A stretch of DNA of 32,417 bases from Candidatus Moraniibacteriota bacterium. GTDB lineage: Bacteria > Patescibacteriota > Minisyncoccia > Moranbacterales > UBA2206. Position 1 is the first letter of the stretch. The number at the start of each line of letters is the position of its first letter. The position numbers and the translations under genes were made by a program. Positions 1-32,417 of the stretch are shown here, one piece after another. Below the pieces are notes generated by a model that did not search any database, had not been told where the DNA came from, and was given only the letters and a program-made list of their open reading frames with translations. The stretch is taken from positions 1 to 32,417 of the forward strand of contig JBAXPY010000003.1 in assembly GCA_037132035.1 (NCBI GenBank), given 5' to 3'.

Positions 1-67
1 CTATCGACACAAAATAACATCTGCGATAAGATTTGATTGAAGAAATAATAAAGTAGCTGACTTTTTT

Positions 68-352
68 ATGTTGGATAAAAAACTGAAAGAAGCGTTGGAA
101 CTTTTAGGCGGGCGAGCAGTGATTAAAGACCAGGATGAACACTATATTTTACTCACTTTGCGAGAATTTAGAAAAATTAAACAAGAGGGAGTTTTGGGGT
201 TGACAAAGCAAGAATTAGTTGATAAGATAAACAACGATATTGCAAGTTGGAAATTTTCTCAGGAAGAAGACAAATCAGCTGAAATTGAACTGGAAACCCT
301 GGGTGAGATAAAGAATGATGAGGTGCGCTATGAGAGTGTTTTGCAGTCATAG
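68..352 (+). CDS. hypothetical protein, 94 aa, acidic C-terminus
   Basis: ATG start, protein-like composition, same strand as neighbours; no family recognised. Confidence 0.7.
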   Translation: MLDKKLKEALELLGGRAVIKDQDEHYILLTLREFRKIKQEGVLGLTKQELVDKINNDIASWKFSQEEDKSAEIELETLGEIKNDEVRYESVLQS

Positions 353-355
353 GAG

Positions 356-364
356 TTATCCACA
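356..364 (+). promoter_or_regulatory. DnaA box
   Basis: Exact TTATCCACA, 19 nt upstream of the predicted tuf -35 element. Confidence 0.5.
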
Positions 365-383
365 GCTTGAGAACATTTTTTAT

Positions 384-412
384 TTGTCAAAAGTATTTTT
401 TTAGGGTAGAGT
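384..412 (+). promoter_or_regulatory. sigma70-type promoter for tuf
   Basis: TTGTCA (384-389), 17-nt spacer, TAGAGT (407-412). Confidence 0.5.
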
Positions 413-530
413 AGACGTTGTGTTAAAATCTAATTAAATTTAATAATAACAAAAAATCGCAAGCTGTTGCGGGATTGATTTTTTTCTAAAAAGAAGTCAC
501 CACAATAATTATGCGTAAGTTACCAAACAT

Positions 531-1724
531 ATGGCAGCAGAAAAATTTGCAAGAACCAAGCCTCATGTTAATGTTGGAACTATCGGTCACGTTGACCATG
601 GAAAAACGACATTGACTGCGGCAATCCTTCACGTTCTCAGTTTCTTGGGACATGCCAAGGAAAAGAGTATTGATGAAATTGACAAGGCTCCAGAAGAGAG
701 AGAGCGTGGAATTACAATCGCTACTGCACATTGCGAATATGAATCTGACAAGAGACATTATGCTCACGTAGATTGCCCAGGACATGCTGATTACATTAAA
801 AACATGATTACAGGTGCTGCTCAGATGGACGGAGCTATTTTGGTTGTAGCTGCGACTGATGGTCCTATGCCACAAACTCGAGAGCACATTCTTTTGGCTA
901 AACAAGTGGGTGTTCCAGAGATTGTGGTTTTCCTTAATAAGGTTGATATGGTGGATGATGCGGAGTTGATTGATCTAGTTGAGGCAGAGGTGCGAGAGCT
1001 TTTGACGAAATATGAATTTGACGGAGACAATGCAATTGTTATTCGTGGTTCAGCGCTTAAGGCTCTAGAGTCTAAATCAGTTGAAGAAGAGGCTGCAAAG
1101 CCTGTTATTGACTTGATTGCGGCACTTGACTCAAAAATTCCAGATCCAGTTCGTGAAATGGATAAGCCATTTCTTTTGCCGATTGAAGACATCTTTACAA
1201 TCGAAGGCCGTGGAACTGTTGTTACTGGAAGAATTGAAAGAGGCGTGATTAATATTAATGAAGAAGTGGAAATTATTGGACTTCGCCCAACTCAAAAAAC
1301 AGTTGTAACTGGAATCGAAATGTTTAATAAAACTCTTGACAGAGGGGAATGTGGTGACAATGCTGGAATTTTGATTCGTGGAATCAAAAAGGAAGATGTT
1401 GAAAGAGGTCAGGTTTTAGCTAAGCCAGGATCAATCACTCCTCACACAGAATTTGAATGCGAAGTGTATATCCTTACCAAAGAAGAAGGTGGACGACATA
1501 CTCCTTTCTTTAAAGGTTATAAGCCACAATTTTATGTTAGAACTACTGATGTGACTGGGGAAGTTATGCTTCCAGAGGGAACGGAAATGGTGATGCCTGG
1601 AGACACTGTAAGCTTTAAAGTTGTCTTAGGAGCTCCTGTTGCTATGGAGGAAGGAATGCGTTTTGCAATCCGAGAGGGTGGGCGCACAGTTGGCGCAGGT
1701 GTTGCTACTAAGATTGTAAAATAG
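531..1724 (+). CDS. tuf: elongation factor Tu
   Basis: [21 protein letters not shown] motifs; C-terminal [13 protein letters not shown]. Confidence 0.99.
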
Positions 1725-1784
1725 TCAAAAAACGAGTTTTTTCTTTGTCTGGCTCTGCTTCAAATAGGATAAAAAGCATAAAAT

Positions 1785-1813
1785 TTGACTGTTAAAATAT
1801 TCCATGCTAAGAT
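1785..1813 (+). promoter_or_regulatory. sigma70-type promoter of the S10 operon
   Basis: TTGACT (1785-1790), 17-nt spacer, extended -10 TGc-TAAGAT (1808-1813). Confidence 0.6.
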
Positions 1814-1998
1814 ATTCTATTGTAGGGGCAAGGGCCGGATTATAGAGGAAATTGTTAGTTTTATAATAAAAAAGTTTAACTCCAGAGCAAGTTTTAAGTT
1901 AATTGTTTCTAGAAGCTAGAAAGGGTTAACCAGCGAGCTCGTCCCGCCATAGACCCGAATGTTCGGGACGAAGGAGGATTAAAAATTCGAACAAATTG

Positions 1999-2325
1999 AT
2001 GTCAAAGAATGAAGAAGAGGTAAAAACAAGAATCAGAATTAAGATCAAGGCTTATGATCATAAAATTATTGATCAATCAGCCCGTCAAATTGTGGAAACA
2101 GCCGAGAGATCTGGCGCAAGCGTCGTAGGACCAGTTCCATTGCCGACAGAAATTCGCAAATTTACGGTCAACAAATCGACTTTTGTGCACAAAGATGCCC
2201 GTGATCAATATGAAATGAGAATCCATAAGCGGCTTATTGATATTATGAGCCCAACACCAAAGACGATTGATAGTTTGACAAATTTGGATTTGCCAGCAGG
2301 AGTGGATATAGAAATTAAAATGTAA
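1999..2325 (+). CDS. rpsJ: 30S ribosomal protein S10
   Basis: [35 protein letters not shown]; ATG at 1999 preferred over TTG at 1996. Confidence 0.98.
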
Positions 2326-2345
2326 TTAGAGATATCTAGTTAAAG

Positions 2346-2444
2346 TCCAGACGACTTGCATGAGTCGATAGGATACTAATCTAGCCAAGAAAGAAATTTC
2401 TTGAACCTTGAGAGGGGTTTTCGGCTGGTATTGAGCCGTTTTTT
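2346..2444 (+). promoter_or_regulatory. structured intergenic RNA, candidate attenuator upstream of rplC
   Basis: Hairpins with GAAA and GAGA tetraloops; terminator-like CGGCT/AGCCG stem followed by T6. Confidence 0.45.
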
Positions 2445-2464
2445 ATTTTATTTAAAGAAAAGCA

Positions 2465-3019
2465 ATGAAATTCATTTTAGGAAAAAAAATTGGAATGACA
2501 ACGATTTATGATGAAAAAGGCGCATTGAACGTGACTCTTTTGGAGTGTGGTTCAAAAGTTTCTTTGATCAAGGAGAAGGTGAAGGATGGCTATAGTGCTG
2601 TCCAGATGTTGATTGCTAAGACGAAAAATAAATCAAAGAAGAAAGAATTCCGCGTTGAGGGAAGTGAGCTTAAAAAAGATGATGTTGTAGATGTTTCCAT
2701 CTTTGAAATTAACGAGAAGGTAATTGTTAGCGGAACAAGTAAGGCGAAAGGATTCCAGGGTGTAGTCAAAAGATATGGCTTTAAGGGCGGATGTGCTTCC
2801 CATGGACATAAGCATGACTTGCGCGCTCCTGGATCAATCGGTTCTGGTTTTCCAGAGCATGTGGTGAAGGGAAAGAGAATGGCAGGGAGAATGGGTGGAG
2901 AGCGAATAACAACAAAAAACTTGAAGGTAGTTTTCATTGATGTAGAAAAGAACATATTGGGCATTAAAGGAGCAGTTCCGGGTATTCCAGGAGGAATAGT
3001 GGAAATTAAAGCAATCTAA
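2465..3019 (+). CDS. rplC: 50S ribosomal protein L3 (short, 184 aa)
   Basis: GKKIGMT, GTSKAKGFQGVVKR, RAPGSIG, KGKRMAGRMG, KGAVPG. Confidence 0.97.
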   Translation: MKFILGKKIGMTTIYDEKGALNVTLLECGSKVSLIKEKVKDGYSAVQMLIAKTKNKSKKKEFRVEGSELKKDDVVDVSIFEINEKVIVSGTSKAKGFQGVVKRYGFKGGCASHGHKHDLRAPGSIGSGFPEHVVKGKRMAGRMGGERITTKNLKVVFIDVEKNILGIKGAVPGIPGGIVEIKAI

Positions 3020-3029
3020 TCTTAAAAGT

Positions 3030-3671
3030 ATGGCAACACTAAAGGTTTATAATCTCGAAGGGAAAGAAATTGAGGAAATGCAAATTTCTGATTCTGTTTT
3101 TGGTTTGCCAAAAAATGACGATTTAGTTCATCAAATCGTTGTAGCAATGGATGCTAATAAGAGACAGGTGTTGGCAGATACGAAAACTCGAGGAGAAAGA
3201 GCTGGTAGTGGAATCAAGCCTTGGAAGCAGAAAGGAACTGGTCGCGCTCGTGTTGGTTCAAGAAGAACTCCGCTTTGGAAAAAAGGAGGCGTTGTTTTCG
3301 GACCAAGCAATGACAGGAACTACAAACAAAAGATCAACAAAAAGATGAATCAAAAGGCGATTGCAACCGTGCTTAGTGGAAAACTTAAGGATCAGGAGAT
3401 TTTTGTGATTGATAAGTTGAGTTTTTCAGACAAGAAGACCAAGCAAGTTGCTGGGATGCTTTTGAATTTCAAAATTAAAGGCAAAACTTTGATGGCTTTT
3501 TGTGACTCTGAGAAAGAATTTCGTATTGTAAGCAGAAATCTTGCTAAGGTAGAAAATATTTTGACACCACAGCTCAATGTTCTTGATATGCTGCGAAATA
3601 GGAATTTATTTATGAGCAAGGAGTCTGTAATGTATCTCGAGGAAAAGTATAAACAAGCTGAATTAAAATAA
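3030..3671 (+). CDS. rplD: 50S ribosomal protein L4
   Basis: [27 protein letters not shown]. Confidence 0.98.
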
Positions 3672-3985
3672 TGGAAAATAACGTAAACCCCAATCAAGAA
3701 AATATTCTCTCAAAAGTTCTCATTGAGCCGATTGTAACTGAGGCGGCCACTGTGCTTATTGAGAATAATAAATATATTTTCAAAATATCTTCTCGTGCGA
3801 CTAAATTGCAAGTTAAGATGGCAATTGAAAAAATTTATAATGTTAAGGTTGAAAAGGTTAACACTGTCAGTGTACCAAGAAAATTTCGCAGTCGAGGAAG
3901 AATTCCTGGTTGGAAGCCAGGTTACAGGAAAGCTATCGTAACACTAAAGGCGGGTAATAAGATTGATGTTTTTGAAGGAAAATAA
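3671..3985 (+). CDS. rplW: 50S ribosomal protein L23
   Basis: PIVTE, VKVEKVNT, KAIVTL; operon position. Confidence 0.96.
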   Translation: MENNVNPNQENILSKVLIEPIVTEAATVLIENNKYIFKISSRATKLQVKMAIEKIYNVKVEKVNTVSVPRKFRSRGRIPGWKPGYRKAIVTLKAGNKIDVFEGK

Positions 3986-4006
3986 TTTAGTCTAAAGAGT
4001 GCAAAT

Positions 4007-4840
4007 ATGGCAATTAAGATTTACAAAAAAAATACCGCTGGACGTCGAAATATGTCGATTGTTAAGGTTGATTATATTTCAAAGAAAAAGCCAGAAAAAG
4101 CCCTTTTAGCAAAACAAGGCAAATTAGCTGGGCGTTCGCATGGAAAAATTTCAGTTCGTCATCAGGGGGGTGGAAATAAGCAGCGATATCGTATCGTAGA
4201 CTTTCTACAAGACAAGCTTGGTATATCTGGACGAGTAGCTGCGATTGAAAAAGACCCGAATAGAAAAGCCTTTATTGCTCTTGTGAATTATGCTGATGGG
4301 GAAAAACGTTATATTTTGGCGACAGAAGGAATGCGAGAAGGTCAAGAAGTGATGTCTGCGGAAAATGCTCCAGTAAAGCAGGGGAATCGTGCTAAGGTAA
4401 AAAATATTCCAGTTGGAACAACTATCTGTAATTTGGAATTATTTCCAGGGCACGGTGGACAAATCGTTCGAAGTGCTGGAAGCTCAGCTAGCCTTACTGC
4501 TGTGGATGATAAAACAGCTCAGATCAAGTTGCCTTCTGGAGAAATTCGACTCGTTAGCAATGAATGCTATGCAACAATTGGACAAGCTAGTAATTTCGAG
4601 AGTAATTCTATAAATCTTGGAAAAGCTGGTAAGAGTCGTTGGCTCAATAAACGCCCCGCTGTTCGCGGATCGGCAATGAATCCAGTTGATCATCCACACG
4701 GAGGAGGCGAAGGACGTCAAGGAATCGGACTTAAACATCCCAAGACTCCTTGGGGAAAGCCAGCCCTTGGAAAGAAGACAAGAAAGAGGAAAAAATATAG
4801 CAATAAGTATATAATCAAAAGAAGAGTTAAGCGGAAATAA
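4007..4840 (+). CDS. rplB: 50S ribosomal protein L2
   Basis: RHQGGG, DPNR, VRGSAMNPVDHPHGGGEG, TPWG. Confidence 0.99.
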   Translation: MAIKIYKKNTAGRRNMSIVKVDYISKKKPEKALLAKQGKLAGRSHGKISVRHQGGGNKQRYRIVDFLQDKLGISGRVAAIEKDPNRKAFIALVNYADGEKRYILATEGMREGQEVMSAENAPVKQGNRAKVKNIPVGTTICNLELFPGHGGQIVRSAGSSASLTAVDDKTAQIKLPSGEIRLVSNECYATIGQASNFESNSINLGKAGKSRWLNKRPAVRGSAMNPVDHPHGGGEGRQGIGLKHPKTPWGKPALGKKTRKRKKYSNKYIIKRRVKRK

Positions 4841-4843
4841 TAT

Positions 4844-5188
4844 ATGACACGAAGTCTGAAAAAAGGTCCTTATGTGGACGAAAGATTAATCAAAAAGGTG
4901 CTTGATAAGAAGCCAGGCGACAGAAGCGTGATAAAGACATGGATTCGCGCAGCAGTTATCTCTCCGGAAATGGTTGGTTTTACTTTTGGTGTCTACAATG
5001 GAAAAATATTTATTTCCGTAACCCCGACAGAAGAGATGGTAGGGCACCGGCTCGGAGAATTTTCCCCAACACGTAAATTTACTCGGCACGGAGGCAAGAT
5101 GCAAAAGGAAATGGAAACAGCTGCGAAACAAAAAGAAGCTGATGCGTCTAAGGCTGCCAAGGCGTCAGATACTACTAAGAAGAAATAA
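4844..5188 (+). CDS. rpsS: 30S ribosomal protein S19 with Ala/Lys-rich tail
   Basis: [22 protein letters not shown]. Confidence 0.98.
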
Positions 5189-5200
5189 TAGAGAAATCAC

Positions 5201-5776
5201 ATGAAAGTTACAGCAGAATTAAACAATTTAAGAATCTCTCCGCGCAAAGTGAAATTGGTCGCTGATTTGATTAAGGGAATGGACGCCATCGAGGCGGTTG
5301 CTCAGCTTGATGTAGCGATTAAAAAAACTAGCGGATACATGCAAAAACTCTTATTGAGTGCCATTGCTAATGCTGAAAACAATTTTGGCCTTTCAAAAAG
5401 CAATCTTTATGTATTAGACGCGGTCGTCGGTGCTGGACCAACGCTTAAGCGGTGGATGCCAAAAGCATATGGTCGTGCCGGACAAATTCTGAAAAGAACT
5501 TCAAAAGTAAGAATAGTTTTGGAAGAAAGAATTGAAGGTAAGGACAGAAAAAGCAAAGAACAGATGGAAAAAGAAAAAGCTGAAAAAGTTAAAAAAGCAA
5601 CTCAGGAGCTGAAAAAAGAAGAGGAAAGAAAAAAAGAAGAGAAGAAAGATGCGGTCAAGGAGGCTAAGACAGAAAAGATAGCTGAAGTCAAAACAAAGAG
5701 TGCGGACAAGACGAAGAAAACTGCCGAAGAACCGAAGAGTTGGAAAAATAAGATATTTAGACGGAAGTCAATGTAA
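5201..5776 (+). CDS. rplV: 50S ribosomal protein L22 with long charged C-terminal extension
   Basis: RISPRKVKLVADLIKG, SAIANAENN, GPTLKRWMPKAYGRA. Confidence 0.97.
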   Translation: MKVTAELNNLRISPRKVKLVADLIKGMDAIEAVAQLDVAIKKTSGYMQKLLLSAIANAENNFGLSKSNLYVLDAVVGAGPTLKRWMPKAYGRAGQILKRTSKVRIVLEERIEGKDRKSKEQMEKEKAEKVKKATQELKKEEERKKEEKKDAVKEAKTEKIAEVKTKSADKTKKTAEEPKSWKNKIFRRKSM

Positions 5777-5798
5777 ATTTATTTAAACGCAAATACCT

Positions 5799-6458
5799 AT
5801 GGGACATAAAGTAAATCCAGTTGGACTGCGCTTGGGAATCACTCAAGATTGGAAATCCAAATGGTTCAGCAAAAAAGATTATAATAAAAACCTCAAGCAA
5901 GATATTGAGATCCGTTTGGAAGTGATGAAAAAATGGAAAGCAGCTTTTATTGGTGAAGTTGAAATTGAAAGATCTCAAGCGGCTGTGAAGATTATTATAA
6001 AGACTGCTCGTCCAGGAGTTTTAATTGGACGCGGTGGAAGCGGAGTTGAAGATATTAAGCACTATATCCAAAACACTTTTTTTAAAAGTAACAGAAGAGC
6101 TGATCTGAGAATTGAAATACAAGAAATCAAGAACTTTGAAGAAAGTGCCATGATTGTAGCTCAGAATGTTGCGGAGCAACTAGAGAAAAGAATCCCATTT
6201 AGGAGAGCGATGAAAATGATGCTGGAGCAAGCCATGAAAAATACCATGATCAAAGGAGTTAAGATTGAGATGTCAGGAAGATTGGGTGGAGCTGAGATGT
6301 CACGAAGAGAGTGGCTTTCGAAGGGAACATTGCCACTTCACACATTGCGAGCGAATATTGATTTTGCTAGAGCGACAGCGTTTACAACATATGGAGCAAT
6401 CGGAGTGAAAGCGTGGCTCTATAAAGGTGAAGTGTTTGATACTAAAAAAACGAATTAA
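5799..6458 (+). CDS. rpsC: 30S ribosomal protein S3
   Basis: MGHKVNPVGLRLG, RPGVLIGRGG, SGRLGGAEM, PLHTLRANID. Confidence 0.99.
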   Translation: MGHKVNPVGLRLGITQDWKSKWFSKKDYNKNLKQDIEIRLEVMKKWKAAFIGEVEIERSQAAVKIIIKTARPGVLIGRGGSGVEDIKHYIQNTFFKSNRRADLRIEIQEIKNFEESAMIVAQNVAEQLEKRIPFRRAMKMMLEQAMKNTMIKGVKIEMSGRLGGAEMSRREWLSKGTLPLHTLRANIDFARATAFTTYGAIGVKAWLYKGEVFDTKKTN

Positions 6459-6470
6459 AGTAAAAAGCGT

Positions 6471-6884
6471 ATGTTGATGCCAAAGAAAGTAAAACATAGA
6501 AAAGTGCAGAGAGGCGGAGCAATCCGTGGCAATGCAATGCGAGGGAACTCAATCAGTTTTGGTAGTTTTGGCTTGAAAGCAGTTAGCGCCAGTCTCGTAT
6601 CCTCGAGGCAGATTGAAGCTGCTCGTCGAGCGATGACAAGATATGTGCAAAGAGGAGGAAAGATTTGGATTCGGATTTTTCCCGATAAGCCAATGACAAA
6701 AATAGGTGATGAAACTCCAATGGGTAAGGGAAAGGGAGGTGTGGATGATTTTGTTGCTGTGGTGAAGCCTGGGACTGTTATGTTTGAGATGGATGGTGTG
6801 AAAATAGAGATTGCAAAGGAAGCTATGCGACTAGCATCTCATAAGTTAAATTTGAAAACTAAATTTGTTACTAAAGAGGAATAA
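6471..6884 (+). CDS. rplP: 50S ribosomal protein L16
   Basis: [34 protein letters not shown]. Confidence 0.99.
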
Positions 6885-6894
6885 GAATATTGTT

Positions 6895-7089
6895 ATGAAA
6901 ATCAAGGAATTGAGAGAAAAAAATATTGCCGAACTAAAAAAGCTTCTTGCTGAAAAAGAAGAAGGTATTCGCAAATTCAGATTTGAGTTGGCAACAAAGC
7001 AAGTAAAGGGGACGAGACAGATAAGGACTGCCAAGCGTGATGTTGCTAGGATTATAACATTAATTGGTCAGGAAGATAAGTTAGCTTAA
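6895..7089 (+). CDS. rpmC: 50S ribosomal protein L29
   Basis: MKIKELRE...IRTAKRDVARIIT; in-frame ATG at 6895 avoids overlap with rplP. Confidence 0.93.
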   Translation: MKIKELREKNIAELKKLLAEKEEGIRKFRFELATKQVKGTRQIRTAKRDVARIITLIGQEDKLA

Positions 7090-7099
7090 AGATAATTTT

Positions 7100-7351
7100 A
7101 TGGATAGTCAAAAAGTTGAAAAAACCAAGATCATTACACGCAAAAAGGGTGTTGTTGTTTCTGATAAGATGCAAAAGACAATAGTTGTAGCCGTTGATAC
7201 TCTTAAAACGCACCCTAAATACAAGAAGAAATACCGTTCAACCAAGAAATATAAGGCTCATGATGAGGAAAATAAGTTTAAGATTGGGGATACTGTGGAA
7301 ATTGTCCCATGTAAGCCAATTAGCAAGGATAAAAATTATCGAGTAGTTTAA
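7100..7351 (+). CDS. rpsQ: 30S ribosomal protein S17
   Basis: [28 protein letters not shown]. Confidence 0.98.
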
Positions 7352-7355
7352 ATAT

Positions 7356-7721
7356 ATGATACAAGCAGAATCAAAATTGAATGTAGCTGATAATAGTGGC
7401 GCTAAGGTTATTAAGTGCTTCAAGGTTCTTGGTGGAAGTAAGAGAAGATTTGCTCAAATTGGGGACATTATCGTTGCAAGCGTTAAATCAGCTGAGCCTC
7501 GAGGAATGGTGAAAAAAGGTGATAAGGTAAGAGCTGTGATTGTTCGCCAAAGAAAAGAATTTCGTCGAAAGGATGGTTCATATATTCGTTTTGATGAAAA
7601 TGCTGCTGTGATTGTGGAAGCCAAGGAGCCAAAGGGGACTCGAATTTTTGGGCCAATTGCCAGAGAGATTAGAGATAGAGGATATGCTAAGATTGCTTCT
7701 CTTGCTCCAGAGGTATTATAA
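7356..7721 (+). CDS. rplN: 50S ribosomal protein L14
   Basis: MIQ...[29 protein letters not shown]. Confidence 0.99.
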
Positions 7722-7755
7722 ATAAGAAAACGATTTAAGATGCAGTTATAATCAT

Positions 7756-8061
7756 ATGAAAATTAAGAAAAACGATTTAGTTAAGATGCTTGCAGGCAAA
7801 GACAGTGGCAAAACTGGGAAGGTTCTGCGTGTCTATCCTACAGAGAAAAAAGTAGTTGTGGATGGTCTGAACATGCTTAAAAAACACAATAAGCCAAGAA
7901 AAGAAGGAGAAAAAGGTCAAAGAGTGGAGATACCAAGAAAGATTGATATCTCAAATGCTATGGTCGTTTGCCCTAAATGTGGAAAACCAGCCAGAATTGC
8001 TTATAAGATAGAGGGCGAGAAGAAAATCCGGGTATGTAAGAAATGTCAAGCAGAAATTTAA
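7756..8061 (+). CDS. rplX: 50S ribosomal protein L24
   Basis: KOW-like AGKDSGKTGKV; C-terminal CPKC/CKKC; operon position. Confidence 0.97.
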   Translation: MKIKKNDLVKMLAGKDSGKTGKVLRVYPTEKKVVVDGLNMLKKHNKPRKEGEKGQRVEIPRKIDISNAMVVCPKCGKPARIAYKIEGEKKIRVCKKCQAEI

Positions 8062-8093
8062 CCCGCCTTCGCTAAAGCTACGGCGTGGCGAAG
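8062..8093. repeat. short GC-rich palindromic intergenic element
   Basis: CCCGCCTTCGCTAAAGCTACGGCGTGGCGAAG; CTTCGCTA pairs with TGGCGAAG. Confidence 0.45.
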
Positions 8094-8122
8094 TAATTTA
8101 GAGATTAATTTAAAAGACAAGT

Positions 8123-8671
8123 ATGTCAACAATTTACGAAAAATATAAGACCGAAGTGGCCACTGAAATGAAAAAAAGCCTTAACCTGAGCAATGTTTTA
8201 CAAGTGCCAAAAATTGAAAAGGTGGTTGTTAACGTGGGAATCGGAAAATTTATCAAAGACTCTGCATTGGTTACGGATATTTTTAATTCTTTGAAGGCAA
8301 TTACTGGACAAAAGCCAGTAATGACAAAGGCCAAACAATCAATCGCTGGTTTCAAGACGAGAGAAGGGTTGGAAATTGGAATTAAGGTGACTTTGCGTGG
8401 AAAGAGAAAATGGGATTTTTTGGAAAAATTGGTTGGTGCTTCTATTCCACGTATTAGAGACTTTCATGGAATCAAGCTGGGATCAGTGGATAAGGGCGGA
8501 AATCTTAATCTTGGAATCAAAGAACACCTCATATTCCCAGAGATTCTCCCAGAACAGGTCAAGACAACTTTCGGAATGCAGGTGAATGTGGTGACGAACG
8601 CGAAGACTCAAGAAAAAGGAATGATGCTTTTCAAATTACTCGGATTTCCTCTTGAGAAGCGCGATAAATAG
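8123..8671 (+). CDS. rplE: 50S ribosomal protein L5
   Basis: PKIEKVVVNVG, ITGQKP, KVTLRG, PRIRDF, IFPEI. Confidence 0.98.
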   Translation: MSTIYEKYKTEVATEMKKSLNLSNVLQVPKIEKVVVNVGIGKFIKDSALVTDIFNSLKAITGQKPVMTKAKQSIAGFKTREGLEIGIKVTLRGKRKWDFLEKLVGASIPRIRDFHGIKLGSVDKGGNLNLGIKEHLIFPEILPEQVKTTFGMQVNVVTNAKTQEKGMMLFKLLGFPLEKRDK

Positions 8672-8704
8672 AGAGTTTTTATAATAAGTATTAAATAGAG
8701 CAAA

Positions 8705-8890
8705 ATGGCCAAATTATCAGTTGAAGTTAGAGCAAAAAAGAAACCAAAGTTTTCCACGAGAATTGTGAGGCGTTGTTGGAAATGCGGAAGGAAACATGGT
8801 TATATGCGTAAGTTTGATCTCTGTCGGATCTGCTTTCGAGAGCTTGCTAGTACTGGGCAATTGCCTGGCGTAAAGCGATCAAGCTGGTAG
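8705..8890 (+). CDS. rpsZ: 30S ribosomal protein S14, Zn-binding type
   Basis: 61 aa; CWKC...CRIC; LPGVKRSSW. Confidence 0.97.
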
Positions 8891-8963
8891 AGATTTTTCA
8901 TTAAAATAAATAAAGAGTAATTATATAGTTTGATTTGGTATTAAATTTTGAATTTTAAAGAGT

Positions 8964-9368
8964 ATGTTAGACCCAATCTCGGAAATGTTAACCAAAATTA
9001 GGAATGCTCAGATGGCGCAGCACAAAACCGTCACTGTTAGTGCTTCTAAGTTAAAAATGGCTTTAGCTAAGATTTTGGAAAAAGAAGGTTTTGTTGACGC
9101 CGTTACGAAAGAAAAGCAGGGTGATTTTGATGTGATAAAAATAACTTTGAAATATTATATCATTTCTAATACAAATAAAACACCAGCAATTAAGGGAATC
9201 AGAAGAATCAGTAAAGAAGGGCAAAGAATTTATGTCAAAAGTAAGGATATTAGAAGCGTTAAAAATAATTATGGCGTTGCGCTTATTTCAACTTCCAAGG
9301 GTGTGATGACTGATCATGATGCGAAAAAGACGGGACTCGGAGGGGAGTATATTTGTGAGGTGTGGTAA
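8964..9368 (+). CDS. rpsH: 30S ribosomal protein S8
   Basis: DPISEMLTKIRNA, STSKGVMT, GGEYICEVW. Confidence 0.98.
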   Translation: MLDPISEMLTKIRNAQMAQHKTVTVSASKLKMALAKILEKEGFVDAVTKEKQGDFDVIKITLKYYIISNTNKTPAIKGIRRISKEGQRIYVKSKDIRSVKNNYGVALISTSKGVMTDHDAKKTGLGGEYICEVW

Positions 9369-9392
9369 TTATGGGAATAATGATTCGTATGT

Positions 9393-9421
9393 TCCCGCCA
9401 AGGCGGGATTCGCGAAGCGAA
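9393..9421. repeat. tandem mini-hairpin intergenic element
   Basis: TCCCGCC-AA-GGCGGGA followed by TTCGC-GAA-GCGAA. Confidence 0.5.
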
Positions 9422-9428
9422 CAATTTT

Positions 9429-9971
9429 ATGAGTAAAATCGGAAAAAAAATAATAACTATTCCTGCTGGAGTGACCGTGGTACTCGAGGGGGATGTATTA
9501 AGAGCGAAGGGCCCCAAAGGGGAGCTCACTTTGAATGTTCATCCAGAGGCCTTAGTCGAAATATCTGAAGGAACGATTATTATCAAAAAAGCCAAGGAGG
9601 ATGGTAGTTCCAATGCAATTTGGGGTCTGACTCGTTCACTTGTTAATAATATTATTATTGGAGTGAGCGCTGGTTATGAGAAAAAGTTGGAGCTTCAAGG
9701 TGTTGGTTTTCGCATGGCAATTCAAGGCAAGAAAATTGTGATGGCACTTGGATTCTCTCATCCAGTTGAAGTGGAGATTCCTGATGGAATTGTGGCAAAA
9801 TTGGAAGATAATAATGGGCTGCTTATTAGTGGAATTGACAAACAAGCGGTTGGGCAATTTGCAGCAAATATAAAGGATTTGAAAAAAGTTGAGCCATATA
9901 AGGGCAAGGGCTTTCGCTATGCGGGAGAAAAAGTTAGACGAAAAGCCGGAAAGAAAGCTGGAGCCAAATAA
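9429..9971 (+). CDS. rplF: 50S ribosomal protein L6
   Basis: MSKIGK, KGPKGEL, LGFSHPV, EPYKGKG. Confidence 0.98.
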   Translation: MSKIGKKIITIPAGVTVVLEGDVLRAKGPKGELTLNVHPEALVEISEGTIIIKKAKEDGSSNAIWGLTRSLVNNIIIGVSAGYEKKLELQGVGFRMAIQGKKIVMALGFSHPVEVEIPDGIVAKLEDNNGLLISGIDKQAVGQFAANIKDLKKVEPYKGKGFRYAGEKVRRKAGKKAGAK

Positions 9972-9990
9972 GTAATATATTTTTACGAAG

Positions 9991-10338
9991 ATGAATAAAA
10001 TTAGCCAAAACAATTTAAGATTACACCGAAAAAGACGCGTCCGCGCTAAAATTTCTGGGTCTGCTTCTGTACCACGACTGAATGTTTTTCGTAGCTTACT
10101 TTCAATGAAAGCTCAAGTAATTGATGACGTAGCGGGAAAGACGCTTGCGGCAGCTGATACGAAAGCAGCAAGCGCGAAAAATGATGTTGCGGGGGCGAAG
10201 GCAGTTGGAATGCTCATTGCCAAGAAATGCTTAGAGCAGAAAATCGCGGAAGTAGTTTTTGATCGAGCAGGATATAGATACCATGGAAAAGTTAAGGCTT
10301 TGGCTGAAGGCGCCAGAGAAGGCGGCTTAAAATTTTAA
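9991..10338 (+). CDS. rplR: 50S ribosomal protein L18
   Basis: PRLNVFRS, VVFDRAGYRYHGKVKALAEGAREGGL. Confidence 0.98.
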   Translation: MNKISQNNLRLHRKRRVRAKISGSASVPRLNVFRSLLSMKAQVIDDVAGKTLAAADTKAASAKNDVAGAKAVGMLIAKKCLEQKIAEVVFDRAGYRYHGKVKALAEGAREGGLKF

Positions 10339-10360
10339 ACTCTTTTAGTTATTAAACTAT

Positions 10361-10861
10361 ATGGCAAAGAACGATAGAAAATTTAGAGGAAAAAAAGAAA
10401 AGCCGGAATTTGAACAAAAACTTCTGGATCTTGCCCGTGTTACTCGCGTGGTGAAGGGAGGAAGACGATTTCGTTTTCGCGCAACTCTTGTAATTGGAAA
10501 TCGCAAAGGTAAAGTTGGCGTTGGAGTCGGTAAGGGATCGGATGTGACAGATGCAATTGGAAAAGCTTTTGATGATGCTAAGAAAAATATGATTACTGTT
10601 GCAATTAAAAATAATACGATTGCACACGAAGTACATCACAAAAAAGGTAGCGCTAAAGTAATTTTGAAACCAGCGAAGGTTGGAAGAAGTATTGTGGCTG
10701 GAGGAGCAGTGCGCGCTGTGGTTGATTTCGCTGGAATTCGCGATATTGTTTCCAAGTCTCTTGGAACAGCTAATAAGCTCAATGTGGCACGGGCAACGGT
10801 GGAAGCCTTGGGAATGCTGAGTGAGTCAAAGACGAGGAAGGAGAGAATTGCGAAAGCTTAG
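10361..10861 (+). CDS. rpsE: 30S ribosomal protein S5
   Basis: RVTRVVKGGRRFRF, AGGAVR, SKSLG. Confidence 0.98.
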   Translation: MAKNDRKFRGKKEKPEFEQKLLDLARVTRVVKGGRRFRFRATLVIGNRKGKVGVGVGKGSDVTDAIGKAFDDAKKNMITVAIKNNTIAHEVHHKKGSAKVILKPAKVGRSIVAGGAVRAVVDFAGIRDIVSKSLGTANKLNVARATVEALGMLSESKTRKERIAKA

Positions 10862-10864
10862 GCC

Positions 10865-10986
10865 TGTCATCCTCGCGAATGCGGGGATCCAGTGGAGAGA
10901 TTTTATTAAAAAGGTTAATCTAAATAGTAAGCCAATCTAGTTAAAGTTTATTTTTACACTAGATTTCCGCCTACGCGGGAATGACA
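10865..10986. repeat. paired-end palindromic element (TGTCAT...ATGACA family), copy A; MITE/REP-like
   Basis: 30-nt inverted arms 10865-10894 and 10957-10986 (23/30 match), each arm a hairpin, AT-rich spacer. Confidence 0.8.
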
Positions 10987-11006
10987 AGGAATATTATTAC
11001 AATTTT

Positions 11007-11462
11007 ATGTTAAGACAAGATTTACAAATGAGCCAGCCGAGGAAGAAGAAGAAAACCATCGGACGTGGAGGAAAAAAGGGAACATATTCCGGCAAGGGTA
11101 ATAAAGGACAAAAAGCGCGTTCTGGCGCACATGTTGATCCTTTGTTTGAAGGTGGACGCTCAACGTTGATCGACCACATGAAGAAAAAACGTGGTTTCAC
11201 TTCGCGAACGAAAAAACGTAGCATCGTGCAAATCGCGGATATTGAGAAAAACTTTGAAAATGGTGCTATAATCAGCGCAGAGTCTTTGGTGAACATGAAA
11301 TTGGTTGCGAGGAAGAATATTCCTCTTGGAATCAAAGTTCTCGGAAATGCAAAACTTACGAAAAAGTTTGTCTTTGAAAAAGAAATTTTTATTAGTGAAA
11401 CGGTAAAAAAAGCGATTGTGGCTGCGGGTGGTGAGGTGAAGGTTGAGGAAGCGGAGAAATAA
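11007..11462 (+). CDS. rplO: 50S ribosomal protein L15
   Basis: GRGG...SGKGNKGQKARSG, FEGG, IKVLG, AAGG. Confidence 0.97.
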   Translation: MLRQDLQMSQPRKKKKTIGRGGKKGTYSGKGNKGQKARSGAHVDPLFEGGRSTLIDHMKKKRGFTSRTKKRSIVQIADIEKNFENGAIISAESLVNMKLVARKNIPLGIKVLGNAKLTKKFVFEKEIFISETVKKAIVAAGGEVKVEEAEK

Positions 11463-11484
11463 AAAATAAAGCAGTGACTAAGGT

Positions 11485-12759
11485 ATGCTAGCTAAAATCA
11501 CTCAAATCTTTCGTATTAAAGAGCTTAGGAATAAAATATTTTTTATTCTGGCTCTTTTGGTTGTATTTCGTTTGGCAGCCAACATTCCTATCCCTGGCGT
11601 TGATCAGGACCGGCTCAAGGCATTTTTTGAGAGCAATGAGCTTTTTGGTTTACTTAATCTTTTTTCTGGGCAAGGATTGTCGAGTATTTCCCTGGTAATG
11701 CTTGGCGTGGGACCCTATATTACCGCCTCGATTATCATGCAGCTGCTTACGATGATTGTTCCAACATTGGAAAAAATATATAAGGAAGAGGGAGAGGCTG
11801 GGCGACAGAAATTTAATCAATGGACACGCTGGGCAACGGTGCCTCTCGCTGCGATGCAGACTTTTGGCATGATTGCACTTTTTCGTTCGCAAGGAATTAT
11901 TGCCGCGACTGGAGCGACAAGCGTGATTTCGATGATGGTAATTGCCACTGCCGGAACGATATTCCTTATGTGGCTAGGTGAGCTGATCACGGAAAAAGGG
12001 GTTGGTAACGGAGTTTCGCTCATCATTTTTGCTGGAATCGTTTCTGCCATTCCCTCGACAATAGCCAAGACTTATGCGACAGCGGATTCGTCACAAATTT
12101 TTACTTATTTGATCTTGGGTGCTATTTTGATCTTGGCAATTTCTGCTGTGGTCTTTATGACAGAGGGGCAGCGCAATATGCCTGTTTCTTACGCAAAAAG
12201 AATTAAGGGTAATAAAATGTACGGCGGAACTTCAACGCATTTACCACTGCGCATCAATCAGGCTGGCGTGATTCCGATTATTTTCGCACTTTCCATTATG
12301 CTTTTTCCAGGAATGATCGCTAATTTTCTTACGAAAAGTTCCAACACTACTCTTGCCAGTTTAGCTGTGAAGGTGAGTGCGCTTTTTTCTCCAAGCAATT
12401 GGTTCTATTGGTTGTTTTATTTTATTCTTGTTGTCGCCTTTACTTATTTTTATACCGCAGTTGTTTTTGATCCAAATAAAATTGCTGAAAGTTTGCAAAA
12501 GCAAGGTGGTTACATTCTCGGAATTCGTCCAGGAAAAAATACCGCTGATTATCTCTATCGTATTATGAATCGGATTACTCTTTCTGGCGCAGTTTTTTTA
12601 GGTCTTATCGCAATATTGCCTTTTTTTGTGGAAAGCTTTACTAATATCGGGTCTATCTCTATTGGTGGAACTGGACTCTTAATCGTTGTTTCGGTTGTGA
12701 TTGAAACAATTAAACAGGTACAAGGACAACTTGCGATGCGGGATTATGAAGGATTCTAA
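11485..12759 (+). CDS. secY: preprotein translocase subunit SecY
   Basis: LGVGPYITASIIMQLL, WLGELITEKGVGNGVSLIIF, AGVIPIIFA, GIRPG, GGTGLLIVV. Confidence 0.99.
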   Translation: MLAKITQIFRIKELRNKIFFILALLVVFRLAANIPIPGVDQDRLKAFFESNELFGLLNLFSGQGLSSISLVMLGVGPYITASIIMQLLTMIVPTLEKIYKEEGEAGRQKFNQWTRWATVPLAAMQTFGMIALFRSQGIIAATGATSVISMMVIATAGTIFLMWLGELITEKGVGNGVSLIIFAGIVSAIPSTIAKTYATADSSQIFTYLILGAILILAISAVVFMTEGQRNMPVSYAKRIKGNKMYGGTSTHLPLRINQAGVIPIIFALSIMLFPGMIANFLTKSSNTTLASLAVKVSALFSPSNWFYWLFYFILVVAFTYFYTAVVFDPNKIAESLQKQGGYILGIRPGKNTADYLYRIMNRITLSGAVFLGLIAILPFFVESFTNIGSISIGGTGLLIVVSVVIETIKQVQGQLAMRDYEGF

Positions 12760-12760
12760 G

Positions 12761-12841
12761 TGTCTCGCTTCGCTCGAATTTTCAAGTCTAAATTTTCAAT
12801 TTCAAATCAATTTTAAATTTCTAATTTTAAATTTCAAATTT
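12761..12841. repeat. degenerate AATTT(T/C)(C/A)A tandem tract preceded by CTCGCTTCGCTCG
   Basis: Repeated 7-8 nt units such as aattttcaa, aaatttcaa, aattttaaa. Confidence 0.5.
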
Positions 12842-12896
12842 GGGAAAAGCCGCTTTTTAAAATAGAGGGTGATGAAATAAGTAAGACTTGTAAAAT

Positions 12897-13544
12897 ATGA
12901 ACATCGTAATACTCGGTCCACAAGGGTCAGGCAAAGGCACACAGGCAAAACTTTTGGCAGAAAAATTTGGCTTGGATCATTTTGATACTGGCCGCGCTTT
13001 GCGTCAAGTTGCTAAGTTGGATACTCCTTTGGGGTGCGAGATTTATGAGATTCAGAATGTGACAAAAACGCTTGTGCCAAGTCGAATATTGAGAGAAATT
13101 ATGCATATTCGCCTTGACGATCTCGGACGGGAGCAGGGAGTCGTTTTTGATGGAGTTCCGAGAAATATTGATCAAGCAGGATATTTTGAACAAGCGCTGG
13201 GGGAATTTGGCCGGAAGATTGATCGAGTTATCTTTGTGGATATTTCCAAGGAGGAGTCGCTAAAAAGAATTGGAAAACGGTTTTCTTGCGAAAAATGCAA
13301 AGAAGCGGTAGTCTTGAAAGAGGATGATCAAAATCTTATTTGTTTAAAATGCTCTGGGAAGTTGATTCAAAGAGTGGATGATACGAAGGAAGGCATTGAA
13401 AAAAGATTGAGCATTTTCATGGAAGAAACAATTCCAGTGATTGAATATTTTAGAAATAAGAAGTTGGTTTCCAGAATAGACGGAGCGCAAAGTGTGGAGA
13501 AAGTCTTTGAGGACATTCAAGCGGGGCTGGAGAATATCGCCTAA
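12897..13544 (+). CDS. adk: adenylate kinase family protein
   Basis: GPQGSGKGTQA P-loop, DGVPR, Zn-type LID CEKC...CLKC, RVDD; position after secY. Confidence 0.92.
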   Translation: MNIVILGPQGSGKGTQAKLLAEKFGLDHFDTGRALRQVAKLDTPLGCEIYEIQNVTKTLVPSRILREIMHIRLDDLGREQGVVFDGVPRNIDQAGYFEQALGEFGRKIDRVIFVDISKEESLKRIGKRFSCEKCKEAVVLKEDDQNLICLKCSGKLIQRVDDTKEGIEKRLSIFMEETIPVIEYFRNKKLVSRIDGAQSVEKVFEDIQAGLENIA

Positions 13545-13554
13545 TCGTGCATTA

Positions 13555-13663
13555 CTACGAAATACGAATTAGTACGAATGTACGAATAAATACAAGGGCC
13601 ATAATAAAAAGCAAGTTTAATTTAATTCACATTAGTACATTCGTATAAATTTGTAATTCGTAG
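13555..13663. repeat. inverted repeat built from four TACGAA units per arm
   Basis: Arms 13555-13587 and 13631-13663, 28/33 complementary. Confidence 0.8.
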
Positions 13664-13666
13664 GGT

Positions 13667-14428
13667 ATGATTATCATCAAATCAAAAAAAGAAATAGAAG
13701 TGATGCGCGAAGGCGGAAAACTGTTAGCTCAGATTATGGAGCAACTAGGTGGTATAATTATCCCCGGGCAAAATACTTTCGAGATTAACAAGCTAGCAAG
13801 AAAGCTTGTTTTTGATAATGGAGGATTTCCAATTTTTGAAGGCTATGGAGCACAGGGTAACGCTTTCCCAACAGCTATTTGCACCTCTATAAATAACGAA
13901 ATCGTGCATGGTATTCCTAAAAAAAGTAGGATTGTTCATGATGGTGATTTGGTAAAAATAGATATTGGGATGACATATAAAGGCATGATTACTGATATGG
14001 CTCGTACATATTCCGTCGGGAAAATTTCGATTGAAGCACAGAGAATTTTAGATATAACTCGAGAATGCCTCGAGGAGGGGTTGAGGACAATCAAAGCTGG
14101 ATCAAAACTGAGTGATTACGGAAAGGCGGTTGAGGCGCATGCTAAATTACATGGTTTTTCCGTGGTGCGCGAATTAGTCGGGCATGGAGTGGGCAGGGAA
14201 TTACATGAAGATCCGCAAATTCCGAACTATTCATCCGCGATGCGAGAAATAATTCTGCAGGAAGGAATGACGCTAGCGCTTGAGCCGATGATTAATGCGG
14301 GCACTCATTATATAAAGGTATCGGGGGATGGTTGGACATATGCTACGAAAGACGGAAAACTTAGTGCACATTTCGAAGATACTATCGTGGTCACAAAAAA
14401 TGGCGTGGAGATTTTAACTAGAGTTTAA
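13667..14428 (+). CDS. map: methionine aminopeptidase type I
   Basis: CTSINNEIVHGIP, DIG, GHGVGRELHEDP, EPM, SAHFEDT. Confidence 0.98.
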   Translation: MIIIKSKKEIEVMREGGKLLAQIMEQLGGIIIPGQNTFEINKLARKLVFDNGGFPIFEGYGAQGNAFPTAICTSINNEIVHGIPKKSRIVHDGDLVKIDIGMTYKGMITDMARTYSVGKISIEAQRILDITRECLEEGLRTIKAGSKLSDYGKAVEAHAKLHGFSVVRELVGHGVGRELHEDPQIPNYSSAMREIILQEGMTLALEPMINAGTHYIKVSGDGWTYATKDGKLSAHFEDTIVVTKNGVEILTRV

Positions 14429-14433
14429 CACAG

Positions 14434-14591
14434 TGTCATCCCCGAGAAGTCGGGGATCCAGGCACCTCAGGCTATAAAAAAAAGAAAAACAGGATTTGTT
14501 AGTTAAAAAATAGAAGTTAGAAGATTTATAATTTGATTTTCCAGAGTTTAAAACTAGTGGAACCTGGATTCCCGCCTTCGCGGGAATGACA
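14434..14591. repeat. paired-end palindromic element (TGTCAT...ATGACA family), copy B
   Basis: 29-nt arms 14434-14462 and 14563-14591 (25/29 match); right arm contains ATTCCC-N8-GGGAAT. Confidence 0.85.
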
Positions 14592-14604
14592 ATTATTTAT
14601 ATTT

Positions 14605-15024
14605 ATGCCAAAAGAGTTAACCAAAACAAAATATTACCTAGGTGTTGATTATGGTGAGTCAAAAATTGGCTTGGCGATTGCTGATAGCGAAACGCAGATT
14701 GCTTTTGCTTATGGTGTTGTCGCGAATGACAAAAATTTTTTTAAAAATATTTTGGATATAATTAAGAAAGAAAAAATCGAACAAGTCATTATTGGCATTC
14801 CCGCTAGAATCAATCATAAGGAAACAGCCTATGCTGGAGAAAAGTTGGGTCAGTATTTGGGAAAAACAGCAAAAATTAGTGTTGAATACCAGGACGAAAT
14901 GTATTCAACAAAAATTGCCAGAGAGAATTTGAAAGAAAAAGGTCTTCGGGATATTAATCGCTTTGATGACGCTGAATCAGCGCGGATTATTTTGAATAGC
15001 TGGATGGAAAAAAGAAGTCTGTGA
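14605..15024 (+). CDS. ruvX: RuvX/YqgF family RNase H-fold protein (pre-16S rRNA nuclease)
   Basis: LGVDYGESKIGLA, IIGIP, QDEMYST, DDAESARIIL. Confidence 0.92.
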   Translation: MPKELTKTKYYLGVDYGESKIGLAIADSETQIAFAYGVVANDKNFFKNILDIIKKEKIEQVIIGIPARINHKETAYAGEKLGQYLGKTAKISVEYQDEMYSTKIARENLKEKGLRDINRFDDAESARIILNSWMEKRSL

Positions 15025-15082
15025 GTTTATTCATTCTCCGTGATAGAATATATTCATATGATACTATTTAGCTTAAAACAAA

Positions 15083-16156
15083 ATGGGTAAAAATTTATTT
15101 AGAATATTTTTGTTTATTTTTGTGGTTTGTTTTTTTGTGCCTTGCTCGGCTGTGGAAGCCAGCAATTTAACGAAGATATATGCCATTGGGGACAGTCTGA
15201 CTGCTGGAAATGATTTGGCGCCTTCTTTTATAGGAAAGCTGAATGCTTTATTGGGCTCTTCTTATCTGGTTGTCAATAAAGGCAGGGGTGGAAATACGAC
15301 AGTAGAAATGCTTGGTAGATTCGAGTCTGATATTTTAACCGCCAAACCTGACTATGTTATAATTTGGGGCGGTATAAATGATGTTGGTCAACACGTTTCC
15401 GCTCAATCGGTTGAGGAGCGGCTTCAGATTATGTATACTATGGCTCATGAGGCGGGAATTAAGGTTGTGTCAGTTAACCTGATTCCTTTTAAGGGTGATA
15501 GTAGTCATTATTCGTCTGAAAGGCAATTGATTGCAGATTCAGTAAATAGTTGGATTGCGAATTCGGCATTGGATGTTGATTATAGAATTGACATGAAAGT
15601 GCTCCTGGAGGACCCACAAAACGTCAACATGTTGTTGCCCAAATACGACGATGGTGGCCATTTGCATTTGAGCATGGTTGGTCAAAATTTTGTTGGGGAA
15701 AACCTGTATCAATTGGTTGATTGGAAGGCGGACACTTTTGAATGCGCTAAAAATACTTGTCTTGGCAACTCTTGTTGGGATGGGATTAAATATGTTCCTG
15801 GCAGTAGGGTTGAAAATTGTGCCACAGGAGAAGTCAGCGCTAGCGTCTCAGTCGTCAGAGTGCCCAGCTCTGTATATCTAACGTGGTCATCACACGCCGC
15901 CTCAAAATTAGAGGCTGCTTGTCTATCGGGACCCGTCATTATTGACCGGGGAGCATGGTTTCTCAGTGATTTGGATTGCAGGGCAAGTGGATTATTTAAT
16001 GCGTGTACTGACAAGGGGTATTTGTTTAAGTTTGGCGTTAGACAGATTGGCGCAGAGATGTGTAGTTTTTATCCCATTAATAAGGCGGATAATTTATATG
16101 GAACTCCTTTTTCCGTTATTATTAAAGCAAAAAGCTCTTCTAGATTGAGTCAATAA
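15083..16156 (+). CDS. secreted SGNH/GDSL hydrolase with Cys-rich C-terminal domain
   Basis: Signal-peptide-like N-terminus; GDSLT, GRGG, GGIND, DGGHLH catalytic blocks. Confidence 0.85.
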   Translation: MGKNLFRIFLFIFVVCFFVPCSAVEASNLTKIYAIGDSLTAGNDLAPSFIGKLNALLGSSYLVVNKGRGGNTTVEMLGRFESDILTAKPDYVIIWGGINDVGQHVSAQSVEERLQIMYTMAHEAGIKVVSVNLIPFKGDSSHYSSERQLIADSVNSWIANSALDVDYRIDMKVLLEDPQNVNMLLPKYDDGGHLHLSMVGQNFVGENLYQLVDWKADTFECAKNTCLGNSCWDGIKYVPGSRVENCATGEVSASVSVVRVPSSVYLTWSSHAASKLEAACLSGPVIIDRGAWFLSDLDCRASGLFNACTDKGYLFKFGVRQIGAEMCSFYPINKADNLYGTPFSVIIKAKSSSRLSQ

Positions 16157-16217
16157 AAATTTGGCACAGTGCTCGATTAATTATTGAGCTCAAAGACTCG
16201 CATTTTACTTAAACACA

Positions 16218-16246
16218 TTGATTTTATTCACTTTTTAAGCTATACT
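16218..16246 (+). promoter_or_regulatory. sigma70-type promoter for argS, near-leaderless
   Basis: TTGATT, 17-nt spacer, TATACT; 8 nt between -10 and ATG. Confidence 0.6.
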
Positions 16247-16254
16247 GGCTTTAT

Positions 16255-17835
16255 ATGAGAGATTTTTTGATTGAAAAATTACAAGCTATTTTTTCCCGGA
16301 TTTATCCGGATGTTTTGCTTTCGAGGACGGATTTTGAGATTAACTATCCGCCAGAAGAATTTGGCGATTATTCGACCAATGTAGCCCTTAAATTGGCCAA
16401 AAAAGTGAGTGAGAACCCACTTGAAATTGCCAAGCGGATAAAGGTTGAACTAGAGGAAGATGACGCTCAAAAGGGGATATTTTCCAAAATTGAGGTAGCT
16501 GGTGCGGGTTTTCTTAATTTTAGCTTGTCTCCGGAAGCGCGTGGAGGTGAAATTGAAAAAATTATTAGTTCTGGTGCCCATTATGGTGATAATGTTTTAG
16601 GGAATAATGCGAAAATTCATTTGGATTTTGTAAGTGCTAATCCGACTGGTCCGATACACCTTGGCAATGGTCGTGGCGGGCCACTTGGCGACGTGCTTGC
16701 GAACATTCTTACAAAAAGTGGCTATTCTGTTTGGCGAGAATATTATGTGAACGATTTTGGCAATCAAATTAAAATTTTAGGTCATTCTGTACTCAAGGAT
16801 GATGAGGCTCAATACCGAGGAGAGTATATTGATATGCTAGCGAAGAAAAATAAAGAACCGGATCCTTTTTTAGTGGGGCAAGAGGCGACAAAGACAATAT
16901 TGGAAGAAATGATTAAGCCGGCGATGGAAAGTCTGGGTATTAATTTTGATGAGTATTTTCGAGAAAGCTCATTGCATAAAAGTGGTGAGGTGGAAGAAGC
17001 TCTTGAAGAGTTAAGAGTAAGAGATTTCCTTTATGAGAAAGAGGGCGCATTATGGTTTCGTGCGGAAAAATTTGGTGATGAAAAGGACCGCGTGATTAGA
17101 AAGACTACTGGAGAAATAACATATTTCGGAGGAGACATTGCTTATCATTTAAATAAATTGAAAAAGAGAGGATTTGATTTAGCAGTGGATATCTGGGGTG
17201 CAGATCATCATGGTGACGTCAAAAGAGTGGAGGGTGCGATGGAAGCCTTTGGGTATGCAGGGAAAGTAAGAGTACTTCTAACTCAGAATCTGACTGTAAT
17301 TAAGAATGGCGAAGAATTTAAAATGTCAAAGCGCAAGGGTCAATATATTTGCCTAGAAGACTTACTTGATGAGGTTGGAAGAGACGCTGTGCGGTTTATT
17401 TTTTTAGCCTACAGCGCTAATTCTCCAATGATTTTTGATATTGATTTAGCACGCGAAAAATCTAATAAAAACCCGGTGTTCTATGTTCAATATGCCTATG
17501 CTCGAATGGCAGGGATTTTACGAAAAACAGAAAAGGAGGCTGTAGCAAAAGCTGATTATTCACAACTTATGGCTTCGGAAGAGATTGAGCTTATTCGCCA
17601 TTTAATGCGTTTTCCTGATTTAGTTTTAGAGATTTCTGAGAATTTTGAAGTTCATAGGCTTACACATTATGCTATTAAATTGGCTGATAAATTTCATAGC
17701 TTCTATCACGCTTGTCGGATTTTAGATGAAGAAAAGAGTTTGGCGGCAGCGAGAAGGGAGTTGGTCCGTGCGACCAAGGTCGTCTTGGGTGAAACTTTGC
17801 GGTTGGTTGGGATTAGCGCTCCGGAGAAAATGTGA
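16255..17835 (+). CDS. argS: arginine--tRNA ligase
   Basis: FGDYSTN, SANPTGPIHLGNGR, WGADHHG, KMSKRKG, YVQYAYAR, APEKM. Confidence 0.98.
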   Translation: MRDFLIEKLQAIFSRIYPDVLLSRTDFEINYPPEEFGDYSTNVALKLAKKVSENPLEIAKRIKVELEEDDAQKGIFSKIEVAGAGFLNFSLSPEARGGEIEKIISSGAHYGDNVLGNNAKIHLDFVSANPTGPIHLGNGRGGPLGDVLANILTKSGYSVWREYYVNDFGNQIKILGHSVLKDDEAQYRGEYIDMLAKKNKEPDPFLVGQEATKTILEEMIKPAMESLGINFDEYFRESSLHKSGEVEEALEELRVRDFLYEKEGALWFRAEKFGDEKDRVIRKTTGEITYFGGDIAYHLNKLKKRGFDLAVDIWGADHHGDVKRVEGAMEAFGYAGKVRVLLTQNLTVIKNGEEFKMSKRKGQYICLEDLLDEVGRDAVRFIFLAYSANSPMIFDIDLAREKSNKNPVFYVQYAYARMAGILRKTEKEAVAKADYSQLMASEEIELIRHLMRFPDLVLEISENFEVHRLTHYAIKLADKFHSFYHACRILDEEKSLAAARRELVRATKVVLGETLRLVGISAPEKM

Positions 17836-17860
17836 TAACATTAATTAGACGCAAATTTTT

Positions 17861-18564
17861 ATGCAAGTGTTGCAAGATCTTCTAGCCGATTTAGAAAAAA
17901 TGAAAAATCCTGTCAAGGCAAAAATTTTGGCGGGATTTTTCAAAACGGGGAAGGGGGAATATGGAGAGGGGGATATTTTTTGGGGGATTGTTGTGCTAAA
18001 ACAGAGAATTATAGCGCAAAAATATTTCCAGCAGATTAGTTTCGCGGATTTAAAATATTTATTAAAGCAAGTGGTCCATGAATTGCGCTTCACGGCCATA
18101 GCAATTCTCGTTTTAAAATATCGAAAAGGGGCCTTCGGGGAGAAAGATCGAGTGGCGAAATTTTACTTGCGAAATTTGCAAGGAATAAATAACTGGGATT
18201 TGGTGGATTTATCGGCTCCACAGATTTCGGGTGACTATTTTTTTGAAAAAGACAAGACTGTATTATATAAACTAGCCAAATCAAAAAAACTTTGGGAAAG
18301 ACGAATTGCGATGCTTTCCACATTTGGCTTTATTAAAAAAATGATTTTCATGACGCCCTGAAAATAGCGGAAATATTACTGTCTGATAAGTATGATATTA
18401 TTCATAAGGCAGTTGGTTGGATGTTCAGAGAAGTCGGGAAAAGAGATAAAGAAGTTGAGATGGACTTTCTTGACAAATACGCCATAAAAATGCCCAGAAC
18501 CGCATTGCGTTATGCGATTGAGAAATTTTCCAAAAAAGAAAGAGCTGAATTTTTAAAAAAATAA
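17861..18564 (+). pseudogene. DNA alkylation repair (AlkD-like HEAT-repeat) protein, frameshifted at A7 run 18335-18341
   Basis: FFKTGKGEYGEGD, NNWDLVDLSAP; continues in shifted frame as ...IHKAVGWMFREVGKR...MPRTALRYAIEKF to TAA 18562-18564. Confidence 0.85.
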
Positions 18565-18572
18565 TCAAAAAT

Positions 18573-20216
18573 ATGACTGAAAAAAAGAAACTGACAAATA
18601 AGCAGAGGCTACTAATTACTCTCGGGTTAATTTTCGCTATTGGGTTTTTTTTGCGAACCTATCATTTCAGTGATTGGCTTTTCTTCTGGAGTGATCAGAC
18701 GCGCGATGCTTCTTTGGCGCAAGAGGTGCTTGAAGGAAAAACGGCGTGGCCACTTTTGGGTCCGGTAATGCATCACGCGGATTTTAAGCTGGGGGGAATG
18801 TATAGTTATTGGCAAATAGGAGCGATGAAACTTTTTGGAACCGCGCCTTATGTGGCGGCATATCCGGATTTATTTTTTTCTATATTATCTATCCTGCTTT
18901 TTTTTATTTTCTTTAGAATTTACTTTGAGAATAAAATCGCGCTAATCTTAACCGGCCTATACGCGATTTCTTATTATTCCATTTATTATTCTCGTTTTGC
19001 TTGGAACACGAATTCGTTGCCATTTTTTGTTTTGCTCTATTTTGTGACACTGCACCGGTTTCTTTGCAAGAAAGAAAAAACTGAATGGTATTTGGCGGTT
19101 CTTTTGGGGGTTAGTATTGGAATTGGTATGCAGTTGCACGCCTTGATGTTTGTTCTGGTTTTGGTGATTACTTTTTTTGTTTTTCTTTACGTGATGAAAA
19201 AAGATTGGCGAACTTGGAAAAAGTGGGCGGTTGTCTTGGTGGCGATTTTGATTCTAAATGGTGGTCAAATTTGGAGTGAACTGGGAAGTAATTTTTCCAA
19301 TTCAAAAGCATTCTTCGGTAAACTATCCGATCAGTCGGACACCAAGCTAGTGGATCGCGCCTATGGTATATTAGCTAATATTGATTGTCACATCCAATCA
19401 AACGCGCAAATAGTCACATCAATTGGCGATGACGATCGTTGCCATCTGACGTATATGGATTTTGTGAAAAAAATGAAAAAGGATGATTATCTCAAAAAGC
19501 TGGCGCACGACATTGAAAGGGAGGACTTGTTAGATTTTTCAAAAATCTTGCTGTTTACGCTTTTTTCCTTGTCGGGGTATGTGTTTTTGTTGCATTTTTT
19601 GCGTCAAGAAACTGATCAATCGAGGAAATATTTTTTAATCTTAATTTTTGTTTACAGTGGACTTTATTTTGTGCTGATGATTCCGGTGGGCGGAGTATCG
19701 CTCCCGAGGTATTTCTTGCATGTTTTTTTCGTGCCGTTTCTATTTTTGGGATTTTGGCTCTATTATTTGAATAAAAAGTATCCGCAAAAACAATTGAATT
19801 TAGTTTTTGTTTTTTGCCTTGTCGCTTCAATGAATCTTTTCACAATTTTTCAGGCAGCGCAAAAACTTTCCGTTGGTGCTGGCAGTCGAGTGAGATATCC
19901 GGTTTTGGGAGAAATGGAGCAGATGCTGGATTACATGATTTCCAAAAAGGACTCAACAGAAAACAAGCTTTATGTTTCAGGTAAATCCAGCTACGCCTTT
20001 ACTTTCTTTACCCCGCTACGGTATCTGAGCAAAAGAAGAGGCTTTGATTTGCAAGAAGTGGAAGATTACAGCGCTATTCCAAATGAAAAATCCGTCTTTT
20101 ATTTCAGGGATAGCCCAAAAAAGAATGCCACTAACCCGACATCGGCGCGGGATCGCAAGGTTGAGAGTTTTAGGAATTTTGGGGCGATAGCTGTGTATAA
20201 GCTAAAACTGGATTAA
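18573..20216 (+). CDS. membrane glycosyltransferase, GT-C fold (GT39/ArnT/PMT-like)
   Basis: FLRTY...DQTRD...PLLGP, YSRFAWNTN, QLH, many hydrophobic segments, PRYF. Confidence 0.8.
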   Translation: MTEKKKLTNKQRLLITLGLIFAIGFFLRTYHFSDWLFFWSDQTRDASLAQEVLEGKTAWPLLGPVMHHADFKLGGMYSYWQIGAMKLFGTAPYVAAYPDLFFSILSILLFFIFFRIYFENKIALILTGLYAISYYSIYYSRFAWNTNSLPFFVLLYFVTLHRFLCKKEKTEWYLAVLLGVSIGIGMQLHALMFVLVLVITFFVFLYVMKKDWRTWKKWAVVLVAILILNGGQIWSELGSNFSNSKAFFGKLSDQSDTKLVDRAYGILANIDCHIQSNAQIVTSIGDDDRCHLTYMDFVKKMKKDDYLKKLAHDIEREDLLDFSKILLFTLFSLSGYVFLLHFLRQETDQSRKYFLILIFVYSGLYFVLMIPVGGVSLPRYFLHVFFVPFLFLGFWLYYLNKKYPQKQLNLVFVFCLVASMNLFTIFQAAQKLSVGAGSRVRYPVLGEMEQMLDYMISKKDSTENKLYVSGKSSYAFTFFTPLRYLSKRRGFDLQEVEDYSAIPNEKSVFYFRDSPKKNATNPTSARDRKVESFRNFGAIAVYKLKLD

Positions 20217-20275
20217 ACATCTGGCTTGCGTGTTTAGTTAAAAAATTTAATTCAAATAGGCAAATCCCAAAAGCA

Positions 20276-20986
20276 ATGAGGTCAGTCTTTAAAGAGCTTC
20301 TCTTGGAGCTGGAAAAACTAAAGAATCCCGCAAAGGCAAAAATTTTGGCGGGATTTTTTAAGACGGGTAAAGGCGAATATGGCGAAGGGGATATTTTCTG
20401 GGGAATTGTTGTGCCAAAACAAAGAATTGTTGCACGAAAATATTTTCAAGAAGTTAATTTTGTTGATTTGCAATATTTGCTGAGGCAAAAAGTTCATGAG
20501 CTGCGTTTCATGGCCATCGCCATTTTGGTTATGAAATATCAAAATGGCGATTTGAAGGAAAGGGGGCGGATCGCTAGCTTTTATCTGCGTAATTTAAAAA
20601 GAGTGAATAATTGGGATTTGGTCGATCTTTCTGCCCCACAAATTCTGGGAGATTATTTTTTCGAGAAAGACAAGGCGGCTTTGTATAAATTGATAGGGTC
20701 TGAAAATATTTGGGTGCGGCGCGTTGCAATGCTTTCGACTTTCGGTTTTATTAAAAAAGGTGACTTTGCCGATGCCTTAAAGATAGCTAGGTTCTTGCTC
20801 TTTGATGAGCATGACTTGATTCATAAGGCGGTGGGATGGATGCTTAGAGAGATTGGCAAGCGAGACAGGAAAGTTGAGGTAGCATTTTTGGACAAATTTG
20901 CCCCAAGGATGCCTAGAACCACGCTGCGCTATGCGATAGAAAAGTTTGATCAGAAAGAGCGGGAAAAATATTTAAAGATGTGCTAG
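20276..20986 (+). CDS. DNA alkylation repair (AlkD-like) protein, intact paralog
   Basis: FFKTGKGEYGEGD, NNWDLVDLSAP, HDLIHKAVGWMLREIGKR, MPRTTLRYAIE. Confidence 0.9.
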   Translation: MRSVFKELLLELEKLKNPAKAKILAGFFKTGKGEYGEGDIFWGIVVPKQRIVARKYFQEVNFVDLQYLLRQKVHELRFMAIAILVMKYQNGDLKERGRIASFYLRNLKRVNNWDLVDLSAPQILGDYFFEKDKAALYKLIGSENIWVRRVAMLSTFGFIKKGDFADALKIARFLLFDEHDLIHKAVGWMLREIGKRDRKVEVAFLDKFAPRMPRTTLRYAIEKFDQKEREKYLKMC

Positions 20987-21018
20987 AATGGTACTATAAA
21001 ATATTTTAAAATAAAATT

Positions 21019-23397
21019 ATGGAAACTGGAAATAAATTGGAAGATAATAATATTGTAGTAGTTGAAAAAAAAGATCAAAGGATGAAAATAATTTTGCCAG
21101 TTTTGGCTTTTTTATTTTTTGCACTGTTGATTGCTCAAAACTACTTTTATACTAAAAATGATAGGGGAGCAAAGGAGACCACTCAAATGAACGGTTTAAA
21201 CGCGAAGAATATTTCACTTGCAGAAAAACTGAAAAATGAGTCTAAGATTAAAAAAATGTCCAATTATGGGGAACTTCAGGCATTTGTGGAAAGTAATTCT
21301 TCCAATGAGAGTTTTAGCGGAAGAATGATGTATGATAGTTTTGTAGGAAATGTTGCTATGCCGATGGCGGAAAAAAGCGCGCAGTCTTCACCGAGCACGG
21401 GCTCTGGGGATTATTCCCAAACGAATATTCAGGTGGCTGGTGTAGATGAGGCTGATTTAGTGAAGACCGATGGAGAATATATTTACAGCGTGGCGGATAA
21501 AACTCTTTTTATTACTAAGGCAAATCCAGCCTCTGTGGCAGGCGTGGAGTCAAAAATTGAATTTAAATCTAACCCACAAAGCATTTATCTAAAGGGAAAT
21601 CGTCTTGTGATTTTTGGCGGAAATCAAGATATTGTGACGATGGATTATTATCGTGGTTTTAAGCGTAAATCTCCTTACTCATTTTTTAAGGTTTTTGATA
21701 TTACGGATCGCAAAAATCCAAAGCAGATTCGCGATTTAGATTTTGAAGGAAGCTATCTGAATTCGAGGATGATTGGTGGCTTTGTTTATTTCCTTACCTC
21801 GACTTATGCGCAGTATTATGATGGAGAAATGCCTGTGCCAAGGATACTTGATAGTGGAAAAGAATTATATACTGGTCAGAATTTGGCTAAATGTCCCAAG
21901 TGTCCAGATGTTTATTATTTTGATATGCCATATGAGTCGATAAATATGGTGAATGTGGCTGCTGTGAACATTGATGATGAAAAAAGTGATGTGACAAATC
22001 AAGTTTATCTATTGTCTGGTGAACAAAATTTTTATGCGTCGCAGAATAATTTATATATCACATATACGAAACATTTGAGCGAATACGATCTATTTATGGG
22101 TATGGCGAAAGATTTGCTTTTAACTCGCCTCAGCGTGAAAGATCAAGAAAGGGTTGAGAAAATTGAAGCTGTGGACGGCTCTATTTTAAGTGAGCGGGAG
22201 AAAATGAGCAAAATTAGTGTAGTTGTAGAGCGCTATTTGGCTTCTTTGTCCGATGAGGAAGAAAAGAAGGCGGAAAAAGAACTGTCTGGTGAGATGCAAA
22301 AAAAATATACAGACATTTCTAAAGAATTGGAAAAAACGGTTATCCATAAAATAGCTATAGATAAAAATAAAATTGAATATAAAAATTTCGGCGAAGTAAC
22401 GGGGGCAGTCCTTAATCAGTTTTCGATGGATGAAGACGGTAATGGGAATTTCCGCATAGCGACAACTAAGAGTCAGATCTTTTCTCCGCTTTATTTTTCT
22501 AGTAATTTTGGGGGAGAAGAGATGGCGAAAATTGCTAGCTCGACAAATCTTCCTGAAGGTTCTAGTCAAAATCAATCGTATAGTAATCTTTATGTTTTGG
22601 ATGCTAATTTGCGCGTGATTGGCAGTGTAGAGAATTTGGCAAAAGGAGAGCGTATCTATTCGGCTAGATTTATGCAAAATCGTGCCTATCTTGTGACATA
22701 TAAGCAAACAGATCCTTTATTTGTGATTGATTTGAAGGATGCTAGAAATCCCAGGGTTCTTGGAGAGTTAAAGGTTCCTGGTTTTTCTAGCTATCTCCAT
22801 CCTTATGATGACACGACGCTTATTGGTCTTGGAAAAGAAACAGAAGAAAACGGCGCTGGATCAGTGACGACAAAAGGACTTAAGCTTTCACTATTTGATG
22901 TTAGCGATGTTTCTAGCCCTCGCGAGATTGATAAGTATGAACTTGGCTCGGCTGGTAGCGATTCGTTAGCTCTTTTTGATCATAAGGCCTTTCTTTTCTC
23001 GCGTGAAAAGAATTTATTGGTAATTCCAGTAACACTGATGGATAATTCGATTGGTGTGCCAACTTTGTGGCAGAATTTATTCAATGGCGTCGCGGTTTTT
23101 AGTGTTGATAATAGCGGATTTAAACTGAAAGGAAAAATCAGCCAGAATGGTGGTATTGATTCGAGATCAAGTAATAATTACTATGATAATGGCTTGAAGC
23201 GCTCGCTGTATATTGATAACAATCTCTACACGGTATCTGATCAATATTTGCAAATTAATAAATTGGAAAATCTTGATCTGATTAGGCAAATTCCGCTTAA
23301 GGGAGAGGCTGATTTTCGAGTAACGCCAACCCAGGGCTCCGGTGGGACTCCCGATCTTCCAATTGATTTTTCTATTACCAAGGGGAAGTTGGAATAG
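21019..23397 (+). CDS. membrane-anchored secreted beta-propeller domain protein
   Basis: N-terminal TM; YSQTNIQVAGVDEADLVKTDG, LNQFSMDE, GERIYSARF, DPLFVIDL, GELKVPGFSSYLHP. Confidence 0.88.
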   Translation: METGNKLEDNNIVVVEKKDQRMKIILPVLAFLFFALLIAQNYFYTKNDRGAKETTQMNGLNAKNISLAEKLKNESKIKKMSNYGELQAFVESNSSNESFSGRMMYDSFVGNVAMPMAEKSAQSSPSTGSGDYSQTNIQVAGVDEADLVKTDGEYIYSVADKTLFITKANPASVAGVESKIEFKSNPQSIYLKGNRLVIFGGNQDIVTMDYYRGFKRKSPYSFFKVFDITDRKNPKQIRDLDFEGSYLNSRMIGGFVYFLTSTYAQYYDGEMPVPRILDSGKELYTGQNLAKCPKCPDVYYFDMPYESINMVNVAAVNIDDEKSDVTNQVYLLSGEQNFYASQNNLYITYTKHLSEYDLFMGMAKDLLLTRLSVKDQERVEKIEAVDGSILSEREKMSKISVVVERYLASLSDEEEKKAEKELSGEMQKKYTDISKELEKTVIHKIAIDKNKIEYKNFGEVTGAVLNQFSMDEDGNGNFRIATTKSQIFSPLYFSSNFGGEEMAKIASSTNLPEGSSQNQSYSNLYVLDANLRVIGSVENLAKGERIYSARFMQNRAYLVTYKQTDPLFVIDLKDARNPRVLGELKVPGFSSYLHPYDDTTLIGLGKETEENGAGSVTTKGLKLSLFDVSDVSSPREIDKYELGSAGSDSLALFDHKAFLFSREKNLLVIPVTLMDNSIGVPTLWQNLFNGVAVFSVDNSGFKLKGKISQNGGIDSRSSNNYYDNGLKRSLYIDNNLYTVSDQYLQINKLENLDLIRQIPLKGEADFRVTPTQGSGGTPDLPIDFSITKGKLE

Positions 23398-23495
23398 TGG
23401 GGGCATATTAGATTCTTATACTAAATTGTTTCATCTTTAGATTTTTTGTGTTACAATGATGGTGATACTTAAGCAGTAATATTTTTGTCAAAATC

Positions 23496-24245
23496 ATGAG
23501 TAATAAAGTGTATCTTTCTGTTATTATACCTGCCTATAAGGAGGGGAAAAGAATTGGTGTAAATCTGGAGGAATGTGAAAATTATTTTAAGGATAAATCG
23601 TATAGTTATGAAATCGTTGTTGTGGTTGATGGTTCTCCTGACAATACTGCCGAACTGGCTCGAACTTACCATGGTAGATTTGAAAATTTTAAGGTTATCG
23701 ATAATCCGGAAAATCATGGGAAGGGTTATGTTGTACGACAGGGATTATTGGAGGCGGTAGGTGAATATCGATTATTTTTTGACGCTGATGGCTCAACATC
23801 AATTACTCATCTTGACACATTTCTCCCTGAGTTTGAAAAAGGTTTTGATGTTGTGATGGGTTCTCGCGATATTGATGGAGCTTATGTGCAGATACATCAA
23901 GCCAAATGGAAGGAAATATTTGGTGATACTGGCAATTGGGCGATTAGGATTGTTCTTGGTCTTTGGGGCTATCCAGATACGCAGTGTGGATTTAAAATGT
24001 TGAATGCAAAAGCCGCCCAGGCAGTAGCAAGTCGTATGGTTGTTGATCGATTTGGGTTTGATTTTGAATTAGTTGTACTGGCCAAGAAGCTTGGCTTCAA
24101 AATTAAACAGATGCCAGTGAGATGGCTAAATGAAGCTGGATCAACAGTGAGTCTTACGGGGCCAAATGGTTATTTTCAAGTTCTTTGGGACTTATTTAAA
24201 ACACGAATGCGGCTATGGGGAGGAAAATATAATATAAAAAAATAG
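23496..24245 (+). CDS. GT2 polyprenyl-phosphate glycosyltransferase (dolichyl-phosphate glucosyltransferase-like)
   Basis: SVIIPAY, DGSPD, NHGKG, DADG, DTQCGFK, FGFDFEL. Confidence 0.9.
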   Translation: MSNKVYLSVIIPAYKEGKRIGVNLEECENYFKDKSYSYEIVVVVDGSPDNTAELARTYHGRFENFKVIDNPENHGKGYVVRQGLLEAVGEYRLFFDADGSTSITHLDTFLPEFEKGFDVVMGSRDIDGAYVQIHQAKWKEIFGDTGNWAIRIVLGLWGYPDTQCGFKMLNAKAAQAVASRMVVDRFGFDFELVVLAKKLGFKIKQMPVRWLNEAGSTVSLTGPNGYFQVLWDLFKTRMRLWGGKYNIKK

Positions 24246-24315
24246 AGTCAAATGTTTTGCACATAACACTTTTTTTGGAGTGTTTGAGTGTTAAATATTT
24301 GGCGCTTGTAATAGT

Positions 24316-25335
24316 TTGGAAAAAGAAAAAAATAAAACAAAATCGACTGAATTGAGGCAAGACCTGATAACTGGAGATTGGGTTGTTGTGTCGACTATTC
24401 GCGCAAAACGGCCCGATGAGTTTGCGAAAAAAGAGATAGACAACGATGGTCAGGAGGATGTTTCAAATTGCTTGTTTTGTGATCCGAAGCTTTCCGGCCA
24501 AGAAAAAGATGTGTTGCTTTATGGAACGGGTGATGATGATTGGAGCTTGAGAGTCTTTCCTAATAAGTATCCCGCTTTTTCTCGTCCGACAGGAGGACAG
24601 ATTACGCATAAAGAGGAGGGCCCTTATTTTTGGATGGATAGTGTTGGTTATCACGAGGTGATTGTGACAAGGGATCATGACAAACATATCGGGAGGATGG
24701 AGCAGGTCATGGTGGCGGAAATTTTGGACGCATACCAATCACGCTATATTGACTTGATGAACAAGAAGTCGGTAAATTATATTGATATTTTTCACAATCA
24801 TGGAAAGCGGGCTGGTGCTTCAATTTCACATCCACATTCACAGCTGATGGCAATCCCAATAATCTCTCCTTATGTGAAGTCTGAGTTGGATGGAGCCGAA
24901 CAGTATCACAAGGCAAATAAGCAATGCGTTTATTGTGCAATGTTGGAATGGGAAAGGGAGGTGCAAAAAAGAATTGTTTTTGAAAATGAGGAATTTGTGG
25001 TGTTTTGTCCTTTCGCAGCGCGGTCTAATTTCGAAATGTGGGTGATGCCAAAAAAGCACAAACCCTATTTCGAGAGGATGACTGAGGTGGAAAAAATGGC
25101 AGGAGGAGAGGCTTTGCAAAAAGCGATTGCCAAGCTGGATAAAGCACTGAATAATCCTGATTTTAATTTCTATATCCATACATCACCCTGCGATGGTAAA
25201 GATTACCCACATTATCATTGGCATATCGAAATTTTGCCAAAACTAAACATCTGGGCAGGATTTGAAGTTTCAACAGGAATTGAAATCGTCACGATTAGTC
25301 CAGAAGATGCAGCGGAGTATCTAAAGGAAATTTAG
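24316..25335 (+). CDS. galT: galactose-1-phosphate uridylyltransferase family protein
   Basis: ELRQD...W...RAKRP, CLFC, NKYPA, GASISHPHSQ, HWHIEILP; TTG start. Confidence 0.9.
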   Translation: MEKEKNKTKSTELRQDLITGDWVVVSTIRAKRPDEFAKKEIDNDGQEDVSNCLFCDPKLSGQEKDVLLYGTGDDDWSLRVFPNKYPAFSRPTGGQITHKEEGPYFWMDSVGYHEVIVTRDHDKHIGRMEQVMVAEILDAYQSRYIDLMNKKSVNYIDIFHNHGKRAGASISHPHSQLMAIPIISPYVKSELDGAEQYHKANKQCVYCAMLEWEREVQKRIVFENEEFVVFCPFAARSNFEMWVMPKKHKPYFERMTEVEKMAGGEALQKAIAKLDKALNNPDFNFYIHTSPCDGKDYPHYHWHIEILPKLNIWAGFEVSTGIEIVTISPEDAAEYLKEI

Positions 25336-25343
25336 CTTAATAA

Positions 25344-25991
25344 TTGGAATTTAGCTTTATGGGTTTTATCGATTTTATTTTAAATGTAGATGTTCATTTG
25401 GGAGAAATTATTGCTAACTATGGAAGCTTGACTTATGGCATTTTATTTGCGATTGTTTTTGCGGAAACCGGATTTGTCTTTACCCCATTTTTGCCCGGAG
25501 ATTCGCTTCTTTTTGCGGCGGGAATGTTTTCGGCCACTGGATCATTTAATATTGTGATACTTGCTCCACTCCTTTGGGCAGCAGCTTTTCTTGGGGATAA
25601 TATTAATTATTGGGTTGGATTTTATTTTGGAAAGAAAATTGTTGATAATAAATATATTCCCGTTAATCAAACTCATATTGACCAGACACAAGAATTCTAT
25701 CACAAGCACGGAGGAAAAACCGTTTTTTTGGCGCGATTTATGCCAATTATTCGGACATTTGCTCCGTTTGTGGCGGGAATTGGGAGAATGGAATATCAAA
25801 AATTTCTTTTGTATAGTATTTCCGGAGGTTTCGTTTGGGTTTTCGGTTTTGTTTTGGCAGGGTATTTTTTTGGTAATATCCCGATTATCAGAGATAACTT
25901 TTCTATTGTGATTATGGGAATAATTGCGGTTTCGGTTTTGCCAGCGATATTTAAAATATCAAAAGAATGGTTAAAGAAAAAACAAGTATGA
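25344..25991 (+). CDS. DedA family membrane protein
   Basis: FAETG...FLPGDSLLFAAG, LGDNINY, ARFMPIIRTFAPFVAG; start may be ATG at 25359. Confidence 0.93.
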   Translation: MEFSFMGFIDFILNVDVHLGEIIANYGSLTYGILFAIVFAETGFVFTPFLPGDSLLFAAGMFSATGSFNIVILAPLLWAAAFLGDNINYWVGFYFGKKIVDNKYIPVNQTHIDQTQEFYHKHGGKTVFLARFMPIIRTFAPFVAGIGRMEYQKFLLYSISGGFVWVFGFVLAGYFFGNIPIIRDNFSIVIMGIIAVSVLPAIFKISKEWLKKKQV

Positions 25992-26749
25992 AAAAAATAA
26001 TTGTCGGTAACTTAAAAATGAATATCCTGTCTCAAGCTGAGCGAGAGACGTATCTCGGTGCGTTTAAAAAAGAATTAGCAGGAAAAAAAATAAATAATGC
26101 TGAAATTGTACTTTGTCCGCCGGCAATCCACTTGGAAAGTTTCGGAAAGGTGCTAGGAAAAAAAGTTGCGCTAGGCGGGCAAAACTGTTTTTGGGAAGAA
26201 AAGGGCTCGTATACGGGAGAAATTTCACCAGTAATGCTGAAAAATTTCGGCTCAGAATATGTGATTATCGGTCATAGTGAAAGACGTAAGTATTTTTTTG
26301 AAAATGATCAATCAATCAATCAAAAAGTGCTAGCAAGTCTTAAGAATGGTCTTAGTCCAATAATATGCGTGGGTGAAACGAAGGAAGAGCGGCAATCTGG
26401 CGAGACAATGTATGTAATAACCAGGCAAGTTAAAGAAGCTTTTGCTGGTGTGGCTCCAGGAAAGTTGGAAAAAATAGTCGTAGCCTATGAGCCGATTTGG
26501 TCAGTTGGATCAGATAGTATTCCGACAAGTAATGAGATTATGGAGGCAAAGGTTTTGATTCAAAAAATTCTGTCACGGAATTTTTCTCAAAATATGATTC
26601 AGAAAATGCGCATAATCTATGGCGGATCGGTCAGTGTGAAGACTGTAGCTCAGTCGTGTATTGAAAGTGGAATGGAAGGTGCGCTGATTGGGAGAGAATC
26701 GTTGGCGCCGAGGGAGTTTTTGAAAATAGCTAGGATAATTAATGGATAA
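25988..26749 (+). CDS. tpiA: triosephosphate isomerase
   Basis: GNLKMN, GHSERR, AYEPIW, YGGSV; ATG at 25988 overlaps the dedA stop (ATGA). Confidence 0.93.
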   Translation: MKKIIVGNLKMNILSQAERETYLGAFKKELAGKKINNAEIVLCPPAIHLESFGKVLGKKVALGGQNCFWEEKGSYTGEISPVMLKNFGSEYVIIGHSERRKYFFENDQSINQKVLASLKNGLSPIICVGETKEERQSGETMYVITRQVKEAFAGVAPGKLEKIVVAYEPIWSVGSDSIPTSNEIMEAKVLIQKILSRNFSQNMIQKMRIIYGGSVSVKTVAQSCIESGMEGALIGRESLAPREFLKIARIING

Positions 26750-26760
26750 TAATTTAATTT

Positions 26761-27624
26761 ATGATTACTTCAGTCAAGGAAATTTTGACAAAAGCAAAAG
26801 AAGGTAGTTATGCCGTAGGAGCATTTAACACTGTAAATCTTGAGACGACGCGGGCGATTGTGGCAGCAGCAAAGGAGATGCGTTCTCCTGTGATTATCCA
26901 AGTAACGGAGAAAACGATGGAATATGCTGGAGGAAGAGGGATTTTCCACTTGATAAAAAATGATGCTGAATTTTATGCCGCTGAAATCCCGATTGGGATT
27001 CATCTTGATCATGGGAAAAGTTTGGAAATAATTCAGCGAGCAGTTGCGATTGGATTTACCTCAGTCATGTATGATGGATCTCGAAAGGTCTTTATTGATA
27101 ATTTGGAGATAACAAAAAAAGTAGTCGAGTTTTGCCATGAGAGTGGAGTGGATGTCCAGGGGGAGTTGGGTAGTGTGCCCTATCTCGGTGAGGCTCAGAT
27201 GGGAGATATCGATTGGGATAAGTATATGACCGATCCTGTTCAGGCGAAGGTATTTGTTGAAGAGACTGGAATTGATGCTCTTGCTGTGGCAATTGGAAAT
27301 GCGCATGGGTTTCTCAAGGAAAGAGCCCAACCAGATTTTGACAGGATGGCGATGATTAATAAGAATTGTGCGCTTCCTTTCGTTTTACATGGAGCGTCAG
27401 ATTGGGAGAATGGAAAGGTCGTGGAGGCAATAAAAAATGGCGTTAGCTGTTTCAATGTGGACACTGCTATTCGTATCGCCTTTGTTAATAATCTGATTAA
27501 TTCCGTCAGTGGTCAAGGTGAGCTAGGATTTGATTTGAGAAAGCTTTTAGGTGGGGCTCAGGACGCAGTAAAAGAGACTGTTAAATATAAGATGAAGATA
27601 TTCGGTAGTGATGGCAAGGTTTAA
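26761..27624 (+). CDS. fba: class II fructose-bisphosphate aldolase
   Basis: YAVGAFN, HLDHG, SVMYDGS, GELG, AIGNAHG, LHGAS, NVDT. Confidence 0.94.
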   Translation: MITSVKEILTKAKEGSYAVGAFNTVNLETTRAIVAAAKEMRSPVIIQVTEKTMEYAGGRGIFHLIKNDAEFYAAEIPIGIHLDHGKSLEIIQRAVAIGFTSVMYDGSRKVFIDNLEITKKVVEFCHESGVDVQGELGSVPYLGEAQMGDIDWDKYMTDPVQAKVFVEETGIDALAVAIGNAHGFLKERAQPDFDRMAMINKNCALPFVLHGASDWENGKVVEAIKNGVSCFNVDTAIRIAFVNNLINSVSGQGELGFDLRKLLGGAQDAVKETVKYKMKIFGSDGKV

Positions 27625-27691
27625 TGCCAGTAGGTCGCTCGGTCCAAAAAGTAGATAGAATGTCCCGTGGCAAAAGAAAAATGAGCATAAG

Positions 27692-27727
27692 AAAAACTGG
27701 GGCCTTGCGCTTCAGTTTTTGTTTTTT
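27692..27727 (+). terminator. intrinsic terminator after fba
   Basis: AAAAACTGGGGC-cttgc-GCTTCAGTTTTT followed by GTTTTTT. Confidence 0.65.
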
Positions 27728-27730
27728 ACG

Positions 27731-27739
27731 TGATATAAT
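27731..27739 (+). promoter_or_regulatory. extended -10 promoter, leaderless start of the redox operon
   Basis: TGaTATAAT with 6 nt to ATG 27746. Confidence 0.6.
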
Positions 27740-27745
27740 CAATGC

Positions 27746-28198
27746 ATGCAAAACAATGTGACAGTAGAAAAAATATTAGTTTCATATGATCCGGAAGTGC
27801 AAAATTTATTGCCAGTGCTAAAAAAAATTAGTGCTGTTTTTGGGTTCATTGCCAGCAATGATGCAGAAATTGTTGCGGAGTATTTTGGGCTGTCGCTAGC
27901 GAAAATTTGCGAAGTCGCCAGTTTTTATGATTTGATTAAAACTAAAAAACCAGCTAATTTGGAAATTAAGGTTTGCTCTAGCGGGGATTGCGTTTTAGGT
28001 TCCTCGGCTGAAATTATCCAAGAAATTGAAAATTATTTTCGAATCAAGGCTGGTGATGAATTTAATCCAAAAGTACGTTTGGAAAAAATCAGCTGTCTTG
28101 GTCGTTGTGGAGAAGGACCGGTCGTTGTGATAAATGGGAAGGTTTATGAAAAAGTGACGGAGAGTTCTATTCATAAGATTTTAACAGAGTGGGCTTAG
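27746..28198 (+). CDS. NuoE/HydC/HoxE-like [2Fe-2S] thioredoxin-fold subunit
   Basis: EVASFY, VCSSGDC...SCLGRCGEGPVVVING. Confidence 0.9.
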   Translation: MQNNVTVEKILVSYDPEVQNLLPVLKKISAVFGFIASNDAEIVAEYFGLSLAKICEVASFYDLIKTKKPANLEIKVCSSGDCVLGSSAEIIQEIENYFRIKAGDEFNPKVRLEKISCLGRCGEGPVVVINGKVYEKVTESSIHKILTEWA

Positions 28199-28204
28199 GA
28201 GTAT

Positions 28205-28355
28205 CATCCTCTCCCTTAGGGAGAGGATGTCCGAAGGACAGGTGAGGGAAAAGGGTGTTATTGAAAAAGAAAAGTTATATAGATAGTAACGGTTATTGTT
28301 GAACGGCTTCTCCCTCATCCGGCTTTCAGCCACCTTCTCCCTAATGGAGAAGGGG
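28205..28355. repeat. paired-end double-hairpin element (CCTCTCCC/GGGAGAGG ... CCCTCA family)
   Basis: Left CATCCTCTCCC-tta-GGGAGAGGATG, TGTCC-gaa-GGACA, GGTGAGGG; right CCCTCATCC, GGCT-ttc-AGCC, CCTTCTCC-ctaat-GGAGAAGG. Confidence 0.8.
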
Positions 28356-28386
28356 AAATAAATAGAAATTGCCATTTTCATTTTTT

Positions 28387-29568
28387 ATGCAAAAAAATAT
28401 AAAAATTATCACCGAACATTGGGGCAAAATTAATCCTTTGAAAATAGAGGACTACGTTTTTGTTGGTGGTTACGAGGCGCTTAAAAAATTCATTGAAAAA
28501 TCAGATTCAAAAGGCGCATTGGAAGCAGTGAAATTATCGAGACTTTCTGGGCGAGGTGGGGCGGGCTTTTTAACAGGAGTGAAATGGGAAATGGTCGCCG
28601 CGCAGAAAGGTGAAAAATATTTTGTTTGTAATTTAGATGAATCAGAGCCGGGGACGTATAAGGATCGGTTAATTGCAGAAAATAACCCGCATTTACTTTT
28701 AGAAGGGATAGTTCTTTCCGCTCTCACAATTGGCGCGAAAAAAAGTTATATCTATCTCAATGGAAATTACGAAAAAGCAAAGGAAGTTTTAGCGCGAGCA
28801 ATTTTGCAGGCCCAAGAGCGTAAATTTTTAGGGACAAAAATATTGGGATCAAAATATTCATTAGAGATTGAGATTTTTTCTGGCGCCGGAGCCTATATCT
28901 GCGGAGAAGAAACGGCGCTCTTGAGTTCCATCGAAGGTAATCGCGGAGAACCAAAAATGCGGCCACCCTATCCAACGGAAAGTGGACTTTTCGGAAAACC
29001 TACGGTAGTGAATAATGCTGAAACGATTACTAATATTCCCTGGATTATCCAAAATGGCGGAAAAAAGTATCTCAAGTGCGCTACAAAATTATTTGTGCTT
29101 GGTGGATCTGTTAAGAATGTGGGTGTATTTGAGGCTCCAATCGCTACTACGATAGATGAGGCAATTACTAAATTGGGGGGAGGAATGCAGGAGGGTAAGG
29201 AATTTTGGTTCGCCCAAGTTGGTGGGGCATCTGGAGGGCTATATCTCGAAAAAGAGCTAGGCAGGACTATTCTAGGGTCAGGTGCAATTTTGGTGGTGGA
29301 TAAAACTGCTAATATTTACGACCTATTATTATCCTGGACGGGTTTTTTTCGAAGAGAATCATGTGGAAAATGTGTGCCATGCCGTGAAGGGACCTTTCGC
29401 CTACATGAAATTGCTGAACGCTTAGCAGATGGCGAAATAGCTGATCGTGATAAAGAAGCACTGAATGATATTTTATGGACGCTAGAAAATACAACCTTTT
29501 GTCCATTGGGAAAATTTGCTGCCGTAGCGGTGCGAGATGCGATTGATAAGTTAGGAATTTTGAAATAA
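28387..29568 (+). CDS. NuoF/HydB-like FMN/NADH-binding [4Fe-4S] subunit (short form)
   Basis: LSGRGGAGF, CNLDESEPGTYKDR, GAGAYICGEETAL, NNAET, ESCGKCVPCREG...FCPLG; ATG at 28387. Confidence 0.93.
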   Translation: MQKNIKIITEHWGKINPLKIEDYVFVGGYEALKKFIEKSDSKGALEAVKLSRLSGRGGAGFLTGVKWEMVAAQKGEKYFVCNLDESEPGTYKDRLIAENNPHLLLEGIVLSALTIGAKKSYIYLNGNYEKAKEVLARAILQAQERKFLGTKILGSKYSLEIEIFSGAGAYICGEETALLSSIEGNRGEPKMRPPYPTESGLFGKPTVVNNAETITNIPWIIQNGGKKYLKCATKLFVLGGSVKNVGVFEAPIATTIDEAITKLGGGMQEGKEFWFAQVGGASGGLYLEKELGRTILGSGAILVVDKTANIYDLLLSWTGFFRRESCGKCVPCREGTFRLHEIAERLADGEIADRDKEALNDILWTLENTTFCPLGKFAAVAVRDAIDKLGILK

Positions 29569-29571
29569 ATT

Positions 29572-30612
29572 ATGCAAATCAAAATCAATAACAAAAAATA
29601 TTCTGCAAAAGTGGGGGAAACTATTTTCCAAGTTTGCATGCGCGAGGGAATAAAAATTCCGACGCTTTGTGGAGCAAAATTTTCCCACGAAGGGCTATGT
29701 CGAATTTGCGTGGTGGAGTTTACTGGGCGCCTTATTACTTCTTGTAACACTAAAGTTTGCAAAGATATGGAGCTTGTCACGGAAAGTGAAAAAATCTCTA
29801 AAGCAAGAAGGATTAATCTGGAACTACTCTGGGCTGACCACGCGGGGAAATGCGCGACTTGCAAGAAAAATCGCCTGTGTGATTTGCAAAAGTTGGCCGA
29901 GGAATACAAGATTGAAAACTTCCATTTTGTGCCAAGGAAAGGCGAAATGACTAATAGCGAGGAGCAAAAACTGCTTCGTGATAATTGGTCACGAGTTGTC
30001 GTGGAAAATGAAAATCCTTGCATTTCGCGTAACTCAGAGTTTTGTGTGGAATGTCGCAAGTGCATCAATATTTGTCCGGAAAAGAAATTTGGATTCAATC
30101 ATCGCGCAAGAGATGTGGTTGTCGGGACGCCATACGAAAAAGTGCTGAATTGTAGTTTTTGCGGAAAATGCGTTGAGGTGTGCCCCGTGGCGGCACTCAC
30201 TGATCAAAACGATTTTTCAAAAATAATTGAAGATTTGGATGATTTGAAAAAGTTTTCTGTGGTGGTCATTGATTTGGAAATGGACGGAAAAATAAGGGAG
30301 CAGTTGAAAAATATTTCTCACGAGCAAAATTTTGAAAAAATATTTTTTGATTTAGGTTTTGAAAAAATAATAAAACTAGAAGAAAAAGATCGAAATGAGG
30401 AAGATGAGATTATGAAACAAATTAAAACTGATTATGCTCGAAAAGAAAAAATTGATCCAAAAAATATTTGCATGTTTTTTATTTCTTCTAAAATTTATAA
30501 AAAAGTTCGCAAGAATGAATATTTGGACTATGTCCTGTCGGAGCGGGAAGTAGTGAGGTTGGTGAGAGATAGAGGAAATATTGTAGCGGGGAAAATGAAA
30601 ATTAAAGCTTAG
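29572..30612 (+). CDS. HydA/HndD/NuoG-like FeS subunit with degenerate, truncated [FeFe] H-domain
   Basis: [2Fe-2S] (PTLC..CRIC..SC), HxxxCxxCx5C, two [4Fe-4S] motifs (CVECRKC..CP, CSFCGKC..CP); no H-cluster motifs. Confidence 0.85.
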   Translation: MQIKINNKKYSAKVGETIFQVCMREGIKIPTLCGAKFSHEGLCRICVVEFTGRLITSCNTKVCKDMELVTESEKISKARRINLELLWADHAGKCATCKKNRLCDLQKLAEEYKIENFHFVPRKGEMTNSEEQKLLRDNWSRVVVENENPCISRNSEFCVECRKCINICPEKKFGFNHRARDVVVGTPYEKVLNCSFCGKCVEVCPVAALTDQNDFSKIIEDLDDLKKFSVVVIDLEMDGKIREQLKNISHEQNFEKIFFDLGFEKIIKLEEKDRNEEDEIMKQIKTDYARKEKIDPKNICMFFISSKIYKKVRKNEYLDYVLSEREVVRLVRDRGNIVAGKMKIKA

Positions 30613-30621
30613 ATAAGGCCT

Positions 30622-30825
30622 ATGTGTCTCGCGATCCCAGGAAAAATTATGGCAATTAAAAATCAACTGGCGACAGTTGATTTTGATGGTATTGAAAAAG
30701 AAATCAATATTTCATTAGTGGATGCTAAGATTGGTGAATACGTTATGGTGCATGCTGGTTTTGCGATTGAGAAAATGGATGATGAATATGCAAAAGAGAT
30801 GATGGGGTATTTGGGGAAAAAGTAA
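30622..30825 (+). CDS. hypC: [NiFe] hydrogenase maturation chaperone HypC
   Basis: MCLAIPG, GEYVMVHAGFAI. Confidence 0.97.
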   Translation: MCLAIPGKIMAIKNQLATVDFDGIEKEINISLVDAKIGEYVMVHAGFAIEKMDDEYAKEMMGYLGKK

Positions 30826-30826
30826 T

Positions 30827-31867
30827 ATGCAACCTACTGCGGACAAAATCATAGAGGATATTCAAAAAAAGGCGGCCCAGATCGGTCGACCTTTACGGTT
30901 CATGGAGCTTTGCGGTACGCATTCACAGACAATTGCGGAGCATGGGATCAAAAAACTGATGCCAAAAAATATCACACTTGTTTCTGGTCCTGGATGTCCG
31001 GTTTGCGTGACGGATCAATCAGACATTGATATTGTCGTTGGTCTTGCGCTAGCAGGAATTCCAACCGCTGTTTATGGAGATACGATACAAGTACCTGGAA
31101 ATTTAATGAGTCTTGAAGAAGCGAAAAGATTTGGCGCTGATGTGCAGATTGTTTATTCAATCACCGAAGCAGTTGAGTCGCAAAAAGAAAAATCCAATTT
31201 AGTTTTTTTTGGACTTGGTTTTGAAACGACGACGGGAATGACGGCCTGGGCGATAAAAGAGGGGCTCACGGTTTATAGCGCCCACAAACTTTTTCCGCCT
31301 GCGATGCAAGCACTTCTTGAAAACAAAAAAATCCGAGTCGACGGTTTTATCGATCCGGGGCATGTGAGTGCCATAATTGGCACAGAAGTCTATCAAAAAT
31401 TCAATATCCCTCAGGTCGTGGCTGGTTTTTCTGGTGAAGATGTTTTAGTTGCAATCAATGTGCTGCTTACACAGATCTTGGAAAACAAGTCTCGTGTGGA
31501 AAATGCTTACGGTAGGCTAGTGAAAAAGGGAGGAAATAAAAAAGCGCTAAAGTTAATCAACGAAGTTTTTGAAGTTAGTGATGCGAAGTGGCGAGGCCTT
31601 GGAGAAATCAAGAATTCTGGACTAAAAATTCGAAAAAAATATCAGGCACAAGATGCGGAATTTGTGCATGGGAAATTGATCGAAAAAATAAAAAAAGAAA
31701 TAAGGCCAAAACCAAGCGCTTGCAGGTGCGGATTGGTTTTGCAAGGACTTCTTGAGCCAAAAGATTGTTTACTGTTTAGGAAAGTTTGCACGCCGAATAG
31801 CCCACAGGGGGCTTGCATGGTTTCGGTGGAGGGGAGTTGTAATGTGGAATATAGATATGATAATTGA
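30827..31867 (+). CDS. hypD: [NiFe] hydrogenase maturation protein HypD
   Basis: MELCGTH, GPGCPVCVT, GFETT, PGHVS, CTPxxPxGACMVSxEGSC. Confidence 0.97.
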   Translation: MQPTADKIIEDIQKKAAQIGRPLRFMELCGTHSQTIAEHGIKKLMPKNITLVSGPGCPVCVTDQSDIDIVVGLALAGIPTAVYGDTIQVPGNLMSLEEAKRFGADVQIVYSITEAVESQKEKSNLVFFGLGFETTTGMTAWAIKEGLTVYSAHKLFPPAMQALLENKKIRVDGFIDPGHVSAIIGTEVYQKFNIPQVVAGFSGEDVLVAINVLLTQILENKSRVENAYGRLVKKGGNKKALKLINEVFEVSDAKWRGLGEIKNSGLKIRKKYQAQDAEFVHGKLIEKIKKEIRPKPSACRCGLVLQGLLEPKDCLLFRKVCTPNSPQGACMVSVEGSCNVEYRYDN

Positions 31868-31881
31868 AATGCTTTCTTTTG

Positions 31882-31905
31882 TGTCATTCCCGCACAGGAA
31901 TGACA
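31882..31905. repeat. collapsed copy C of the TGTCAT...ATGACA element
   Basis: TGTCATTCC-cgcaca-GGAATGACA, same termini as copies A and B. Confidence 0.65.
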
Positions 31906-31951
31906 AAAAGGGGTAGTTTTAGCTTGGAAAGTGCAATGTAAGAATAACTCT

Positions 31952-32417
31952 ATGGAAAAAATAAAAAATAAATTTATAGAATTGGAAGATGGTGGCGGAG
32001 GCGAAAAGTCATCAAAGCTTATCTCTGAGATTAGAAAGTTTTTCCTTGTATCAAAAAAATGGGAAAATACCAAAGATGATGGGGCTGTATATGATCTGGG
32101 AAAGGAAAAATTAGTCTTCACAACTGATGCGTTTATTGTGGATCCAATTTTTTTTCCGGGCGGAGACATTGGGAAAATCGCCATTTGCGGGACGATTAAT
32201 GATCTCTCGGTGATGGGCGCGCTGCCGATTGGAATATCACTCAGTGTTGTGATTGAGGAAGGCTTTCCCCTGGAAGATTTGAAAAAAATAATGCAGTCAA
32301 TCGGAAAAATTTCCAAGGAGACCGGTGTGCCGATTGTGACGGGGGACACTAAGGTGACCGAAAAAGGCAAAATCGACAAGATTGAAATTACGACTTCTGG
32401 CGTGGGGCTCGCTAAGA
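31952..32417 (+). CDS. hypE: [NiFe] hydrogenase maturation protein HypE, runs off the window end
   Basis: Own translation from ATG 31952: GGGG, DDGA, FTTDAFIVDPIFFPGGDIGK, CGTINDL, IVTGDTKV; not in the ORF track because no stop is reached. Confidence 0.95.
   Translation, partial: MEKIKNKFIELEDGGGGEKSSKLISEIRKFFLVSKKWENTKDDGAVYDLGKEKLVFTTDAFIVDPIFFPGGDIGKIAICGTINDLSVMGALPIGISLSVVIEEGFPLEDLKKIMQSIGKISKETGVPIVTGDTKVTEKGKIDKIEITTSGVGLAK

Follow-up and report, generated by a model that had tools for sequence, protein, structure and literature searches.

A shortened HydABC-type trio beside [NiFe] maturation genes in a Moranbacteria contig, and its possible link to a [NiFe] hydrogenase

Described systems and the present locus

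An enzyme close in concept to the locus described here is NiFe-HydABCSL (NiFe-Bfu) of Acetomicrobium mobile (PDB 7T2R/7T30), which is described as combining HydABC homologues, among them a HydA without the H-cluster motif, with co-encoded group-3 [NiFe] small and large subunits, so that a NADH chassis of the [FeFe] type carries a [NiFe] catalyst (PMC8880783, PMC9304861). Its BfuB subunit is reported to carry, beyond the FMN, SLBB and NuoF [4Fe-4S] domains, a ferredoxin-type 2x[4Fe-4S] domain and the clusters B2–B5 that define the family, and the same account names non-bifurcating homologues that lack B2–B5 (PMC9304861). Also relevant are the HydABC [FeFe] hydrogenases (T. kivui 8A6T, A. woodii 7Q4V, T. 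maritima 7P5H), the group 3b [NiFe] hydrogenases (P. furiosus sulfhydrogenase I, T. kodakarensis Hyh), and the 3b-related clades hyd1 and hyd2 of CPR bacteria, the small-subunit length given for hyd1 being 250 aa on average (Jaffe et al. 2020). The main text of the latter paper mentions no NuoEF or [FeFe] genes near these enzymes, with 0 occurrences of 'FeFe' (PMC7304191). A literature search found no publication describing the arrangement reported below.

The window is the whole of a contig, 32,417 nt in length, from a genome (G000) that is 83% complete, so that genes absent from it are given here as 'not found'. The host, one of the Moranbacteria (CPR), is a tiny uncultured lake bacterium. 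Six ORFs, all located where the preliminary description had placed them, form a trio in the HydC/HydB/HydA order of the HydABC [FeFe] enzymes, followed by hypC, hypD and hypE (Table 1). The spacers are 170 nt (nuoE-nuoF), 3 nt (nuoF-hydA'), 9 nt (hydA'-hypC), 1 nt (hypC-hypD) and 63 nt (hypD-hypE). Interrupted by the contig end, hypE runs on into contig C61 with a 6-nt overlap. The neighbours of the cluster are glycolytic genes (TPI, FBA, GAPDH), also as described earlier.

Table 1. Features of the trio, the hyp genes and their surroundings in the window
Feature	Coordinates (nt)	Strand	Remarks
Terminator-like hairpin	27692..27720	+	12 pairs, T-run; 3' of aldolase gene
Extended -10-like TGATATAAT	27731..27739	+	Read from sequence; six bases 5' of nuoE ATG, just past hairpin
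nuoE/HydC-like [2Fe-2S] subunit, 150 aa	27746..28198	+	PF01257 2Fe-2S_thioredx, 108 bits; Cys 77, 82, 117, 121
Palindrome-rich dispersed repeat, 170 nt	28199..28368	+	Inserted just 5' of nuoF; copies elsewhere in genome
NuoF/HydB-like FMN and NADH subunit, short, 399 aa	28369..29568	+	Complex1_51K 140 bits, SLBB, NADH_4Fe-4S
HydA', 346 aa	29572..30612	+	Fer2_4, NADH-G_4Fe-4S_3, 2x[4Fe-4S] ferredoxin domain
hypC	30622..30825	+	Domain match
hypD	30827..31867	+	Domain match, 405 bits
hypE, N-terminal half, interrupted by contig end	31931..32417	+	Domain match; ORF listed to 32416

The hairpin marks the start of a new transcription unit, and the extended -10 motif just beyond it is a possible promoter, which on its position would give a leaderless transcript. 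A two-hexamer promoter scan missed this motif and gave 0 sites in nt 27625–27745; its total of 17 sites was not above that of shuffled sequences (14.2 ± 4.3). For the single promoter predicted earlier, the extended -10 before nuoE is a candidate. A single operon from the trio to the [NiFe] genes is unlikely in this genome, since an oppositely oriented hypF separates the trio from the small-subunit gene. The repeat between nuoE and nuoF has copies of 146–174 nt (71–82% identity) on six other contigs, and the relative L009 has no repeat at this position.

NuoF has one [4Fe-4S] cluster (Cys 332, 335, 338, 378), and its true start is probably the ATG at nt 28387. A domain search found nothing in it besides Complex1_51K, SLBB and NADH_4Fe-4S, i.e. 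no ferredoxin-type clusters and no N-terminal [2Fe-2S] domain. Among solved proteins it scores 323 bits with A. mobile HydB and 195 with HoxF, and aligns with residues 111–508 only of the 597-aa A. mobile HydB. Because this NuoF is minimal and has none of the clusters B2–B5, bifurcation by the trio would not be expected; it resembles in this respect the non-bifurcating homologues named in the account of BfuB (PMC9304861).

[NiFe] subunits and maturation genes

The preliminary description had placed the [NiFe] structural genes beyond the window, and both were located in the genome: contig C61 carries the continuation of hypE and a small-subunit gene, and contig C5 a large-subunit gene. Between the M10 gene on C61 and the large-subunit gene on C5 there are at least 4 additional genes, unless the region has been rearranged. 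On sequence comparison, both subunits are group-3b-like. The large subunit scores 209 bits with the 3b alpha subunit (sulfhydrogenase I), 172 with that of A. mobile and 128 with HoxH. It has RICGICPVVH at residue 58 and a terminal DPCISCAVH, which provide the four Ni-Fe cysteines (both CxxC pairs), and it ends at the last histidine with no C-terminal tail; its match to the NCBIfam model sulfhyd_HydA, at 228 bits, is below the equivalog cut-off of 880. The small subunit is nearest to 3b delta (123 bits, with 77 for HoxY and 57 for 7t2r_E), and the 12 invariant Cys in its core of about 255 aa indicate three clusters. Its length suggests that it may be of the CPR hyd1 type.

Group 3b enzymes are encoded with a gamma subunit that binds FAD and NAD(P) and has a DHODB-type [2Fe-2S] cluster, and with a beta subunit for electron transfer through FeS clusters. 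Unlike in group 3b, no gamma subunit was found (PF10418 was not detected in G000 or in any of 5 other genomes of the genus), and the NuoE-NuoF-HydA' trio stands at the expected place of the diaphorase. PF10418 occurs in 8 of the 151 genomes of the order, and in the one match checked (G020) it is on a contig other than that of the large subunit. A 3b beta-type gene was not seen among the annotated loci. As regards maturation, HypF is present as the Kae1-like C-terminal half only (444 aa), a HypA-like protein, at 28.0 bits, falls just short of the cut-off (28.9), and HypB and the HycI protease were not found in the search of G000.

HydA' descends from an [FeFe] hydrogenase

HydA' is a descendant of an [FeFe] hydrogenase, and what is left of its H-domain is folded and under selection. 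Residues 1–233 correspond to the N-terminal FeS domain of HydABC-type HydA and hold one [2Fe-2S], one His-ligated [4Fe-4S] and two [4Fe-4S] clusters. The C-terminal 110 residues are what is left of the H-domain and contain no cluster ligands, residues 234–346 having a single Cys, at 300. A domain search gave no Fe_hyd_lg_C match, and of the three H-cluster binding motifs, P1 and P3 are deleted in the alignment and P2 has lost its cysteine, with SSK instead of MPC. The lack of an H-cluster reported earlier is thus confirmed in sharper form.

The nearest solved relatives of HydA' by sequence are the HydA proteins of T. kivui (117 bits), A. woodii (97) and T. maritima (96), with A. mobile NiFe-HydA at 64 bits and HoxU at 58. 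Its top NCBIfam match is the group A6 [FeFe] hydrogenase, i.e. the HydABC type (168 bits vs 110 for HoxU), and the same type is nearest by fold. The AF2 model has a pLDDT of 80–94 across residues 211–330, and in a fold search CpI and HydA were matched over about 410 columns (TMq 0.70–0.72), whereas A. mobile HydA, in its N-terminal part, and complex I were matched over about 220 columns only (TMq 0.49–0.50). In a tree of 151 rows, 12 relic and 7 intermediate HydA sequences group together (SH-aLRT 99), and this group nests with 10 full-length HydA of CPR bacteria (SH-aLRT 99); 36 long NuoG/Fdh-like rows fall in a separate clade. The [FeFe] origin proposed for the trio therefore holds, HydA' being placed inside [FeFe] HydA and not with canonical HoxEFU/NuoEFG.

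Intermediate stages of this descent are found in relatives. The motif table contains a series from a full H-domain, through forms with 4 Cys only, to none, and a clade-specific H-domain HMM scores 593–659 bits with full-length forms, 114–141 with intermediates and 16.5 with HydA'. Sister CPR lineages have a full-length HydA (584–602 aa) together with a short NuoF at the same TPI-FBA locus. These data show that NuoE, the short NuoF and HydA' derive from a trimeric [FeFe] hydrogenase which the sister lineages still encode there, and that the H-domain in this family was first shortened considerably and deprived of the proton-relay cysteine, before it shrank to the ligand-free stub in this genus.

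Partners or neighbours

In the relative L009 (93% identical) all of the genes lie in one cluster between aldolase and GAPDH, in the order TPI-FBA-NuoE-NuoF-HydA'-HypCDE-(HypF')-x-SSU-M10-LSU-SOR-HypA-GAPDH. Of the 17 sampled genomes in which HydA is shortened, 16 have a large subunit, and in 11 of these 16 the two are on one contig and one strand. L010, G036 and G059 have no hypCDEF between the trio and the small-/large-subunit genes. As the short-HydA genomes all belong to one family, this co-occurrence is close to a single evolutionary event.

The best explanation at present, to which we would give an even chance, is a chimeric [NiFe] hydrogenase system that is linked to NADH and does not bifurcate, the window carrying its NADH-oxidising half together with the genes for building its cofactor. 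NADH would reduce FMN on NuoF, and electrons would pass from the NuoF [4Fe-4S] cluster along the chain of clusters in HydA' and on, by way of the three clusters of the small subunit, to the Ni-Fe site, where H2 would be made; HydA' and the small subunit could be in direct contact or linked by a small carrier. The system would dispose of glycolytic NADH when H2 stays low, and GAPDH flanks the cluster. That the trio and the [NiFe] dimer are coupled is our inference. The H-domain stub beside [NiFe] genes suggests that one hydrogen catalyst replaced another on the same chassis. A more specific version is put forward tentatively, with the balance somewhat against it: that the five proteins form one non-bifurcating NADH-dependent [NiFe] hydrogenase produced by an in-place catalyst swap, in which a 3b-type alpha-delta dimer sits on the FeS wire and the stub serves as a docking platform. 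The related genera with an H-domain retaining the four cubane cysteines only would then keep the intermediate step.

The interpretation in the preliminary description is supported in part. That the trio has been rewired to serve a [NiFe] hydrogenase is still a hypothesis: the sister families f5 and f6 have the dimer and neither NuoF nor HydA, and G108 has a trio and no dimer. The two modules may be neighbours and not partners, a possible but rather doubtful alternative in which the dimer uses another carrier (e.g. ferredoxin), as f5 and f6 would require, and the trio is a free-standing NADH:acceptor oxidoreductase, which may feed ferredoxin or the desulfoferrodoxin-type superoxide reductase (SOR) of the cluster. 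An orthologous small/large-subunit pair (65–72% identity, with a conserved C-terminal tail) is present in 18 of 20 f5 and 16 of 20 f6 genomes, and NuoF was found in only 2 of 20 and 1 of 20 genomes, respectively, so the dimer does not need the trio; G087, a member of the window's own family, also has the dimer and no trio. In G108 (98% complete) an intact trio is followed directly by SOR and then GAPDH, and the large subunit and HypD are absent, which means that the trio has, or can have, a role without the [NiFe] enzyme. SOR lies 3' of the large-subunit gene in f1 loci and not in the f5 and f6 loci examined, and small subunits from genomes that have the trio and genomes that do not share 55–97% identity, no part of them being obviously specific to the trio. 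On the other hand, transfer of electrons from NADH to ferredoxin is uphill without bifurcation, the clusters for which are absent. Shrinkage of the H-domain is confined to the family that has a 3b-type dimer in the same cluster, and the clusters of L010 and G036 are tight and co-directional, with no intervening hyp genes. We are aware of no other case in which a NuoEF-type protein serves as the donor to superoxide reductase.

It is very unlikely that the trio has no present function and is just the decaying remains of a defunct [FeFe] hydrogenase. The progressive loss of the H-domain, the repeat element between nuoE and nuoF, and the scarcity of the [FeFe] maturases would fit such decay: HydE, HydF and HydG occur in 2, 1 and 2 of the 151 genomes of the order, and the check for their absence proposed earlier found none in G000. 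However, the 11 relic and 4 intermediate loci that were read completely all have unbroken reading frames, and no internal stop is present in 8 relic and 9 intermediate genome matches. HydA keeps all 16 ligands of its four accessory FeS clusters in each of 30 sequences, dN/dS is 0.03–0.09 for the FeS part and 0.10–0.25 for the stub, and the stub folds with high confidence in the AF2 model. The genes have been kept across at least 11 genera, in genomes of about 1 Mb.

Highly improbable is an electron-bifurcating enzyme of the Acetomicrobium type, in which turnover of NADH and ferredoxin is tightly coupled, even though the likenesses set out at the beginning, and the match of NuoF to A. mobile HydB, speak for it. 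Membership of NiFe-HydABCSL/BfuABC is contradicted by domain content, the family-defining B2–B5 clusters being absent from the 399-aa NuoF (PMC9304861). The small subunit has three clusters, whereas HydS (179 aa, 7T2R) has the proximal cluster only; the large subunit, like the small one, is closer to 3b; and the HydA' stub is free of ligands, whereas the C-terminal domain of A. mobile HydA holds the A5 cluster. The parallel drawn in the preliminary description thus stands as an analogy, an H-cluster-less HydA with [NiFe] subunits, and fails as a family assignment; the origin of the present system is probably independent of the Acetomicrobium enzyme. Least credible of all is that the trio is the usual HoxEFU diaphorase belonging to a bidirectional [NiFe] hydrogenase of group 3d. 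The NuoE/NuoF/HoxU-like domain order and weak NCBIfam matches (HoxE 82 bits, HoxU 110; cut-offs 224 and 333) can be cited for it. Against it, the HoxU model falls below the A6 model, HydA' nests within [FeFe] HydA and retains an H-domain remnant, the small subunit has three clusters, and the solved 3d HoxF, HoxU, HoxY and HoxH are the weakest relevant matches (195, 58, 77 and 128 bits).

To our knowledge, the Acetomicrobium enzyme is the only characterised hydrogenase in which a [NiFe] catalyst sits on the NADH chassis of an [FeFe] enzyme. If the coupling is true, the present system would be a second and probably independent case, in a simple, non-bifurcating version. Jaffe et al. (2020) left open what supports the CPR 3b-related hydrogenases that have no beta and gamma subunits (PMC7304191). 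Coupling, if true, would name the missing redox partner for one group of these '3b-related' enzymes and would explain how glycolytic NADH is re-oxidised in these fermenters. The genomes that have only one of the two modules, dimer or trio, are equally relevant to the question of which partner CPR hydrogenases use. Stages of the swap (full H-domain, cubane-only, stub) are preserved in living relatives, which makes the modular evolution of hydrogenases directly testable.

Gene layout of the trio and the [NiFe] genes

The genome assembly (G000; 1.08 Mb in 104 contigs, 83% complete) is placed within Candidatus Moranbacteria (Parcubacteria, CPR) by the titles of related loci, and the window is its complete contig, C3. 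The preliminary description reported a trio in HydC/HydB/HydA order followed by hypC, hypD and hypE, and six co-directional genes were indeed found as placed (see table), with intergenic gaps of, in order, 170, 3, 9, 1 and 63 nt. The first of these gaps (nt 28199-28368), between nuoE and nuoF, is a palindrome-rich dispersed repeat with two palindromes, lying right at the nuoF start. Copies of 146-174 nt (71-82% identity) occur on six other contigs (C74, C53, C45, C55, C34 and C13), and the repeat is missing between nuoE and nuoF in the nearest relative, locus L009. A promoter before nuoE, also part of that description, is plausible from the sequence but is not backed by a consensus scan, which placed no site in the aldolase-nuoE spacer and found 17 sites in total vs 14.2 +/- 4.3 in shuffles. 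No RNA sequencing runs with this stretch are listed; 20 DNA runs had it (lake and freshwater metagenomes, 15 studies).

Features of the trio locus and of the [NiFe] genes on contigs C3, C61 and C5
Feature	Contig	Position (nt)	Remarks
TPI gene	C3	25967-26749	upstream of trio
Class II aldolase (FBA) gene	C3	26761-27624	after TPI gene
Terminator-like hairpin	C3	27692-27720	12 pairs; after aldolase gene
TGATATAAT	C3	27731-27739	six bases 5' of first ATG (nuoE)
NuoE-like [2Fe-2S] protein	C3		150 aa; first of six co-directional genes
NuoF-like flavoprotein	C3		399 aa; second gene; FMN/NADH, SLBB and one [4Fe-4S] domain, no more
HydA' (HydA-like)	C3	29572-30612 (+)	346 aa; third gene
HypC, HypD, N-terminal (first) half of HypE	C3		genes four to six, same direction
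HypF	C61	537-1871 (-)	444 aa; only Kae1-like half; opposite to trio
228-aa protein gene	C61	1952-2638	after HypF gene
[NiFe] small subunit (SSU)	C61		318 aa; after 228-aa protein gene
Matrixin-like zinc protease (M10)	C61	3693-4718	membrane-anchored; HExxHxxGxxH; after SSU gene
[NiFe] large subunit (LSU)	C5		419 aa; both CxxC pairs; ends exactly at last histidine
Desulfoferrodoxin (SOR)	C5		after LSU gene
HypA-like	C5	3696-4019	short; after SOR gene
GAPDH	C5		after HypA-like gene

The [NiFe] structural genes, which had been predicted to lie beyond the window, were located on C61 (SSU) and C5 (LSU). The end of C3 and the start of C61 overlap by 6 bases, and when joined they give a sequence equal to the uninterrupted hypE of L009. 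In that locus, where HydA' is 93% identical, a single cluster is present: TPI-FBA-NuoE-NuoF-HydA'-HypC-HypD-HypE-(HypF')-x-SSU-M10-LSU-SOR-HypA-GAPDH. The SSU has a Lys/Ala-rich N-terminal extension of ~60 residues (C61, nt 2714-2900), very variable in length among relatives, and a core of ~255 residues in which 12 Cys are invariant, hence three clusters. Judged by sequence similarity, the nearest enzymes to this dimer belong to group 3b: LSU matches P. furiosus alpha with 209 bits (A. mobile HydL, 172; MvhA, 161; HoxH, 128), SSU matches 3b delta with 123 bits (A. mobile HydS, 57), and NCBIfam sulfhydrogenase models score best for both subunits. Neither the 3b gamma marker (PF10418), nor HydG, HydF, HydE, HypB, HycI or an H-domain was found in G000 (83% complete).

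The 228-aa protein has no Pfam or NCBIfam match, and its best ESM Atlas scores (0.79-0.81) are at chance level. This protein, of ~220 aa among relatives, is conserved beside the SSU gene both in the window's own family of the order, f1 (G000; L009:14739-15422), and in family f5 (L033:1935-2600; 27% identity, E 3e-8), and could be a maturation factor or partner. The protease gene sits between the SSU and LSU genes in f1 (10 related loci) and is absent there in loci of families f5 and f6. Only the first 67 of 112 HypA profile positions are matched by the HypA-like protein.

Descent of HydA' from [FeFe] hydrogenase

The FeS sites of HydA' lie in residues 1-233: one [2Fe-2S], one [4Fe-4S] with a His ligand and two [4Fe-4S] of ferredoxin type. 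None of their 16 ligands varies when 30 relatives are aligned. Among solved chains, HydA of T. kivui (117 bits), A. woodii (97) and T. maritima (96) come closest, with A. mobile NiFe-HydA at 64 bits and HoxU at 58. Similarly, the top NCBIfam model is 'NADH-dependent [FeFe] hydrogenase, group A6' (168 bits; HoxU 110, NuoG 91). The family is small, with 16 matches at E <= 1e-30 among 1.84 billion representative proteins.

HydA' ends in a stub of ~110 residues, of which residues 285-335 give a faint second HMMER alignment with the H-domain. Full-length relatives (584-602 aa) have all three H-cluster motifs, while in HydA' the first and third are deleted and SSK replaces the MPC of these relatives. 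Alignment with relatives plainly indicates that the stub is homologous to the H-domain. With an H-domain HMM specific to the clade, the window's HydA' scores 16.5 bits, intermediates of 468-482 aa 114-141 and full-length forms 593-659. An AF2 model has pLDDT values of 80-94 across residues 211-330, and with Foldseek the whole model aligns to CpI and HydA over ~410 columns (TMq 0.70-0.72), compared with ~220 columns, of the N-terminal part only, for A. mobile NiFe-HydA and complex I. Values of dN/dS, which are rough as dS is mostly saturated, range from 0.10 to 0.25 in the stub (11 computable of 12 pairs) and from 0.03 to 0.09 in the FeS part (10 computable of 12 pairs). The stub is not junk.

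A tree was built from the N-terminal region of 151 of 173 rows, the other 22 covering fewer than 180 profile positions. The 12 relic forms of HydA make up one group (support 92) and, together with 7 intermediates, one clade (support 99), which nests with 10 full-length CPR HydA (support 99); the 36 long NuoG/Fdh-type rows form a separate clade (support 96). HydA' is a shortened [FeFe] hydrogenase.

Distribution across the order

Among 151 sampled genomes of the order, 60 have a HydA' match. In 7 genomes the frame measures 343-361 aa (one more is truncated at a contig end) and in 9 it measures 469-532 aa, all of them in f1. Frames of at least 579 aa are mainly in f4, f9, f10, f5 and f6, with three distant matches in f1 (G052, G143 and G149). 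Of 7 intermediates examined, six retain precisely the four cubane cysteines but lack the CC pair's first Cys, by CpI numbering the proton relay. NuoF (PF01512; 61/151) tracks HydA. One NuoF frame (L016:6762-9479) reaches 906 aa, with ~490 extra N-terminal residues.

The [NiFe] large subunit (PF00374) was detected in 76 of the 151 genomes and PF10418 in 8; the one PF10418 match checked (G020) lies on a contig other than that of LSU. LSU is present in 16 of 17 genomes with short HydA, and in 11 of these 16 it is on the same contig and strand, 4-11 kb downstream. This distribution is consistent with the [NiFe] dimer having replaced the H-cluster in place, though it comes from a single family and so amounts to little more than one evolutionary event.

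Full-length HydA with intact H-cluster motifs (frames of 579-631 aa) is carried by ~40 sampled genomes (e.g. L021-L030, HydA at ~10001-11760). For HydG, HydF and HydE, matches came from just 2, 1 and 2 of the 151 genomes, respectively; these [FeFe] hydrogenases have no known maturases. Four genomes (G059, G087, G036 and that of L010; loci L052, L042, L049 and L010) have an SSU/LSU pair with intact CxxC, and HypD was not found in them (three are 99-100% complete, the completeness of the fourth being unstated). Three of the four (G059, G036 and that of L010) have a second HypC-like gene and a gene of 211-242 aa, of unknown type, just upstream of the SSU gene. Two f4 loci (L044 and L045) hold a second [NiFe] pair, with an SSU of 155 aa and an LSU that is ~30% identical to that of G000 and has a 7-residue tail; in L044 the pair adjoins a reverse-transcriptase gene. 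Both genomes also have full-length HydA and NuoEF, on a contig other than that of the second pair.

Trio and dimer as partners or neighbours

Cofactor sites, descent, neighbourhood and selection are directly documented, and the reading we prefer, with a confidence that is evenly balanced, takes them further to an electron path from NADH via the trio and SSU to the Ni-Fe site, in a plain NADH-to-H2 enzyme. NADH would reduce the FMN on NuoF, from which electrons would pass via the NuoF cluster (Cys 332, 335, 338 and 378) and the chain of four clusters in HydA', then via the three in SSU, to reach the Ni-Fe site (Cys 60, 63, 413 and 416), where protons would be reduced. The plain reaction would be expected because the bifurcation clusters are missing. 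With redox potentials of about -320 mV (NADH) and -414 mV (H2), it is feasible only at low H2. A plain NADH-to-H2 mode is likewise that of the non-bifurcating homologues named in the text of PMC9304861.

The two modules may instead be neighbours and not partners, an explanation that we regard as somewhat doubtful. In its favour, an orthologous dimer (65-72% identity) occurs in families f5 and f6, where it sits among the same glycolytic genes (TPI-FBA-HypC...SSU-LSU-HypA-GAPDH), with LSU in 18/20 and 16/20 genomes and NuoF in only 2/20 and 1/20, respectively. Within f1, the dimer occurs without the trio in G087 (100% complete). Across genomes with and without the trio, the SSU, including its C-terminal tail, is highly conserved. 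Conversely, G108 (98% complete) carries TPI-FBA-NuoE-NuoF-HydA'-SOR-GAPDH with ligands intact (L043, contig C8, nt 5480-10169), while LSU and HypD were not found in this genome and no hyp or [NiFe] genes occur in its trio locus. Each module can thus exist alone. The SOR gene, which is 3' of the LSU gene in f1 loci, is directly 3' of HydA' in G108, and it may possibly be speculated that the trio is an electron donor to superoxide reductase. In an exploratory mirror-tree (8 genomes, 28 non-independent pairs; residuals after regression on TPI/FBA/GAPDH distances), SSU correlates with NuoF at 0.73, LSU 0.67, NuoE 0.53, HydA' 0.46 and HypD 0.16; the genomes are too few and too closely related for these values to count as evidence. 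Contact between trio and dimer in G000 is an inference. The original proposal, an [FeFe]-derived arm rewired to serve a [NiFe] hydrogenase, is supported in part, by the descent of HydA' and the [NiFe] genes nearby, but is weakened by the occurrence of each module alone.

What is left of our confidence is shared by decay, which the constraint on the stub does not favour, and by a Bfu-type enzyme (that of Acetomicrobium mobile) and canonical HoxEFU, both rejected on domain content and phylogeny. The system in the window resembles the A. mobile NiFe-HydABCSL in its idea of working, but lacks three features that define that enzyme's family: the clusters of BfuB, a small subunit with a single cluster and a C-terminal domain bearing A5.

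The catalytic dimer of G000 is 3b-like, and CPR clades related to 3b (hyd1 and hyd2) were described by Jaffe et al. 2020 (PMC7304191), with beta and gamma subunits sometimes missing; there, the function of the enzymes devoid of both is suggested to be possibly supported 'with unknown genes'. The main text of that paper makes no mention of NuoEF or [FeFe] genes, although its supplementary context tables may list NuoF-like families near hyd1. Four-subunit 3b enzymes of Berkelbacteria and Moranbacteria are reported in the text of Valentin-Alvarado et al. 2024 (PMC10811913), and a table of the HydDB paper includes a Moranbacteria 3b enzyme. Supplements aside, the literature search yielded no earlier account, for CPR, of a NuoEF-HydA' module accompanied by a 3b-type [NiFe] hydrogenase. 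The system in the window has a bearing on the identity of the partner of CPR hydrogenases, and its interest lies mainly in an evolutionary series that survives in living relatives.
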